The notes beneath the pieces are model-generated. The model did not search any database and was not told where the DNA came from. It saw only the letters and a list, made by a program, of their open reading frames with translations. This document shows positions 1-64,000 of a stretch of DNA of 64,000 nucleotides, piece after piece. This DNA is from a virus. Taxonomy: Duplodnaviria > Heunggongvirae > Uroviricota > Caudoviricetes. The position numbers and the translations under genes are program-made. How positions within the stretch are numbered: position 1 is the stretch's first letter; each line of letters opens with the position of its first letter. The stretch spans positions 1 to 64,000 of IMG/VR virus record IMGVR_UViG_3300010429_001387; one strand, 5' to 3'.

Positions 1-649
1 CAACAACAATATCAGTATATGATTCAAGATTATCTTTATCATAGGTTGTTAATCGAATCTTGGCAATCAATCCAGTCTCAGTTGTAGATGTTATAATCCA
101 ACCTTGAACAGAAAGTGGCATTCGAAAACACCAAACCTTACCAATATTAAATACATCCTCAATTGCGGATTCATCGATAACAGGAGTAAAGGAAAGATCC
201 GGATTCAATGTATACGTATCATCATAGGTTAATGAGACTTTTGGTGTGTCATGTTGCCATTGGATATATTTCTCAATACATTGATTAATCTTGTCGAGTG
301 AATTTGACCAAAACCACATATTGTAAGTAAGGTCAACTGGATTTGCTTTCAATGTTTGGGTATTACCATCTATGGTAGCATATAATCCTCGACGAGCCAC
401 AATTGTCCGTTGTCGTTTCCAAGAAAATGCTACTTGTGTACGATAGATATTAATAAAGTCTAAGAATGTTTTTCCTCGTTTTTCAGCAACCCAACGACGA
501 GCAATTCCTTTTGGACATAATACAACTCCTTGATTAATCGAGTCAGCTGCAGTATCTCCTAAGGTATTGATTCCTAAAATAGAACCAAAACGTGTATATG
601 CTAATGTTCGAATTGCAACATCATACGAATAGAGAAACGAATCAGCCAC
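1..649 (-). CDS. Hypothetical protein, partial; it runs off the window start
   Basis: The minus-strand frame with codon starts at positions 2 mod 3 is free of stops from nt 1 to about 661. Candidate starts are GTG at 649 or ATG at 319. It is absent from the ORF track because its stop lies outside the window. Confidence 0.3.
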   Translation of the reverse strand, partial: MADSFLYSYDVAIRTLAYTRFGSILGINTLGDTAADSINQGVVLCPKGIARRWVAEKRGKTFLDFINIYRTQVAFSWKRQRTIVARRGLYATIDGNTQTLKANPVDLTYNMWFWSNSLDKINQCIEKYIQWQHDTPKVSLTYDDTYTLNPDLSFTPVIDESAIEDVFNIGKVWCFRMPLSVQGWIITSTTETGLIAKIRLTTYDKDNLESYTDIVV

Positions 650-849
650 GTGTATTTTCTTTCAATATTTGTAAGAAACAGTCAAGAACGAGATTTTCAA
701 AGCTTAAAATTCGAGGTCGAAGATTCTTCGAAAACCACCATTCAGCAAATCCTTCTGGCCCAACGGAGCCACATTTCTTAGCATCCATATATTGTTTGTG
801 CAACAGTACAGACGTAAGAAGAGCTCCCATGCCATATTTTTGCACATAT

Positions 850-1071
850 TTAATCGAAAAGTCGAGTTTTACAATTGCATTCATTAACTTCACCAAGATC
901 ATAAGTAACAATAACTTTTCCGGACAGATCAGGAATATTTTTCACATTTTTGTTTCGAACTGTATTTCCGGGAGGAACAATACACTGATTACCATCTGAT
1001 TCCAATAATGTTATTGATATAGATGATATGTTCTTTAATTCTTTAATCCTCATTGCTATTCCTTTAGACAT
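850..1071 (-). CDS. Hypothetical small protein (73 aa)
   Basis: ORF on the coding strand shared with its neighbours. Next to its start at 1071 lies a conserved 'ctcgtttaactgtt' sequence that recurs at the 3' ends of the LRR-like paralogs. Confidence 0.3.
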   Translation of the reverse strand: MSKGIAMRIKELKNISSISITLLESDGNQCIVPPGNTVRNKNVKNIPDLSGKVIVTYDLGEVNECNCKTRLFD

Positions 1072-1098
1072 ATTCTCGTTTAACTGTTAGAGAAATTA

Positions 1099-1587
1099 TC
1101 AAACATTAACTCTCCTTGGTGCAGCCGCATAAATTCTTGTTAATACTGCATCATGCATATTTGCAATCGCCACATCAACCACTTCAAATTCTTCAGTTCC
1201 TACATAATTAGCTGGAATAAATTCAGGGGATATTCTAAAATAAGATCGTAATACAACATCAATAGCTACTTCACTTCCAGCATTTGAGCCTTCTAATGCT
1301 GTTGCAACATTTCCAAATCTTACTAAAATAGGAAGTTGCCCATCATCTGTAAACAATCCCAATTTTTTAAGTTTGTTCATAGATGGTTTCCATTCAATAA
1401 ACACATTCGCTGTGTAGGATGTGTAAACAAGATCCTCTGGCACTGAATATATATCCAATTTTTCAGCTTCTGAATATGTTGTATTGGTAGGAATAAATAA
1501 AGTGCAGGCTATGCCTATAATGTCTAATGCAACATCGACATAATTCCTAACAACATCAATTGTCCGACGTGGAATAAGCTTCGACAT
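1099..1587 (-). CDS. Hypothetical protein (162 aa)
   Basis: 162-aa ORF. Its start overlaps the stop of the upstream gene at 1587, which suggests translational coupling. Confidence 0.5.
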   Translation of the reverse strand: MSKLIPRRTIDVVRNYVDVALDIIGIACTLFIPTNTTYSEAEKLDIYSVPEDLVYTSYTANVFIEWKPSMNKLKKLGLFTDDGQLPILVRFGNVATALEGSNAGSEVAIDVVLRSYFRISPEFIPANYVGTEEFEVVDVAIANMHDAVLTRIYAAAPRRVNV

Positions 1588-1823
1588 TATATTTTCTCGA
1601 TTTCAAAACCAAATACAGTTTCCAAATACGAAATCAACGGTTGTATTCCACCGTCATTAAATTCTAACCAAGCATCTTCAAGATCATTAGCAGTCATCAA
1701 ATCACGATTATGCCAAGTAACCTCATATCCATGTTTTTCGATTGTATCTAATAGTCTATGGTATGAATCTTCAGGTGCTGCTCGAAAATCCTCATTTAGT
1801 TTATCAACTAGATTATGGTACAT
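1587..1823 (-). CDS. Hypothetical protein (78 aa)
   Basis: Compact ORF with the same orientation and tight spacing as its neighbours. Confidence 0.45.
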   Translation of the reverse strand: MYHNLVDKLNEDFRAAPEDSYHRLLDTIEKHGYEVTWHNRDLMTANDLEDAWLEFNDGGIQPLISYLETVFGFEIEKI

Positions 1824-1832
1824 ATGTTGTCC

Positions 1833-2399
1833 TTATCTTAAATAGTCTCGTTTAACTGTTTGTTTGAGTTTTTCCTTCGGAACCAAATTATCACTACAAA
1901 AGAAAACTCCTTTTACTTCAAGAGGAGCTCCTTCAAGAGAAGTTAATCGATTCCCCATACATTTGAAATTACCATTTATTACTTTAGGAACTCCGATTAA
2001 CGAAGTTATTTTATTAAAAGAACAATTAAAATCTTTTCCGACTCTTTTAGGAGCATCATAAAGAGAAATCAATTCATTATTGTCACAATAAAAACTTCCG
2101 CGTACGTCGATTGGACATCCTTTTAATGAAGTCAGCTGATTGTAACTACAATCAAAATGTCCTTTTACTTCTTTAAATTTAACAGGAAGTTGAGTTAAAT
2201 GTAAATCGAATAAATCAACATCATATTTACATGAATATGTTCCATCATCATTTAAAATCCATTCTTGTTCTTTTACTAAACGTTCAATTCTATCTTTTAA
2301 TCGTTCGTCTCGTTCCGCTTTCGAGATCGGCTGGAATGCCGAGTCGAAGTCGGATTCTTCGAATACGTGAATTAGAGATTCATGGAGTTTAGAGAACAT
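1833..2399 (-). CDS. LRR-like tandem-repeat protein, paralog C (about 5 degenerate 22-aa repeats)
   Basis: N-terminal about 55 aa conserved with ORFs 3019..3519 and 4457..5020. Repeats follow the pattern 'F-C--N-LTSL-G-P--V-G-'. The C-terminus 'KQTVKRDYL' is conserved. Confidence 0.6.
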   Translation of the reverse strand: MFSKLHESLIHVFEESDFDSAFQPISKAERDERLKDRIERLVKEQEWILNDDGTYSCKYDVDLFDLHLTQLPVKFKEVKGHFDCSYNQLTSLKGCPIDVRGSFYCDNNELISLYDAPKRVGKDFNCSFNKITSLIGVPKVINGNFKCMGNRLTSLEGAPLEVKGVFFCSDNLVPKEKLKQTVKRDYLR

Positions 2400-3022
2400 T
2401 ACCCAATTCCTAATTCTCTCTTAATATCTGCATAATCTATTGAATTATCTTCTTCATCAAAACACTCTTTTGTTCCAGCAGGACCAACTGCAACAGCATA
2501 CTTTTTATTGTGGGTTTTATCAATCACAACATAAATTGTGATTCCTCCTTCCCAGTATTGATCCCACCAAGTCGCTGTTTTTCCAGAAATACACCATTTA
2601 GTATTAGCTCCATAAAAACATGACGCTTTGTGTGATTTTAATTTCACTATAAGGTATTTGTTTGTTTCTTGGATAATTTCAGAACCTTCTTCTTTGGCTT
2701 GCTTTTTAACTTCACCTTTAGTTTTTACTTTTGACCTATTTTGGATCAAATCATCCAATGATTCTAAATCGTAGGTATAGATATTAGATTCGTCTTTTTG
2801 TACAATTTTACGATTTACAAGGGGATCAAAAGCTTTTACAACATCAATAATATGACGTTGTCTAGTAGGATTTTGTAGATATTGTTTAAGCATCCACTGC
2901 AGATATTTCTTGCTTTTCGAAGGATCTTCTTTAAGAAATAATTCAAAAGCCTCTGCAGATACTTTATTAGTGTCGACATATTGTTGGTGAAGTTCTTTTG
3001 TGCCTTCTTCAAGATATTTCAT
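2399..3022 (-). CDS. Hypothetical protein of a 'TxWC'-motif family (paralog of 20117..20872)
   Basis: Shares 'KASCFYGANTKWCISG...TWWD...YVVIDK' with 'KASQWFCRGTRWCLGS...TYWE...YVLILK' in the other ORF. Its start and stop overlap the neighbouring genes. Confidence 0.55.
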   Translation of the reverse strand: MKYLEEGTKELHQQYVDTNKVSAEAFELFLKEDPSKSKKYLQWMLKQYLQNPTRQRHIIDVVKAFDPLVNRKIVQKDESNIYTYDLESLDDLIQNRSKVKTKGEVKKQAKEEGSEIIQETNKYLIVKLKSHKASCFYGANTKWCISGKTATWWDQYWEGGITIYVVIDKTHNKKYAVAVGPAGTKECFDEEDNSIDYADIKRELGIG

Positions 3023-3519
3023 AGATAGTCTCGTTTAACTGTTTGTTTTAACTGTTGTTCAGGGACAGGATTACGATAACAATCAAAATATCCTCCAACA
3101 TGTGCAGGTGCACCCTGGAGTGATGTTAGTCTGTTTCCACGACAAAAAAAATTTCCTCTAACATGTGCAGGTGCACCTTGGAGTGATGTTAGGTTGTTTT
3201 GGGAACAACTAAAATCTCCACCAACATGTGCAGGTGCACCTTGGAGAGATGTTAATTGGTTATGGAAACAATAAAAATGTCCTCTAACTTCCTTAAACGT
3301 AACAGGAAGTTTAGTTAAATGTAAATCGAAGAGATATACAGTCCCTTCACAAGAATAACTCCCGTCGGGATTTTGTATCCAGGATTGTTCTTTTGCTAAA
3401 CGTTCTATTTTTTGTTTGAGACGTTCGTCATATTCTTCGGGCGAAACCGGCTGGAATGCCGAATCGAAGTCGGATTCTTCAAATATTTGTTGAAGATTAT
3501 CGAAAAGTTGATAATACAT
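3019..3519 (-). CDS. LRR-like tandem-repeat protein, paralog B (3 near-identical 22-aa repeats)
   Basis: Three 66-bp tandem DNA repeats encode 'NxLTSLQGAPAHVxGxFxC'. The N- and C-termini are conserved with the paralogs. Confidence 0.6.
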   Translation of the reverse strand: MYYQLFDNLQQIFEESDFDSAFQPVSPEEYDERLKQKIERLAKEQSWIQNPDGSYSCEGTVYLFDLHLTKLPVTFKEVRGHFYCFHNQLTSLQGAPAHVGGDFSCSQNNLTSLQGAPAHVRGNFFCRGNRLTSLQGAPAHVGGYFDCYRNPVPEQQLKQTVKRDYL

Positions 3520-4436
3520 TACTTAATCCCCAGCATACTTTTTAGTTTAACAACATCTTCAGTTTCAATTTCATCATCTTGCATTAACTCGTTTAAATCT
3601 CCAATAATTTTCAAATACTGATATTTTGCTAAAAACTTAAAAGCTGCATTAGCATCATTCCAATCTTTTGCCAGCTTAACATCCTTTAACAACTCATCGG
3701 GAGATTTTTCTGGCATCTCAATGCTGCGAGCATCAATCCAAATTTTGCGTAAATCATAAAGTTTTTGAATATCAGCTTCAATTTCTTGTAATTTCGCTTT
3801 AGCTAATTGTAAGAATTTCTGTCGTTGGGCTTTTGACATGTTTACCATTGCTTTATGCAACGTATCAAAATCAATCGTATCTCGTTTTAATTCGCCTAAC
3901 AACATATCTGCTTCTTTAAAGGAATCTTGCATTCCCTTTAAAATCCCAGAATAATCTTGCATGGGGTCATAATCCGGTGGAACAATTCTTGGACCTTTAA
4001 TCCAAGCATTTGTTAATAGATCATAAACTCCTTCAGATCGATAGTCCTGCAAAGGATTAAACTGTATGGATATTTCGATCGGATGCTGACCAATAAAAGC
4101 ATCTAAGTCGGTTTGATGTTTTTCAAACCACTTACGAACTTCTTTAGCATCTTTTTCCGTCCATGGGGTTTTTGGAATTATATGCACATCAATATCTGTA
4201 TCTTCTGTATATTGATTTGTTGTAATTGACCCCACTATGTGAATTTGGTCTGCAAGCTCCTGAATATTAACAGTCGGATGTTGTTGCATTACTTTGTATA
4301 TCTTAGCTGCAACAGTATCTCGGAGCTTGTAGATACCATTTGGTTGTTTATCCCAAACCTGCAAATCCAATCCGGCTCGAGGATAATCGAGAAGTGATTC
4401 TTGGATTAGTTGGATTTTATTAAAAAGGTTTTGCAA
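3519..4436 (-). CDS. Pol-beta-superfamily nucleotidyltransferase
   Basis: 'VGSITTNQYTEDTDIDVHII' matches the hG[GS]x9-13Dh[DE]h NTase signature. An alpha-helical C-terminal half follows. The stop codon is shared with the downstream paralog. Confidence 0.6.
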   Translation of the reverse strand: MQNLFNKIQLIQESLLDYPRAGLDLQVWDKQPNGIYKLRDTVAAKIYKVMQQHPTVNIQELADQIHIVGSITTNQYTEDTDIDVHIIPKTPWTEKDAKEVRKWFEKHQTDLDAFIGQHPIEISIQFNPLQDYRSEGVYDLLTNAWIKGPRIVPPDYDPMQDYSGILKGMQDSFKEADMLLGELKRDTIDFDTLHKAMVNMSKAQRQKFLQLAKAKLQEIEADIQKLYDLRKIWIDARSIEMPEKSPDELLKDVKLAKDWNDANAAFKFLAKYQYLKIIGDLNELMQDDEIETEDVVKLKSMLGIK

Positions 4437-4456
4437 GGAATATTCTCAACTTTTAA

Positions 4457-5020
4457 TTATAAATAGTCTCGTTTAACTGTTTGTTTTAACTGTTGTTCAG
4501 GGACAGGATTACGATAACAATCAAAATATCCTCCAACATGTGCAGGTGCACCTTGGAGAGATGTTAGGTTGTTGTGAGAACAAGAAAAACTGTCTCCAAC
4601 ATGTGCAGGTGCACCCTGGAGAGATGTTAGGTTGTTGTGAGAACAATAAAAAGTTCCGCTTACAAATTGCGGTGCTCCCTCAAGAGAGGTTAATTTATTA
4701 GCATTACAATAAAAACTTCCTCCAACATGTGCTGGAGCACCTTGGAGGGATGTTAGGTTGTTGTGAGAACAATCAAAAGATCCTTTTATTTCTTTAAATT
4801 TTACAGGAAGTTGTGGTAAATTTAAACGATAGAGATTTACATCTCCATTACAGGAAAAAGTCCCATCAGGATTTTGTATCCACTTTTGTTCTTTCTTTAA
4901 ACGTTCAATTGTCTGTTTAATACGTTCTTGATGTTCCTCTTTCGAGATCGGCTGGAATGCCGAATCGAAATCATCTTCCTCGTAGATGTGGATTAAGTTT
5001 TCGAATAATTGATAATACAT
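4457..5020 (-). CDS. LRR-like tandem-repeat protein, paralog A (5 repeats)
   Basis: Five 66-bp tandem repeats encode 'NNLTSLQGAPAHVGGSFxC'. It shares the N-terminus 'MYYQLFENL...DFDSAFQP' and the C-terminus 'VPEQQLKQTVKRDYL'. Confidence 0.6.
   Translation of the reverse strand: MYYQLFENLIHIYEEDDFDSAFQPISKEEHQERIKQTIERLKKEQKWIQNPDGTFSCNGDVNLYRLNLPQLPVKFKEIKGSFDCSHNNLTSLQGAPAHVGGSFYCNANKLTSLEGAPQFVSGTFYCSHNNLTSLQGAPAHVGDSFSCSHNNLTSLQGAPAHVGGYFDCYRNPVPEQQLKQTVKRDYL
4520..4790. repeat. Tandem 66-bp coding repeats (5 copies). Related arrays lie at about 3100-3260 (3 copies) and, degenerate, at about 1900-2200
   Basis: Repeated 'catgtgcaggtgcaccttggagagatgttaggttgttgtgagaaca...' units are visible directly in the sequence. 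Confidence 0.8.
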
Positions 5021-5883
5021 TATTTCATGATCTTTAACAGGACTTTAGGCTTATCAGTTGTAATGAATTCAAAAATAACAGCGTCCTTAACTTCTTTAGT
5101 TTCAGTATGCCAATACCCTGCTTTTTGAAGTCCTTCCGCAACAAGATTAGCTATATCTTCGGGATGATCAATCGTAACTTCTTCATTGATGGATTCTTTG
5201 ATAAGTGAAATGGCTTTAGGTACTAATACCATTTTAAGATACACCATCTTAACATCTTCATCAGGATCAAGTTTAGAAGGATCGACAAAATCTTCCAATG
5301 AACTAAGAGCATCAATCATTTCATCATCTGTGGGCCATTCATTAGGAATCTTACCTGATTCAACTGCATCTCGAACAGCTTTGTTATCGTCTGGAGTAAG
5401 TTCTTCCATCTCACCCACTAGCTCAAGAACACCTTCAGTTAATGTTTTAATTACTTTCTCTTCATTGTCATCTTTGTTAGGGACTTTACCTTCTTTAACA
5501 ACCTTCTCGACTAATTCAGAAGAACAAAATGTACATTTACTTTCATTACTCCGAAATGTCTTAAAACAGGCATTACAAAGATAAAGATCAGACTTCTTAT
5601 TTTCTTTAGCCGCAGCTTTAGGCTTGGGATTTTGTGTATCTTTATCCGGAACTTCTTTCCAAGTCTTGTCATTTTTGAGCTTCGGCTTTGCTTTAGGACC
5701 ATTTAACTCCTGGTCAGAATAGTCTTCCATACCAATTTCTTCAGGAGTATTTTCGGGTTTTTTATCAGCAGGAGTCTGTTGTGGAACTTCAATAAGCTCG
5801 ATCTTTGTTTCTTCAATATCTAATCCAGCTTTCTTAAAAGCGTCATCCTCTCGCATTATATTAAGCAATCCCGTGAATTCCAT
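5020..5883 (-). CDS. Acidic protein with a zinc-ribbon and the 'EGKVPNKDDNEEKVIKTL' motif
   Basis: Contains 'CNACFKTFRSNESKCTFCSS' (CxxC...CxxC). It carries the same 16-aa motif, on a near-identical 47-bp DNA segment, as the giant ORF at 16361..20101. Confidence 0.55.
   Translation of the reverse strand: MEFTGLLNIMREDDAFKKAGLDIEETKIELIEVPQQTPADKKPENTPEEIGMEDYSDQELNGPKAKPKLKNDKTWKEVPDKDTQNPKPKAAAKENKKSDLYLCNACFKTFRSNESKCTFCSSELVEKVVKEGKVPNKDDNEEKVIKTLTEGVLELVGEMEELTPDDNKAVRDAVESGKIPNEWPTDDEMIDALSSLEDFVDPSKLDPDEDVKMVYLKMVLVPKAISLIKESINEEVTIDHPEDIANLVAEGLQKAGYWHTETKEVKDAVIFEFITTDKPKVLLKIMK
5447..5493. repeat. Dispersed 47-bp near-identical segment. Other copies are at 18513..18559 and 19815..19861
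   Basis: 'ttaattactttctcttcattgtcatctttgttagggactttaccttc' occurs three times in two different genes, with one mismatch in the third copy. Confidence 0.85.
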
Positions 5884-5886
5884 GTT

Positions 5887-6372
5887 TTACTCCTTTTCTT
5901 CCAAGTCATCAATAAGTTCAACCTTCTCACCATTCATGTCTGACCAGAAAGTTGACCCTCCTTTACCCTCCCAATCGATCAAATCCTTGCATCGATCATA
6001 TACCTGTCCACCACGACACCAAAAGGCTACTTCATGTCGACGACCTTTCTTGGCTCGTGGTTGCAAAGCTAAAGGATGCAGACAGGCAAATCGCATATTA
6101 AGCAACTTTTGCACTGAATCCGCAACACATTTTTCATCAAGGATCTCATCCAGGATCGCTAATGCACGTTTATCCTTTGGCAACACCTTTGCACCATTGG
6201 CAACAGCTGCATTAAATAACCTTTCCACCCCAGTTGCTGGCATTTTATCAGAATATGATCCTAAAATCCTTAACAAGCGTTTAAACAATTTAAGATCTTT
6301 AGCTTCTAAAATCCTTTTAGCTTTACTCATTGGTATTTTCCTCATTTCCACAAATATCATTAATGCTTTCAA
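5887..6372 (-). CDS. Hypothetical protein (161 aa)
   Basis: ORF on the coding strand. The overlapping plus-strand ORF 5873..6406 is judged spurious. Confidence 0.45.
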   Translation of the reverse strand: MKALMIFVEMRKIPMSKAKRILEAKDLKLFKRLLRILGSYSDKMPATGVERLFNAAVANGAKVLPKDKRALAILDEILDEKCVADSVQKLLNMRFACLHPLALQPRAKKGRRHEVAFWCRGGQVYDRCKDLIDWEGKGGSTFWSDMNGEKVELIDDLEEKE

Positions 6373-7198
6373 TCAATGCTTCAATTGTTGCTTGCGTTTG
6401 TCCTAATGTTGGATAAAATATGTTCTGAATTCGTTTTAATCCAACAACAGATTCTTCAACTTGATCTACAACAAACGGATCATCAACTTGTATTGATAAT
6501 TGATGCTGAAGATCATAGTCAACTTGAGCTTCAAATATCATATCAACATCTCCCATTTGTGAGAGATATCGACAAGCAGCTAAGCATTTGCCAGGAAGAA
6601 CCTTTTCATTGATTTCATTATCGAGAATTTGAGATTCAAGAATATCCAATTTTCCTAAATCCTCCTCCTCATTCTCAATTAAATCTTCGAGTAAAGAATT
6701 AACTGCATTTTCCATGTTTCCTAATAGGACTGTGGGATCTGATGCAGTGAGATTCTCTTTGAGATCAAAACATTGTATCCATCGAGTTGCTATTGTGTTA
6801 AGAGCTTGTAGAATAGGCTTTTGGAAATGTTCGACAATTGCATCTCTTAATCGTTCTTTACGAGATTCGAAAACATCTTCATCTTGATCCGAATCCAATA
6901 ATGGATATGATAAATCAAGATATGAATTCTCATCTAATTGCCCATCAAACATAGAATTAAAAGAAGCCCAATGTTCATGAGGAACATGAATTTGGAGTTG
7001 GTCCTCAAAGCAGACTGTCCGCATTTTGTCTCCTTCAAGGATTTCAATGTTCCATTTGTTCTTTTGACGTTTGAGATCACCCAATGTAGCCTTGACTGCT
7101 CCCATTTGAGATGGAAGGAAAGAAATAGCACTCATTGTAGTTGTCTCGTCTTTGCGAAGCGATTCGCCCATATTTGTTGAGAGATCATAGAAATTCAT
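6323..7198 (-). CDS. Acidic hypothetical protein (291 aa)
   Basis: Long ORF with D/E-rich stretches. It overlaps its neighbours by a few codons. Confidence 0.5.
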   Translation of the reverse strand: MNFYDLSTNMGESLRKDETTTMSAISFLPSQMGAVKATLGDLKRQKNKWNIEILEGDKMRTVCFEDQLQIHVPHEHWASFNSMFDGQLDENSYLDLSYPLLDSDQDEDVFESRKERLRDAIVEHFQKPILQALNTIATRWIQCFDLKENLTASDPTVLLGNMENAVNSLLEDLIENEEEDLGKLDILESQILDNEINEKVLPGKCLAACRYLSQMGDVDMIFEAQVDYDLQHQLSIQVDDPFVVDQVEESVVGLKRIQNIFYPTLGQTQATIEALIESINDICGNEENTNE

Positions 7199-7199
7199 T

Positions 7200-10100
7200 T
7201 TAGGTTCCTTTTTGCCAAACAGTTATAGGTTCCATTCGACCAGCATAACAATTTTTCTTTGGATATTTACCTTCATATTCCGAACTAACATTTAAACTGA
7301 TCTTTTTTATCCAAGGTTGAATATGAGATAAAATTTCGTCTTTATGTTGTTCCCATGCAATTTTAGCAGCTTCTGATCGTTTTCCAATTGGAGCTTTAAT
7401 TTTCCACATACCTAAATGACTAACATGTCCAATTTCTTTCGGCCACATTTCTTTAGGAAAATATTCCTTTGATACATACACAACATATGTTGCTAATTTC
7501 TCTTCTTGAAGAGATTCATGGAATTGTGCTGCTAAACTTGGAGCATGAACTTCTTCTCCTCTGAGATACGCTGACAAATCAGATGATGATCGAAGAGGTA
7601 TAGAATCCCCTGTTCTATCAATCCACAAACTTGTTGAATCATGTAATTTTGCTATTTCCTGCAATGCTATGATCTGTTGTTGAGTTGGTTTTTGATTAAA
7701 ATCTAAATGCAATTCACCTTTATCAATATCTGAACTTACGCGGATCATCCCTGTATTTTTAGCTACACCATACCCATATGTATGAGGTAATAATATGTCG
7801 AAATGAGCACATTTAACCCATAGTATGGTACCATCATTAAGAATCCACAATTTTACAACGTGTTCACCAGGAAAAGTCGATTTTGTCATCAATTGTTTTT
7901 GAGTTGCCGGAGGAAACTTAGCTTTAAACCCTTGCTGCAGTTCTGGTAATTCGTCAGATTCCTGGATGGATTCATTTGCAGCCTTTTGACATTCCTTTTG
8001 ATATTTTTGACGAACCAATACAGTCCATGTCCAAGGCACAGGTTCAATTAATTCATAAGCTGTTTGGTAATCTGTATCAGACCATTTGTATCCTTTAGCA
8101 AGTTTTTTTACTTCAGGAAAAATCATTTCTATTTCTATTCGTTTTGGTTTAAATCCCTCTTCTTTTAAAATGTTTTTAAGTTGAATCATTTGCTTTGTAG
8201 TTGGTTCTTCATATAGATTTAAAACCAAATCAGTTTCACCATATGTTCGAAATTGTAATGCGGTTTTTTCAAAGTATTTACGATGAACTTCACCTGTACT
8301 TAATATTTCTGATCTACCATCTGAAAACACAACCCCTGCAGTTTCAAGTAATTGTTTTTTTGATTCATGGAATTGTGCTGCTAAACTTCGCACATTTCGA
8401 CCCATTGCTAAAATACTTCTTAATTCTTCTGGCCAATTATCATCTATTGGTTCAATAGATCCTTCCATATATGGGGGATTCAATCTTTGAACAATCATAC
8501 ATTGAATTGGTTCATGCCAACCATTTATTAATTTATTAACAGCAATAACTTGCTCTTTTGTTAAAATACCTCGAGTCCGAACAACAATAGTAGCTTTATT
8601 ATCGTATACCCAAGCTGGGTATATGCGATATTCTAAAGCTTGTAGTTCCAGAAAACTAGCATCATCATCTACATAGTCAGCATGTTCTTTTCTTGGGTCA
8701 TTTTCAAAAATACGACCATCAGGAAATACAAAACCTGACTTACCAAGATCTCGACCTTTGGCCGTTTCCTCAGTAATGGATTCAACTTTCTTCTTACCAA
8801 GAGCAATTCCTGCCGCTTTGAATCTCGCAGCTGTTTCTTTAGCTTTCCGTTCTGCCTTTTCAATTACGTCATTATAGAACTTCTTGATCCAATTTGCCAT
8901 TGTACCTTTATAGAATGGCAAAACTTTCATTAGATTCTGAAGATGCTTGCAGTATGCTCCATACTTTTTCGGATTTCGAATATCAGGTGATCGATTTTCA
9001 GGCTCACCATACTTAGCTCTATACTTGTCTTGGGAAAGGATATAGTCTCCTCCCCAATAAAGTTGTGCTGGACAGGAGCATGATAATTCAATATCACCAT
9101 TACTAAACATCTTAGCAGCTAATTTCTTAAGATCCACTTTATTGAGTTTCTTATTCCAATTTCTCCGATCCGCAACAAGACGTTCCAAATCTGGACCAAC
9201 ATTCTTCCATTTAACAACTGCATCATACCAAAGATCATCTTCAGTTGCTGAATGAATTCGAAACTCCCATTTATCCTTTTCCATATTATGCAACCGTATT
9301 CCCCCCTTGGCTGCAACTCCTGGAACTTTCTTAGGATTAGAATAGAAATCTGGGAATAGTCGAGTTATGGATTGTTGTTTCTTTTTAAGCTGAGAAAGAT
9401 TAGCTTCTTGTATTTCAGATTCATATGCTGGTTGGTTCAGAAATTCTGGTCCATCTTCAAGAGCCATTTTAAGCCGATTTGTATCAGTTACATCCACTGT
9501 TGCATAACCACCCTGGACCAAACTCAAATCTATAGATACACTATATAGTTTGTATTTATTAATCAATGTCATCACTGATTTTATCTGCTTAGGATTCAAA
9601 GTCCCACCAGTGTCAAGGGATATAGATTCATTTGGCACGATTCGTCCACGGATACCACCTGATCTTAAAAACAATCGTTGCAATTCATATGCCTCATCCT
9701 CTTGAGAAGTAAAACGCACAGCCTTTAACTTTTTCCAATCCTTGCCCGCAATCGTCGCAGCATGCCAAGCTGGCACAACAACTACGGATCCATCATTAAG
9801 TATCAGAAACTTAAGAAATTGATCTTCACCAGCACCCGTCCAAAGACTATTGGGTATGTCAAAAGATATTTGTTCACGTCCCTTAATCTCAGCCTGTAGA
9901 GGAGTCAAGGCCATTGGATTAGTACGGATCTTTGTGGCAACAGCTTCATCAACAGATTCATGAAACTGTGCTGCTAAGGATTTTTGTTTTACTTTTCCAG
10001 TTAAAATAGCAGGCAACTCTTTAGAAGATTTAATATTAAATGTTGTGCCAATATGTTCTAATACTACGGTTTTTGTATTATGCAAATCACATAATTTTTG

Positions 10101-10463
10101 CAACCATTTAATCTGTTCAATTGTAGGTTGTTTTTCAAAATCAATATACATCGTTTTATTTTCGGTTGAAGCTATTCGAATTGCACCAGAGACAATCAGT
10201 TCGTCAATATCAGAACCAGCGTCATATGCTGTTGAATAATGGATATCATCTACAAATATTGGTGTTCCATCATTTAACAGCCAAAATTTTACTAAATAGC
10301 TTTCAGTAGTAGCATGAGTAAAAAGCTCTGATTTCTTTGCAGGTCCAAAATGCTTTACTAAATTCTGTTGAACTTTAGGCAAAGCAGTTTCATTAACAAG
10401 AGAAACTTTCTTCTTGTCTTCTTTGAACAAATCTTTCGCATCATGAAAAATGCTATCAAACAT
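7200..10463 (-). CDS. Large protein (1087 aa) with a triplicated internal domain
   Basis: Three copies each of 'SLAAQFHES' and 'W(L/I)LNDG(T/S)' spaced about 280 aa apart. The matching DNA repeat 'ttcatggaattgtgctgctaaac' occurs near 7520, 8355 and 9960. Confidence 0.6.
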   Translation of the reverse strand: MFDSIFHDAKDLFKEDKKKVSLVNETALPKVQQNLVKHFGPAKKSELFTHATTESYLVKFWLLNDGTPIFVDDIHYSTAYDAGSDIDELIVSGAIRIASTENKTMYIDFEKQPTIEQIKWLQKLCDLHNTKTVVLEHIGTTFNIKSSKELPAILTGKVKQKSLAAQFHESVDEAVATKIRTNPMALTPLQAEIKGREQISFDIPNSLWTGAGEDQFLKFLILNDGSVVVVPAWHAATIAGKDWKKLKAVRFTSQEDEAYELQRLFLRSGGIRGRIVPNESISLDTGGTLNPKQIKSVMTLINKYKLYSVSIDLSLVQGGYATVDVTDTNRLKMALEDGPEFLNQPAYESEIQEANLSQLKKKQQSITRLFPDFYSNPKKVPGVAAKGGIRLHNMEKDKWEFRIHSATEDDLWYDAVVKWKNVGPDLERLVADRRNWNKKLNKVDLKKLAAKMFSNGDIELSCSCPAQLYWGGDYILSQDKYRAKYGEPENRSPDIRNPKKYGAYCKHLQNLMKVLPFYKGTMANWIKKFYNDVIEKAERKAKETAARFKAAGIALGKKKVESITEETAKGRDLGKSGFVFPDGRIFENDPRKEHADYVDDDASFLELQALEYRIYPAWVYDNKATIVVRTRGILTKEQVIAVNKLINGWHEPIQCMIVQRLNPPYMEGSIEPIDDNWPEELRSILAMGRNVRSLAAQFHESKKQLLETAGVVFSDGRSEILSTGEVHRKYFEKTALQFRTYGETDLVLNLYEEPTTKQMIQLKNILKEEGFKPKRIEIEMIFPEVKKLAKGYKWSDTDYQTAYELIEPVPWTWTVLVRQKYQKECQKAANESIQESDELPELQQGFKAKFPPATQKQLMTKSTFPGEHVVKLWILNDGTILWVKCAHFDILLPHTYGYGVAKNTGMIRVSSDIDKGELHLDFNQKPTQQQIIALQEIAKLHDSTSLWIDRTGDSIPLRSSSDLSAYLRGEEVHAPSLAAQFHESLQEEKLATYVVYVSKEYFPKEMWPKEIGHVSHLGMWKIKAPIGKRSEAAKIAWEQHKDEILSHIQPWIKKISLNVSSEYEGKYPKKNCYAGRMEPITVWQKGT

Positions 10464-10477
10464 TAACCATTAACTCC

Positions 10478-11065
10478 TCATTCTTGAATTGGTAAAATCG
10501 CATTATGGTTTCCCAATACACGATAATTAATTACTTTACCTGTGTCTGTCAAATAGACTTTTTCTATTGCAATTCCCCAACCTTTTGAATCTTCCTTTAA
10601 ACCCTGCAAGATTTCCGATTTCAACTCTTTGCGAGCACTAGTTACAAGCTCCTGCAATGTCTTCTCAGCTATGAAGTCATGTATCACACCCAATGCTAAG
10701 GTCTGTATATTTTTGTCGTGATCAAAGTTCTTAAACAATGCTTTCTTAGCAGATGTAAGATGATAACGCAATGCTCCAGAAATTATGACTTCTTGCCCAT
10801 CTCTTGTCCAAGCAGATTGTGCTGGAAGATCTACAATTTGAGTTTTAACTTTTACCTTCTCAGCATTTTGGACTAAAAACCAAATTATGTGCCAACCAGG
10901 CATTAATTCTTTTACCCAGACACCCCCATCTATATTGTCACGATTCCAAGGCCAACCATTCCATAATTTAGGTGTAACACGAACCCCCAACTCATCAGGA
11001 TTGATTATCCATAAACGAGGAATCACAGACAATATTTTATCCAGAAGTTGATACAGCCAATCCAT
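10478..11065 (-). CDS. SPFH/band-7 domain protein
   Basis: 'DGQEVIISGALRYHLTS...WGIAIEKVYLTD' resembles the SPFH core, including the 'GI.V..V.I.D' element. Confidence 0.45.
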   Translation of the reverse strand: MDWLYQLLDKILSVIPRLWIINPDELGVRVTPKLWNGWPWNRDNIDGGVWVKELMPGWHIIWFLVQNAEKVKVKTQIVDLPAQSAWTRDGQEVIISGALRYHLTSAKKALFKNFDHDKNIQTLALGVIHDFIAEKTLQELVTSARKELKSEILQGLKEDSKGWGIAIEKVYLTDTGKVINYRVLGNHNAILPIQE

Positions 11066-11088
11066 TGGTTCTCTTTCTCAATTATGAC

Positions 11089-11820
11089 TTATTGACGTCT
11101 GTGGAAGCAAACCCAGCGGCCTTCTTTTGCTAATTTCTCTTGCAATTCTTTAACCTCTTGTTTTCCCTCTGACATTAAAGCTTGTCCGTCAAGATTTAAT
11201 CCGGCAGCAACAGTCTTCCGTAACGTATTACCTTCAATTTGTTTTACCAATGCTTTTGTATAATACAATATCCAATCATTAATATGTTGGCTGTCAATAT
11301 CATCGGTTGGAATAATCCTCTTTGTTCCTAACACATACAATGCTGTCGTACCTGTTGGAACATTTCGACAATATAGATAACCACCTTCAGTTGGATCATC
11401 ATGATTTTCTTCAAAATACCAACGGAAATTAGCTCCTACATAAATATTAAATGTCTTAAAGGCTTCAGTTGCCATAATTAGATCGGTACGAATATTATCC
11501 AATACAGCAATGCCTGCAAGAGACCAAGTTGGATATTCGTTCCAAATCCAGTTAGAATTCTTGTTAGGATATATTTGTACAACAGACTTGAATTGTTCCG
11601 ACAATTGAACTCTCGTTTGTCCGGGTGCATATGTAACCATTTGTGAGATTTTGTATGCGGAATGTGTATTCCAATATCGAACAGCATTATCTATCTGTTG
11701 TTCAATTGTAGCATCAGGAGTAGCAAGGGTAAGAGGTTCAAACTCCGCTTTTATCCAAGCAACATATTTAGATTTATCGTCTAATATTGACAAAGCAGCC
11801 ATTAAGATTTCCTCTTGCAA
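11089..11820 (-). CDS. Hypothetical protein (243 aa)
   Basis: Long ORF on the coding strand. Confidence 0.5.
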   Translation of the reverse strand: MQEEILMAALSILDDKSKYVAWIKAEFEPLTLATPDATIEQQIDNAVRYWNTHSAYKISQMVTYAPGQTRVQLSEQFKSVVQIYPNKNSNWIWNEYPTWSLAGIAVLDNIRTDLIMATEAFKTFNIYVGANFRWYFEENHDDPTEGGYLYCRNVPTGTTALYVLGTKRIIPTDDIDSQHINDWILYYTKALVKQIEGNTLRKTVAAGLNLDGQALMSEGKQEVKELQEKLAKEGRWVCFHRRQ

Positions 11821-12407
11821 TTTGTATATTGATGGAAATTACCTGGAGCAGGAACAGAAGGAACTTCATCTGTTGGTTCATTATCTTCTTCTGCTTCTGC
11901 CATTGCTGGTTCCAAAGAAACAGCATTATATGTTTTTAACCATTCTTCCATAAGTTCTTTAGCTCGAATATGGTGGTAATAAGAAGGATCCTCTTCATAG
12001 TAAGGTAGAGCAACTTTTTGCATCTCATGTATGGCTTCCCCATTTATGTTTTGCACATCTAATTGCCCAACTTTTTTGAATATAGCTGGTTGTAATATCC
12101 AATGCTCTTCTGTTACTTCTGCATCAAATACACCTGTTGCTGGAACTGCAGGAGCATGAGTTGTATAAACATATATTGTGTTGGGAAAAGAAAAGCCAAC
12201 TACACCCGCAACTAAACATCCTGCTAATGATGGTGAAACACATATACGTGGAGTATCTGGTTCCCCTTGACAAGACGATGTTGGTTCTCTGGGAAGAAAT
12301 TTAACTTCAGGACCAAAGTCTGTGGTCGATATATGATACCAAGTTCGTTCTTCTTGTTCCCGCAAATTCAATAGGGATTCACATAATTGATGATACTTTG
12401 ATATCAT
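11802..12407 (-). CDS. Hypothetical protein (201 aa)
   Basis: Long ORF. It overlaps the upstream gene. Confidence 0.5.
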   Translation of the reverse strand: MISKYHQLCESLLNLREQEERTWYHISTTDFGPEVKFLPREPTSSCQGEPDTPRICVSPSLAGCLVAGVVGFSFPNTIYVYTTHAPAVPATGVFDAEVTEEHWILQPAIFKKVGQLDVQNINGEAIHEMQKVALPYYEEDPSYYHHIRAKELMEEWLKTYNAVSLEPAMAEAEEDNEPTDEVPSVPAPGNFHQYTNCKRKS

Positions 12408-12412
12408 TTTAG

Positions 12413-12808
12413 TTAATCCTTTGTAAATCCAGACAACGGTATTTCATTACCATTCTCATCAAATAGAATATGTTCGTTGGGATTGTCTTTCCAAGCTGAA
12501 ATACACATTGTTCCATTAGCTGTTGGAGGAGGATACAATATGGGAATTATTTTCTGTTCAGGAATATCATCATCTACTAAATCAATGACACCTATTTTGA
12601 TGAGATCTTCTAAAACTTGCTCACATTTGAATATAGCAACAAACACCTGATCTTTAAACAGATAGTGTTCTTCGATTCCAGTGTTTAATGTTTGATCAAT
12701 TAATGATCGAACTTTAGCTTCTACCATCATTTTAATTTTCCAAGATAAAAAAGAAGGGGTGGAGTTTGGCACATCCGTGTTAACTGGAATCCATTCCCTC
12801 CACCCCAT
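12413..12808 (-). CDS. Hypothetical protein (131 aa), possibly a head accessory
   Basis: ORF immediately downstream of the candidate capsid gene. Confidence 0.45.
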   Translation of the reverse strand: MGWREWIPVNTDVPNSTPSFLSWKIKMMVEAKVRSLIDQTLNTGIEEHYLFKDQVFVAIFKCEQVLEDLIKIGVIDLVDDDIPEQKIIPILYPPPTANGTMCISAWKDNPNEHILFDENGNEIPLSGFTKD

Positions 12809-12834
12809 TGGGGCTAAGTTACTTAGTTGTCAGA

Positions 12835-14340
12835 TTACGATCCTAACACATACCCACTTGCCAGGTTTTGAATCGCACCAGCACAGAACAGCCCAGCGTT
12901 GATCGTCTTGAAGGCTGCAGACGACATGAAGCCTTTCTGAGAGATCAAATCACTGGTAGTCAGTGTTGGCGTTGCGAACAGCGGAATATATGGACAGTAA
13001 ATGAAACCTGCATGCATATAGTCCGGTCCACGGAAACCTAACGTGTAGTTATTGGTCGATTTGAACGGATTCTGGATAACAGTTACCTGATTGTCCAGGA
13101 CACCAATCTTAATCGGACCAGTCGGAATTTGGACCGTAGGAGCAGGAGCAAAATGATCCTTGCCCAGCTGCTTGATAACTCGAGCAACATTGTTTCCACA
13201 AACCATGAAAGTCGCGATACCTCTCTTGGTCTTATCGAAGATGTTGTTCGAGCCTTCTTGGATACGATCCAGGAATTCCAGTTTCTTGAACACCCAAGCT
13301 TCACCCTGCGAAGGACGAGCATCCCAAGTCGTTGGAGCAGTTGCAGCATCACTTGATGCCGCAGCAGTATCAATATAGTCCAATCCACGTTGATCAATTG
13401 TGAACTTGATTTCCCCACCCAAATACTTCACAAGTTCACTCTCGAGATCAATACCGTGAGCCTTCTTAAGATCGATCTCTGCACCCAGCGACCATTTCGC
13501 TCTCAGAGGGAAATCCTGGGCAGTAACAGCCGACTGTGAAACCTCGATGTTCGCCTCGGGCACACCATCCAGATTGCCGTATGCATCAGCCGGAAGATCA
13601 TACTGATAGTCATAACTAATCAGGATTGTTGATCCAGAGGTTGATCCGGAAACTGTAAAGGCGTACACACCGGCCGCAGTAATGCTCCCTGTACCAGTAA
13701 TGTAATCACCAGTGATGTTACCATCCTCATCTGACGTACCCAGTTCAGTGTAAGTTGAGCTAACCTTCTGCTCAATCACAACATTTTCCAGGTTAATCAG
13801 GCCAGGAGCAAACGAGCAAGTTCCAGACTTCGAACCATCGCCAGCACCAGACACCGTTTCACGCTCAACGTGAGCAATCGCATACCGACGCTCAGATTGA
13901 CTTTCCGGATGTCCTGTCGTTGAAGACAACATGGTTCCACCTGAACTAACTTCACCCTTGCTGGTACCATACTTAACATCCAGATAGAACACAGCCGCAA
14001 TTCTACGATCAATTGCCTGAACGATAGAAACTTCATTCAGCACAAGTGTCGGCAGCAATGCAGCAATGACCGGCAGCTGAATACCCAAGAAGCTGATATT
14101 GTCTTCAGTTGTAGTCTCGAACAGACGACTGTTCTGCTTCACGCCACATTCGAGGATGGCATTGTACAGACACTGAGCAACGTTTCGCTTCTCGTGCAGG
14201 GTAATAGGACGATTGTGCTCTTCGAGCATGTACTTCTCAACAGATGCCAGAAGGGGTTTAATCTTGGGATGTTCCATGAGGGAATCCCGAGCAGCATCCA
14301 TCTTCCGCATTTCATTTTGAATCATTTCTTGCAGCTTCAT
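12835..14340 (-). CDS. Major capsid protein (candidate)
   Basis: 501-aa ORF directly downstream of the protease/scaffold gene, so size and order fit a T4/SPO1-like head module. No defining motif was found, so this is a positional call. Confidence 0.45.
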   Translation of the reverse strand: MKLQEMIQNEMRKMDAARDSLMEHPKIKPLLASVEKYMLEEHNRPITLHEKRNVAQCLYNAILECGVKQNSRLFETTTEDNISFLGIQLPVIAALLPTLVLNEVSIVQAIDRRIAAVFYLDVKYGTSKGEVSSGGTMLSSTTGHPESQSERRYAIAHVERETVSGAGDGSKSGTCSFAPGLINLENVVIEQKVSSTYTELGTSDEDGNITGDYITGTGSITAAGVYAFTVSGSTSGSTILISYDYQYDLPADAYGNLDGVPEANIEVSQSAVTAQDFPLRAKWSLGAEIDLKKAHGIDLESELVKYLGGEIKFTIDQRGLDYIDTAAASSDAATAPTTWDARPSQGEAWVFKKLEFLDRIQEGSNNIFDKTKRGIATFMVCGNNVARVIKQLGKDHFAPAPTVQIPTGPIKIGVLDNQVTVIQNPFKSTNNYTLGFRGPDYMHAGFIYCPYIPLFATPTLTTSDLISQKGFMSSAAFKTINAGLFCAGAIQNLASGYVLGS

Positions 14341-14356
14341 CTTTATAATCTCCTTA

Positions 14357-16249
14357 TTATGTCCAAGACTTTAGAAATCCTTTTACTAATTTGTCAGACG
14401 CAGATTGTTCTGCATCGACTATCACGGTTTCTTGGATTTTGACCTCCTTGATCTTCTCCGGATGAAGTGCACCCCGACGAGCAACACCAATAATCTTCTC
14501 CAAGAGACTATCTACATCATGAAGTGTTTCACAATCTTCGAGAAGTGCTCGAGTATTGGTATCAACCTTCAATCGCAGATGAGCCAAACGAGAATCGAAG
14601 TACTCAGCAAGTACCTCGTTACGTCCTGTTAATTTAGCATTGTTTGCAGTTTCAACTAATTCAGCTTGATGTGATTTATGGTATTCATCAAGCTTTGATT
14701 CAGCAATTGTTTTAGCTTCTTGCAACTGTTTAGTTGTCGAAGCCGCATCAGCTGCTTTTGTTTCTAGCATTGTTCGAAGACCATTAACTTCGGCTTCAGC
14801 AGTTTCTTGAATCTTCTTAATCCTATCTTGCAACATTCGAACTTGTAATTCAGAATGTTCAGATTCCTCTAATTCCTCGATTAACTTTTCACATTCTGCA
14901 CGAGCAGTTGCTTCTGCTATTTTAAGATTAGTTAATTGTGATTTGATATCAGAGGATTCATTTTCTTTAGTCTTTACTTCACCACGATGTGACTTACCTG
15001 ACTTATCATAGCAATAGCGAACATATTCATCTTTCTTTAATCCATGTTCCTTGTCACCTGATACTGTTCGAACTCGACCACCTTGGTCAACACATTTGTT
15101 GAATTCTTCATCTTCTTGAACTTCTTCGGACTCGGCAACTGAGGACTTTAATTTTTTCAAAGCATCCAATGCTTCATTTTCTGTATCAAACCAACCAGCT
15201 ACAATTTTATCGCGATTCAAATTTATAACAGCAAATTTCTGTGCTTTTTGCTGTGAAACAATGTCATATTGATCTGATGGGTAACCGGAATAATCTTCTT
15301 CCTCTTTTAGCTTTGATTCAGATTCTTCAACTGACTCCATGGGAAGTTCTTTTTCTTCCTCTTCCTCTGGAGTTTCCAATCCCATTTCGCCAGGAGCTAA
15401 TTCTGGTTCTTCGAGAGGCATTTCTTCTTCAGGAGCAACCATATCACCAGCAAGAACCCCACCTTCTTCTCCCGGAGGAACTTCCGGAGTTGGACTAACA
15501 CTTACATTAATCCCGGCACTATTCTGGATTGTAGTATTTCCAGCTAAGTCACCCGAAACTTGAATATTAGTTTGCTGACCTTTATCTTCAATATTAACAG
15601 AAATATTAGATTCATCAACCTTTAAGGATTCCAGCAGCTTAACTGCAAATGCTCTGTCTCCAGCCTTCATATGTTTGTTTTCTAACTCTCTCTGAAGAGT
15701 TTGTGCAACATTCATGCGAACATCAAGAGGTTCCACACCATATGTCGAAGGATCTGCTGTAAAATCAGTTGTTTTATATTGATATGATTCTGGAACAACT
15801 CGTTGGACCTTAACACCTTCACCTAACTCAACCTCTTCCAGATCACCTTCTGCTCTTGTAGACATTCCAACTTTGGATCCTGCTCTTAATAGACAATCAA
15901 CAATTCGACCAGTTGGAGTATCAACTATATCTACAGTTTGATAAACTTTGTTGGATGCTTCATCTATCCACATCTTATGAATAATGTGGGATGTTTCTCG
16001 GAGATCTGATTGGGTCTCCATCGGATGTTCAGCATGCCCAAATAGACAGCGATCCGCAAGCTTCTGTTGGAGTTCAGAATCTGAAAGAACTTTTTCCCAA
16101 ACTTCCTTATCATACACTCGACCATTTGCATTCTTTTCACCTAAATTACAAATGCAATAGGTTGCCCGAGACAATACACTTTCAGGAAGGTTATTTCGAT
16201 CAGATTCGACTAATTGAACATTAGCTTTTAAGCTTTCTATTAGCTTCAT
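14357..16249 (-). CDS. Prohead protease/scaffolding fusion protein (candidate)
   Basis: A globular N-terminal domain is followed by an acidic, coiled-coil-rich C-terminal half ('EEEEKELPMESVEESESKLKEEED', long heptad regions). It sits immediately upstream of the capsid candidate. Confidence 0.4.
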   Translation of the reverse strand: MKLIESLKANVQLVESDRNNLPESVLSRATYCICNLGEKNANGRVYDKEVWEKVLSDSELQQKLADRCLFGHAEHPMETQSDLRETSHIIHKMWIDEASNKVYQTVDIVDTPTGRIVDCLLRAGSKVGMSTRAEGDLEEVELGEGVKVQRVVPESYQYKTTDFTADPSTYGVEPLDVRMNVAQTLQRELENKHMKAGDRAFAVKLLESLKVDESNISVNIEDKGQQTNIQVSGDLAGNTTIQNSAGINVSVSPTPEVPPGEEGGVLAGDMVAPEEEMPLEEPELAPGEMGLETPEEEEEKELPMESVEESESKLKEEEDYSGYPSDQYDIVSQQKAQKFAVINLNRDKIVAGWFDTENEALDALKKLKSSVAESEEVQEDEEFNKCVDQGGRVRTVSGDKEHGLKKDEYVRYCYDKSGKSHRGEVKTKENESSDIKSQLTNLKIAEATARAECEKLIEELEESEHSELQVRMLQDRIKKIQETAEAEVNGLRTMLETKAADAASTTKQLQEAKTIAESKLDEYHKSHQAELVETANNAKLTGRNEVLAEYFDSRLAHLRLKVDTNTRALLEDCETLHDVDSLLEKIIGVARRGALHPEKIKEVKIQETVIVDAEQSASDKLVKGFLKSWT

Positions 16250-16360
16250 GCTATAGCATCCTCTATCCTTAGTTAATAAAATATGGAGCCATTGATTTAT
16301 CCAATCCGTGATAGGCTCAGGCTCCCCAAGCCGACAATTATCTTTCCTAACTTAAATAAA

Positions 16361-19300
16361 TTATGATATGACTATAAAACGGTGCATATCGGTAGCGAAC
16401 CACTGTCTGTTTGAATTAGGAATTTCTTTTGACTCAATCAGAATACGATCCTTTTCAACCTTTCGGACCACACCTTCTTCAATCACTGGATAGAAATTAC
16501 GAGACAGCATGACTTGAACTGTATCATTCTCTTTAATTTCTACATCAACTGGCTTGGTCTTGTTCAATCCTAAGATTAAATTAGCAATTTGAACAGATTC
16601 GTCAGATTCTTCAACAACAGGAGCAGTTACAACTTCTTCAACTTTGCTCTCATCAACCTTAGATTCCTTTGCAGCCTTAGAAATCTTAATTGATGGATAC
16701 TTAGCATGCACTGCGGAAGCAACTTTCTTTTTCATAGTATCTAAACTCCCTGTATACCATTTAGGTGCTGAACTATATTGATTTACACGAGCTAATGCAT
16801 TGCGAGCTTGTCCAATGTTGTTAATTGGAAAATGATCTTTGTCATCTTTTACTGACTTAGATCCAGCTGGGAATACAACATTGCCACGATTGCGAACTTC
16901 TGCTTTAGGATCCTTTTTAGCTTCTTCAACAGTTTCTGATTCTTTCATTTTACATTCATCTTCTTCGTATTCAGCTTCCTCATTATCAATATTAGCGTAA
17001 TATTCCTCTTCATCCTCACCCTCTTCCTCATCTCCATCTCGTGTATTAACTACAACACGTCGACCATCTGTATTAACCGAAAATTCACCGTTTTCGGCTT
17101 CAAACCGTAAATTGTTTTGTACATCAAAAACTCGACCCATACTTTCGGCTTCTTTTCGATCAACTTTCCACATGGATTCAGGAACAATTCCTAAAACACC
17201 TGCATCAACCCCATATCGAATACCATCTGATCCTTTATACTCCCCATCACCATACGCTGTGCCTGCAACTGCAAATTTACCTTCAGGAGAATCATACACT
17301 CCATCATTAAAATCACATTTATCTCCCCAAAAACCATGATACATCTCATCTTTCATAACATAACAAATATCCCCGAAGTAATACACACCAGGCTCAAATG
17401 TTGTTGCAACAACTTCTTCAGGCTTATAGGCTTCTTTGAGATGTGTTTTGTGATTACCAGCTTTTCGATTCTCTTTCATTTCATTGATTTTAGATTCCCG
17501 CATCAATGAAACTCCCTTAGGCAACAGAGCATTAACCGCTTTAATATCCTTAACTCCCTTTAATTCAAAACCAGCATCAGTTTGTCGAGCACTTTTAACT
17601 AATCTTCGATTAACAATTTGCTGGACAGCTGCAGCAATAGCTTCTACATCTCCAGCTTTTGCATCTGGAGAATCTGGAATGTGATAATTGGCTTCTTCAA
17701 CAGTTTCTTCTTTTACACATTCCTCAGTTGGCTCGTCAATTTCTTCTTCATGGGTACGATCCCCAGGTTCATCACAAGCACCCTTTTCCATACGATCCAG
17801 GTGTGTGTAATATTGAGGATCTTCTGCTAGATGATCCATGGCAATCTCTTTAGCAAGTTCAGGTGTGTTAGTATGTTCTAACTCAACCTTGATTCCCATC
17901 TGCAATTGTTCGGGATCAAATTCATCTTCGGCTCGATTGTCTGCTAATCCACCTGAGAGAATGTCTTTGTGATCTTCCTTTACACATTCCTCATCCTCTG
18001 ATTTACGCATACCTGGCAATCCAGCTTTTCGCCTGGCTGAAGCTTTATATGGACCAGTACCATCTCGTTTGCCTGGAGACTCATAACCTTCGTTCTTCTT
18101 GGACTCACCAATCTTAACAATCTTAGTAACCTTTTCCACACCTTTCTTACGAGCCATCATCTGCTTAGCATCATCTTCATCAAATGCTTCGACTCGCATT
18201 TTCTTTTCGACACCATCCACAACAAATGTAACTTCATACACGTGTTTGATGACGCCATAGTCTTCTTCTTGTATATTAGATTCTGCTAATTCAATCTCGT
18301 CATCTGCTAAATTTAATTCACGTCCATCATCAAATTTAACAAAATAAACACCTTCATCTTCATTATCTTTTCGAATTGAGGTTGCTATCCCAACCTTTCC
18401 AACATAATTTTTTGCCCAACGAGGCAATGGTTCATCATGCCCATGCATTTTCTCACCAGTAAACCTAACTCGTTTTCCTCGATAATCAATCCCTTCTTCT
18501 TCCATGAGTGTCTTAATTACTTTCTCTTCATTGTCATCTTTGTTAGGGACTTTACCTTCCATTGTTTCTTCCGACATACCAGCAGCTTCTTGAGCTTTCT
18601 TCAAGAGCTCTTCCTCTTCAGGCTCCAGCATACCTTTGCTTTTCATCTTCATAAGATGTGTTACTAATTGTGTGGCGAAGTATTTATTACCCTCTTCTTG
18701 AGATGCTGGTGCAAAATCTTCACCAAACTCATTGACTTTGGATTCATTAAAATCAGACATATCTAAATCATTTCGAACCTCATAATGAATTAATTTTTGG
18801 ATGCCTGGGATTACATTGTTTCTTATCTTTTGTTTAACCTCAGATAATTTTTCTTCTACAACATATTCAGTTGACCCTGCACCTGTCGACATGAAATGAA
18901 ATCCTAATTTTTCTCTCATTATCTTATCGAGAGTTGGGTCTTCATTGAATGCCTCTTCATCAACTGAAATTAAAACAACTGTTTCTTGGACTTTGGATTC
19001 ATTCTTAGATTCCACCGTCCGCTGTGCAACCAATTCAACATAATCTTGTTCATCAAGATGGGATATGGTTTCCAATGCTAATTCTTTAATACCCTCATCA
19101 GTCATGCGACCTTCATTTGCACCAAATAGATGTGCAAAGTCTGCAGTGAATCGATATTCTTTGTCATTGATTCGAAGCTTAATCCTCTTTTCTGTTTCGT
19201 CTAAAAGTTCAATATCAAATTCGTTTCCCTTTTCATCCTTGATGAGAGTTTCAGACAATTTCTTTTTCATATCTCCATCCTTAGATTCCATTGGTTTGGT

Positions 19301-20101
19301 TTTTGGCTTAGCAGGTTCAGTTGGCTCAGGAGCAGGAAGTTCTTCTTCCTCTTCTTCACCACCCATAAACTCTTCAGGCTCTTCCTCTTCAGGTTCAATT
19401 TCTTCTTCCTCTTCATCTTCAGGAAGGATGTATTGTAACACAACAGATCTTTCTAATTGTGCAATATCAACTTCTTGGATGACCTTGTCGATAAATGTTT
19501 CAACATTTGTTGGATCCAGATCATGTTCCTTAGCTGAATAAACCGGATCTCCTTCTTGATTAACTAATTGGAGATCGGTGACTTCAGCTTCTTCAGATCT
19601 GTCAACAACAAGATAATAATGAACATCATCTGTATGTCCAATGTAGATCTTATCGAAATCGATTTCAGCTGGTTCTTCTTCCTCTTCAGGCTCATCGGTT
19701 AGCTCAGGATTAGGCTGTTCCTCTTCCCCTGGCGTGATCTCTTTGTCTGCTTTGGGTTGGAAGGCTTTGTCGAATTCTTTGTCCTTTGGATCCTCAGGAG
19801 CTTCCATTAAAGTCTTAATTACTTTCTCTTCATTGTCATCTTTGTTAGGGACTTTGCCTTCAGCTTTAACTTTAGCTAAGTTCCTACGGAGAAGTTCAGC
19901 TTCTACTTCTCTCTTGTCATGCTCATATGTTTCGTATCGTTTACCTGTAGGATCTTTATATCCTTCATCCATTTCTTTGTAGAAAGCAATTAGTTCTTGA
20001 TCTCCCATTTCGTAAATGTGACAAACACATTCGTGCATGGGAATATCTCGCATGAAATTATCTTTGTTGTCTACAAATTCGCGAATCCAATCACGCTTCA
20101 T
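16361..20101 (-). CDS. Giant acidic protein (1246 aa); candidate internal head or ejected protein
   Basis: Poly-Glu tracts and two copies of 'EGKVPNKDDNEEKVIKTLME'. A C-terminal 'GIKVELEHT...AMDHLAEDPQYY' domain is present. It lies upstream of the head genes. Confidence 0.55.
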   Translation of the reverse strand: MKRDWIREFVDNKDNFMRDIPMHECVCHIYEMGDQELIAFYKEMDEGYKDPTGKRYETYEHDKREVEAELLRRNLAKVKAEGKVPNKDDNEEKVIKTLMEAPEDPKDKEFDKAFQPKADKEITPGEEEQPNPELTDEPEEEEEPAEIDFDKIYIGHTDDVHYYLVVDRSEEAEVTDLQLVNQEGDPVYSAKEHDLDPTNVETFIDKVIQEVDIAQLERSVVLQYILPEDEEEEEIEPEEEEPEEFMGGEEEEEELPAPEPTEPAKPKTKPMESKDGDMKKKLSETLIKDEKGNEFDIELLDETEKRIKLRINDKEYRFTADFAHLFGANEGRMTDEGIKELALETISHLDEQDYVELVAQRTVESKNESKVQETVVLISVDEEAFNEDPTLDKIMREKLGFHFMSTGAGSTEYVVEEKLSEVKQKIRNNVIPGIQKLIHYEVRNDLDMSDFNESKVNEFGEDFAPASQEEGNKYFATQLVTHLMKMKSKGMLEPEEEELLKKAQEAAGMSEETMEGKVPNKDDNEEKVIKTLMEEEGIDYRGKRVRFTGEKMHGHDEPLPRWAKNYVGKVGIATSIRKDNEDEGVYFVKFDDGRELNLADDEIELAESNIQEEDYGVIKHVYEVTFVVDGVEKKMRVEAFDEDDAKQMMARKKGVEKVTKIVKIGESKKNEGYESPGKRDGTGPYKASARRKAGLPGMRKSEDEECVKEDHKDILSGGLADNRAEDEFDPEQLQMGIKVELEHTNTPELAKEIAMDHLAEDPQYYTHLDRMEKGACDEPGDRTHEEEIDEPTEECVKEETVEEANYHIPDSPDAKAGDVEAIAAAVQQIVNRRLVKSARQTDAGFELKGVKDIKAVNALLPKGVSLMRESKINEMKENRKAGNHKTHLKEAYKPEEVVATTFEPGVYYFGDICYVMKDEMYHGFWGDKCDFNDGVYDSPEGKFAVAGTAYGDGEYKGSDGIRYGVDAGVLGIVPESMWKVDRKEAESMGRVFDVQNNLRFEAENGEFSVNTDGRRVVVNTRDGDEEEGEDEEEYYANIDNEEAEYEEDECKMKESETVEEAKKDPKAEVRNRGNVVFPAGSKSVKDDKDHFPINNIGQARNALARVNQYSSAPKWYTGSLDTMKKKVASAVHAKYPSIKISKAAKESKVDESKVEEVVTAPVVEESDESVQIANLILGLNKTKPVDVEIKENDTVQVMLSRNFYPVIEEGVVRKVEKDRILIESKEIPNSNRQWFATDMHRFIVIS

Positions 20102-20116
20102 GAATTAAACTCCATT

Positions 20117-20872
20117 TTATTCACCATACATATCTTTACCTTTTTTAAATGTGGAAAAAGGCACATTTATACTTTTCAATAACACACTATTGAAATCTTG
20201 ATTTAAAAGATCATCTTTTTCATTATATATTTCTATGTATGTAGAATCTTTTATATTTGGTAGTGCTAAAATTCCGATTTTCGCATTTCTTGTTAATTTC
20301 ATAATCTTATATGGTTTTTCGTGAACGCCTCTTTCCCAAAATTCAAGATTAATTTTTAGTGGTTGTTTTAAAATTAAAACATAAAAATAATATCCATGGC
20401 GTTGTTTTTCTTCCCAGTATGTCGTATTTAATGACCCCAAACACCATCTTGTTCCACGACAAAACCATTGAGATGCTTTGTAATCAAAGATATTGTAAAT
20501 ACTACAATATTCATTATCAAAAACTAGTTGACTTCCCGCTTCTTGATGCTTTTTAGCTGGAGTTTGTTTTATATCTTTCAAAAGATTTTTTAATTGATCT
20601 GCATCAAATTGATAAATGTCGGTTTGTCCAGGTTGTAATAATTTGTGTTTTAGAAATAAATCGAAGTCATTGATTAGCTTAATTACATCTTCTGTTGAAG
20701 CACCATTTACAATTTCTCGGGCCATCCATTCTGTATATTTATTAGAATTTGTAAAATCTGCATTAACTATTTCTTCGAATGTTTCCGCATCAATTTTATC
20801 AGCATATTTCTTTCGAGCTGATGCATATCCTTCTTCTATTTGACACAACATTTCAAAAAGCTTTTCAAACAT
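20117..20872 (-). CDS. Hypothetical protein of the 'TxWC' family (paralog of 2399..3022)
   Basis: Contains 'ASQWFCRGTRWCLGSLNTTYWEE'. The N-terminal region is also similar to the paralog. Confidence 0.55.
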   Translation of the reverse strand: MFEKLFEMLCQIEEGYASARKKYADKIDAETFEEIVNADFTNSNKYTEWMAREIVNGASTEDVIKLINDFDLFLKHKLLQPGQTDIYQFDADQLKNLLKDIKQTPAKKHQEAGSQLVFDNEYCSIYNIFDYKASQWFCRGTRWCLGSLNTTYWEEKQRHGYYFYVLILKQPLKINLEFWERGVHEKPYKIMKLTRNAKIGILALPNIKDSTYIEIYNEKDDLLNQDFNSVLLKSINVPFSTFKKGKDMYGE

Positions 20873-20874
20873 AA

Positions 20875-21198
20875 TTAAAACCCAAAAACAGATCCCACCT
20901 TAGCCTCAAAAGTGGATTCTACATCATCACTTGCAGCAGGCACACTTCCTGCTTGCAGATAAATCGTGATTTCATAGGTGCTAGAAGGGAAATCTTCAGG
21001 AATGATAACAGGATACTGCCCATTCATTTGAGCATCAGACATCTCAATTGCAGAATTAACCCAAGTTGTGTCTATGGCAAAAGCTTCAGCAACTGTATCC
21101 CAAATGTAATTATCTGCTCTGCGAACAATTCGAAAATAGTAAGTGTTACCTGTGTAACCTTGAGCATCAAAGAAAATACGATCGATATAAGCATCCAT
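20875..21198 (-). CDS. Hypothetical protein (107 aa)
   Basis: ORF on the coding strand. Confidence 0.45.
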   Translation of the reverse strand: MDAYIDRIFFDAQGYTGNTYYFRIVRRADNYIWDTVAEAFAIDTTWVNSAIEMSDAQMNGQYPVIIPEDFPSSTYEITIYLQAGSVPAASDDVESTFEAKVGSVFGF

Positions 21199-21213
21199 GC
21201 AAGATTCTCCTGT

Positions 21214-21447
21214 TTAAGACATTTTTACAATAGCTAAAATTAAACCAACAATTGCCGAAAGCATTGCGGTGTATGTTGCTATTCTTAAGAGTTTATGTTC
21301 ATGCAGATGATCATTAACATTGGATATTACAATATCCAATTTAGTTTGTGTGACATTACTTTCCGCACTCAAATTAGATAAATCTTCTTTGATGTCTTTT
21401 AACTGAGTTTTAACATCATCCAGTACCACACGATCTTCCTTGTTCAT
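21214..21447 (-). CDS. Small membrane protein (77 aa)
   Basis: C-terminal hydrophobic helix 'LLRIATYTAMLSAIVGLILAIV'. Confidence 0.4.
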   Translation of the reverse strand: MNKEDRVVLDDVKTQLKDIKEDLSNLSAESNVTQTKLDIVISNVNDHLHEHKLLRIATYTAMLSAIVGLILAIVKMS

Positions 21448-21698
21448 GGATTCTGATCTCCCTCATCATGATGTTGTTTGTTTAACATTGCCTCTAAATT
21501 TGCTTTTTCGCGTTGTGTGGATTCTAAATCAAACATAATGTGTTTGACATTGATTCGAAGAAAATCTAAAAGATCATTTAATGTTGTAAAAGAAGGTTCC
21601 TTAATTTTACAATCTGCTAAACACCCACATGTTATTTTGAAGATCTCGTCTGCTTTGAATGTCACTTCCAACAATTGTTTCTGTTCTTCTTTAGTCAT
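21444..21698 (-). CDS. Hypothetical protein (84 aa)
   Basis: ORF that overlaps the stop and start of its neighbours. Confidence 0.4.
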   Translation of the reverse strand: MTKEEQKQLLEVTFKADEIFKITCGCLADCKIKEPSFTTLNDLLDFLRINVKHIMFDLESTQREKANLEAMLNKQHHDEGDQNP

Positions 21699-21709
21699 GG
21701 GATGTTTCC

Positions 21710-21994
21710 CTAATGATTTAGAATATTGCCACTTGAGGAACTTTTTCTTTTAATAACATAGAAATTCTGAGATGTTGTTTTAACACTGTCCTCATAAAAT
21801 AATCCAACCCATATTCCTAACATATCAAAAACAATATCTAAATAATACAATCCTTGTCCTGCTTCTTGAAGAGTTATTAGTGATGTCCACACAATTGCAG
21901 GATTAAGAAATTTACCTTGCACTAATATATTTTCTTGGAAACCCTTGGATCTATAAAAGATTCGGTTGGACCCAAGAGCATATTGCTCAGCCAT
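21710..21994 (-). CDS. Hypothetical protein (94 aa)
   Basis: ORF on the coding strand. Confidence 0.4.
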   Translation of the reverse strand: MAEQYALGSNRIFYRSKGFQENILVQGKFLNPAIVWTSLITLQEAGQGLYYLDIVFDMLGIWVGLFYEDSVKTTSQNFYVIKRKSSSSGNILNH

Positions 21995-22395
21995 TAGCTA
22001 ACCATCGGTGGAGTATCAATTGAAGAGACTTTAGTATCAATAACATCAATTTTAGAATCAATCGTTGTAACATCACCTTGGAGACTATTAACATCATCAC
22101 CAACACTTTGCATGTTATGAGATCCAACAGAATATCTCTTAACTACTTGTCCTGATCCATCCTGTTTATGAATTAAGACAACCCACTCACCAACATCATC
22201 AGGAGTAAATGTACCAACATAAACCCCTGTTGTTCCTCGTTCGGTTAAGGTTACATCTGGGAAGTTAATGATGTCTTTAAGTCCAGTTGGAAGATAGATT
22301 TCAGCAATTACAGTTGCTCCTGTTTCTTTGTTTGGGGCCTGATACACAATTGTTGCAGCATTGTTAACTTTAAAATTCTTTTCAGACATAATCAC
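21994..22395 (-). CDS. Hypothetical tail-associated protein (133 aa)
   Basis: Lies immediately downstream of the tail fibre gene. It is Ser/Thr/Val-rich. Confidence 0.4.
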   Translation of the reverse strand: MIMSEKNFKVNNAATIVYQAPNKETGATVIAEIYLPTGLKDIINFPDVTLTERGTTGVYVGTFTPDDVGEWVVLIHKQDGSGQVVKRYSVGSHNMQSVGDDVNSLQGDVTTIDSKIDVIDTKVSSIDTPPMVS

Positions 22396-22560
22396 TCTCC
22401 TTGTGCTGGTGGATATTTTGTTATAAAATATTGTTGAAGCTTGATCATTTTTCGAAGATGTCTATTAACTCGTTTTAATTCTAAGAATATTAAGAGATCA
22501 ATTGTTGGTCGTTTTAATTTAGATTTTGAATTACAATTATTCTTATTTTGTTGTGGCATA

Positions 22561-24672
22561 TTAATTGTTTATAAGATTATCTCCTGTTGCAATTCCATCA
22601 TTAAATATGTTGGGAGATTTATCCTTTTTGTTTTGAGCAAATGTTCCTGTATATTCTGTTCCATTTGCTCCATACCCTATACCATCAACAACATTGGATG
22701 CTCCAGGAAGAACATCTGTTCCAGAGAATTCAATTCCACCAGCACCATAGCTAGTCCCAGTTCTTACTTTTCCAACTACAGGAAGTTTTAACATTCCTAT
22801 CTTTTCGGCGAATTGATAATCCACACCATCCCGAACATCAGCTTCATCGGGATAATCACCATCTTTTGTCCAGGCAAAGTAGACATCACCACTGGCTCTC
22901 TTGGCTGTTAGACGAACCCACACAAGTTTAGGAATTGAACCAGTATTCTTATAAGATACGACAACTTCTTGCCACCCTGTTTCGGTTCCACTTACAATAT
23001 CAGAATCCAATGAAGTGTAACTACTTGATACAATAGGATCGCTTCCCTGGTCAATAATCTCCAATCTTGGAGGATAAGTCGAATGGTCATCTGCAATCTT
23101 AATATACCCACGAACTCGCAAAGTCTCCCCAGGCATTATAGTAACTGGTTCCTGATAGAAACCATGAAATGTCGCCGACTCGCAAGTTAATTTTAATCCC
23201 TGTGTATATCCTGTAGGAACAGTAATGGTTTCACTCTCCGTAATTCCACCCTTAGAAAGTGTTTTGATAGCAGAAGCCGTACCATCCACTCCATGCCAGA
23301 GAACATAACCGTTCGCAAGAGTCCATTCGTTGTTGTAATCAACGAACTCGGTAGCCCCCAAGAGAGATACATCGGTCAATGTGACAAAGGGACACCGGCG
23401 AAATGCTGTTGTATCATTGCTTGTGGTGTTCGAGCAGGTGACGGTGCAGTTGTTGAACCCATTGTTATTCCCGCTGCTTGTGCCTCCGCTCCAGGTGACG
23501 GTGCACGTATAGAATCCATTGCTATTCCCGCTACTTGTGCCTCCGCTCCAGGTGACGGTGCACGTATGGAATCCATTGCTATTCCCGCTACTTGTGCCGC
23601 CAGACCAGATGACTGTGCAAAGATAAAACCCGGTACTATTCCCACTGCCTGTACCTCCAGTCCATGTGACGGAGCAGAGATTGAATGTGTTGGTATTTCC
23701 GGCACTTGTGCCATTAGACCATATAACACCACAGGTATGGAATACACTGTTGTTCCCGCTACTTGTACCACCAGACCAAGTAACAGTGGAGTTATGAAAC
23801 CCTCTTGACCAACCAGAGGCCCATCCGCTCGTCGGACCAACGCCATAATACCCACCATCTACAGTCAATCCCGTACAGGCATCAAACCCAAATCCCTGTC
23901 CTGCTGTAGCACAGTACATCCAAGCATCGACTCTGGCATTAACAGCATTAGCAATACACTTTTGAGACGATCCAGACCCACCTATGATCTTAACGTTTCG
24001 TGTGGCAAGAGCAATTATACAAGGATAGTTCCCCGCTGTTTTTGCGGCAGTCAATCCAGCCGTAACAGTGATAGTGGAAGCAGCAATTCCCCCAGCAGCA
24101 ATAACACGAGTTTCATGTTCCTGTGCCTTTTGTAAATCACAAATTGAAACCGTATCACCAGCAGCCCAGATGTCCCCAGTGACATTTGTGTCTACGCTCA
24201 ATTCAGTCTGACCTATAGCTTCGTCAGCGGACAATCGAATAATAGGATTAGCTGGTTCGGCACAGAGAATCTTAATATCGAGATACGTTCCGTCGATATA
24301 ACCTGTCGTCATACACTCAATAGTCACTTTACTGGCAAACGGATGTCGAGTATCTCCAGTGGCCCAGGCTCCATCGGAATTGCACAACAATCTGCCTTTG
24401 GTGGCAGCATTTGTCCCATTAATAGTAGTTCCTGTTTTGATCTTAAGATGCTTAGTCGTAGCTCCAACATTGAAGAATAACATCCCTGGTGTGGTTGCAT
24501 GGCTGGTAATAGTCAATCCTGCAATACCATTAGCAAAACCCGATTGATCTACATCGAATTCCACCGAATGACCTGCAGCAATGACAACTGTGTCATTATC
24601 AGCAGGGACACCTGTGTCCCAAGTACCGGCAACAGACCACTTACCTGATCCTATAGAAGTTATCGTAGCCAT
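22561..24672 (-). CDS. Tail fibre/tailspike protein with a tandem repeat array
   Basis: 703 aa and Gly/Thr/Ser-rich. It has at least six tandem 22-aa repeats 'TWSGGTSSGNSNGF(Y/H)TCTV', encoded by 66-bp DNA repeats at about 23390-23800. Confidence 0.55.
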   Translation of the reverse strand: MATITSIGSGKWSVAGTWDTGVPADNDTVVIAAGHSVEFDVDQSGFANGIAGLTITSHATTPGMLFFNVGATTKHLKIKTGTTINGTNAATKGRLLCNSDGAWATGDTRHPFASKVTIECMTTGYIDGTYLDIKILCAEPANPIIRLSADEAIGQTELSVDTNVTGDIWAAGDTVSICDLQKAQEHETRVIAAGGIAASTITVTAGLTAAKTAGNYPCIIALATRNVKIIGGSGSSQKCIANAVNARVDAWMYCATAGQGFGFDACTGLTVDGGYYGVGPTSGWASGWSRGFHNSTVTWSGGTSSGNNSVFHTCGVIWSNGTSAGNTNTFNLCSVTWTGGTGSGNSTGFYLCTVIWSGGTSSGNSNGFHTCTVTWSGGTSSGNSNGFYTCTVTWSGGTSSGNNNGFNNCTVTCSNTTSNDTTAFRRCPFVTLTDVSLLGATEFVDYNNEWTLANGYVLWHGVDGTASAIKTLSKGGITESETITVPTGYTQGLKLTCESATFHGFYQEPVTIMPGETLRVRGYIKIADDHSTYPPRLEIIDQGSDPIVSSSYTSLDSDIVSGTETGWQEVVVSYKNTGSIPKLVWVRLTAKRASGDVYFAWTKDGDYPDEADVRDGVDYQFAEKIGMLKLPVVGKVRTGTSYGAGGIEFSGTDVLPGASNVVDGIGYGANGTEYTGTFAQNKKDKSPNIFNDGIATGDNLINN
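23390..23800. repeat. Tandem repeats of about 66 bp inside the tail fibre gene
   Basis: Repeated 'ccgctccaggtgacggtgcacgtatagaatccattgctattcccgctacttgtgcctc' units. They create mirror-image spurious ORFs on both strands. Confidence 0.75.
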
Positions 24673-24947
24673 TAAACAACTCCACCTTCCACAGTAATCA
24701 CCAATTTTCTACGTAAAACTTCGGCAACAAGATCAGCATCTGAGCAATTCATCAAAATCTGAATCACGGGATCAGGCTCAGGAGTATGTGTCAGATCATA
24801 CCACTGCAATGCATAAGCAATCCAATCATCATCAGTTACATATGTTCCCAACGGAGCGTTCATTGCCGCTGTGCAACCGTCAGCAAAACGAAAATAGGCA
24901 TAATCTGAATTATTCCAAGTATATCGTCTTATCAGTTCTACAGTCAT
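24672..24947 (-). CDS. Hypothetical protein (91 aa)
   Basis: ORF. Its C-terminus 'EVLRRKLVITVEGGVV' resembles the downstream paralog's 'EVKKRNIQLYVRGEAK'. Confidence 0.4.
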   Translation of the reverse strand: MTVELIRRYTWNNSDYAYFRFADGCTAAMNAPLGTYVTDDDWIAYALQWYDLTHTPEPDPVIQILMNCSDADLVAEVLRRKLVITVEGGVV

Positions 24948-25192
24948 TTTGCTTCCCCTCTTACATAAAGTTGTATGTTACGTTTCTTTACTTCTGCTAC
25001 CAATTCATCATCTGTTAACCCAGAAATATTAGTCTTTGGCTCTTCAGGTGTCTTTAATGCCAATTCCCGAAGATTATTAACCACTGATTCTACATCTTTA
25101 TCCTGACACTTTAGGGGAACTCGACCCAGGACATCATCCTCAATTACAACGTAATGATGATTATTCCAGTCATATGATTTTATGATCTTCAT
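24944..25192 (-). CDS. Hypothetical protein (82 aa), paralog of 24672..24947
   Basis: Shared '...DDELVAEV(K/L)(K/R)R' motif. The gene ends overlap. Confidence 0.4.
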   Translation of the reverse strand: MKIIKSYDWNNHHYVVIEDDVLGRVPLKCQDKDVESVVNNLRELALKTPEEPKTNISGLTDDELVAEVKKRNIQLYVRGEAK

Positions 25193-25348
25193 TTAGATCA
25201 CCTTATTAGATTTTTAGAAACAATCACATCACCAACAACATTAACCAATACAACACAATCTTTGATAACCTTTGGTAGATAAGAATTCGTGATTGCAGTC
25301 TTTCTCATTTCACCAAGAATTCTTGTTGTTAAATCAAGTTTGCTCATG

Positions 25349-25795
25349 TTACCATTCTTCCTCTTCTGGCAACTCATCCTTTTTCATTTTACATTCGACT
25401 TCAGGTTCATCTTCTGGACCAACCATTTCTTCTTTTGGCTCTTCCAGATTGCCTTCAAGATTTCCCGAAGCTGCATCAATATTAGCATCAACAGTGTTCA
25501 TAAGATATGTTTCAATATGTTCTTCTTCAATCTGATCCACCAAAATATGAAACAAATCTATCGTTGCCTCTTTGAATCGATCAAGAGCCTCAAGTCCTTC
25601 ACCATCATTTGTCAACTCTTCAATCTTATCAAACACTTCTCTTGGAAGATCGCCAGTTTTGTGTTCTGGCTCATCGACCCCCTGGACTGGAGTATCTGGT
25701 GTATCCGAAACTGGCGATTCCTCGTCTCGTGCCATTTCTTCTTGAACCACTTTATTTACATTTTCAAACAACTTTTCATAGTTAGCTCTGGTCAT
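25349..25795 (-). CDS. Acidic hypothetical protein (148 aa)
   Basis: D/E-rich ORF. Confidence 0.45.
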   Translation of the reverse strand: MTRANYEKLFENVNKVVQEEMARDEESPVSDTPDTPVQGVDEPEHKTGDLPREVFDKIEELTNDGEGLEALDRFKEATIDLFHILVDQIEEEHIETYLMNTVDANIDAASGNLEGNLEEPKEEMVGPEDEPEVECKMKKDELPEEEEW

Positions 25796-25933
25796 CCGTG
25801 ATCTCCTTTTTGATTTGGTCTACTAAATATATTTGAAAATCCTCTTTTTCGACACCTTGATTTATAAGACTCATTTTCATGCTTTTAACAGCTAATCTAA
25901 AATTCTGTTTCTGCTCTTTACACAATCGACTTT

Positions 25934-26125
25934 CTATTCTACACCAAACTTCTTTGGATAAAGATCCTGTTTCAAATTCCATTTTCTCTTTTCCTCGTTA
26001 TTAGCTTTTCTTTTGATGGGTCCTTGTTCACCCTGGCAGTACTCACATATCCAGTATTCACTATCTTTCGATAGTGTCATCTCGCTATTACAACTGCCAC
26101 ATTTTGGCGATTTAAACGTTTTCAC
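25934..26125 (-). CDS. Small zinc-ribbon protein (63 aa)
   Basis: Contains 'CGSCNSEMT...WICEYCQGE' (CxxC...CxxC). Confidence 0.35.
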   Translation of the reverse strand: MKTFKSPKCGSCNSEMTLSKDSEYWICEYCQGEQGPIKRKANNEEKRKWNLKQDLYPKKFGVE

Positions 26126-26158
26126 TTCTATTCTCCTCTTTACTAGCTTTTCGATTTG

Positions 26159-26578
26159 TTAGCTGGGGTTTTCCATCATCTGATAACATATCTCATTTTG
26201 TCTTTCTAACAGTTGAGGCAACAACATTGCATATTCAAAATTACCATGTTCACATTCTATTGCTACATGAGTTATCAGAGATGAATATCCAATTAGCTTT
26301 CTAAGATTCGATGTGTGTGTATCATGGATTTCTTTTAATGTTTTAAATACCGATTTGGTTTTCAACTTATTAATTAGGTTTATTAAAAGTTCCTGATTAG
26401 AAGGCACATTTTTAACCAGATTTTGAGCTTCATCCAATTTGCCCTCGTTTAATAGATAAATGGATCTATTAAGGATACTGGTTAAGGCTTGATTATGTTT
26501 ATAAAACTTTTTTAAGTCATTTATTTGGATTTGGAGTTCTAGAGGAGTCATTGATTCTTCCTTGAAGTTAAATATCAT
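26159..26578 (-). CDS. Hypothetical protein (139 aa)
   Basis: ORF on the coding strand. Confidence 0.45.
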   Translation of the reverse strand: MIFNFKEESMTPLELQIQINDLKKFYKHNQALTSILNRSIYLLNEGKLDEAQNLVKNVPSNQELLINLINKLKTKSVFKTLKEIHDTHTSNLRKLIGYSSLITHVAIECEHGNFEYAMLLPQLLERQNEICYQMMENPS

Positions 26579-26702
26579 TCATTTATTGCGTCCAAAACTT
26601 CTAATGCTTGAATAATAACATCAACTTCTTCTTGGCTAATATCTATATGATCGTTAGGACCAAGATTATTGAAATATTGAATTAGTTCTCTCAGATTCAT
26701 TT

Positions 26703-26888
26703 TTAGATTTCCTTGATGTCAACTTTGATAGGTTTAAAAAGTGTTCCTTGAAATTGCCATGATGCGTAATTACGTGCTTCAGATTTTGATTTAAATAATG
26801 TAGCATAGTATAGTTTATCCCATTGTTTATCAAAATCATCCCAATATAGATTTTTCTTTGTTTTATGTTTTAACACCCAAGCTTTCAT
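26703..26888 (-). CDS. Small protein of the 'MKAWV...NLYWDD' family (61 aa)
   Basis: Tandem paralog of 26891..27079. A related 60-aa ORF lies at 30928..31110. Confidence 0.45.
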   Translation of the reverse strand: MKAWVLKHKTKKNLYWDDFDKQWDKLYYATLFKSKSEARNYASWQFQGTLFKPIKVDIKEI

Positions 26889-26890
26889 TT

Positions 26891-27079
26891 TTAGACTTCC
26901 TTGATTTCGACTTTAACAACTTTAAATGGTTCATTTATTTTAGTGCACACTATTGCAGTAAATGCTTCGCTTTTCGTACAAGATAATAAAGCGTGTGATA
27001 AAGGTCCCCAAGCTCTTGCGTAGTCATCCCAGTACAAATTTTTCTTTGGATGATGTTGTTTAATTACCCAAGCTTTCAT
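26891..27079 (-). CDS. Small protein of the 'MKAWV...NLYWDD' family (62 aa)
   Basis: 'MKAWVIKQHHPKKNLYWDDYARAW' aligns with 'MKAWVLKHKTKKNLYWDDFDKQW'. Confidence 0.45.
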   Translation of the reverse strand: MKAWVIKQHHPKKNLYWDDYARAWGPLSHALLSCTKSEAFTAIVCTKINEPFKVVKVEIKEV

Positions 27080-27082
27080 TTT

Positions 27083-27295
27083 TTAGATCTCCTTAATATC
27101 TGTCAACTTTCGCATTATTAATTTAGAAGTAGACTGAGATTGACGTTCAAGGAGGAAAACTCGTTCTCCTGGACAACATGTTTCTTTTTGATTTTGGAGA
27201 CCATTTGGAAGAAACAAAGCTCCTATTTCTATTGCATGTAAAGGAAGTTGTTGGAATGTTTCGTAGTCAATGGTATCAAGAGGATCGTCGTTCAT
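27083..27295 (-). CDS. Hypothetical protein (70 aa)
   Basis: Its C-terminus 'DIKEI' is shared with the adjacent small paralogs. Confidence 0.35.
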   Translation of the reverse strand: MNDDPLDTIDYETFQQLPLHAIEIGALFLPNGLQNQKETCCPGERVFLLERQSQSTSKLIMRKLTDIKEI

Positions 27296-27317
27296 TGATC
27301 TTTCTCCTTAGTTTGGT

Positions 27318-27983
27318 TTACTTTAAACCTGTTCCATTGCAGTTTGGGCATGGATCATTACAAGCTGGATCTGGTTCAGGGTGTATACATCCTGTTCCCC
27401 GACACCTTGAACAAATAATTGGTGTTTGACCATTTTCTTTTTGTATTGCATTAATGATTGCTTGGCGAATTGAAGATACTGCTCCAAACTGTGTCGTCTC
27501 GTGCAATCTTATTCCCCTCCCATTTGACGACCATCGAAAGATGACTTTACCTGTATATTGTGCTTTGCTTAATTGCTCTTGTAACCAATCAAGAAGTTCA
27601 GTATCCGAATAATATTCTTTTTGCGACGATTCAATAATGACTACCTCATTATGCTGAGCAGCTGATTTCTGTTGTTGCAAAAGATCTTGAATTAGTTTCT
27701 TTTCCAAATATATTGCTCCATTGCCATAAGGTCTTAATCCATAACCAGGAGCAGTTAATTTAAGTTTTTCATCATTAAAATCTTCAACCCCAAAAACAAC
27801 ATCGGCTGGAATACCTAGATGAAAATCCATATCTTGACCATAGAGATAAAGATTTCCTTCTTTAAATTGGATTCGTTTCGGAAATGGATTAAACATTTCT
27901 CTAGAAAGAATCTCTTCTTCAAAGTCACTCATTTTTAATCTTTCTCCAATAACATCGCATGTCGATTTTTTATCTCTATCCAC
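27318..27983 (-). CDS. Protein with a C-terminal DnaJ-type zinc finger (CxxCxGxG x2)
   Basis: 'CSRCRGTGC...CPNCNGTG' at the C-terminus. Confidence 0.5.
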   Translation of the reverse strand: MDRDKKSTCDVIGERLKMSDFEEEILSREMFNPFPKRIQFKEGNLYLYGQDMDFHLGIPADVVFGVEDFNDEKLKLTAPGYGLRPYGNGAIYLEKKLIQDLLQQQKSAAQHNEVVIIESSQKEYYSDTELLDWLQEQLSKAQYTGKVIFRWSSNGRGIRLHETTQFGAVSSIRQAIINAIQKENGQTPIICSRCRGTGCIHPEPDPACNDPCPNCNGTGLK

Positions 27984-28372
27984 TGATCTAACGAGATTCC
28001 TCGTTCGGTTCCTTTGCGTCTTTTACGAACTTCTTCATCTGTTGGGATCGGAAGGAAATCCCAAATGATCTCGTATCTTCCGAACAATTCTTGTACATAA
28101 TCTTCAAAGTACTTTCTATCGTTCTTTGACAAAAAGAATACAGCATCATCTACAGCCACATTATACTGTGCATCCAACCAATTTAATACACACGCAACCA
28201 TAATTTGGCGAATAGGGTTTTCAAGTTTGGGATCAAATGTGTATTTTTCAAAGAAGATCGTTCGTAAAGCATCAGCTTCGACAAGAACAGCAGGTTGATT
28301 ATTCTTTATCCATTCACGACATTTAGTTGTCTTACCAGAAGCTGTGGTACCTACAGGAATATAGATTGTCAT
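27935..28372 (-). CDS. P-loop nucleotide/polynucleotide kinase-like protein
   Basis: Walker A 'GTTASGKTT' lies just after an internal Met ('MTIYIPVG'). The track ORF extends to 28465, but that extension overlaps the lipoprotein gene, so I take the start at 28372. The architecture resembles small phage Pnk/dNMP-kinase-type proteins. Confidence 0.45.
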   Translation of the reverse strand: MTIYIPVGTTASGKTTKCREWIKNNQPAVLVEADALRTIFFEKYTFDPKLENPIRQIMVACVLNWLDAQYNVAVDDAVFFLSKNDRKYFEDYVQELFGRYEIIWDFLPIPTDEEVRKRRKGTERGISLDQWIEIKNRHAMLLEKD

Positions 28373-28373
28373 A

Positions 28374-28574
28374 TCAGTCAGCCTTTTTAAATTCCCATGT
28401 TGCAGAGATATTAACCCCACTCCAATCTTCGGGACTATGATTATACATTCCTTGTTCAATTCCAACAGTTACATAGTCCGGAACCAACGCAGCTTGCTTA
28501 TCAAAACCTGTGCCACTACACCCATGCATTAGAAAGACAAAACCTCCTACTAAAACCAATAGCATGATTTTCAT
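28374..28574 (-). CDS. Small lipoprotein or secreted protein (66 aa)
   Basis: 'MKIMLLVLVGGFVFLMHGCSG' looks like a signal peptide with a lipobox-like 'MHGC'. Confidence 0.4.
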   Translation of the reverse strand: MKIMLLVLVGGFVFLMHGCSGTGFDKQAALVPDYVTVGIEQGMYNHSPEDWSGVNISATWEFKKAD

Positions 28575-28890
28575 TTTTAACTCCTAATTAGATGTATACC
28601 ACCACTTCCAACCCAAACAGGTTCAGGCATCCATGTCTTCTGATCATTACACATCATAATGACCGTATCATGTGTCCAGGGTATACACAACGATATATGT
28701 CCATTAGAATTTGTGTATTGATGTGTTGGTTGTGTAGATGGATCGATGTAAACCATTTATTCTTCGCCTAACAGATCTTTTAAGGACAATCGAAAATAAT
28801 CTTGCATTTGATCGATTAGTTCTTCTCTAACTTTTATCCAATTATCCCAAGCTGGATCAAATTCAATTGGTTTAATGTATTCAAAATCAT

Positions 28891-29397
28891 TCATTTTCGT
28901 AATGCCTTAAAACACTCAACACAATACTTAACTTGGAAAATACAATCCTCTAAAGCATCATGTGTTGTGACTGAAGTATCTTGTTTCGGTAATCCAGCAA
29001 GATCAACTAAAGTTCTAATGTCTCTCGCAGCACGATACGGAAGAGGTTTTATCTTGAACCGCTTTAATGCTTCTTGTATTATAACAAAGTCGAAGGTTGC
29101 GTGTGACCAAATCTGTTTTGCATCCTTTACAAATGCTTTAAACTGCCGTAAAGCTTCACAACATTTAACTGGATTATTTAAGAATGTTAGTAGATTACCT
29201 TCTTTAGCTTGATTCAACCACCAACAAATTGTTGATCCGTCAAATTCACCAATTTTCTCAGAAACAAAATCCACATTTACAAGGAAGGAGCTTCCTATTT
29301 CACCCGTATATCGATCGAAATAGCAAGCTCCTATTTGGATGATGACTGCTTCCGAACCAGAAGACATTGTCTCCAGATCTAACATCAAATCCGTCAT
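28891..29397 (-). CDS. DEDDh 3'-5' exonuclease (DnaQ/RNase T-like)
   Basis: Exo I 'LDLETMS', Exo II 'HATFDFV' and Exo III 'HDALEDC' are all present. Confidence 0.6.
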   Translation of the reverse strand: MTDLMLDLETMSSGSEAVIIQIGACYFDRYTGEIGSSFLVNVDFVSEKIGEFDGSTICWWLNQAKEGNLLTFLNNPVKCCEALRQFKAFVKDAKQIWSHATFDFVIIQEALKRFKIKPLPYRAARDIRTLVDLAGLPKQDTSVTTHDALEDCIFQVKYCVECFKALRK

Positions 29398-29399
29398 TA

Positions 29400-30221
29400 T
29401 TACCTCTCTTGTTTCTCACTACACTTTGCGATACCTAAAGCTATTCTATCAATTGGAACAATAAAGCTTAATCCATTGGTTCCTCGATACAACCAAGAAA
29501 CGATACCAATTAAATCTCCGTTTGAATCAAAAACTGGACCTCCAGAATTTCCTGGATTTGTCGGAGCATCAATTTGAATATACTTTTGCACAGCACCTAT
29601 CGGATCTGCAACGTCAACATTTAAGCGACTCACAATACCAGATGTAACAGTAAATGTTAGATTAAAAGGCATTCCAACGACAACGATTGTATCTCCAACC
29701 TGTGTTGCATTTTGTGGATGTTTAATTTCAACCGGCTCCAAATTCAACCCATCTGGGTCAATCCAAATAATTCCCACATCTGGATTTCGACTTCCTGCAT
29801 TTGATGTGTATAAGACTTCGCGTTCGACACCATCAGCAAAAACAACCCAAAATCTATTATACGGGCCTGGTGTAACATCATCAACAACATGAGCAGCAGT
29901 TAAAATTATTCCATTCGGATCAATAACCACCCCCGATGCACAACACCTAAAATTCTCGCCGGTCAGTGGATTGATTTGGTCATACTCTATGTATACTGTT
30001 ACAACCGAAGATTTTCGATATTTCGCAACATTCTGAACTGCATTTTCTTTTGCATACAAATAATTTAAACCATAAAAAACATAATCAAATTGTACTTCCG
30101 TAACGAGATTTGAATAATGTAAATCTTCCTTAATTGATTCAATCCTCATTGATGTTAAAACTGTGTTTACTGCCAATCCTGCCAACAGAACCACAACCAT
30201 CCATGTTCGTGCTCTCTTCAT
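29400..30221 (-). CDS. Trypsin-like (S1/HtrA-type) serine protease with an N-terminal membrane anchor or signal
   Basis: N-terminal hydrophobic 'WMVVVLLAGLAVNTVL'. Has the catalytic motifs 'TAAHVV', 'DVGIIWI' and 'GNSGGPVF'. Confidence 0.6.
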   Translation of the reverse strand: MKRARTWMVVVLLAGLAVNTVLTSMRIESIKEDLHYSNLVTEVQFDYVFYGLNYLYAKENAVQNVAKYRKSSVVTVYIEYDQINPLTGENFRCCASGVVIDPNGIILTAAHVVDDVTPGPYNRFWVVFADGVEREVLYTSNAGSRNPDVGIIWIDPDGLNLEPVEIKHPQNATQVGDTIVVVGMPFNLTFTVTSGIVSRLNVDVADPIGAVQKYIQIDAPTNPGNSGGPVFDSNGDLIGIVSWLYRGTNGLSFIVPIDRIALGIAKCSEKQER

Positions 30222-30256
30222 CGTACTGCTCCTTAAATTAAATTAATATGGTTTTA

Positions 30257-30469
30257 CTATTGTTTTTGCAGATAAATATCCTTCCTCTGCTTTTCAATTT
30301 CAGAATTATATTTAGCAATCCATTCATCACGCTCATCTAACACATTGCCTAACACATTTAAAAGATTACGTGTTGTCCGCTCTTCCTCACTCAACCAATG
30401 TTTTAAAACTCCTATAGTAATAAATTCCAGTACAGCAACACCAGCAAGTAAATATAGTCCGAAAGACAT
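30257..30469 (-). CDS. Small membrane protein (70 aa)
   Basis: N-terminal transmembrane segment 'MSFGLYLLAGVAVLEFITIGVL'. Confidence 0.35.
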   Translation of the reverse strand: MSFGLYLLAGVAVLEFITIGVLKHWLSEEERTTRNLLNVLGNVLDERDEWIAKYNSEIEKQRKDIYLQKQ

Positions 30470-30658
30470 TTTCTTTCTCCTAATTAATTTTGATCATTTT
30501 CGAAAACATATTAACGTATATCAATGTTCCATTTTCTGTTCTTAAATGCCAAGAATCACCTGTTGCCACTGGAATGTGTAAAACTTCCAAATCAAACTCA
30601 GCATCTATATTTTCAAAGAACACATTTACTTTATCACCAATTTGGATTTTATCGGTCA

Positions 30659-30925
30659 TTAAAAGAAACTCCTGCCGTCACACAATTCAACTAAAACATC
30701 TCCATGACAAGGCAATGGAGCACACCAACATCCTAATACGTTTCCTTTTAGCTCATGCAAGTCCTGCAATAGAACAGGTTGCTGCAAAATCCATTCTCTG
30801 TACTTTTGTATGACTTCTTGTCTTGTTCCATCTTTTCCAATTGTAAATGGATTTCCCCATTTTGAAGGACGACCAATGTAGACATCATATGGCTGTTTTT
30901 GACAATGTACCACTTTAGTTGGCAT
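30659..30925 (-). CDS. DUF4326-like protein
   Basis: 'VVHCQKQPYDVYIGRPSKWGNPF...GCWCAP...CHGDVL' matches the pattern I recall for the DUF4326 family. Confidence 0.4.
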   Translation of the reverse strand: MPTKVVHCQKQPYDVYIGRPSKWGNPFTIGKDGTRQEVIQKYREWILQQPVLLQDLHELKGNVLGCWCAPLPCHGDVLVELCDGRSFF

Positions 30926-30927
30926 TT

Positions 30928-31110
30928 TTAATAAACAGTTATTACAACTTTTCGAACTGTCTCGCTAACTGGTTTACAATCTCTAGCTTTTCTGCGAGTA
31001 GAATAAAATCTCGCATTGAAAATATTTGATGTATATTCGTAGTCGTCGTTCCAGTCCAAATACTTGCCGTTCTTTTTGGATTTAAGTACCCAACCAGTTT
31101 GGGATTTCAT
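30928..31110 (-). CDS. Small protein related to the 'MKAWV...YWDD' family (60 aa)
   Basis: 'GWVLKSKKNGKYLDWNDDYEY' resembles the tandem pair at 26703..27079. Confidence 0.4.
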   Translation of the reverse strand: MKSQTGWVLKSKKNGKYLDWNDDYEYTSNIFNARFYSTRRKARDCKPVSETVRKVVITVY

Positions 31111-31430
31111 GATTTCTCCTCTGCAACAATATTTACTTTATACACATCAATATTTTTAGGAATTATTTGCACAACTCCGGTATCAATTGCAACACAATAA
31201 ACAACATCATCTCGTAATGTAAGTTTAGTTTCAACATCCTTAAACATATCAATTTGGGATAAATCAATTACCTCTAAACATTGCTGCTTTTCAATTAAGC
31301 GAAATGTTTCGCCTATTTCAATTTCACTTGCTTTGCATTTCACTCGATTCTTCAGATGAACTTCCATGATTCTTTTTCTCCTTAGACTTTTTCTTCTTCT
31401 TACGATGCTCACAAGTATGACAAAAATCAT
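31107..31430 (-). CDS. Hypothetical protein (107 aa)
   Basis: ORF that overlaps the downstream gene. Confidence 0.4.
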   Translation of the reverse strand: MIFVILVSIVRRRKSLRRKRIMEVHLKNRVKCKASEIEIGETFRLIEKQQCLEVIDLSQIDMFKDVETKLTLRDDVVYCVAIDTGVVQIIPKNIDVYKVNIVAEEKS

Positions 31431-31544
31431 AATTATTAACGTGTTTACATTGAGAACATGGATCCATCTTCATATATTCTCTTTCTAAAAACACATTAAA
31501 GAAAAAACGGAGAAGATGAAATCCTCTCCGTCAAAGCAGGAAGA

Positions 31545-31799
31545 CTATTCCTGCTGAGGCTTGCCTTTTAATTCTCTGTGCTTTACATCATGCATTACAA
31601 CAGCCGCTGATTCCTTTGCATCTTTTTCAGTACGACCAGCAGCCAGATACATATTTACGATGACTTGCTTAACTTCTTTATCTTCTTTGCCTTCAACTAA
31701 AAGCTGTCTTGCTGTTTTGATAACACCACGAACTGCCGTTTGCCTTACTTTAACTGGTTGTTCTTGAATAGTTTCTTCACTCATTTTCATTCTCCTCAA
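31545..31799 (-). CDS. Hypothetical protein (84 aa)
   Basis: ORF on the coding strand. Confidence 0.4.
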   Translation of the reverse strand: MRRMKMSEETIQEQPVKVRQTAVRGVIKTARQLLVEGKEDKEVKQVIVNMYLAAGRTEKDAKESAAVVMHDVKHRELKGKPQQE

Positions 31800-32148
31800 T
31801 TATAGGTTGTAATTCATCTTTGGAACTATGGTTATTATACTTATCAATTAAATAAAGTAAATGGTTTGCAAAACGTTTAGTTGTTGCTCCATTAAGACAA
31901 ACCATATCATTAAACGGTGTTCCAGTCCGCAATATTTTCCAAGCCCAACGCAATCTGTCTTTCCAACCCAAACGATTATTACTGTATGGAGCCATTCCCC
32001 AAAATGCAATATTTACATGTGGACCACCTGCAATATCTTCATACCATGGATCGTCTTCAGCAACGATTACTAATCCCTCCCCACCACAATCACAAGGGAA
32101 TACCTTTAATACGGGAAGGGTACCAAATGCACCTTTTGAATCTTTCAT
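31777..32148 (-). CDS. Hypothetical protein (123 aa)
   Basis: ORF that overlaps its neighbours. Confidence 0.4.
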   Translation of the reverse strand: MKDSKGAFGTLPVLKVFPCDCGGEGLVIVAEDDPWYEDIAGGPHVNIAFWGMAPYSNNRLGWKDRLRWAWKILRTGTPFNDMVCLNGATTKRFANHLLYLIDKYNNHSSKDELQPIIEENENE

Positions 32149-32690
32149 TTTCGAAAATCCCTTTCAATCATCAATAATTTCCCCAACATGTTTAATCCTT
32201 GATCTTGACATTTTTGACAGAAACAACTTCCCCAAAAATTATCATGCCAATAATTACCTTCTTTTAACAATCCATCCGTTTGAAGCAATAACTCAACTAA
32301 GTCCGCATGTTGCTCGAATTTACAATAAACCAATTCAGCCATTACAGATAATTTAATTGCTTCCCAATCTGATCGGATAGGAAGGGTTTTACCTTTTGCT
32401 TTAGCCCTTGCTGCTGTAGATAATTGTAAGATAGCATCTGCATAATCTAAATTTTTTGCAGCTTGATATGCATGTTCAACTGTCGGCCATGTTCGTTGCT
32501 GCCAAATAATTGGGCTATGATAAAAATTACTTAAAAATCTGTATTCATTTTTGAATTCTAAAATCATTTCAATCGCCAAATAATATACACAAATCCAATT
32601 GCATCTATTATCAATTTTGCTGCTAACCAAACTAAAAAGACATAATCTGTGGATTTCATTTCTTCTTCCTAGGTGCTCGAGTTCTTCCAC
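32145..32690 (-). CDS. NADAR (YbiA-like) family protein
   Basis: 'YRFLSNFY...VEHAYQAAK...LKEGNYWHDNFWG' matches the NADAR signature (FLSNF, EHxYQxxK, EGN...WG). Confidence 0.6.
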   Translation of the reverse strand: MEELEHLGRRNEIHRLCLFSLVSSKIDNRCNWICVYYLAIEMILEFKNEYRFLSNFYHSPIIWQQRTWPTVEHAYQAAKNLDYADAILQLSTAARAKAKGKTLPIRSDWEAIKLSVMAELVYCKFEQHADLVELLLQTDGLLKEGNYWHDNFWGSCFCQKCQDQGLNMLGKLLMIERDFRK

Positions 32691-32868
32691 AATAAACTTC
32701 GATGTTTAAATGCATACAAAAACCACCACACATGTGTCCATTATCATGTTCTCCCAACGAATCAGCTTGATGTGGAATAGCATGTGGACATTTTAAACAT
32801 TGCTCGTTATGAAACTTACCTATATACCATTTATACTTTGGTTTGGGATTATGCTTGGTCAAAATCAT
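32656..32868 (-). CDS. Small Cys/His-rich protein (70 aa)
   Basis: Multiple C/H residues ('CLKCPHAIPHQ...HMCGGFCMH'). Confidence 0.35.
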   Translation of the reverse strand: MILTKHNPKPKYKWYIGKFHNEQCLKCPHAIPHQADSLGEHDNGHMCGGFCMHLNIEVYCGRTRAPRKKK

Positions 32869-32983
32869 TCCTTTGATTTATCACGACACCAATTTTTAGA
32901 CTTCTCTTTCTTCTTGTCTTTAAAGACATTTGTTGGAGGAGGCATTTTACCTCTAGGAAGTTTTGGTTTATTCTTTTTCATAA

Positions 32984-33055
32984 CTCCCCAGGAAAGAATC
33001 GAACTTTCATTTTGCGGTTAACAGCCGCACGTTCTACCATTGAACCACCAGGGAA
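32984..33055 (-). tRNA. tRNA-Asn: tRNA-Asn (GTT)
   Basis: Manual fold gives acceptor TCCCTGG/CTGGGGA, D stem GTTC/GAAC, anticodon stem TGCGG/CCGCA with loop CTGTTAA, and T arm GAAAG-TTCGATT-CTTTC. No CCA is encoded. Confidence 0.65.
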
Positions 33056-33056
33056 G

Positions 33057-33129
33057 GTGACCACTGGAATTCGAATCCAGACACCAGGAGCCACAATCCT
33101 GTGCTCTAACCAGTTGAGCTATGGCCACA
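33057..33129 (-). tRNA. tRNA-His: tRNA-His (GTG)
   Basis: Acceptor GTGGCCA/TGGTCAC, D stem GCTC/GAGC, anticodon stem CAGGA/TCCTG with loop TTGTGGC, T arm CTGGA-TTCGAAT-TCCAG, and discriminator C. No encoded G-1 and no CCA. Confidence 0.7.
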
Positions 33130-33131
33130 GT

Positions 33132-33214
33132 GACGGTGAAGAGATTCGAACTCTTACACCCTGAAGGGTATTGGTTCTTGAAACCAATGCGTCTGCCAAT
33201 TCCACCACACCGTC
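33132..33214 (-). tRNA. tRNA-Leu: tRNA-Leu (CAA), class II with a long variable arm
   Basis: Acceptor GACGGTG/CACCGTC, anticodon stem TTGGT/ACCAA with loop TTCAAGA, variable arm CCCT..AGGG, and T arm AAGAG-TTCGAAT-CTCTT. Confidence 0.7.
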
Positions 33215-33311
33215 AAAACTCCTAAGATCTTCACGTCTGCCATATCACTAAGGCTATGTAAAATGTAGTCTACCAAACTCATTTTCCTTACAGACCTTAT
33301 AAGATATCTTA

Positions 33312-33384
33312 GGAATTAAATAGCGGTGGATGGATTTGAACCATCGACCTTCTCCTTATGAGGGAGCTAAGCTAACCACTGCTC
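33312..33384 (-). tRNA. tRNA-Met: tRNA-Met (CAT); could be the initiator or Ile-lysidine type
   Basis: Acceptor AGCGGTG/CACCGCT, D stem GAGC/GCTT, anticodon loop CTCATAA, and T arm GATGG-TTCAAAT-CCATC. Confidence 0.65.
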
Positions 33385-33392
33385 TACACCGC

Positions 33393-33465
33393 TAAAATAT
33401 TGGACCGTGGAGAGACTCGAACTCTCATTCTGAACATTGCAAGTGTTCCGCTTTCCCAATTAAGC
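33393..33465 (-). tRNA. tRNA-Ala: tRNA-Ala (TGC)
   Basis: Acceptor GGGCGTG/CACGGTC with a G3·G70 mismatch, D stem GCTT/AAGC, anticodon stem GAACA/TGTTC with loop CTTGCAA, and T arm GAGAG-TTCGAGT-CTCTC. Confidence 0.55.
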
Positions 33466-33480
33466 TACACGCCCATAAAA

Positions 33481-33745
33481 TTGAATGTTCAGCCCTGACC
33501 CATCATACCGGCTTTCTCCGTCGAGCAGCCACGTCGTCGACAACACCTGCCAGGAAGAGGTTGTTCTCATAAACATTCAATTATTTTTAAAGCTCAGCGG
33601 GGCAAAACCCTATCAAGCCGTCCAGCGGCACTGAGCTATTATAATGAATCATTTGGCAGGGATTTACACCACTGCATATGGACCGCGTATCGGCTGTTCG
33701 ATTGTAATAGGATACGGCTGATCAGGCTACCACCCATTACATCCC
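33481..33745. ncRNA. GC-rich ORF-free structured island, a candidate ncRNA or small inserted element, flanked by 10-bp direct repeats
   Basis: About 55% GC against an AT-rich background. No ORF of 60 aa or more. Nested stems are visible (AGCTCAG...CTGAGCT enclosing GCCG/CGGC; GTCGA...TCGAC). The direct repeat CCCTGACCCA sits at 33484 and 33734. Confidence 0.35.
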
Positions 33746-33799
33746 TGACCCACTTAACCGTTGCAAGCGTCTACTTATTCCGCCACAAATGATTCTATT

Positions 33800-33988
33800 T
33801 TATTCTTCAAACTCATCAACAAATGTATCAAAGTCATCATAATTAAACTTATTCAAAACAGCTTTGATTTTCATCCTTGATTGCTTATTTTGCATCTTAC
33901 GTTGTGTTGCATTAGGCTTTACACGACTTTCACTATCCACCACGTCATCAAACTGTTCTCTACGAGGTCTGCGATTTGTACTACTCAT
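33800..33988 (-). CDS. Small basic protein (62 aa)
   Basis: ORF on the coding strand, Arg/Lys-rich. Confidence 0.35.
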   Translation of the reverse strand: MSSTNRRPRREQFDDVVDSESRVKPNATQRKMQNKQSRMKIKAVLNKFNYDDFDTFVDEFEE

Positions 33989-33999
33989 GTTACTTACCT

Positions 34000-34296
34000 T
34001 TACGTTCCTTTCTCAACAATTGCAAGAATATCATCAAATTCCAACAACAAACACTCACCATCATCCATTTCTAATGTTGTTCCACCTTGTGTAGAAATCA
34101 ACACCTTATCTCCAACAGCACATGGCTGTGGAGCTTGTACACCTGAAGGATATGTCTTTCCTGGACCAATGGCAAGTACATCTGCTATCGTTCCAAGAAT
34201 CTTTGCACTTGCCGGAAGAACAATTCCTCCTTCGGTCTTTGTCTTTGGAGGCTCACGTTTTACAATTACTTTATTAAAAGACGGTTTAAATTTCAA
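34000..34296 (-). CDS. groES: GroES-family co-chaperonin
   Basis: 'KVIVKREPPKTKTEGGIVLPASA...DVLAIGPGK...GDKVLIS...ILAIVE' matches the GroES pattern along its full length at 98 aa. Confidence 0.65.
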   Translation of the reverse strand: MKFKPSFNKVIVKREPPKTKTEGGIVLPASAKILGTIADVLAIGPGKTYPSGVQAPQPCAVGDKVLISTQGGTTLEMDDGECLLLEFDDILAIVEKGT

Positions 34297-34317
34297 TTTG
34301 CTTTCTCCTTAAAACAA

Positions 34318-34503
34318 TTATTCCATTTCAATTAAAGCATGATTATCTCTCTCACGAAAGAGACGATCCATTGCTTGTGCTCGATTAACAAACTCTGTAT
34401 TATACTGATGCTTATTCCGAAAATTAATCGAAACTTCTGAATCAACACCATAGCGATGCAACAAAGCTGTGTAATCAATGATGAGATGTCCTGCTGCTTT
34501 CAT
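34318..34503 (-). CDS. Hypothetical protein (61 aa)
   Basis: Short ORF between GroES and tRNA-Pro. Confidence 0.3.
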   Translation of the reverse strand: MKAAGHLIIDYTALLHRYGVDSEVSINFRNKHQYNTEFVNRAQAMDRLFRERDNHALIEME

Positions 34504-34531
34504 TATGAACCTTTCAAATATATTTCGTTAA

Positions 34532-34607
34532 TCGGAATGGCAGGATTCGAACCTGCGATTACGTGGTCCCAGGCCACGTGGCTTAAACCAAACTAGCCCA
34601 CATTCCG
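34532..34607 (-). tRNA. tRNA-Pro: tRNA-Pro (TGG)
   Basis: Acceptor CGGAATG/CATTCCG, D stem GGCT/AGCC, anticodon stem CGTGG/CCACG with loop CCTGGGA, and T arm GCAGG-TTCGAAT-CCTGC. Confidence 0.65.
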
Positions 34608-34621
34608 AATATTATACTTGT

Positions 34622-34918
34622 TTAAACAATGATTTTTGTTAATTCAATTTCTATATACGGATAATGATTGCACGCTCCAGACTCAAAATAAACCTCATCC
34701 CGGCAGAAACAATGTGTAACTTTACAAACTTTCAGACGTTTTCCTCCTCTAGATTCAATCCATTCCCCTTCTCTTGGAACAGCAACAAACCGTTCCGGCC
34801 AACATTCCATTCTATATTCATCAAGATTAGTTCGACAACGACCACGAATCATTTTATAATTCTCCTCTCTTAAAATTTTAAAACCGAGCACCCTACTCAC
34901 TAGATGTTCTGGCGGCAC
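34622..34918 (-). CDS. Cys/His-rich hypothetical protein (98 aa)
   Basis: ORF containing 'CKVTHCFCRDE...GACNHY'. Confidence 0.4.
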   Translation of the reverse strand: MPPEHLVSRVLGFKILREENYKMIRGRCRTNLDEYRMECWPERFVAVPREGEWIESRGGKRLKVCKVTHCFCRDEVYFESGACNHYPYIEIELTKIIV

Positions 34919-34948
34919 ATCATTGCTTTCAGGTGCCTCGAAGCAGAA

Positions 34949-35020
34949 TAGACCTGGTTGGATTTAAACCAACAACGACACCCTTATAAGGGGTGTGCTC
35001 TATCGTTGAGCTACAGGTCA
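34949..35020 (-). tRNA. tRNA-Ile: tRNA-Ile (TAT)
   Basis: Acceptor TGACCTG/CAGGTCT with a 1-72 mismatch, D stem GCTC/GAGC, anticodon stem CACCC/GGGTG with loop CTTATAA, and T arm GTTGG-TTTAAAT-CCAAC. Confidence 0.55.
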
Positions 35021-35021
35021 T

Positions 35022-35092
35022 TTGACCTACATGGATTTGAACCAGGATCGCACGATTATCGGTCGTGTACTCTACCATTGAGCTATAGGTCA
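35022..35092 (-). tRNA. tRNA-Ile: tRNA-Ile (GAT)
   Basis: Perfect acceptor TGACCTA/TAGGTCA, D stem GCTC/GAGT, anticodon stem CACGA/TCGTG with loop CCGATAA, and T loop TTCAAAT. Confidence 0.6.
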
Positions 35093-35093
35093 C

Positions 35094-35164
35094 CAACTCC
35101 ATTAGGATTTGAACCTAAACTGGGAGATTCAAAATCTCCAGTGCTGCCGTTACACTATGGAGTT
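35094..35164 (-). tRNA. tRNA-Gln: tRNA-Gln (TTG)
   Basis: Acceptor AACTCCA/TGGAGTT, anticodon stem GGAGA/TCTCC with loop TTTTGAA, and T arm TTAGG-TTCAAAT-CCTAA. Confidence 0.65.
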
Positions 35165-35376
35165 AAAAATACAGAATGAAAAACACAACCGAATTCTATT
35201 CAGGGTTAATTAAAATTTTGCGATTCGTAAACATGTCCCTTATCAACTCTTCTTATTCTCAAAAATATACCAAGACCGCATTTTCGCCCGCACGAACGAG
35301 GAATTTGTAACCTTTAAATATTGGCTTTGTTCCTCCTCAGCCTTTCATTCTGTATTAAATTTTCAAAGAAACTAAA

Positions 35377-35450
35377 TAGCCCTGATCAGATTTGAACTGA
35401 CGTCTTTGGCTTGAAGGGCCAATATCCTAGACCGACTAGAAGACAGGGCC
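35377..35450 (-). tRNA. tRNA-Glu: tRNA-Glu (TTC)
   Basis: Acceptor GGCCCTG/CAGGGCT, anticodon stem TTGGC/GCCAA with loop CCTTCAA, and T arm GTCAG-TTCAAAT-CTGAT. The D-arm geometry is slightly non-canonical. Confidence 0.5.
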
Positions 35451-35454
35451 AAAA

Positions 35455-35658
35455 TCAGATTAATTGAATAATCTGTTTAAATATTGAATAAGCTAATTCA
35501 TCATCTCGTTCTTTTTCCGCTTCAAGCAGTTGATCAAACAAGTGATCAAATTCCTTTTGAGTATCTTGTTCAGTTTTAATTGTTCTTTCTTCCTGTTTAT
35601 ACATATGGAACACATTTACCTCGAAAGGAAATATCCAATTCAACAACTTCATAATCAT
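35455..35658 (-). CDS. Hypothetical protein (67 aa)
   Basis: Short ORF downstream of the portal gene. Confidence 0.35.
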   Translation of the reverse strand: MIMKLLNWIFPFEVNVFHMYKQEERTIKTEQDTQKEFDHLFDQLLEAEKERDDELAYSIFKQIIQLI

Positions 35659-35770
35659 TACTGGAATTGTAATATCCTAGATGAAAATCCCAAATCAAAG
35701 GTGTATGTTTGAAATATCTAACACATTCCAAACAACCATTTACCAACAAACCATACCACATTTTACCATC

Positions 35771-35805
35771 CCTTTGCAGATTGAAAATTAGGGGCTACAA
35801 CAAGT
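35771..35805 (-). terminator. Candidate intrinsic terminator downstream of the portal gene
   Basis: 8-bp perfect stem GGGGCTAC/GTAGCCCC with a 5-nt loop. On the transcribed strand it is followed by 'UAAUUUUCAAU'. Confidence 0.4.
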
Positions 35806-35921
35806 AGCCCCATCTTCTTGGAATCCAGGCCCATGTTGAGATCATGAATGACATCTCCATGGCTGGCTCATACTTATATTATAGCTTATAATCAGAGAAA
35901 CCAAAATGGAAAATTATAAAA

Positions 35922-37883
35922 TTACACTTTCTTTTCTTCTGCTATTTCAGTTACACAAGCATCACCATATTTATCCATCCAGGTTAGATAATCTCGCTGC
36001 TCCAAGAAATTGATGTCAATTGGATTCTCAGCCGGATTATCAATTATCATTATACGTTCATTCAATTTGTCCTTGGTATCTTCAGTAACATGTGAAGACA
36101 TTACAGCTGGTAGGCATGCATACACATCAGTATTGAATCTACCTTCATTTAATCTTGGACATCTTCGCACTTTAGCCTCAATAATTGTAGTGGCGTCAAA
36201 ATCATCTTCTACACTAGAAATTAATCGAATTGGTTTCTTTTCTTCTTCTTTTTTAACTGGTGGAACAGCCGGAACGGGACCACCAGCTGGGGGCACGGCT
36301 CCAGGTTGTTCCATTGGAGGCATTGCCTCAGCAGCAGCTTTTGCTGCAGCAGCTTCTGCCTCTTTAGCAATAACATCTTTGGATTTGTAAAAATCTTCGA
36401 TACGAAAATCTTCTAATCGCAGGATCTTATCATTATAATACTCAAACACCTTTTCGGGATCCAATTTACGTCCACTAACTTTCTTTAGCGTCGACATAAA
36501 TGATCCTAATGTTTTCAATCCAGTTTCCAAACCTTTGCGAATTGCATTTTCTTCTGCGGTAGAAGTTTCTGCCATTTGAATTTGGAACAATTGTGGATCT
36601 GGATCCATCCCTTTATATGCAAGATGGATCTGACACATACGAACTAAACCATTAATTAGTGCTCTTTGGATTCTTCTCGCAGATCTAGCAAATCGAATAC
36701 CTAACTGTTCAATTGCTTCGGATCCTAATGATCCTGTTGCCTCTTTTACATAACCACCTAACAATGATGGTGGCGTTGCCAATGCTGTCGCTAATTGATT
36801 TCGAAGATTATCAATATCAACAATCCAACGAATGTCAGCTTCCCCACCAACTTTCTCATAAGTAAGATCATTAATATCACCCCAAACAGGAATGAATATA
36901 TCTTCGATAGCAGAGATAGATGAATTCTTCGAATCGAAAGACGCTGAACCTTCTCTTGTATCAATAGCTCTTGCTCTTGTTATAAGAGTTGCATATTGAT
37001 CCATAAGAGACGAAACAGCTTCCATATTTGTACCATCAACTTTATACTTCCAGATGTATTTGATAATACCTCTTGTAACACGAGCAAGTAACAAACTATC
37101 TTCTGCTAAGCGAAGTCGTTTGTATGATGGCAAGGCATTAAGGAGCAATGATGTCCCATATCGTGTTGTCACTTGTCTTGTTTCAGATGTTGTGATAAGA
37201 TTAACACTTCTCATCTCCGAATATTGATTTTCAGCAAATCGAGAACGTCTCTTAATACCACCCAACAATCTCATGTGTACATATTTCCAAGGTGGAATTA
37301 ATGTGTTCTTCTCTGTAGATTGATTACCCGAAAAACCTTGCAACGATTTATAAAACCCTACGAGTATACCTTCATATTCAACACGAGAAGTATTCATGGG
37401 ATGTTCTGCATCATTAATAGAAACGATACCTAATCCCGGCATACCATTTAATTCAATAAACAAATCACCATATGCAGCCAATGTAAAGGCCCAATCATGA
37501 ATCCTTTCTTCTATCGAAATCCTGTCAAACAGATCATTTAATTCCCGCTGGTAGGTTTCCGAATCAGCTTGCACCCAGCAAGTCGCACCATGAATTGGAG
37601 AAAATGGTGTACTTGTTCCGGCGTATAATTCTATAGCAGGACCCACCATCCAATGGGTAATTGCCCGTTCAACTTCCTGGTAAATATTCCACCGATCCCA
37701 ACTAATTTCAATATCTGCATTAATTGACCGTTGAACCATTTCCGCAGTGATACCTGCTTTTTTGATCATGCGGATAACTTCTTCGGTAGCATTTTCGCCT
37801 TTGACTACCTCAGTCGGAATCATCGGAGGTTTGGGTGTGAGATCAGGAAGAAGTGAATTAAATGGGTTTTGGGTATAAGGCAT
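35922..37883 (-). CDS. Portal protein (candidate)
   Basis: 653 aa. The C-terminal tail is Ala/Pro/Glu-rich and low in complexity. Size and composition are typical of myovirus portals. This is my recollection of the pattern only. Confidence 0.45.
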   Translation of the reverse strand: MPYTQNPFNSLLPDLTPKPPMIPTEVVKGENATEEVIRMIKKAGITAEMVQRSINADIEISWDRWNIYQEVERAITHWMVGPAIELYAGTSTPFSPIHGATCWVQADSETYQRELNDLFDRISIEERIHDWAFTLAAYGDLFIELNGMPGLGIVSINDAEHPMNTSRVEYEGILVGFYKSLQGFSGNQSTEKNTLIPPWKYVHMRLLGGIKRRSRFAENQYSEMRSVNLITTSETRQVTTRYGTSLLLNALPSYKRLRLAEDSLLLARVTRGIIKYIWKYKVDGTNMEAVSSLMDQYATLITRARAIDTREGSASFDSKNSSISAIEDIFIPVWGDINDLTYEKVGGEADIRWIVDIDNLRNQLATALATPPSLLGGYVKEATGSLGSEAIEQLGIRFARSARRIQRALINGLVRMCQIHLAYKGMDPDPQLFQIQMAETSTAEENAIRKGLETGLKTLGSFMSTLKKVSGRKLDPEKVFEYYNDKILRLEDFRIEDFYKSKDVIAKEAEAAAAKAAAEAMPPMEQPGAVPPAGGPVPAVPPVKKEEEKKPIRLISSVEDDFDATTIIEAKVRRCPRLNEGRFNTDVYACLPAVMSSHVTEDTKDKLNERIMIIDNPAENPIDINFLEQRDYLTWMDKYGDACVTEIAEEKKV

Positions 37884-37970
37884 GTTCAGATTCCCTTCTT
37901 AAGAAATATCCTCAAAATTTACGAGATAACTGTTCTTAATTAAATAAATGTTTTTAAATTATACATCGGA

Positions 37971-38318
37971 TCAAAACAATATGACCTCAACAGACACATT
38001 ATTCCTTTTAGCTAAATCAATTGTTGATTTAGTACCTTTTGATTTACCATCCCAGAATGCTAAAATGAAATCTGAATCTAACACAATCAACTGATTTCTT
38101 AAGAAACCAGCAGATTTTCCAAATGTTTTCCAATCAGGAAGATGTATTGTTTTTCCAAGATTGTTTTCGTTGGCAAATAGTTCGGCTAATTGATCTGCTC
38201 CTTTAGCTCCTCCTGATATTAAATGGAAGGGTATTAACAGCGTTAAATAACTTTCTAAAAGAGAATAGTTATTGAAACTCCTAGATCCAACAACCCCAAT
38301 CTTAGGGATTTCCATCAA
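37971..38318 (-). CDS. SLOG/DprA-like Rossmann-fold protein
   Basis: 'GVVGSRSF...ISGGAKGADQLAE' is a GGxxGxD-type SLOG/LOG/DprA-like nucleotide-binding motif. Confidence 0.4.
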   Translation of the reverse strand: MMEIPKIGVVGSRSFNNYSLLESYLTLLIPFHLISGGAKGADQLAELFANENNLGKTIHLPDWKTFGKSAGFLRNQLIVLDSDFILAFWDGKSKGTKSTIDLAKRNNVSVEVILF

Positions 38319-38631
38319 CTCTTATTCCTGTGTTGGGGATCACTTGGATGGCTCTGTCATCCCAACATTCGATCATAAGATAATCTTTTTGATATGTTAC
38401 TTCAAGTGGAGGCAATCCATATTTCTTACACCAAGCATGGATAATTCGAATATCAAAATCTGGTTGGGAAGCTCGGGCAGTAAATATCTTGACTCGTTTG
38501 CCTTCTGCTAACATATTCTTAACACGTGAAAGCATCAAAGGCACAGCTTCACCAATATGGTGTGAACCTCGCCATTCATCATAATACGCTAACGTACCAT
38601 CCAAATCAATTGCAATCCAACCTTTATCCAT
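38302..38631 (-). CDS. HAD-superfamily phosphatase (small)
   Basis: Motif I 'IAIDLDGTL', a conserved Thr in 'KIFTARAS', and Lys/Asp later in the sequence. Confidence 0.5.
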   Translation of the reverse strand: MDKGWIAIDLDGTLAYYDEWRGSHHIGEAVPLMLSRVKNMLAEGKRVKIFTARASQPDFDIRIIHAWCKKYGLPPLEVTYQKDYLMIECWDDRAIQVIPNTGIRVDGNP

Positions 38632-38813
38632 TATTTAATTCCTTAATATATTTGCTTTTGAATACTTTCAAATTGTTTATATACTGCAGGTTTCATACAA
38701 GCCTTAATCAACTCATCTGTATTTTTCGGGGGCATTAACCAATCAAAATGAGCAGTCTGTAAAAAGGCTATCATTAATGTCCACTCATTATAACTTGGAG
38801 CTATATTTAGCAT

Positions 38814-39740
38814 TTAAACCTCTCTCAAAAATTGCGGAAGTGAACCCACAATCCAAAAACAGTTTCGTTTTCCTTTAAACAATTCAGGATCATCTAACAT
38901 CCATACAAAAACTTTCGCTTCATAATGGGGGTGAAGTTCAGTCCCATCAGGCAAAAACGCTTCCACTTGCTCTTCATATTTCCAACCATCTGTATATGCA
39001 TCAACATAATGGAATGGGATATTCCACAAATCCAATCCAGACAGTATTGATAAGGTTGCAAGTCTTTCTCGGATCTTCTTTTCTCGATTTGGTGCTGTTC
39101 CAATTAACCAAACATCCTTAACTTGTTTATTATACTTTTTTAATCCATATAAAATGCCTGTAGATGTGATTCCAGATCCACAGTCAATTACCAAATTATC
39201 TAAATCATCTGGAAGATTCTTTACCTGATTTGCAGTTACATCATAAAATGCTTCCACATAATTTGTGTTCTGGCAATTAACACCATACTCCAAAAAGAAA
39301 TCACCTGGAAGCATTTCTTTCTTACCACACGATTGCAATACGTTTGATCTTCCAGAAGGAGCTAATTTAATTTCTGCTCCGAAATGCTTCACCAATCGTG
39401 GCATATGGTGTTTCTGGTGCTGCGGTGTCCCATACCATACAATGCATGGGAGATCATAATATCGGGCAACAGCAGCTGCCACAGGAGCTTGTGCGGATAA
39501 AACAGAGCACCCAGTAATAATTCGTTTGTATCCTTCTTTGACAATTAAAGAAAGTAAGAGGCATCCTTGCCTAAGTTTGCCTCCATTAAGGATGTCACTG
39601 CCAAAAGGGGAATACAAATCATCACGTTTATAATAAACCCCAGCCATTTCCTGCACAGGAGTTAGATCATAAACTTGGAGATCTTGGAGAGATTTGGACA
39701 TGTCAAAAATAGTAGAGATCGACAGGTGTAACAAGATCAT
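38814..39740 (-). CDS. PLP-dependent fold-type-II enzyme (ACC-deaminase/D-Cys desulfhydrase-like)
   Basis: 'YYKRDDLYSPFGSDILNGGKLRQ' parallels the ACCD family 'KRDDL...GGNKxRKL' PLP-lysine region. A Gly-rich 'DCGSGITSTG' loop is present. Confidence 0.5.
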   Translation of the reverse strand: MILLHLSISTIFDMSKSLQDLQVYDLTPVQEMAGVYYKRDDLYSPFGSDILNGGKLRQGCLLLSLIVKEGYKRIITGCSVLSAQAPVAAAVARYYDLPCIVWYGTPQHQKHHMPRLVKHFGAEIKLAPSGRSNVLQSCGKKEMLPGDFFLEYGVNCQNTNYVEAFYDVTANQVKNLPDDLDNLVIDCGSGITSTGILYGLKKYNKQVKDVWLIGTAPNREKKIRERLATLSILSGLDLWNIPFHYVDAYTDGWKYEEQVEAFLPDGTELHPHYEAKVFVWMLDDPELFKGKRNCFWIVGSLPQFLREV

Positions 39741-39942
39741 CTAAGTACATATATTCTAGTGAACCTCTTAGATCAAATTTTGTTTTAGGCACTACCAAAA
39801 CAGCATACTCTTCTTCATCCTTAATATAAATTGCTCTTCGACGTCCAATACGAAATGCATCTCCCATCATCAAATCACCGAACGGAACTTTCTTTGTTCT
39901 TGCCATGATCTTTCTCCTACTCATACATTTTAAAAATTTCAC
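39703..39942 (-). CDS. Hypothetical protein (79 aa)
   Basis: ORF that overlaps its neighbours. Confidence 0.35.
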   Translation of the reverse strand: MKFLKCMSRRKIMARTKKVPFGDLMMGDAFRIGRRRAIYIKDEEEYAVLVVPKTKFDLRGSLEYMYLDDLVTPVDLYYF

Positions 39943-40111
39943 CTGTTACCATATTTACTTGATAGTGTTTTCCAGACCCAGGAACAGTCATTTCAATTGT
40001 ATCATCTCGCATGCACAATGCTAATTGATTTCCCTCTTCTGTTTTTAATATTAAGGGATTATAAACCTTTTTAAGCACAAAAGCATATGCCTCATTTACG
40101 TCAATCTGCAT
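39917..40111 (-). CDS. Hypothetical protein (64 aa)
   Basis: Short ORF. Confidence 0.35.
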   Translation of the reverse strand: MQIDVNEAYAFVLKKVYNPLILKTEEGNQLALCMRDDTIEMTVPGSGKHYQVNMVTGEIFKMYE

Positions 40112-40123
40112 ATTTACTCGCTT

Positions 40124-41185
40124 TCAAATATCAAAGGTTTTGTCTTTGTCCACCGTGTCCAAACCCATAACATTATACCCAAACTTTGATTTAGCTATCT
40201 CACGCATTACATTTTCAAATGTAAGTTGATCCAATACATCTGATGCCCAAGATGATTGACACAAAGTTTTAAAGCAAACAGTGTGTCCAACTTCTTTCAT
40301 AGCTGGCGTTGGTTGTGGATCTTCTCCTGCGTAAATGTGATTGAGATTGAATGTGTTGTGTTGGAAACCCGGAACTCCTTCACAACCACAACATACCAAC
40401 GAATCTCCCATCCAACGCAAACGATTTTCACCACAGAAAAACTTAAGATTCAACTCATGGGCTCTATCACGGATTTGTTCAAAGTGATGTTGCAGAATAT
40501 TTAAGGGATAAACAAAGTCGGCTCCAACCTGTATTGTCCCAGGCTGTTTTCCATCATAAAACTTCATACCTTCAACCACAACACCATATGCTCCAGCATT
40601 TTGAACTTGAGGAATAGTAATCGTTAATACTTTTTCAAGTTCGGTAATCATATACGGCTGAATACGAACAATAACTCTTTTTGATACTTTTGCAAGTTTA
40701 CCAATAATTTCCACACGTTCTTTAAATGGAGGAGCTCCAGCATCCAAAACATCATATGATGGAGAAACTAACGACACTTGCATAACTGCATTACATTGTG
40801 AAATCAAATCAAGATATTCAGGTTTTGCAACAATCCTTCCTTTTGTGGAAGCAAGAAATGGGTGTTGACTTTCAGCTAAAATCTTTAGAGCTTCAAATGA
40901 AATCTTATACTTATCTTCACACGGTTGAAAAGGATCTGACATCCCTCCTATGTGAATCGGGAATTTCCAATCCTTATCAATCCAAGATAGTTCGCCTTTT
41001 CTCTCGCCTGCAATAAAATTTCGAAGTGCTGTTAAACTATCACCTTTTTCAATATCCACATCTTGCCCAATTCGATCATCTAATTTGCGACGAGTAAAGC
41101 AATATTGGCAAGAATGTGTACATCCCTTATATGGATCCCATCTTACAGGCACAGAACACAGCACGACTTGGCTTCCACATCTCAC
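40124..41185 (-). CDS. Radical-SAM enzyme, SplB/'DNA repair photolyase' (COG1533)-like
   Basis: 'DPYKGCTHSCQYCFTRRK' fits the CxxxCxxC cluster in the PYxGCxHxCxYC context I recall for spore-photoproduct-lyase-like radical SAM proteins. Confidence 0.55.
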   Translation of the reverse strand: MRCGSQVVLCSVPVRWDPYKGCTHSCQYCFTRRKLDDRIGQDVDIEKGDSLTALRNFIAGERKGELSWIDKDWKFPIHIGGMSDPFQPCEDKYKISFEALKILAESQHPFLASTKGRIVAKPEYLDLISQCNAVMQVSLVSPSYDVLDAGAPPFKERVEIIGKLAKVSKRVIVRIQPYMITELEKVLTITIPQVQNAGAYGVVVEGMKFYDGKQPGTIQVGADFVYPLNILQHHFEQIRDRAHELNLKFFCGENRLRWMGDSLVCCGCEGVPGFQHNTFNLNHIYAGEDPQPTPAMKEVGHTVCFKTLCQSSWASDVLDQLTFENVMREIAKSKFGYNVMGLDTVDKDKTFDI

Positions 41186-41188
41186 GAT

Positions 41189-41422
41189 TTATCCTTTCGC
41201 TTGAACTAATTTTTCTTTACAATACTCAACAACATGAGCAGCCAATTCTGTTTTCCCAAACTTCTTAAAATAATTATTAACAATTTCAAAATCTTCGATA
41301 TTCCAAGTCAAACTCGCCGACATGTAAATCTGAGCACCAACGTTCTCAGCAGCCTTTAATACAGCTTCTTTAATACTATTATTTTGGATTTTACACCAAA
41401 GTGGAGGTTTAAATGTGAACAT
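41189..41422 (-). CDS. Hypothetical protein (77 aa)
   Basis: ORF on the coding strand. Confidence 0.35.
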   Translation of the reverse strand: MFTFKPPLWCKIQNNSIKEAVLKAAENVGAQIYMSASLTWNIEDFEIVNNYFKKFGKTELAAHVVEYCKEKLVQAKG

Positions 41423-41633
41423 TCCTTTTTCTCCTTTTAATAAGAACTTTTAGGGAATCGGGATCATGAATACTAGGCCCCATTATCCATGTGAATGGTC
41501 CTAAACAAGCTACGATAAATCCCATCATTAAATCACTTGTTCGGAGGTCAAAGTCCGAAGTCCACCAATATACAAATCCAATAAATCCAACTATCCACCA
41601 CAAAATAAGACCCAGCGTTATTAATAGTACCAT
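41409..41633 (-). CDS. Small membrane protein (74 aa, two TM segments)
   Basis: 'LLITLGLILWWIVGFIGFVYWW' and 'MMGFIVACLGPFTWIMG'. Confidence 0.4.
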   Translation of the reverse strand: MVLLITLGLILWWIVGFIGFVYWWTSDFDLRTSDLMMGFIVACLGPFTWIMGPSIHDPDSLKVLIKRRKRNVHI

Positions 41634-41816
41634 TTCTCAATCTCCAAAATCATAGTCAGCCCAATAGATATCACTGTGTAGCTGATCAACAACTCGATTA
41701 ATAATTTCCCCAACGACTTTAATTTGTTCTTCAGTTAAATTTGCTTCTTTAAGTTTCACATCAATGTCGGCCCAAGTCATTGCATTCTCCTTAACAAGAG
41801 AGGACACCGCTGTTCT

Positions 41817-42071
41817 TTAAGCAGATTTAAAACGGTTCATTATCTCCTCAAGTGTTTTGTCAGGATGCATCCACAGCAGAAAATCCTTTAAACAATACTG
41901 ACACAAATCAATTGAAATTTCCAAGTCATCATACCAACTATCATATCCACCAATTGTTGACGCGAAAAGACCTTCATAATTATAGGCTTGTTTACAAGTT
42001 TTCCCACACCTATCACAAATAATATCTTTCAGGACTTCGGTACTTCTTTCAATGATTTCATGCCGTTTCAT
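41817..42071 (-). CDS. Small Cys-containing protein (84 aa)
   Basis: 'CDRCGKTCKQ...CQYC'. Confidence 0.35.
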   Translation of the reverse strand: MKRHEIIERSTEVLKDIICDRCGKTCKQAYNYEGLFASTIGGYDSWYDDLEISIDLCQYCLKDFLLWMHPDKTLEEIMNRFKSA

Positions 42072-42385
42072 TGTTCATCCTTTAATTTAATCAAAGTAAC
42101 TTCTTTCTTTTCTTCTTCTCCCAGCAAAATCCCTTCCACTTGCTCCCATGACATCTTAACAGCATACCCAGCACCACAATTAAGCCTCAACAATGTACCA
42201 GGGATGCCGATCGGTTCACCATCAGGACCTTTCATATTGGAAGGCAACGTAATTGGTTCTAACGCTGCAACTTGATCCTTATGGAATCTTACTTGCTTTT
42301 CGATCACAGCCAACTGATTTCCCATTTGACGCATTTCAACAACTTGCATTTCTACAAAATTAGGAAGCATGGTTTCTCCAATCAT
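42068..42385 (-). CDS. Hypothetical protein (105 aa)
   Basis: ORF with overlapping ends. Confidence 0.4.
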   Translation of the reverse strand: MIGETMLPNFVEMQVVEMRQMGNQLAVIEKQVRFHKDQVAALEPITLPSNMKGPDGEPIGIPGTLLRLNCGAGYAVKMSWEQVEGILLGEEEKKEVTLIKLKDEQ

Positions 42386-43077
42386 ACAAAACTTAGGAAT
42401 TCAACTTGTAAATTCGAATTAATTCCAAAATGTTTATCTACAAGATGCTTTAACCAAACATCTTTTTCTTCTAATGACATTAATTCATTAACAATGTACA
42501 CATCAAACACTTTTGCCTTTAATGCTTCACCCCAAGATAATGTTGCGTAAGAATCCAATAAATTGCATCCAGATTCTATCAACAAATCTCTTGTATATTC
42601 CGCAACACCATCCAACGCTGTTTCAGATTTGTGTTTATCTGTATCAGCAAATGGAGCTTTCGTTAATCGAATTACTAACCCATTATGTTCTTGAATATAC
42701 TTTAATTCATTTCGAAATCGAACATCGGGAGTTATAACAATGTCTACAAATAGTTCTTGCAATTTTTTAGCATATGCATTGACCCAACAATCTGAAAACA
42801 TTTCACGAAACCAATCTGTTCCTACAATTTGTAACATTTGCCTCACAGTTTTATTGCAAGGCAACATTCTATTTTTATTCTCATCAGGCTCCAAGTCTTT
42901 GATTGTCCAATTCCACTCCGTAGGAACAAAGCAGTCAATAACTATTTCTTTAAGTTTGTCGGCAAAACAGACAATCTCAGTTTTTGTTGCAAATTTCTCC
43001 TGAAGCAATTTACTCAAAGTTGCAGCCGCAGTACTTTTGCCAGATTGTTTCTTTCCTGAGATCCCAATTATCAACAT
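42382..43077 (-). CDS. P-loop kinase (dNMP-kinase-like; alternatively a 5-hmdU DNA kinase-like protein)
   Basis: N-terminal Walker A 'IIGISGKKQSGKST', the same position as in T4 gp1-type kinases. 231 aa. Confidence 0.5.
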   Translation of the reverse strand: MLIIGISGKKQSGKSTAAATLSKLLQEKFATKTEIVCFADKLKEIVIDCFVPTEWNWTIKDLEPDENKNRMLPCNKTVRQMLQIVGTDWFREMFSDCWVNAYAKKLQELFVDIVITPDVRFRNELKYIQEHNGLVIRLTKAPFADTDKHKSETALDGVAEYTRDLLIESGCNLLDSYATLSWGEALKAKVFDVYIVNELMSLEEKDVWLKHLVDKHFGINSNLQVEFLSFV

Positions 43078-43212
43078 ACCTTATCGTCTCCGGCATTTTC
43101 TTCTTTCTTTTCTTCCTCAACTTTAGGAGCATACTTCTTGCGAAGATATTCTTTCATATCCAAATAAAACAGATATTTAAGATTCTCTTGAGCCTCTTGC
43201 ATTTCACGTTGT

Positions 43213-43446
43213 TTACGACGATTGATTCCCATTAGATTCCTCTTTTAAAGTATTTTGTCCTTTTCTTGCAATATCTTGACCCGGCCAATCTTTACCTTTA
43301 AACAGTATGCCCCCACCTGAACCAATTAATCGCTTTAACTTTTTCTTACCACATTTCGGACACAACCTTTTTGGCCCTTCTGTTATCTTTTGATAGATTT
43401 CAAATTGACTTCCACAATTAGCACACATATAATCGTAGGTTGGCAT
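43213..43446 (-). CDS. FmdB-family zinc-ribbon protein
   Basis: 'MPTYDYMCANCGSQFE...CPKCG' is the classic FmdB pattern. Confidence 0.55.
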   Translation of the reverse strand: MPTYDYMCANCGSQFEIYQKITEGPKRLCPKCGKKKLKRLIGSGGGILFKGKDWPGQDIARKGQNTLKEESNGNQSS

Positions 43447-43448
43447 TT

Positions 43449-44048
43449 TTACGAAACCTCAATTCCTCGAATCCGAAATTGGTGCCTTAACCGTATAACA
43501 CAATCTTGTGCCGTTTTCCTAACCGAATCAATATGCAGATTATAAAGAGCAGCTAATTGTGTATAAGGTATTTCCCACATAAAATGAGCCTTCATAATAT
43601 TAATTTCGGTTTGTGTGAATATACCTTCTTCAATTAATTTCTTTATATTTTCTTCAACACATTCAAATTCTAAATTCGTGTAAATACCTTTATCGGATTC
43701 TTCAGTATCAACCCAATCCATCGAAAGTTCAGGACGAGAAGGAAAATCCTTTTTTATCTCACATTTCATGTAAGCAATGAATTTTGCGATTACAATATCT
43801 GGTATTTCATCCGGCTTAATTTTCTTTACACCTGCATACAAACCAACTATTGCCGAATTGTAAACATCCTGTATGTCAGCTTTTTTCAAATGTGGAAGTT
43901 TACCAATACAACCCCACGCAACATATAGAGCAAGCTTGTCAACACGCAATAATATTTTGCTAAATGTGTCAACCGATGGCTCTTTTTGATATTGCAAACA
44001 CAATGATTTAAGTACTTCCTTGTTAAGTTGATCCATATTTGTGGACAT
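43449..44048 (-). CDS. Sigma-70-family-like transcription factor (candidate late sigma)
   Basis: The C-terminal 'LAALYNLHIDSVRKTAQDCVIRLRHQF' resembles a region-4 HTH. The gene sits immediately upstream of the terminase. Confidence 0.4.
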   Translation of the reverse strand: MSTNMDQLNKEVLKSLCLQYQKEPSVDTFSKILLRVDKLALYVAWGCIGKLPHLKKADIQDVYNSAIVGLYAGVKKIKPDEIPDIVIAKFIAYMKCEIKKDFPSRPELSMDWVDTEESDKGIYTNLEFECVEENIKKLIEEGIFTQTEINIMKAHFMWEIPYTQLAALYNLHIDSVRKTAQDCVIRLRHQFRIRGIEVS

Positions 44049-44065
44049 AAAATTAATCTTTCATT

Positions 44066-46021
44066 TCATCCATGGTGTAAACCTCGTATCTTTTTCAATA
44101 GTTCATTATACTGAATTGCCTCTTGATTCTTTGGTGGAATTGGGTCTTCTCGCTTGATTTGTATGCCTGCATCTACCCACCAGAGTTTTTCCGCTTCCCT
44201 TACTTCTGGCTTCATTTTTCCAAACAATTGATTCATCATCTCAATATCTGGTGGGGTAATACATTCTTTGATTGCTTGTGTTATAGAACCACCAACCGCA
44301 TCACTAATATCTTTTGACCCCATAAGAACTATTTCGCGGAGATTGCCTGTTTCCAACATTTCAACTTCCACAACTTCAGCAGGATGATCAACCATATTCT
44401 TTTCAGGGTCATCTTCAAGATTCTTTAATTCAAAATGCAGATATGGGTGCCACGGTGTGGACCATCGGCCTTCACAAACTAATGTAGCAAAATCCCTATA
44501 GTCTTGGGGATTTTTATCCATAGATAGATAGTCACAGGCTATGCCAGCACGTTCGAGAATTTGTTTGGTATCTTCTGTTCCGATTCTTAAATCGAAAGTA
44601 CATCGATGGATATTAAACTTACAAACTTCTTTAAGATCTAAAATGAACTTACGAATTTTGTGGATCGGAATCTTGTCACCAGGGTGTGCCTTGATACGCA
44701 TTGCAAAGTCCGTGTGGGTCACAGGGACACGTTCTGTCCTGAATGTACCATCTGCATTTTCAATATTCTTTTTCGTCCACCCTGTAATGCAGGACATGGC
44801 TAATCCACTAGCATCCCCATCACCGGAATATGCGTAGTCCTGATGGATAAAGCGAGGAACATTCTTAGGAACTTTAATAGATGTTATGTCAAGAAAATTC
44901 ATTAAGTCAATGTTATCATTAAGTCCAACCTCAACTGTCATTAATTTAACAGGATTTGGGTCTTTCGTATAACATTTCATTAGCATGGTTTCAGAAGGAA
45001 ACAATTTGGAAACACGAACATGGGAAACAGATATGCCAGCGATGTCCCGAAGTGAGCAGACCAAATCTTTCTGAAATGGTTCTAAATATTCAATGGGGAC
45101 ATCAATAATTTGAAACCCTTTAGCCTGGAATTCTTTTGCTTCCTCATCTGTATCACAAATCTTTGGAGGATTGTAAATATCCCCAACAGAGACTTTAAAC
45201 TTCTTTCCACAATAATTCGAAGCTGGTTTTGCTTCCCAAATTGGAATATCAATGATAACAATATTTGGAGAATTTTTATACTTAGCAATAAATGTGTTTA
45301 AAAAGCTTAATCTTTCTTGCTTTGATGCAACAAGAAAAAATCTTCCAATTGTCTCACCTTTAACAATAAATCGAGAATCAAGACGTCTACGTGCATTTTC
45401 ATAGGCTTCAATAACTTTAGCTCGTTGAATATCGGATGCAACAGGAGAATCTACCTCGTCCATCAAAGCCAAAATGATATTTTCACCCTGAGTCCCAAAA
45501 CCTTGAACAAACGGTGATGCAAATGTATACTTAAACAAATTAAATTCTAACTTCGGTTGAAGCTCTGAGCCTTTCACAATCCCATGTTCACGGAACCAAG
45601 ACGAACTTAATAGCATGGTTTGAAAGAGTTTGTATCCGGTGCTTTCGGATTGAGATTTTGTTAAATTAAAAAACACAATCGACATCTGCGAACCAGACCC
45701 AAGTTTAAAGTATTCCCAAGGGTTTTTCAAACATAGAATTCGACACATTGTATACAACATACCTATAATTGCTGTATACGTTTTTCCTCCCCCAATACAA
45801 CCCGTAAAGACATATAAAAATTTAGAATCTTCTTGAGCCACCTTCTCCAACACTTGTTGCCAAATTGGATACACTACACTCCCATTATTGGTAATAGTGC
45901 CTAAATACTTAGGATCAGCAAGGAATTGCTTAATTGTGGGCGGTCGTTCTTTGTAATTAAGTGAGTATATGTACTCTATATAATTTTCAATTTTGTGATC
46001 CATTTGAACTTCCTTTTTCAA
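44066..46021 (-). CDS. Terminase large subunit (candidate)
   Basis: Walker A 'FTGCIGGGKTYTA' and Walker B-like 'IILALMDEVD'. The C-terminal half has clustered acidic residues ('IHQDYAYSGDGDASG'). 651 aa. Confidence 0.5.
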   Translation of the reverse strand: MKKEVQMDHKIENYIEYIYSLNYKERPPTIKQFLADPKYLGTITNNGSVVYPIWQQVLEKVAQEDSKFLYVFTGCIGGGKTYTAIIGMLYTMCRILCLKNPWEYFKLGSGSQMSIVFFNLTKSQSESTGYKLFQTMLLSSSWFREHGIVKGSELQPKLEFNLFKYTFASPFVQGFGTQGENIILALMDEVDSPVASDIQRAKVIEAYENARRRLDSRFIVKGETIGRFFLVASKQERLSFLNTFIAKYKNSPNIVIIDIPIWEAKPASNYCGKKFKVSVGDIYNPPKICDTDEEAKEFQAKGFQIIDVPIEYLEPFQKDLVCSLRDIAGISVSHVRVSKLFPSETMLMKCYTKDPNPVKLMTVEVGLNDNIDLMNFLDITSIKVPKNVPRFIHQDYAYSGDGDASGLAMSCITGWTKKNIENADGTFRTERVPVTHTDFAMRIKAHPGDKIPIHKIRKFILDLKEVCKFNIHRCTFDLRIGTEDTKQILERAGIACDYLSMDKNPQDYRDFATLVCEGRWSTPWHPYLHFELKNLEDDPEKNMVDHPAEVVEVEMLETGNLREIVLMGSKDISDAVGGSITQAIKECITPPDIEMMNQLFGKMKPEVREAEKLWWVDAGIQIKREDPIPPKNQEAIQYNELLKKIRGLHHG

Positions 46022-46724
46022 ACTGTGCTTCCTGCTCTGGAGAATTCATTTTCTCCAATCGATGAAGAACTGCTTCTCTCTCCATTGGGGACATATTTTC
46101 CAAATCTTTTCCAACGGAAGCATCAATATTCACTGGCTCAGCCACTTTATCTTTACGCTGATCTACATAGATAAACTGTTGATTCTTTTCAACGATTTTT
46201 GGTGCTCCAGTTGTAAATCCCATTTCTTTCGCCATCTTGATAAGATGTGTTGACTCTTCCCGCATTTGCTTCAGAATTTTCATCTTCAATTCTTCAAGAT
46301 CCAGAAATGAAAGTGTCTTGACATTACAGGTTTCATTGCACGCTAAGCATCGATAGTAGCTGTTACCACCCATTTCAATATGTTCTACCGGAGCACTACA
46401 ACAAATCGAAGCTTCAGCAATTTCTCGACCATCCCATGTTTGATACATAGCTTCTAATTTAGCTTTACGCTCTAATGATCCTTGCAGTATCTCTTGAGCT
46501 AAATTACAGGCAACCCAATAATTAATGTCCTTGGATTGACTCTTTTTGAATTTGTCATAGATTCGCTTGACTTCTTCAATTGATACTTCTCGATTGACAA
46601 ACTTCGATGCTTCTTCGGCAACTCGCATTAAATTCTTCGGAAACCGAAGAAGTAAGTATCGAACATGTTCCTCATACGTAGTTTTCTGGATGGAATTCAT
46701 GTCAATCTTTCTTAACAATAGCAT
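45987..46724 (-). CDS. Terminase small subunit (positional candidate)
   Basis: 245-aa ORF whose 3' end overlaps the large-subunit start. No diagnostic motif. Confidence 0.3.
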   Translation of the reverse strand: MLLLRKIDMNSIQKTTYEEHVRYLLLRFPKNLMRVAEEASKFVNREVSIEEVKRIYDKFKKSQSKDINYWVACNLAQEILQGSLERKAKLEAMYQTWDGREIAEASICCSAPVEHIEMGGNSYYRCLACNETCNVKTLSFLDLEELKMKILKQMREESTHLIKMAKEMGFTTGAPKIVEKNQQFIYVDQRKDKVAEPVNIDASVGKDLENMSPMEREAVLHRLEKMNSPEQEAQFEKGSSNGSQN

Positions 46725-47076
46725 GCAAATCTAAGACACCACAAAGCACAACCGCATGCTTCTTACCTCGTTTATCCGGAACTAATGATCTCCAGGGAAC
46801 CCAATGATCGTAAAACACCAGAGAACCCGGAACTAAGGATGGATCTGTTGGAAACCACCGACCTTCTTTATCGTGGTATCCTGGCCCAATTGCCAACAAT
46901 ATTCCCCAACCTTCGGATACAAATTCTTCGCGAAGATGTTCAGGAATTAAAATGTTACCTCCCTCAACAAATGTTGTTGGCAGAGGTTTAGGATAGATAA
47001 AAACTCGATCGGCTGTTGGTTTCCAAGGAAATTGGAGTTTTCCTCGTTTGTTGTGGAATGGTGTTTGCAAATCCAT
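46702..47076 (-). CDS. GroES/gp31-like co-chaperonin (candidate)
   Basis: 'RVFIYPKP...GGNILIPEH...GWGILLAIGPG...GSLVFYD' follows GroES beta-barrel spacing with an insertion. Confidence 0.35.
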   Translation of the reverse strand: MDLQTPFHNKRGKLQFPWKPTADRVFIYPKPLPTTFVEGGNILIPEHLREEFVSEGWGILLAIGPGYHDKEGRWFPTDPSLVPGSLVFYDHWVPWRSLVPDKRGKKHAVVLCGVLDLHAIVKKD

Positions 47077-47094
47077 CCTTGGCTCCTCTAATCG

Positions 47095-47418
47095 TTAAAG
47101 TTGCAACCTATTAAGAATGTCAATAGCTCCATTATCAATAGCTTCAAGCTGGTTTCGTATAGCCGAAAGTTGTTGCAATAAAGAACTGCCATGCGACGAT
47201 TGATCATCTTTCACATTTGGTGCTTGAGAAGTTGGAACATTAGGCTCTTTTACAATTTCTAATCTTGCTGACAATTGCAAAAGGTGATCTTGCAAAATGT
47301 GTAACCTTGAAGTTATTTGATTTAATCCATTTTCTATGGGGGAAAGATCCTGTTCACGTTTACAATCACCCACGCATGTTGACCCAAATGTGGTATTTAC
47401 AGTTACTCTTGGCTCCAT
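47095..47418 (-). CDS. Hypothetical coiled-coil protein (107 aa)
   Basis: ORF on the coding strand. Confidence 0.35.
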   Translation of the reverse strand: MEPRVTVNTTFGSTCVGDCKREQDLSPIENGLNQITSRLHILQDHLLQLSARLEIVKEPNVPTSQAPNVKDDQSSHGSSLLQQLSAIRNQLEAIDNGAIDILNRLQL

Positions 47419-47432
47419 TGTTCTATCTCCAA

Positions 47433-48068
47433 TTAAAGTGTTGCCTTAATCTTTGCGACGGTTTCTTTGGTATCAGCTGATTGAGCCGCAGCCAACTTTG
47501 CCTTCAATGCTTCTGCTTCACCATTTCCTGTCTTGATGAATGCTTGAACACCCTTTACTAGTTCAATAATCTGACGATCCTTTGCAGTCACTTCACCCTT
47601 AACTTCCGATACCACTTGTTCCATTTCCTGTTGAGTAATGTCACCAGGACGCTTCCGCATCAATCCAATCATACCTGTAAGACCACCAAATCCAGCTAAT
47701 CCAAGACCCATCGACAGCAAGCCAGTTTCGCTAAACAACATCTCTTCCTTCTGCTTAGCAATTTCAAGATTCTTGGCTGCAATATCATGAAGCAGATTAT
47801 AGTCAAGATTATTCTTTTCTTGAAGCTGTTGCAATGCTAATGTATTGACCTCATAAGCAGCTACAATTGCCCTCGCAAGCTTCTCAGCCTTATGTAAATT
47901 AGCATAGCCTTTAAATTCATTTGCGTCAACAACTCCAGCCTTGTCAACGTAGTTGATGGCTTGCTTATTAAGCTCAGCTGGAGTTATATATTCGGACAAT
48001 GCCACACACCCAATTCCACTAATTGCCATAATTCCCAACAATACATATGCTACGATCTTCATTCTCAT
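47433..48068 (-). CDS. Membrane/lipoprotein-like coiled-coil protein (211 aa)
   Basis: N-terminal signal 'IVAYVLLGIMAISGIGC', a second TM 'LLSMGLGLAGFGGLTGMIGLM', and a coiled-coil region. Confidence 0.4.
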   Translation of the reverse strand: MRMKIVAYVLLGIMAISGIGCVALSEYITPAELNKQAINYVDKAGVVDANEFKGYANLHKAEKLARAIVAAYEVNTLALQQLQEKNNLDYNLLHDIAAKNLEIAKQKEEMLFSETGLLSMGLGLAGFGGLTGMIGLMRKRPGDITQQEMEQVVSEVKGEVTAKDRQIIELVKGVQAFIKTGNGEAEALKAKLAAAQSADTKETVAKIKATL

Positions 48069-48080
48069 TTCTCCTTAAAT

Positions 48081-48344
48081 TTAAACCAATTCTTCTTTTG
48101 TGAGAGCATACACAGTACCATCCGATGCCCAAGAAGCCCAACATTTATAATAAATTTTTTGCAACCAAACCCATCTTCCTGAATTCAATTGTACGGGTCT
48201 CCAGGCAAACCATTTCTGTGCATACATAAATGGGTTTTTAAGATCTCGTTCTTGATGTGTTTTTCCCCAAATCATTATTAATATCTCCAATAATCTGTAT
48301 GAAACAATATGAGAACGATCATCAAGGGTCCTAAACATGAACAC
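48081..48344 (-). CDS. Hypothetical protein (87 aa)
   Basis: Trp-rich ORF. Confidence 0.35.
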   Translation of the reverse strand: MFMFRTLDDRSHIVSYRLLEILIMIWGKTHQERDLKNPFMYAQKWFAWRPVQLNSGRWVWLQKIYYKCWASWASDGTVYALTKEELV

Positions 48345-48444
48345 ATAAGACTATACCACAAATTGATTTCATTAAATGATTTCTTCCAATCTAAATACCC
48401 GAGAAATCCTCCAACAATCACCCAAAGAAAAACCATCAAATAAA

Positions 48445-49068
48445 TCATTTTATTCTCTCCACAAAACTAATTCCATCTTCTTGTTCAACTTTGTAGCACA
48501 CATCCGCAGCATCAATAAGATTTTGCTCATGTGTAACCATAATTGTTTGCACTTCCAACAAGGAAGTTAATTCTCGAATCATGTGCTGCAAAAGAGGCAG
48601 TCTTGCCTTATCAACATACTTCAAAGGCTCATCAAAGAACATGATTGATGATGTTCTGTCTATTTGAATCGCCCAACAAGTGAAGCGTAAAGCAAAGGAT
48701 ACAACATCAACCACACCACCACCTAATTCTTCTTTTAGCGAAAACTTTTGATTTCCTTTAATCACATAAAAATTGGTTTCCGGTTGATTTCGGACTATTT
48801 GATTTTCAATAGTAAATCCATATTCCGAACCAAATACAAATTGCAAAGCATCTGTTACTAATAATTCAATTACTTCTCTTACTTCGGTTTGAGCTAACAC
48901 ACCCACAAGATTAAATACTTCTTGAACCTGTTTAAGTTCGTTTAATTTAGTGTTTAGGTCTTGTACATCACAAGCTAACTCATTAAATTGTTGAGTTAAA
49001 ACCTCCTGCTTAGCTCTTGTCTTTTGAACATATTCACGATAAAGCTTAAACTTCTGCATTTTTCCCAT
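48445..49068 (-). CDS. Rad50/SbcC ATPase, C-terminal half (signature, Walker B, D-loop, H-loop)
   Basis: 'LGGGVVDVVSFALRF' is signature-like. 'IMFFDEPLKYVD' is Walker B. 'MVTHEQ' is the H-loop. Confidence 0.55.
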   Translation of the reverse strand: MGKMQKFKLYREYVQKTRAKQEVLTQQFNELACDVQDLNTKLNELKQVQEVFNLVGVLAQTEVREVIELLVTDALQFVFGSEYGFTIENQIVRNQPETNFYVIKGNQKFSLKEELGGGVVDVVSFALRFTCWAIQIDRTSSIMFFDEPLKYVDKARLPLLQHMIRELTSLLEVQTIMVTHEQNLIDAADVCYKVEQEDGISFVERIK

Positions 49069-49282
49069 TACCTAAATAGATTTCAATCTTAGTACCTAAT
49101 GGAAGTTTTTCACAGGGAAGTACCAAAGGTTGCATTGGCGAAAGATTTGTCTTGTCTTCACCATTTGGTCCAGAGGTAACCCAAAACTTTGTACCAGTTA
49201 AACGATGTCGCATTAACACCGCTGATCCATCCGGTTTATTCTTTCTTCGAAATGGATTCCACATTATCAACTCCCTTTGCAT
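49046..49282 (-). CDS. Hypothetical protein (78 aa)
   Basis: Short ORF between the coiled-coil piece and the Rad50 C-terminal half. Confidence 0.35.
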   Translation of the reverse strand: MQRELIMWNPFRRKNKPDGSAVLMRHRLTGTKFWVTSGPNGEDKTNLSPMQPLVLPCEKLPLGTKIEIYLGNGKNAEV

Positions 49283-49514
49283 TGTTAATAATCTTATCTA
49301 ATTCAGCATCAATCTCTTGAAGACGTTTTTCATTTTCGGAAACTGTTTCCAACAATCGAGCTAATTCTTTTTCTGCTTCCTCAATAGAATTCAACCCTAA
49401 AGCTGATAATTGCTTCATAACTTCTTCCATACGTCCTTGTCGTTTTGCTTCTTGCCGAATCAAATCTTCAAGGATCTTCTGCTTTTGGTTTAGTTGATCA
49501 ATTATTTGACTCAT
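49236..49514 (-). CDS. Coiled-coil protein (92 aa), possibly the returning Rad50 coiled-coil arm
   Basis: Heptad-rich 'LNQKQKILEDLIRQEAKRQ...LARLLETVSENEKRLQEIDAELDKI'. Confidence 0.4.
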   Translation of the reverse strand: MSQIIDQLNQKQKILEDLIRQEAKRQGRMEEVMKQLSALGLNSIEEAEKELARLLETVSENEKRLQEIDAELDKIINNAKGVDNVESISKKE

Positions 49515-50440
49515 TGTGTGTCACACTCCAAAAGGATATCATTAATTATTTCTTGCACAGTTGTTGAAACATTCTTTTCTTGGAGCACATCGGAAAGCAT
49601 AGATTTCCACCCAACTTTAGCAGCTTCCGAATCCTTTAATCTATTAATAAACTGCTCTAGGGATTGTTTGTTCGGAGAACTATCTTCTATTTTCGTTAAA
49701 TCAAATACTTCTTCAACTGGCTTACAATCCAAAGGAAAATCTTGTATCGTTAAATCAGGAATCGAAACCACACATACTTTCGGTTGCAACCCTTCTCGAA
49801 CATCATTAAGATTTTTGCGAACTATACATCCAGGATTTAAAATTTTACGACCTTGATATTCATCATAGAACGAATAGTGATAATCTCCACAAAGAATAAG
49901 ACTGTAATCGGGATTTGCTCTTAAGAATGCTCGAGGATTCTCCAACTCTTGTCCCGGAAACAAGGGACGATTTCCTATCATACGATGTGTGACTAAAATG
50001 TTAACTGCTTTTGGATTTTCTACTAAAGGAACATCTTCTCCAAAGGAAGCTCCATAGAAATAAACCGGAGCAGATTGATCTTTTTTCGTATTTACAACGA
50101 ATTCTCCCAGGATTTGCAACGCATTAGCCGATTCCAAAACAGCTAACGGACTATTAGAAAGTGTTCCTAAATTATGTCCTGATAAATCGTGTTGGCCACT
50201 AACACATAACAATCTTTGAGGATAGGATAGCAATAATCGAGTTACTTCCGCAATTACTCGATTTGCGACTGTTGGTGTATCAAAAAAATCACCAACTTGT
50301 ATAACATATAAGCAGTCCTCTTGGGTAAATATATCGAATGCCTGTTTAAGTTTTCCTAAGATTGTTTCAAAATAACTGTCCTTCCTTCTGGCAGGACTTC
50401 GGTTTGTTATATGCAAATCACCCAACACACCTATTTTCAC
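49511..50440 (-). CDS. Mre11/SbcD-family nuclease (calcineurin-like phosphoesterase)
   Basis: 'MKIGVLGDLHI' (motif I), 'VIQVGDFFD' (motif II), 'GQHDL' and 'ILCGDYH'. Confidence 0.6.
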   Translation of the reverse strand: MKIGVLGDLHITNRSPARRKDSYFETILGKLKQAFDIFTQEDCLYVIQVGDFFDTPTVANRVIAEVTRLLLSYPQRLLCVSGQHDLSGHNLGTLSNSPLAVLESANALQILGEFVVNTKKDQSAPVYFYGASFGEDVPLVENPKAVNILVTHRMIGNRPLFPGQELENPRAFLRANPDYSLILCGDYHYSFYDEYQGRKILNPGCIVRKNLNDVREGLQPKVCVVSIPDLTIQDFPLDCKPVEEVFDLTKIEDSSPNKQSLEQFINRLKDSEAAKVGWKSMLSDVLQEKNVSTTVQEIINDILLECDTQ

Positions 50441-51690
50441 AGTTTATTTCCTAACAAGATTTTCTTTGTCTGTTCAGTCAATTTGCTGCCACAAGATGGA
50501 CAAGTATCTAACTGTTGCTTTAGGTGTTGAACTTCTTCTTCAACTTGAATCACTTTTTGAACTCCAGAAGCAATGTCTAAATCAAGATCTTTATACACAT
50601 AAATCAAATCAGATATTTGAACAGCATTTGTAGCTGTTTCATTAAATACCTTTATCTGCTGTGCTTTTTCTTCTAAGCAAACAGTGACTTTTGCAACATC
50701 AACATATTTTGATCTTTGAGCAGCTTTATACGATGCAACCATTGCAGAAAGGTTGTTGATTTGAGCAGCCCAATGTTGTATAGTTGCCGTTGTTTGTATG
50801 ATATCATCAAAATAATTAAACAAAATCGTTTCTTCTGGAAGTTGGACTTGAGCTTCCTTTAAGTTCTTCACATTTTCTAAACAAGAATCAATTGCAACTT
50901 TTTGTTGTGTGGCTTCATTTACTTTCTTTTCCACCAATGTGGCTTCGGCTATTAATTCCACGATTCGATCCATCGGAAGGGAAATCTTCTTTGATTCCAA
51001 TTCCTTAATTTGAGCCACTAACTCACTAAGATCCACAATTGATTGACTATCGTCAGCAATAAAATCTTGAAGATGTGTTGCTGTGTCTAACAATTCTTCA
51101 AGCTTAGATAACGGAATTTGCTGGATGGTATCCAACTCTTCTTTCAGTACATCTAATGATTCCTGCTTCTCGACGATTCGTGAATTAACAGTACGAATCC
51201 GTTTAGCTGTTATCTCAACAGCCTTATCTAATTTCTGCAAACCAGTAATATTTCTTAGGTACTCTGAAATACTACCAGGAGAATCAAAAACTAAAAACGA
51301 TGGACTAAATTGCCCCTGCAAGTTAATATCAGACAAATTCAAAGCATTTGTAACTTCTGGCGGTGGAGATTGTCCAAAAGCTGTGAATTCTCCTTGAAAA
51401 TTTGGAGCATTTAATTCATAGTAATTCTTAGATTTACCACGAGAACGAATAACTTGTACTTTACCTTTAGTCCCATCAAAGATCAAATCAACTAACGCAT
51501 CCGATTGTCCTTTACGAATGAAACTTTCACCTAAAGGACGATTGTTTAAAACCCAATTAATTGCTCGGATGCAGGCTGACTTCCCAGCATTGGATTCCCC
51601 AACAATCACATTTACTCCAGGAGAAAACTCCATAAAGGTATCTTGATGTGATTGAAAATCTTTAATTCGAATCGATTTTAACATTACCAA
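50437..51690 (-). CDS. Rad50/SbcC ATPase, N-terminal half plus coiled-coil plus zinc hook
   Basis: Walker A 'VIVGESNAGKSA', a long coiled coil, and a C-terminal 'CPSCGSKL' CxxC hook. Confidence 0.6.
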   Translation of the reverse strand: MVMLKSIRIKDFQSHQDTFMEFSPGVNVIVGESNAGKSACIRAINWVLNNRPLGESFIRKGQSDALVDLIFDGTKGKVQVIRSRGKSKNYYELNAPNFQGEFTAFGQSPPPEVTNALNLSDINLQGQFSPSFLVFDSPGSISEYLRNITGLQKLDKAVEITAKRIRTVNSRIVEKQESLDVLKEELDTIQQIPLSKLEELLDTATHLQDFIADDSQSIVDLSELVAQIKELESKKISLPMDRIVELIAEATLVEKKVNEATQQKVAIDSCLENVKNLKEAQVQLPEETILFNYFDDIIQTTATIQHWAAQINNLSAMVASYKAAQRSKYVDVAKVTVCLEEKAQQIKVFNETATNAVQISDLIYVYKDLDLDIASGVQKVIQVEEEVQHLKQQLDTCPSCGSKLTEQTKKILLGNKL

Positions 51691-52385
51691 ATCTTCTCAA
51701 TAAATGGACGATCTAATAAATTCACAGGATATGTTTTTGTGACTCGATTAAATACTCTGATTTGATGCTCGGGAAGATCTTTAAGTTGAAGTTTTCCTAA
51801 ACGTAATAACATTTCTGTTCGTAGCAAAGATGCCAGGAAATATGCATCAGCAACATCTGTACCGGGACCAGCTAATTCTGTTTTCTTACCCTTTTTTGAT
51901 GACTTTACATATACATCTAATCCAGTTTCTTTCTTAAATTGATTATATATCGTTTCTTTTGAGGCATGTCCATTTCCTACAGCAAACAATTTTACACTAT
52001 CTGGATCGTGAACCCGGATAGCTGCTCCTCCCAATAAAAGTTGGGTTTTCAAATAACCTGTTAATTCTGCAATCTCATATTGGCGTGGTGAATCAGAAGC
52101 ATATCCATATCCTTCAATTGATACCATCAATATCGTATTTGCACAGTTATAAATATCATAGAGTCTTCTAAGCAAACCTACAATATAAATCATGCGATCA
52201 AAATGCTCTGAAGAATCACATCTCGCAGAAGGAATTTGATGATGCACTGAATGATGTTTGTCAACTTCAACATCCTTTTTAACATCTGTCATATAATAAT
52301 AGTCTAAAACTTTGCCTTCTTCATCAAGAAGGCATGATCCAAAATGATTTAATGACAAATCAATTCCCAAAAATTTCATTACCAC
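51684..52385 (-). CDS. RuvC-like Holliday-junction resolvase (candidate)
   Basis: 'FLGIDLSLNHFGSC' is an RNase-H-fold N-terminal Asp motif. Later acidic residues occur in 'SIEGYGYAS' and 'DVADAYFLA'. Confidence 0.45.
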   Translation of the reverse strand: MVMKFLGIDLSLNHFGSCLLDEEGKVLDYYYMTDVKKDVEVDKHHSVHHQIPSARCDSSEHFDRMIYIVGLLRRLYDIYNCANTILMVSIEGYGYASDSPRQYEIAELTGYLKTQLLLGGAAIRVHDPDSVKLFAVGNGHASKETIYNQFKKETGLDVYVKSSKKGKKTELAGPGTDVADAYFLASLLRTEMLLRLGKLQLKDLPEHQIRVFNRVTKTYPVNLLDRPFIEKIW

Positions 52386-53542
52386 ACTCTCGGCTTTCTA
52401 TCTTCGGTTTCGTATTGTCGTTCCCAAACCTTAGCCACAACACGCTTCAATTGTTCCTCTCGTGCCTGATCTTCAATAACAGGGACCCAATCCATGATTC
52501 GCTTATTACAGGCATTTTCCTTAGGATCAACAATTATTTCCCCATCACAATCTTTAGTTGTGCATTTCTCATCAGTTATATCCAACAAAGCCCCACATTT
52601 CTTACAAACGGGAATGAAAACTTTGGTTGTTAATTTATACAAATCATCTTTAGATGTTTCTTTTTGTGTATCAGCCAAGAAGGAAAGTGAAGAAGTAATA
52701 TCATCCAAACCATAATCAAACAGAATTTTGAAGTGTCCTTTTCTAAATGGGGGACCTATCTTATTTTTCTCGACCTGATATTTTACCCAAATACCAATCT
52801 CTTTATCATTCGAATTAGTTACTTTCTTATCATGTTTCAAATATAAACGTACTGAAGAATAAAATTCTAATCCTCGACCACCCGTTGTAACTTCGCTGGC
52901 ATATGGAGAATTCACATTATCTCGCGTTTGATCAATACAAAATAATGTTACATCCTTATCAACCATGTCCTTAATATATTTTCGCAACCCCAAACCAATT
53001 TGTTTGGCTCGATATGCTCCAAATCCTTGCTTAGACATTTCTGTTTTGAGTTCAAATGCAGCTGGTAAAGCAGTGATGGTGTCCACCACAACAATTTTAG
53101 GTTTACGAGTCCGTATTTTCAAAATTCCACTCAAATAAGTATCAAAAAATTCCTCAATACTTCCAGGTTGTTCTAATGTCTTCATATCTTTGTTATAGGA
53201 ATATCCATAGAAGAAATCAGCGTGGGTGCAATCAAGCCCATACATTTTTGCAAATTGAGGATCAAATGTATACTCAATATCTGCTAAAAATGCTTGCTTA
53301 CCGGATCGTAATGCATAGCCTAAAACGGTACTCGCCAAAACTGATTTAGCTGTGCTGGCCCCACCATATACGTGAAAGATCCGGCCCACCGGAATTCCAC
53401 CAGGTAATTGGTTTGAAATTGCTAAGTCTAAAACAGTTGCTCCAGTAGAACACCAATCTTTCACTTCAGGAAAGTCATCAAATTCACAGGCTGCAGCAGT
53501 TTCTTGGATTTCTTTTCCCAATTCTTCGGTCTTTTTACTCAT
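52379..53542 (-). CDS. RecA-superfamily recombinase-like ATPase with a C-terminal zinc ribbon
   Basis: P-loop-like 'YGGASTAKS' and Walker B 'IVVVDTITAL'. The C-terminal 'CKKCG...CTTKDC' is a zinc ribbon. Confidence 0.45.
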   Translation of the reverse strand: MSKKTEELGKEIQETAAACEFDDFPEVKDWCSTGATVLDLAISNQLPGGIPVGRIFHVYGGASTAKSVLASTVLGYALRSGKQAFLADIEYTFDPQFAKMYGLDCTHADFFYGYSYNKDMKTLEQPGSIEEFFDTYLSGILKIRTRKPKIVVVDTITALPAAFELKTEMSKQGFGAYRAKQIGLGLRKYIKDMVDKDVTLFCIDQTRDNVNSPYASEVTTGGRGLEFYSSVRLYLKHDKKVTNSNDKEIGIWVKYQVEKNKIGPPFRKGHFKILFDYGLDDITSSLSFLADTQKETSKDDLYKLTTKVFIPVCKKCGALLDITDEKCTTKDCDGEIIVDPKENACNKRIMDWVPVIEDQAREEQLKRVVAKVWERQYETEDRKPRVW

Positions 53543-54074
53543 TTAATTCCTCACCTTGAGTTTCTTCTTGCCTTTGAGCAGCATTCTTTCGACGCAATTC
53601 AACAATATCTTGTTCACCAACAGTTGACATAACTTTTCTCTCAGGAGTCAAATCCTGTTTAGTTGAATAATACTCATGAACAAATAACGAAACAGCATCC
53701 TTTACCATTGATTTCCGTTGCTCAGCAGCCGCCAACAAAACACTTGCACAATCCGCTAAGTATTGAGTATCAAGATAGAATTTAGAAGCTTTTTGATATT
53801 CCGGATGAATTACCACTGCATCTTCAATGGCATCAATAGTAACTTTAGAGATGCCAAATGATCCAGGATTTTTTCTAGCTTTGTCTCGCAAGTCAGCGGC
53901 AACAAAATCTGCTCGATCCTTTGCTTGACGAGCCTCATGCTTCAGTTGGGAAACAAAATCCCCCACTTCTGCATAAAATGCAGCTTGGTAGACACATTCT
54001 TCATCTAAACGTTCACGAGAAATGGGCATCCTTGCCCGGATTGACTCCAATTTTTCTCTAATTTCATTGTCCAT
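53535..54074 (-). CDS. Hypothetical protein (179 aa); a recombination mediator is possible by position
   Basis: ORF between the RecA-like gene and the SSB. No motif found. Confidence 0.35.
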   Translation of the reverse strand: MDNEIREKLESIRARMPISRERLDEECVYQAAFYAEVGDFVSQLKHEARQAKDRADFVAADLRDKARKNPGSFGISKVTIDAIEDAVVIHPEYQKASKFYLDTQYLADCASVLLAAAEQRKSMVKDAVSLFVHEYYSTKQDLTPERKVMSTVGEQDIVELRRKNAAQRQEETQGEELNE

Positions 54075-55014
54075 TTGCCATTCCTCTTAATTGATTAATC
54101 CGATTGCGAACTGCTTCCTGAGAACTAACAGCCGTACCACTCGCCGCAGCTTGTGGCTGAGGATCTGCTGTTCCTCGTGCTCGAGTTGGTGGATCTTGAA
54201 CTGTTTGTGCCACAGGAACAGGTTGCTGAACCGGAGCAGGTTGTTCGGCCCCACCACGTGTTCTGGTGGGAGGATCTTGAACAACACTTTCTTGAGGATT
54301 TTCCATTTGGGGATTTGAAGAAGGATCGGCAAATCCCATAGCTGTCACCAATTGTTCGTATGTCGGATACATGATAAACTCCTCAAAGTCATCAGGAGCA
54401 TTATTATACCATTCCTGAGGAGGAGGAGAATTATCCATCAGCTTAAATCCTTCATACTTAGTTGTCATTCCCTTACCAACTCTCTCAAACTCAATATCCT
54501 TACCTGTTAACGGATCACTAACATCAATGAAATCACCTGTCCGACGATCCTTCGACAACGAAATAACATTGTCCTTTACCGAAACTGGAGAATCAAACCA
54601 ATGCAATCCCAGCTTTTCAGTCTCAGCATCCTGAACATTGTAGATGAAGAAGAAATATCTCCTCGAAGGCCACAATTCTTTCAGACGATCATCATTTGCA
54701 TTCTGAGCTCGAATGGTATCAGCGTACTCACAGATCGGACAACGCTGATTCAACATCCTCTTCGGACAAACAAACGTACGACCATCTGGCCCAATGCCTG
54801 TATGAATAAAAATTTCCTTCCCATAGAATGGAAGCTTATCTGCAGGATACTTCGAAAATTTTGGTGAAATAATACGGATAAAATTCGTATCCTGCATCTT
54901 GTATGGGGGAATACCTGCACGTTCCAACGCACGTACATCTACATAATCATACTTTCCTGAGTTACCTTCTTTCGTTTTACGATGTTCATTCGCAATTGCG
55001 TCCATCCGACTCAT
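54064..55014 (-). CDS. Single-stranded DNA-binding protein, T4 gp32-like
   Basis: Zn-binding 'HTG...FVCPKRMLNQRCPICEY' and an acidic/Pro-Gln-rich C-terminal tail. Confidence 0.55.
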   Translation of the reverse strand: MSRMDAIANEHRKTKEGNSGKYDYVDVRALERAGIPPYKMQDTNFIRIISPKFSKYPADKLPFYGKEIFIHTGIGPDGRTFVCPKRMLNQRCPICEYADTIRAQNANDDRLKELWPSRRYFFFIYNVQDAETEKLGLHWFDSPVSVKDNVISLSKDRRTGDFIDVSDPLTGKDIEFERVGKGMTTKYEGFKLMDNSPPPQEWYNNAPDDFEEFIMYPTYEQLVTAMGFADPSSNPQMENPQESVVQDPPTRTRGGAEQPAPVQQPVPVAQTVQDPPTRARGTADPQPQAAASGTAVSSQEAVRNRINQLRGMANGQ

Positions 55015-55059
55015 ATTTTATTCCTCCAAAAACTTAATGGATTATGTTACCGTTGATTA

Positions 55060-56004
55060 TTATACTGTGCTCCCAAAAATAGCTTTGCAGAAAAGTGAAC
55101 CTAATGTTGCCTTGCCTCCATAAAAAACATTAAACGAAAATATCTGGATTAGATTCGACAGATCTTCTGCTTCATTGAGATTGTCGGCTGTTACCAGTTT
55201 CTTATACAGATACCCTAAGATGGCTTTGCGGATGTTTTCAGGTTCTCCATCCAAAGCATCAAATTTCTGCAATATCAATTGCCATTTTTGTTTTCGAACA
55301 TCCGGAGCAGCATACATTAATTTACAAAGTTCAATAATTTCAACATCCTTTTCTGTGCCCTTCAGAAGCAAATTGATTGCGTCATCCAGATTATCAACTT
55401 CCATAACTGTTTCTAATGCAACAATTGCTGCTCTTGGTGAACCTTCAGATGTGACCGCTACAGCATCAAGAATTTCAGGTTTAACTTCAATACCTGCCTT
55501 CTTAACAACATTATCCAACAATTGACGAATCTTACCTTCGGACAAAGATGCCATTTCAAATTTAGTACATCGATTACGAATTGTAGGAATGATATTCTTT
55601 GGTTCGGTTGTGCAGAAAATAAAATAGCAATCCCGAGGATGATCTTCTAAAATCTTTAACAAACATTCTTGAGCAGAGGCAGTGAGTTGGTGAGACTCGT
55701 CAAAAATATACACTTTTGCATTACCATCAATAGTTGATTTTTGAGCATTTACCGTAATTTCTCGGATATTATCAATACCTCTTGTATTAGCCGCATTCAG
55801 TTCAAAAACACTGTTTTCTGAAGCACCAAATTCTCGAGCTAGAATCCTAGCAACAGTTGTTTTTCCACATCCAGAACTTCCAGAAATAAGAATAGCGTGA
55901 GGATGCTCTTCAGATTTTAACATCTTCTCCATTGCTTTGACTGTTGCAGGATTTCCTACAATTTCATCAAGCGTATCAGGACGTACTTTTTGATATAGAC
56001 TCAT
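55060..56004 (-). CDS. Clamp-loader AAA+ ATPase (gamma/tau- or gp44-like)
   Basis: Walker A 'ISGSSGCGKTT', Walker B 'VYIFDESHQL', sensor 'CTT', and 'SEGSPRAA'. Confidence 0.6.
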   Translation of the reverse strand: MSLYQKVRPDTLDEIVGNPATVKAMEKMLKSEEHPHAILISGSSGCGKTTVARILAREFGASENSVFELNAANTRGIDNIREITVNAQKSTIDGNAKVYIFDESHQLTASAQECLLKILEDHPRDCYFIFCTTEPKNIIPTIRNRCTKFEMASLSEGKIRQLLDNVVKKAGIEVKPEILDAVAVTSEGSPRAAIVALETVMEVDNLDDAINLLLKGTEKDVEIIELCKLMYAAPDVRKQKWQLILQKFDALDGEPENIRKAILGYLYKKLVTADNLNEAEDLSNLIQIFSFNVFYGGKATLGSLFCKAIFGSTV

Positions 56005-56222
56005 TATGTTCCTCTCTTTAAAGTTTCCGGCTTATTCAACAAACCTTCCCAAGTTTTATCTGTTGGGGTAATAACAAGTGATCTACGACGAACTTTGTCA
56101 ATTTGAAATTCAACATTCCCAATGAAAAACTTCTGTCCTATTACAAATACCGGCATACCCTGCATTGCCTTTTCATCATCTTCCGTTATGATGGGATTAA
56201 ATTCTCTTGTTTCCACATTCAT
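56004..56222 (-). CDS. Hypothetical protein (72 aa)
   Basis: Short ORF coupled to the clamp loader. Confidence 0.35.
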   Translation of the reverse strand: MNVETREFNPIITEDDEKAMQGMPVFVIGQKFFIGNVEFQIDKVRRRSLVITPTDKTWEGLLNKPETLKRGT

Positions 56223-56223
56223 T

Positions 56224-56601
56224 TTATTTCTCCAAAGCTTTTAACCAAGACAAATTTACGGGAATGTATGTTGGAGGCTTAACCCACTTACCTGTAGTAT
56301 CAAAATGGCCTCCTGCTTTCGTCATATTAGATTCATGGACTTGCCGAAAAACTTCATCAAAGGGCAAACCATGTTCCACTGCTGCACCATCAACAACATA
56401 CTTCAAATCCGCAAGAGCATCAGCAATTTCCACAATATTGCCTTCCGATACAGCTTTGCAATACTCAGAAAATTCTTCTGCTATTAATCTTGCTCTTCGG
56501 GCAAAAGCATGTCGATCAATTTGACGTGGGGATTCTCCTATTGGAATCCCCACCATCTGATGGAATTCTTTAACCATTTCAAAAGTAGTCATATTATTCA
56601 A
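56224..56601 (-). CDS. mazG: MazG-like nucleoside triphosphate pyrophosphohydrolase
   Basis: 'RLIAEEFSEY' (EExxE) and 'DALADLKYV'. 125 aa. Confidence 0.55.
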   Translation of the reverse strand: MNNMTTFEMVKEFHQMVGIPIGESPRQIDRHAFARRARLIAEEFSEYCKAVSEGNIVEIADALADLKYVVDGAAVEHGLPFDEVFRQVHESNMTKAGGHFDTTGKWVKPPTYIPVNLSWLKALEK

Positions 56602-57620
56602 TCCTCATTTGTAAATCTAATTATACGTTGAACAACCAATTCTATTTCATTTAACTCATGCCCCCAGATAATTAAAGTGTTATATCCTTCCTTTAAAAAA
56701 TGTTCTTTTCTTTCTTTTTCATGTTCTTCATTTGTTAATCCAGTTTTCTCCTCAGAATGCCAAAAGTCACCAAAAAATTCTATCAATAGAGGTTTTGTTT
56801 TATGTACATAATCTGGACAACGACCATTTATTATTAATTTTCCATCACCTACAAAATCCCATTCACCTGGAAATAATTTGTTAAGTAATTTTTTAACAAA
56901 CTTTTCATACCTATTTGGCATTACTTTATGAGATTTCATCTGTTTTGCTATATATTCCGGATTTTTCCAACTCTTTTTCGCATGTGGCCTATTTTTCTTT
57001 CCAATTTGCTTCTTTGATTCTTCAGAAATTTTATGCCTATAAGAAGGATGATTTTCTCCTGACAATTCTTTTCTACTCAATTTACATATTGGGCAATTAC
57101 AATCTTCTTTATGACCTAATTCTTGAAGAGTTTTTCCTTTCTTAGCTTTACTGACTTTTTCAGCTATCTCAGGATTTTTCATACAATTATTTTCCCCTTG
57201 GGACCACAAATGTGGTTTTCCTCTTCTTGACAAACCACTTTTCTTTGCAACCTCAGGATTTCGCATAGGATTATTATTATTCCCAATATACTCTCCACGT
57301 TTTGCTTTACATTGCCCACAATTACAATTTTCAGGATGTTTTTCTGCTCGTTTATTTAAACAAAACGTACAAGGGCAATCTTTTTTATGTTCTGAACGAA
57401 TATGTATGCCTCGTTTTGCTGAACAACTAACACATTTACAATCTTCTTTATGTTCTATAAAATCTCCTCTTTTATTTCTACAAGCAACACACATACAATT
57501 TTCTTTATGGATTATATTTCTTAATTGATGATACAGTATGTATTTATTTTCGGAATTTGTAACATGCTCTCCACATCCACATGCACATAAAGGAAGATTT
57601 TCTTTATTTTTATTATTCAT
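56598..57620 (-). CDS. Vsr/EDxHD-like endonuclease with an N-terminal zinc-finger repeat array (homing-endonuclease candidate)
   Basis: C-terminus 'CPDYV...LLIEFFGDFWHSEE...EGYNTLIIWGHEL' parallels Vsr 'PDIV...VIFVHGCFWHG...GWRVLIVWE'. The N-terminus has at least four 'C.C..C.(A/N)KRG' repeats. Confidence 0.5.
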   Translation of the reverse strand: MNNKNKENLPLCACGCGEHVTNSENKYILYHQLRNIIHKENCMCVACRNKRGDFIEHKEDCKCVSCSAKRGIHIRSEHKKDCPCTFCLNKRAEKHPENCNCGQCKAKRGEYIGNNNNPMRNPEVAKKSGLSRRGKPHLWSQGENNCMKNPEIAEKVSKAKKGKTLQELGHKEDCNCPICKLSRKELSGENHPSYRHKISEESKKQIGKKNRPHAKKSWKNPEYIAKQMKSHKVMPNRYEKFVKKLLNKLFPGEWDFVGDGKLIINGRCPDYVHKTKPLLIEFFGDFWHSEEKTGLTNEEHEKERKEHFLKEGYNTLIIWGHELNEIELVVQRIIRFTNED

Positions 57621-57629
57621 TTTATTTAT

Positions 57630-58643
57630 TTAATCCATACAAATTTGATGACAAGATGGACAAATACTATAATGTTTTGATATTTCCCCTGCTGTTTTCA
57701 TTAAACTTGCAGACGAAATCCTAGAAAGCTTATTAGAATGTGAAGAAACAAAAGTAAAATTATTCCACAAATCATATGCCGTCTCTGGACCTTTACCATT
57801 ATTCGAGGCTACAGCAGCATCAACAATTTCTTTCTGTGTGCGAACAGGAATCCCAAACCTTCGGAACATGCTTGCAAGTGTCTCATCAAGCTTTTCACCA
57901 AGCTTTACTTCAGTCAACTTTCGAATCCTGCCGAACTCATTACTTAAAGCGGAAAAAGCAGACTGTGTATGATTCATTACCCAACTTTGCAAATCTGAAC
58001 CATCATCATTTTTATGCGACCATTGCCCAATATTCTCCGAAACAATTGCCCCATTCGAGCAAATCTGCCTAAAAACATATGGTGTAATTTCGATCTTATG
58101 CTCCCCAATAATAGAATTCTGCATGCGAATTCCACCATACAACATATCACCAGGCATCGGTTCAAACTTCTGATCAACCACCACCGAAACCGTTGAATAG
58201 TCAAGTCCTGTATAAACTTGATGATAGCCTAATACTCGCTGAATTCCAACACTACGCTCAATACTTTCCATCATCTGCATATTAGAAAAGTATTCTGAAC
58301 GACTTGCAGAAGCTCCAACAATATTTTCATCCTTAACAAACAAACGAATCTTTCCCTTTGTTCCACCCGAATACCAATAATTGAGATGATGTGATAGAAG
58401 CTCCCAAGGACAACGTTTCACATACGATTCCGGAATCCCAACTAGCCGAGCAACATCGGCCAATCCTGACGACAGCATTTCATACTCCTGTGCTGCAAAT
58501 GCCATGATTGGAGGACCTTCATTTTTCTTCCAGAAATTAGTCTTGCTGTCTGTATCCAAATCAAGATCAACATGTGTGATATTTTCAGTTGTTTCAAGTG
58601 TTTTAACGACTGCTTCTTTGTTCATTAATGCTAATTCTGACAT
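57630..58643 (-). CDS. Hypothetical protein (337 aa)
   Basis: Long ORF between the polymerase and the endonuclease. The C-terminus has 'CPSCHQIC'. Confidence 0.45.
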   Translation of the reverse strand: MSELALMNKEAVVKTLETTENITHVDLDLDTDSKTNFWKKNEGPPIMAFAAQEYEMLSSGLADVARLVGIPESYVKRCPWELLSHHLNYWYSGGTKGKIRLFVKDENIVGASASRSEYFSNMQMMESIERSVGIQRVLGYHQVYTGLDYSTVSVVVDQKFEPMPGDMLYGGIRMQNSIIGEHKIEITPYVFRQICSNGAIVSENIGQWSHKNDDGSDLQSWVMNHTQSAFSALSNEFGRIRKLTEVKLGEKLDETLASMFRRFGIPVRTQKEIVDAAVASNNGKGPETAYDLWNNFTFVSSHSNKLSRISSASLMKTAGEISKHYSICPSCHQICMD

Positions 58644-58645
58644 AT

Positions 58646-61285
58646 TTAGTCTCCTACTTTTATAAAATCATCCAATAAGATATTCTTTTTTGTTTCGTTT
58701 TCTTTAACTACAACATATAGATTATTATCAATCTTCTTTAAAGGTTGTAGATCAAACCAACATGATTTTCCAATTTCCCAGGATACGGTTAATGGAACAA
58801 TCCCTTGCCATTCAAATCTCTTGGACGTCATAATCTCAGTTACGATTTGAACAACTTCAGCAGCCTCTTGTGGTACGGTATCAATAGTAAGGCTATCGTG
58901 AATCTCAAACAATGGTTTAGATCGAAGTTTCCTCTTAGCAAATTCTTTCTCAATTTTTATTATACTGTCCAGCATCAAATGAAACGCTGTTCCCTGGATC
59001 GGATAATTACAAATCTTGTTTATGTTCAGAGGACCATAACATCGGAATCCTGACATTCCCTCAATATAACCATTGCAAACGTACTTTTCAGTATTTTGAA
59101 TTTGCCAAGCCTTAACACCTTGGAATTCTCTCCAGAATTTCTCTTGTACTTCTTTAATGTGTTCTTTTCGAAGCTTGGGGAATTTAGGAGCAATTGTTTC
59201 CCAAATAGCCCCATAAAAGGAGGCGAACACAAAGGAGTTCTTCGCATCAAATCGCTGTTCAGAAGTGATATCAGATTCTGGAATTAAATAGATTTCCGAG
59301 GACCATCGACGATGAGTATCAACTCCATTAATAATTTGATGAGTTAATTCTGTATCGCGTGAATCCATAGCAATGACTTTAACTTCCAAGGCATCAAAGT
59401 CAACTTCCAACAAGATGTTGCCAGGAGAAGCTTTAATAACTCTACGGAATTTCTTGAGCTCTTTATCATGTTTAAAAATATTCTGTATTGAAGGATTGTC
59501 GGCAGAAGATCTAAAAGTATCCACCGTATTTAGGTTGAATGTTGGATGCACAAACCAGTTCTTATCTATCAATCCTCTGTAATTCTTAGCTCGTTTCAAC
59601 AAAGATGTGCATTTACGAAATCGCTGAACCGCATTAACTAACTTTTTAACTTCCTCATCTCTCGTTGCAGCAATAATCTTTTCAAGAGCATCAATATCAG
59701 TTGACAGTGTTCCCTTAAATGGTTCAACCTTGTAATATTTATAAAGTATTGTACTTAATTGTTGTGGAGATTCTGGATTAAACTCTTTTTTAGCATATTG
59801 TTCGTATGCTGGAATTCCTTTACAAGTTCGCATTTCAACTTTACGTTGTTCAGCTTCTTGTGAATATTCTAGTTCTAGCGATCTCATATCTTCTTCGGAA
59901 ATTGGAACACCACGTTCCGTCAAATTCACAAGAGCTAATGCTCCAGTTTGAAACAATTGACTAAATTCTGCTATTCGATTTTCTGAAATAATGCGTGGAT
60001 ATTGATATTCTAATGCCATCCGAGTATATCGAGCATCCCACGAATTATAATGAAAAATAGCTTCTAATGGAGCACGAGCCATATCCCGAGCATCAACCAT
60101 GCACTTATAATCATGTCCGGTCATCTCAAAAACTTGGAAAGCTAATCCTGTCGTTCCTGTATTCCCATTTAGAACATGAGCCCCGATCATTGTATCATAA
60201 ATATGATTTATTTCTTCGGTGTTAACCTCCACCAACTCTTCAAAATTGTAAGATGCTTGCTTAAAATACACACGATTCCAAATCTCTTCCATATTAAGAT
60301 TTTGAACCGCTTTGGGAGCAGGACTTCTTAAGAATTCCCGAATTGCATTAAATACATGAGATTTTTCTTCTGGATTGAAAAATACTCTTCCAGTAGTGGG
60401 GTTTACAACATCAACCGGAATGAAATATCCTATATTGACAGCATTTGATAACGCTACTGAAAGCACACGAGCATTTCTATGAAACGGACTTAATGTCGTG
60501 GTTTCATAGTCATAAGCAACGTGTGTTTTGCTGTTGCCAAGCATTTTTAATGTAGATTGAACTTTGTCAACTGTATCTAAAAGAATATTCCCTTCTTTAG
60601 TTAAAGGCTTTGGAAGTGGTTTATTAAGATATGATAATGCTTTCGCAACATCAAATGCTAATAGATTTTCATCGTCTGGTACGTCTGTTCGATTTTTTCT
60701 TCGCAAGAAAAATGAAGGATGGTATGCCCCCACAACCCAGCAATTAAATTCCTCGCTGGGAACAACTCTCCCATGCATCATTTTAGCACTAAAAGAAGAA
60801 AAGTTGCAAGCATCTGGAACTTTTAAAACAGCGTTAATTGCTTGCTCACCCAAACAGATAATCAATTTGGGTTGAACTTCACGAATATCCTGAATTAAAT
60901 TTTTGCGACATGCTAATATTTGTTCTTTGGTCGGATCTGTATCTTTGAAACACGAGACAATGTTGGTACGAACACAATCTTGATCTAAATTCAACCCCAC
61001 ATATCCCAACTGTCTTTTCAACAAATCTCCGGAAGGACCAACAAATGGGATTCCTAACGTATCTTCTTGTCGTCCTGGACATAACCCAACAATCAATATC
61101 CCTGATTGACCTTTTCCGTATCGTTTGATTCTTGGATTTCGACAATTCTTAGACAATCCACAAGTACTACAATCCAACACAATATTCCTAGGAGCAGAAG
61201 ATTTCTGACTCCTGCTCCTAGGTTTCGCCGTGGTAGCGGATATTTCTTTTCGATCTATTTCAAAAAACGATCCTTGTTGTCCCAT
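58646..61285 (-). CDS. Family-A DNA polymerase with an N-terminal UDG-family-4-like domain
   Basis: N-terminus 'GLCPGRQEDTLGIPFVGPSGDLL' plus 'GAYHPSF' are UDG-4 motifs A and B. The C-terminal half has Pol A-type motifs ('DFDALEVKVIA', 'RRWSSEIY...KNSFVFASFYG', 'HDSL'). Confidence 0.7.
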   Translation of the reverse strand: MGQQGSFFEIDRKEISATTAKPRSRSQKSSAPRNIVLDCSTCGLSKNCRNPRIKRYGKGQSGILIVGLCPGRQEDTLGIPFVGPSGDLLKRQLGYVGLNLDQDCVRTNIVSCFKDTDPTKEQILACRKNLIQDIREVQPKLIICLGEQAINAVLKVPDACNFSSFSAKMMHGRVVPSEEFNCWVVGAYHPSFFLRRKNRTDVPDDENLLAFDVAKALSYLNKPLPKPLTKEGNILLDTVDKVQSTLKMLGNSKTHVAYDYETTTLSPFHRNARVLSVALSNAVNIGYFIPVDVVNPTTGRVFFNPEEKSHVFNAIREFLRSPAPKAVQNLNMEEIWNRVYFKQASYNFEELVEVNTEEINHIYDTMIGAHVLNGNTGTTGLAFQVFEMTGHDYKCMVDARDMARAPLEAIFHYNSWDARYTRMALEYQYPRIISENRIAEFSQLFQTGALALVNLTERGVPISEEDMRSLELEYSQEAEQRKVEMRTCKGIPAYEQYAKKEFNPESPQQLSTILYKYYKVEPFKGTLSTDIDALEKIIAATRDEEVKKLVNAVQRFRKCTSLLKRAKNYRGLIDKNWFVHPTFNLNTVDTFRSSADNPSIQNIFKHDKELKKFRRVIKASPGNILLEVDFDALEVKVIAMDSRDTELTHQIINGVDTHRRWSSEIYLIPESDITSEQRFDAKNSFVFASFYGAIWETIAPKFPKLRKEHIKEVQEKFWREFQGVKAWQIQNTEKYVCNGYIEGMSGFRCYGPLNINKICNYPIQGTAFHLMLDSIIKIEKEFAKRKLRSKPLFEIHDSLTIDTVPQEAAEVVQIVTEIMTSKRFEWQGIVPLTVSWEIGKSCWFDLQPLKKIDNNLYVVVKENETKKNILLDDFIKVGD

Positions 61286-62343
61286 TAACGCCGAGCCTTC
61301 ACCAAATACTTGAACTTATCAGATTCAAACAATACAACAGAGGAATCTGCAAAGAAGCAAAATTCCCAACAAAATCCCAACACATCAGACATCAGGTTCG
61401 GATTGACACAGAAATTCAAATCAGGACCTGTTCGAGCAGCCTTCAAAGGTGTATCTTCTTCCAAAGACCTCATTTCCTCCCCAGCAACAGAGAATACTTT
61501 CGAAACAGTTTTAACTGAATCTTTTCCAACATAGAAATGTACTTCTTTGTCGTCTGCCGAAACATCTGATAGGATAGTCATATGCCGAGCAAGAATGTTT
61601 GTAAACGATTCATGCAATTGTATCTTTTCAACATTTGTGCTATTGGGAAAGAACCCGGATAAATCTTTGTATTCTCCTTCTATCGCATTTGCCCAAAGGA
61701 TTGTTCCACCAGTCAGCTTGACTCCAAATCGCCCACCGTAGTTAGTTCCGGCCTTAAAACACATGACTTCTACATTTTTCTTATTGGAATACAGAAATCC
61801 AATCACAGATTTCGGAATCGAACAAACCATCCCCGTATTGGTTGCCAAATTCCACTTCAAGATACGGTAACGATCACATCCCCAAACAGTGTTATTCTTT
61901 ATTGCAACTCCAGTAAGTGGTCCGGTACTTTCGTCTTTAGAACAACCGTGCTTACAAAATTCCATCCCATCAATCAAATCCACCATATCAAATGATTGTG
62001 TTTCGAGGGGAAAATCTGGTAAAGTCGTCACTTTTGGTTCAGCAATAACAAAGTCTCCAAAAGAAGAAGAATCCGAAATCTTCACCTTGCCTTTGGACAC
62101 AACAACTTCCACATCCTCATCTGCCATTTTGTTGAGCAAGGCATAGAATGACGCTGCAGTAACGGAAAGATTAAGCTCTAACCCTTCTGGTAGAGGAGCA
62201 TCAATCCAAATTGCACCATCTGAAGCTTGGACACGCTTCCCATAAAAATGGAAAGCTTGGTACTCTACAAAGATGGATTTATTTTCCACCGCTTCCATCA
62301 AATTTCGCAAACAAGACAGCAATTCCAAACGCTTGACTTTCAT
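61285..62343 (-). CDS. Sliding clamp, DnaN (beta)-like (candidate)
   Basis: 352 aa. The N-terminus 'MKVKRLELLSCLRNL' has the pattern of DnaN domain I. It is positioned between the primase and the polymerase. Confidence 0.4.
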   Translation of the reverse strand: MKVKRLELLSCLRNLMEAVENKSIFVEYQAFHFYGKRVQASDGAIWIDAPLPEGLELNLSVTAASFYALLNKMADEDVEVVVSKGKVKISDSSSFGDFVIAEPKVTTLPDFPLETQSFDMVDLIDGMEFCKHGCSKDESTGPLTGVAIKNNTVWGCDRYRILKWNLATNTGMVCSIPKSVIGFLYSNKKNVEVMCFKAGTNYGGRFGVKLTGGTILWANAIEGEYKDLSGFFPNSTNVEKIQLHESFTNILARHMTILSDVSADDKEVHFYVGKDSVKTVSKVFSVAGEEMRSLEEDTPLKAARTGPDLNFCVNPNLMSDVLGFCWEFCFFADSSVVLFESDKFKYLVKARR

Positions 62344-63284
62344 TTCATTCTCCTTGCCAAAGTTTTAAATATCAAATCCCAGGTTTCTTCCGTCCCATAA
62401 CTATCTGGATCGTGTGGAGGAGGTAACTCCACCACTACCACATTATTTATAAAATCAGCGAATCGCTCAGCTTCTTCTTGAGCAATCAAAATCGCATCAG
62501 AATCAAAACAAATAACTAAATTCTCAACTTTTGATTTGATAATCAATGAGTGTTGCTTATCCGACATAGCAGTGCCTAATGATGCTACTGCATTATACCC
62601 AACTCGCCATTGATCCAAAACACCTTCAACCAATACCAATGTACTCATGTTCCAATCTACATTATCCCATCCATACAAATATTCTTTGATGTCATTATTC
62701 GCATTTACATATTTCTTCTCAGCCTTGCCAGTTAAATCTGCAGCAATGTAACTAACTAATTGCCCATCAAAATACAGAGGAATTATCATGCGGCACATGT
62801 ATTTTCCAACTGTACAAACTCCGCAACGATTTGCAATCAATGTTTGTTTATCTACCTTACGACGGATCATCCACGAATTCAACGGAGGGTATTCTGTCGC
62901 AGCAGTTATCAACTCAAAATACTGAGGAAGTTGAATTAACTGTTGATTTGTGGAGTTTGTCTCTGTTTCGGAAGGATAGAAAATTTCGTTAAGTTGTGTA
63001 ATAATATCCTTATCATACTCAAATCCAGCTTCGCGAATTAATTTGAAGCATTCCTGGATAGATTGGAAGGATAATCTTGACAGAAGATAGGCAAAACTGC
63101 CATCAAGTCCACACTTCCAACAATGGAAGATTAAGGATTCACGATTAATACCATTATGATTTGAATGATCATTGCAGAAAGGACATTGAACATTAATGTA
63201 ATCTTCCGAACAATTCTTTCCCACTTCCCAATAGGGGATTTGATATCGTTCCAGCAGAGTTTTTATGATGCGGGATTGGTTCAT
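62340..63284 (-). CDS. DnaG-like primase (zinc ribbon plus TOPRIM)
   Basis: Zinc-binding 'CPFCNDHSNH...CWKCG', and TOPRIM 'LVLVEGVLDQ' ... 'ICFDSD'. Confidence 0.6.
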   Translation of the reverse strand: MNQSRIIKTLLERYQIPYWEVGKNCSEDYINVQCPFCNDHSNHNGINRESLIFHCWKCGLDGSFAYLLSRLSFQSIQECFKLIREAGFEYDKDIITQLNEIFYPSETETNSTNQQLIQLPQYFELITAATEYPPLNSWMIRRKVDKQTLIANRCGVCTVGKYMCRMIIPLYFDGQLVSYIAADLTGKAEKKYVNANNDIKEYLYGWDNVDWNMSTLVLVEGVLDQWRVGYNAVASLGTAMSDKQHSLIIKSKVENLVICFDSDAILIAQEEAERFADFINNVVVVELPPPHDPDSYGTEETWDLIFKTLARRMK

Positions 63285-63526
63285 TAAGACTTGTTTTTAA
63301 TGGGAGGATCAATCAATGTTTCGTAGCGAGTTGATTGTGAGGCAGCTGCAAGGAATTGGGTTATTCGAATTGGAGACCACCCAGCTTTCGACAATTGCTC
63401 TGAAAATGAGCTCCATTCAAAATCCCAACCTCGTTTCAACAAATCATGGAGATCTAACAATGCTTGGATATACAAAATAATTTCAGAAGTGTTTTGTAGA
63501 TCTACAGTTGCAGAATCCTTTGCCAT
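63284..63526 (-). CDS. Hypothetical protein (80 aa; start 'MAKDS')
   Basis: This is the C-terminal portion of the track ORF 63284..63640. The likely true start is ATG at 63526. It overlaps the stop of the upstream small ORF (TAATG). Confidence 0.4.
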   Translation of the reverse strand: MAKDSATVDLQNTSEIILYIQALLDLHDLLKRGWDFEWSSFSEQLSKAGWSPIRITQFLAAASQSTRYETLIDPPIKNKS

Positions 63527-63678
63527 TATTTCCCATCTCCCCAAATAGCAGCCACTGCAATAATAAACGGGAAAATAAAGAAGAATCCAAGAAATGGTGC
63601 ATGTGCTCCACTTCGAGCTATACCTATCCAAACGCCACACATTCCTAATGTTGCAATTGCTCTTCCAATAGCCTTCAT
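63526..63678 (-). CDS. Small membrane protein (50 aa), not in the ORF track
   Basis: Preceded by 'AAGGAGGAG' with 4-nt spacing. The protein 'MKAIGRAIATLGMCGVWIGIARSGAHAPFLGFFFIFPFIIAVAAIWGDGK' is hydrophobic. Its start overlaps the upstream stop (ATGA). Confidence 0.4.
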   Translation of the reverse strand: MKAIGRAIATLGMCGVWIGIARSGAHAPFLGFFFIFPFIIAVAAIWGDGK

Positions 63679-64000
63679 ATCTCCTCCTTATTGCGTTTCA
63701 CATCACTTAAAATATATTGTATGGCAGAAATTGCATCTTCTTTCCTACGGCCAACAGCCAAGTAAAGTGGAAGAATATTTTCCACAATCTGCTCATCGGT
63801 TTTTTGCTCAGCAAGGTATTGCCGGCAAAGTTTGCTTACGCCCATAACTTTCTTCGGACGCGGTTCCTTTCCCGGCCAAAGTTCCTTAAACCCTTCATAT
63901 GAAGGTTCATGTTTTGGTTCGTATTCCTCAACATCTGTTACACCTTGTTCCGCATTGCTGTCTTCAGCTTTCTGCTGCTCATCGGTAAGTTCAGGAATCC
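63675..64000 (-). CDS. Hypothetical protein, partial; its N-terminus lies beyond the window end
   Basis: Open minus-strand frame from 64000 down to TGA at 63675-63677 ('...ILSDVKRNKEEI*'). The last codons carry the ribosome-binding site for the next gene. Confidence 0.45.
   Translation of the reverse strand, partial: IPELTDEQQKAEDSNAEQGVTDVEEYEPKHEPSYEGFKELWPGKEPRPKKVMGVSKLCRQYLAEQKTDEQIVENILPLYLAVGRRKEDAISAIQYILSDVKRNKEEI

Follow-up and report, generated by a model that had tools for sequence, protein, structure and literature searches.

A probable free-standing EDxHD/Vsr-like homing endonuclease with an N-terminal arm of Cys/His modules in the replication module of an uncultured phage

What does a Vsr-like endonuclease gene do in the replication module of an uncultured phage: does it repair mismatches, serve the phage in some other way, or move itself? 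We addressed this question for one gene in a 64-kb window (the whole stretch of phage DNA analysed, 64,000 nucleotides), which the initial annotation had put forward as a free-standing homing-endonuclease candidate of the Vsr/EDxHD type. The gene and the slot in which it lies are:

56598..57620, minus strand: complete endonuclease gene, 340 aa and stop, with ATG at 57620-57618 and TGA at 56600-56598 (ORF list)
56223..57629, minus strand: variable slot from the stop of orf337 to the start of orf72, holding here the endonuclease gene and a MazG/PRA-PH-like gene

The reading frame is intact in the ORF list of the window, and three independent pipelines predicted the gene identically on four contigs. 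As initially annotated, it is flanked by the MazG/PRA-PH-like gene (56224..56601) on one side and by a 337-aa ORF (orf337), positioned after the family-A DNA polymerase gene (polA), on the other; RecA/UvsX-like and SbcCD-like recombination genes of the same phage lie shortly downstream. Its GC content is 30.5%, and its GC3 of 0.167 is the lowest among the window's 82 ORFs. An E-value scan with Rfam found no group I or II intron in 55500-59000, so the gene is free-standing. HMMs of both the nuclease domain and the Cys module described below revealed no second copy in the window or in the relatives' loci. The MazG gene has its ribosome-binding site (GAGGA) in the 3′-terminal part of the endonuclease gene, and the packing is tight, at a spacing of 5 nt. 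No Shine-Dalgarno sequence was found for the endonuclease gene, the hairpin seen at the start of other Vsr-like free-standing genes is absent (folding z -0.74), and promoter and terminator counts at its start are no higher than those of shuffled sequences; this lack of a Shine-Dalgarno sequence, a regulatory hairpin and an own promoter counts against homing.

Comparing synteny, as had been suggested for this site, we found that the order polA-(orf337)-clamp loader-gp32 is kept in all eight independent relatives recovered, none of which carries the endonuclease gene (0/8); conservation at this site in all relatives, which the initial annotation had named as a refutation, was not observed. It is missing at the matching site in L004/L008, L009, L026, L027, L028, and L029, where the slot contains an unrelated 80-aa ORF (L004, IMGVR_UViG_3300001335_000576), a hydrophobic ORF (L026), or a 67-aa Cys-rich ORF (L029), or is empty (L009, L027, and L028), and in the distant relatives L005 and L010-L015 the clamp loader adjoins polA. 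In L029, a NUMOD3-HNH gene, distinct from the endonuclease gene, occupies another of the junctions in the replication module. Since unrelated small ORFs come and go in this hypervariable slot as well, presence or absence alone is no proof of homing; it also counts against homing that the endonuclease gene, like other slot ORFs, could have come by an illegitimate route. The four endonuclease-bearing contigs are 100% identical in DNA and thus speak to neither spread nor selection, nor do they offer a near empty allele from which the target could be read. Among annotated phages, neither megablast of 8 kb nor tblastn of the full protein gave a match, and the C-terminal domain alone, at a permissive E-value, gave weak tblastn hits only; the nearest cultured polA is ~26% identical to that of the window.

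We consider that the gene is probably a selfish, free-standing homing endonuclease of the I-Bth0305I type (EDxHD/Vsr-like), a lineage-specific insertion into a hypervariable slot of the replication module, with EDxHD and intronless homing understood as defined previously (PMC3239194, PMC2677866, PMC2988022). The candidacy proposed by the initial annotation is supported by the fold, the catalytic residues, the absence from relatives, and the sharing of Cys modules. The low GC3, the size of the protein family, the scattered paralogues described below, and the NUMOD3-HNH gene of L029 likewise speak for the behaviour of a mobile element. A domesticated or dual-use nuclease, of unchanged family and chemistry and retained for the benefit of the phage, not for purely selfish homing, seems rather unlikely to us. 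Such an enzyme could keep out competing phages at co-infection, stimulate the recombination or amplification of loci close by, or break down host DNA; free-standing phage endonucleases do cause marker exclusion (PMC2988022), and SegB is reported to aid immune evasion via amplification of anti-defence loci (PMC13096335). The MazG ribosome-binding site within the endonuclease gene and the 5-nt packing also indicate a gene integrated into its operon. However, its absence from all eight relatives argues against an important core function, and nothing in the sequence tells dual use from plain homing.

The nuclease itself occupies the C-terminal part of the protein, with the following domain and predicted catalytic codons:

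56601..56975, minus strand: Vsr-like (EDxHD-type) nuclease domain, aa 216-340
56904-56906, minus strand: E239
56811-56813, minus strand: D270
56778-56780, minus strand: E281
56757-56759, minus strand: H288
56712-56720, minus strand: E301/E303

This domain has a Vsr-like fold, and the nearest solved structure is that of I-Bth0305I, the EDxHD prototype. The string that had been read as the Vsr core, 'PDYV...IEFFGDFWH...ER...GY..LIIW..EL', is present in the C-terminal part of the ORF and aligns significantly with both Vsr and I-Bth0305I. The latter (3R3P) is the top PDB phmmer match of the protein; a profile search gave 3R3P at E 1e-6 and Vsr (1CW0) at E 5e-6; and hhalign reached a probability of 96% against full-length I-Bth0305I (E 3e-9, residues 166-260) as well as against Vsr. 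The PADLOC 'homing endonuclease' (HEase) model matches the protein (E 1.2e-5), the Pfam DUF559 model (PF04480) gives no match, and the domain is modelled by AF2 at pLDDT 95-98. The family to which the protein belongs has >360 members, mostly composed of NUMOD3 and nuclease, and three paralogues sit at three unrelated free-standing sites on one 80-kb phage contig.

The arrangement of Asp and His on which the initial reading depended is intact. D270, in 'PDY' (I-Bth0305I D196, Vsr D51), is conserved in 136/136 family members, H288, in 'FWH' (I-Bth0305I H213, Vsr H69), in 135/136, E239 (aligned to I-Bth0305I E170 and Vsr E25) in 133/136, and E281 in 136/136. The last Asp of EDxHD (D222; Vsr D97) aligns to E301 in the I-Bth0305I alignment or to E303 in the Vsr alignment, with D/E at column 301 in 62/136 members and at column 303 in 67/136; that it is Glu here, and that only about half of the family has an acidic residue there, counts against the assignment. 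Position 320 is Gly here as compared to Glu in 109/136 family members, and all other invariant or near-invariant family residues are kept. The protein might be an inactive relic, in which the nuclease has decayed and the protein is kept as a sequence-specific DNA-binding protein, for instance one that regulates the replication operon. Phages often carry degenerate homing endonuclease genes, and both the loosely conserved last acidic residue and the lack of own expression signals are compatible with decay, but the ORF is full length, the family residues are retained except at position 320, and the nuclease domain is modelled with the high pLDDT given above, which together make a relic very unlikely. 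That the gene encodes a genuine Vsr enzyme nicking T:G mismatches is extremely improbable: although hhalign aligns Vsr at 96%, F286/W287 match Vsr F67/W68, and JGI labels relatives 'very-short-patch-repair endonuclease', a name that many family members bear by automatic annotation, the protein reaches 16.1 bits with NCBIfam vsr (TIGR00632), for which the cutoff is 97.85, has no match to Pfam Vsr (PF03852) at E<=0.1, has no counterparts of the zinc ligands C66, H71, C73, and C117 (the aligned positions being D285, then a loop free of His and Cys, then H321), misses the ~21-residue W86 segment, and bears a long modular DNA-binding arm, while relatives are without the gene and a motif search of all frames of the 64-kb window found no cytosine-5 methyltransferase motif IV (PCQxFS-type). 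The automatic repair-endonuclease labels on such phage genes are thus misleading, and the nuclease is one more free-standing EDxHD/Vsr-like member, as expected in phage replication modules.

The N-terminal arm is, in our view, a more useful result than the nuclease. The modular region comes first in the domain order and the nuclease is C-terminal; along the protein, the arm is laid out as follows:

57522..57596, minus strand: C-x-C-G-C-G module (LCACGCGEHV...YILYH), aa 9-33, a putative small zinc knuckle
57291..57509, minus strand: four tandem H-x3-C-x-C-x2-C-x-x-K-R-G modules, aa 38-110 (regex and shuffle test)
57126..57272, minus strand: two NUMOD3-like basic helices (NPEVAKKSGLSRRGK, NPEIAEKVSKAKKGK), aa 117-165 (by resemblance only, with no Pfam match)
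57066..57113, minus strand: fifth H-x3-C-x-C-x2-C module (HKEDCNCPICKLSRKE), aa 170-185 (regex and shuffle test)
56982..57065, minus strand: NUMOD3-like helix, aa 186-213 (weak Pfam NUMOD3 match)

The initial annotation had counted at least four Cys repeats within an N-terminal region of 110 aa. The repeats are real and their number is exceeded, with five modules and one CxCGCG, and the stated length proved too short, since the putative DNA-binding region, including the NUMOD3-like helices, reaches ~aa 215. The five H-x3-C-x-C-x2-C modules start at aa 38, 57, 78, 95, and 170, the four in tandem having a period of 17-21 aa, and 19 of the 20 Cys of the protein fall in aa 1-200. Five CxCxxC motifs were reached in 0/200,000 shuffles of aa 1-200, the shuffle maximum being four. 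Each module closes with a short predicted helix beginning at the third Cys, in a repeat region that is poorly modelled by AF2 (pLDDT 47-68). The C-x-C-G-C-G motif itself (aa 12-17), repeated one to six times in 13/136 family proteins, lies in a module modelled at pLDDT 82-87 with a beta bridge. Within aa 117-165, helices are predicted at 122-134 and 150-160 in the AF2 model; this segment is also found in a 186-aa relative (P0096), which has a counterpart of the fifth module at the equal position. The Pfam NUMOD3 model (PF07460) matches aa 186-206 weakly (E 0.033; 14.6 bits as compared to a gathering cutoff of 20.4), and of 17 close homologues, 11 carry NUMOD3, with E-values as low as 4e-16.

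The Cys module is rare, occurring in 47 of 1.84 billion representative proteins. In a consensus built from 179 modules in 54 proteins, His is found at -4 in 167 modules, R at +9 in 87%, and G at +10 in 75%; the scaffold consists of H, three C, K+6, K+8, R+9, and G+10, interspersed with hypervariable positions at +1, +3, +4, and +7. No Pfam, NCBIfam, or PHROG model matches the repeats over aa 30-115, and the literature searched gave no description of the Cys motif or of a new NUMOD type. In its H-to-G spacing and its period, the module resembles NUMOD3. The possibility of a Cys-substituted NUMOD3 was rejected (hhalign probability 0.2%, 164 Cys modules compared with 58 NUMOD3 modules).

Besides the protein described here, the HCCC array is joined to GIY-YIG/SegE, HNH, EndoVII, and DUF559/Vsr-like nuclease domains, and it is placed directly after HNH domains inside portal-protein inteins. 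This attachment to four other homing-endonuclease nuclease types and to intein-borne HNH supports a DNA-targeting role for the repeats, in line with the DNA binding proposed initially, and the module appears to behave as a portable targeting module across nuclease families. From the sequence, we infer that the arm may bind zinc and DNA. Given the rarity of the repeat, its invariant His-Cys3 signature, its basic helix, and its occurrence with several nuclease types, the module is a good candidate for a new nuclease-associated DNA-binding module. A more specific proposal, which we regard as doubtful and on balance quite unlikely, is that H-x3-C-x-C-x2-C-(K/R)-x-K-R-G-E constitutes an undescribed zinc-stabilised DNA-reading repeat of 17-19 aa, occurring in arrays of two to seven on at least four unrelated nuclease folds. 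The alternation of conserved and hypervariable positions would be compatible with a re-programmable, module-by-module recognition code. If this reading were true, proteins with such arrays would be natural 'zinc-finger nucleases'; were the module to bind zinc and read DNA, it would add to the known NUMOD toolkit and might interest builders of compact targeted nucleases. The present endonuclease, with five copies, is a sensible test case.

For the homing endonuclease that we favour, cleavage, target, and mobility are inferred from the analogy with I-Bth0305I and the free-standing endonucleases of T4. The N-terminal ~215 aa would form an extended modular DNA-binding arm, composed of one CxCGCG knuckle, five HCCC modules, and about three NUMOD3-like helices, which may extend over a long target site. 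The C-terminal ~125 aa would act as a metal-dependent Vsr-fold nuclease, in which D270 would hold Mg2+, with H288 as the general base and E239, E281, and E301/E303 in assisting roles. At co-infection, cleavage would fall on the allele of a related phage that is without the endonuclease gene, perhaps somewhere in the conserved polA-orf337-clamp-loader region and at a distance from the insertion that might reach hundreds of bp. The RecA/UvsX-like and SbcCD-like genes of the phage might then repair the break from the endonuclease-carrying genome, and repair would copy the endonuclease gene, probably with the adjacent MazG-like gene, into the recipient.

Among known systems, I-Bth0305I (Bacillus phage 0305phi8-36; PDB 3R3P) is the closest both among solved structures and in PDB sequence searches. 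The two proteins have in common E...PD...IE.xG..WH...GY...EL and a C-terminal helix ending in F, and both are without the zinc site and the long helix of Vsr. In I-Bth0305I, too, the layout is reversed, the modular DNA-binding region preceding the nuclease (PMC3239194). In contrast, it is encoded by a group I intron in recA and carries two NUMOD2/HTH motifs, whereas the gene described here is free-standing and its product has Cys/His mini-modules and NUMOD3-like helices. The 'x' of EDxHD is Asn in I-Bth0305I and Phe here, the last acidic residue is Asp there and Glu here, and the domains are only 26-31% identical.

In terms of genomic setting, Hef of phage U5 and the Hef-like proteins of T4-like and Campylobacter phages, which have been assigned to the Vsr-like family (PMC3239194), are likewise free-standing amid conserved phage genes of DNA metabolism. 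The 'Hef-like homing endonuclease' of Campylobacter phage Los1 aligns by hhalign at 89% (E 2e-6), and its gene also adjoins gp32 and a clamp-loader gene; however, this protein is 744 aa long and carries its nuclease centrally, unlike the C-terminal nuclease here, and by tblastn the similarity is very weak (E about 1-4). The metagenomic Vsr-like free-standing homing endonucleases of 'fractured genes' (Dassa et al. 2009, PMC2677866) have the same Vsr-like catalytic domain. Phage-like and of marine or environmental origin, their genes belong to loci of DNA synthesis and repair, and some have tandem NUMOD3 N-terminal to the nuclease (PMC2677866). These genes lie between the two halves of a split intein, within a host gene that is broken, and as a rule are preceded by a hairpin, whereas here the neighbours are intact and folding gave no hairpin.

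E. coli Vsr (PDB 1CW0/1VSR) is alike in its fold and core catalytic residues, E25/D51/H69 corresponding to E239/D270/H288. Unlike Vsr, the endonuclease has neither the zinc site nor the intercalating helix with W86, shows no Dcm partner in the motif search of the window, falls far below the family cutoffs, and has a modular DNA-binding arm, which Vsr lacks. Regions of the I-TevI type (zinc finger, NUMOD3 helix, and HTH) and engineered zinc-finger nucleases are alike in principle, placing a weakly specific or non-specific nuclease on a string of modules. Their modules differ from the H-x3-C-x-C-x2-C unit of 17-19 aa, which has no Pfam zinc-finger match; a C2H2 finger is much longer. NUMOD modules, for their part, are shuffled among homing endonuclease families (PMC2677866, PMC3239194).

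Within the window, the endonuclease gene forms an intact reading frame of 340 aa with an ATG start. It was predicted by three pipelines on four metagenomic contigs, and the DNA of all four is 100% identical to the window. As the initial annotation proposed, the gene lies between a polymerase-adjacent ORF and a MazG gene. In transcription order, the neighbourhood is as follows:

58646..61285, minus strand: family-A DNA polymerase (polA) with an N-terminal UDG-like domain
57630..58643, minus strand: orf337, 337 aa, phrog_1362 (no assigned function)
56598..57620, minus strand: endonuclease gene
56224..56601: MazG/PRA-PH-like pyrophosphohydrolase gene

These are followed by a 72-aa ORF (orf72) and genes for a clamp-loader-like AAA+ protein, a gp32-like ssDNA-binding protein, a RecA-like recombinase and SbcCD-like proteins. 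The polymerase matches Pfam UDG (uracil-DNA-glycosylase superfamily) at aa 56-199 (E 1e-24), fused to exonuclease and polymerase domains, and the same fusion is found in the relatives L027-L029. orf337 has no Pfam match, and its C-terminus bears a CPxCHxxC motif.

The Vsr motif string reported for the C-terminus is present in the 340-aa ORF. A Pfam search of this protein gave nothing significant, only a weak NUMOD3 match (aa 186-206, E 0.033), while the top PDB sequence match in a direct search was the catalytic domain of I-Bth0305I (3R3P, E 0.01). The C-terminal ~115 aa are well conserved in 17 homologues with very different N-termini, and a profile of homologues matched 3R3P at E 1e-6 and E. 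coli Vsr at E 5e-6. The profile comparison suggested in the initial annotation gave an hhalign probability of 96% both for full-length I-Bth0305I (E 3e-9, residues 166-260) and for Vsr; the same method gave 89% for the annotated "Hef-like homing endonuclease" of Campylobacter phage Los1. The PADLOC "homing endonuclease" model matched at E 1.2e-5. An AlphaFold2 model built from a 136-sequence alignment reached pLDDT 95-98 over aa ~200-340, for which Foldseek ranked 3R3P first in the PDB (probability 1.0, TM 0.71) and Vsr next.

The EDxHD family is defined by E170, D196, N208 (x), H213 and D222 of I-Bth0305I, whose Vsr counterparts are E25, D51, H64, H69 and D97 (PMC3239194).

Counterparts of the I-Bth0305I residues in the window protein, with conservation over 136 family members
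E170: E239, kept in 133/136
D196: D270, kept in 136/136
N208 (x): F283, F in 127/136
H213: H288, kept in 135/136
D222: E301 or E303 according to the alignment; an acidic residue in roughly half of the 136

Four of the five positions thus agree, and the fifth is a conservative case whose counterpart (E301 or E303) depends on the alignment. The nuclease is best classed as a further representative of a family that is already known.

A genuine Vsr enzyme is very unlikely. The protein scores 16 bits against the curated NCBIfam vsr model (cutoff 98), its alignment shows no counterparts of the Vsr zinc ligands C66, H71, C73 and C117 or of the inserted helix bearing W86, and a motif search of all frames of the 64 kb detected no catalytic motif of a cytosine-5 methyltransferase. 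I-Bth0305I likewise lacks these zinc ligands and the W86 helix (PMC3239194), a feature that the window protein shares. On this evidence, the JGI name of its relatives, "very-short-patch-repair endonuclease", is best taken as a fold label.

The N-terminal arm contains five H-x3-C-x-C-x2-C units (Cys modules), starting at aa 38, 57, 78, 95 and 170, which exceeds the at least four repeats originally described, and a C-x-C-G-C-G motif at aa 12-17. The first 200 residues hold 19 of the 20 cysteines, and none of 200,000 shuffles of this region reached five CxCxxC motifs. When aa 30-115 were searched exhaustively by phmmer against 1.84 billion representative proteins, only 47 matched at E<=1e-3, each with 2-7 module copies. 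Across 179 modules from 54 proteins, a His stands four residues ahead of the first Cys in 167, the third Cys is followed by K/R-x-K-R-G-E (R 87%, G 75%), positions +1, +3, +4 and +7 are highly variable, and repeats are most commonly spaced by 17-19 residues. Each module is predicted to close with a short helix from the third Cys, with a model confidence of just 47-68.

The module is attached to HNH and Endonuclease VII domains, follows GIY-YIG/SegE-type domains as a C-terminal array (e.g., P0141) and precedes DUF559/Vsr-like domains as an N-terminal array in the layout of the window protein (e.g., P0150); in the T4-like portal proteins P0139 and P0175, it comes directly after the HNH domain of an intein. 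Because it occurs across four homing-endonuclease folds, always at the place of the DNA-binding region, these sequences indicate that it is very likely a DNA-targeting module, and putative zinc binding by the His-Cys3 set is a reasonable inference. Profile comparison showed no relationship to NUMOD3. The module matches no model in Pfam, NCBIfam or PHROG, and no description was found in the searchable literature, whose coverage does not extend to subscription journals. The related protein P0096 (186 aa) aligns with aa ~148-340 and consists of a single Cys module between two NUMOD3-like helices, followed by the nuclease, so that the window protein resembles this design with CxCGCG and four Cys modules added N-terminally. 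The array sets the protein apart as a variant and is the part worth pursuing. The C-x-C-G-C-G motif, followed ~14 residues on by (F/Y)-x-x-G-H, occurs 1-6 times in 13 of the 136 family members (including P0002, P0009 and P0012; aa 9-33 of the window protein) and could represent a second module that moves among nucleases; weak Pfam matches to DUF6527 arise from it in three homologues.

Phage relatives were recovered via the polymerase, clamp loader and orf337, and the window proteins were mapped onto their loci. The backbone polA-clamp loader-gp32-o179-RecA is conserved, whereas the polA-to-clamp-loader interval is not.

Content of the interval, with amino acid identity of the neighbours
L005, L010-L012 (40-46%): empty or about 230 bp
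L009, L027, L028 (48-60%): orf337 alone
L004 (66-84%): orf337, an unrelated 80-aa ORF, orf72
L026 (68%): orf337, a hydrophobic ORF, contig end
L029 (47%): orf337, a 67-aa Cys-rich ORF
Window: orf337, endonuclease, MazG, orf72

No trace of the endonuclease gene, its nuclease domain or the Cys module was found in any relative's locus; conservation at this position in all relatives, which the initial annotation had named as contrary to its reading, is clearly not seen. L029 has instead a 175-aa NUMOD3-HNH gene between clamp loader and gp32 (6199-6726; orf337 there 47% identical), indicating that the replication module gathers different free-standing nuclease genes. A main caveat to a homing reading is that small accessory genes in general gather at the slot between orf337 and orf72, which is a hot spot for them. 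The endonuclease gene (GC 30.5%) has the lowest GC3 of the window's 82 ORFs, 0.167 (mean 0.281, sd 0.060), and the adjoining MazG gene an ordinary 0.278. Two outliers elsewhere deviate upwards: GC3 is 0.59 in a 170-aa ORF (25289-25801, plus strand) whose neighbours are almost all minus-strand, and 0.47 in a 501-aa ORF (12835-14340, minus strand; window mean 0.28). orf337 is kept at 47-69% identity where the relatives' polA is 49-67% identical; more distant relatives lack it, and polA there abuts the clamp loader. In the distant relative L016, the polymerase match (3956-6765) is in two pieces, 3956-4954 and 5380-6765, separated by about 425 bp that may represent an intron, intein or small gene inserted within polA.

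Judging from sequence, the most likely target of the predicted endonuclease is the empty allele carried by related phages, where the cut would fall at some point in the conserved stretch from polA to the clamp loader, and recombinational repair would then copy its gene into the cut genome. MazG, adjacent to it and missing from the slot in every relative examined, may have been acquired alongside the endonuclease gene or undergo co-conversion with it, possibly dragged along during copying.

The endonuclease start is 9 nt past the orf337 stop, behind an A/T-only spacer without a Shine-Dalgarno sequence, and the MazG ATG (56592) comes 5 nt after the endonuclease stop, with its ribosome-binding site GAGGA within the last endonuclease codons (56590-56610). 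Searches for a hairpin (z -0.74) or an intron at the locus found neither, and sites resembling promoters or terminators were not in excess. Given this tight packing and these absences, the gene is probably cotranscribed with the replication operon and weakly translated.

The nuclease belongs to a wider family of more than 360 members, mostly of 100-230 aa with NUMOD3 repeats before the nuclease. Three paralogues (P0003, P0114 and P0080; L018, L020 and L022) occupy unrelated, free-standing sites on one 80,329-bp phage contig, JGI Ga0480573_000206: among baseplate genes, at the tail-tube/baseplate junction and at QueF/QueC. The QueF/QueC site (7-deazaguanine pathway) is near a polA gene. Immediately upstream of P0003, two ORFs (419 and 141 aa; L018:3271-4989) correspond to one 572-aa ORF in L019 (1653-3371), so the adjoining ORF is either split or varying between samples. 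The T4 seg, mob and Hef enzymes home without introns, cut away from their own genes and co-convert flanking DNA (PMC2988022). The patchy presence of the endonuclease gene and the several free-standing sites of its family match the behaviour of the T4 seg and mob genes and of Hef; like the annotated gene of Campylobacter phage vB_CjeM_Los1 (L025:800-3034), which encodes a 744-aa "Hef-like homing endonuclease" and has gp32 and a clamp-loader gene immediately downstream, the window gene resides in a phage replication neighbourhood.
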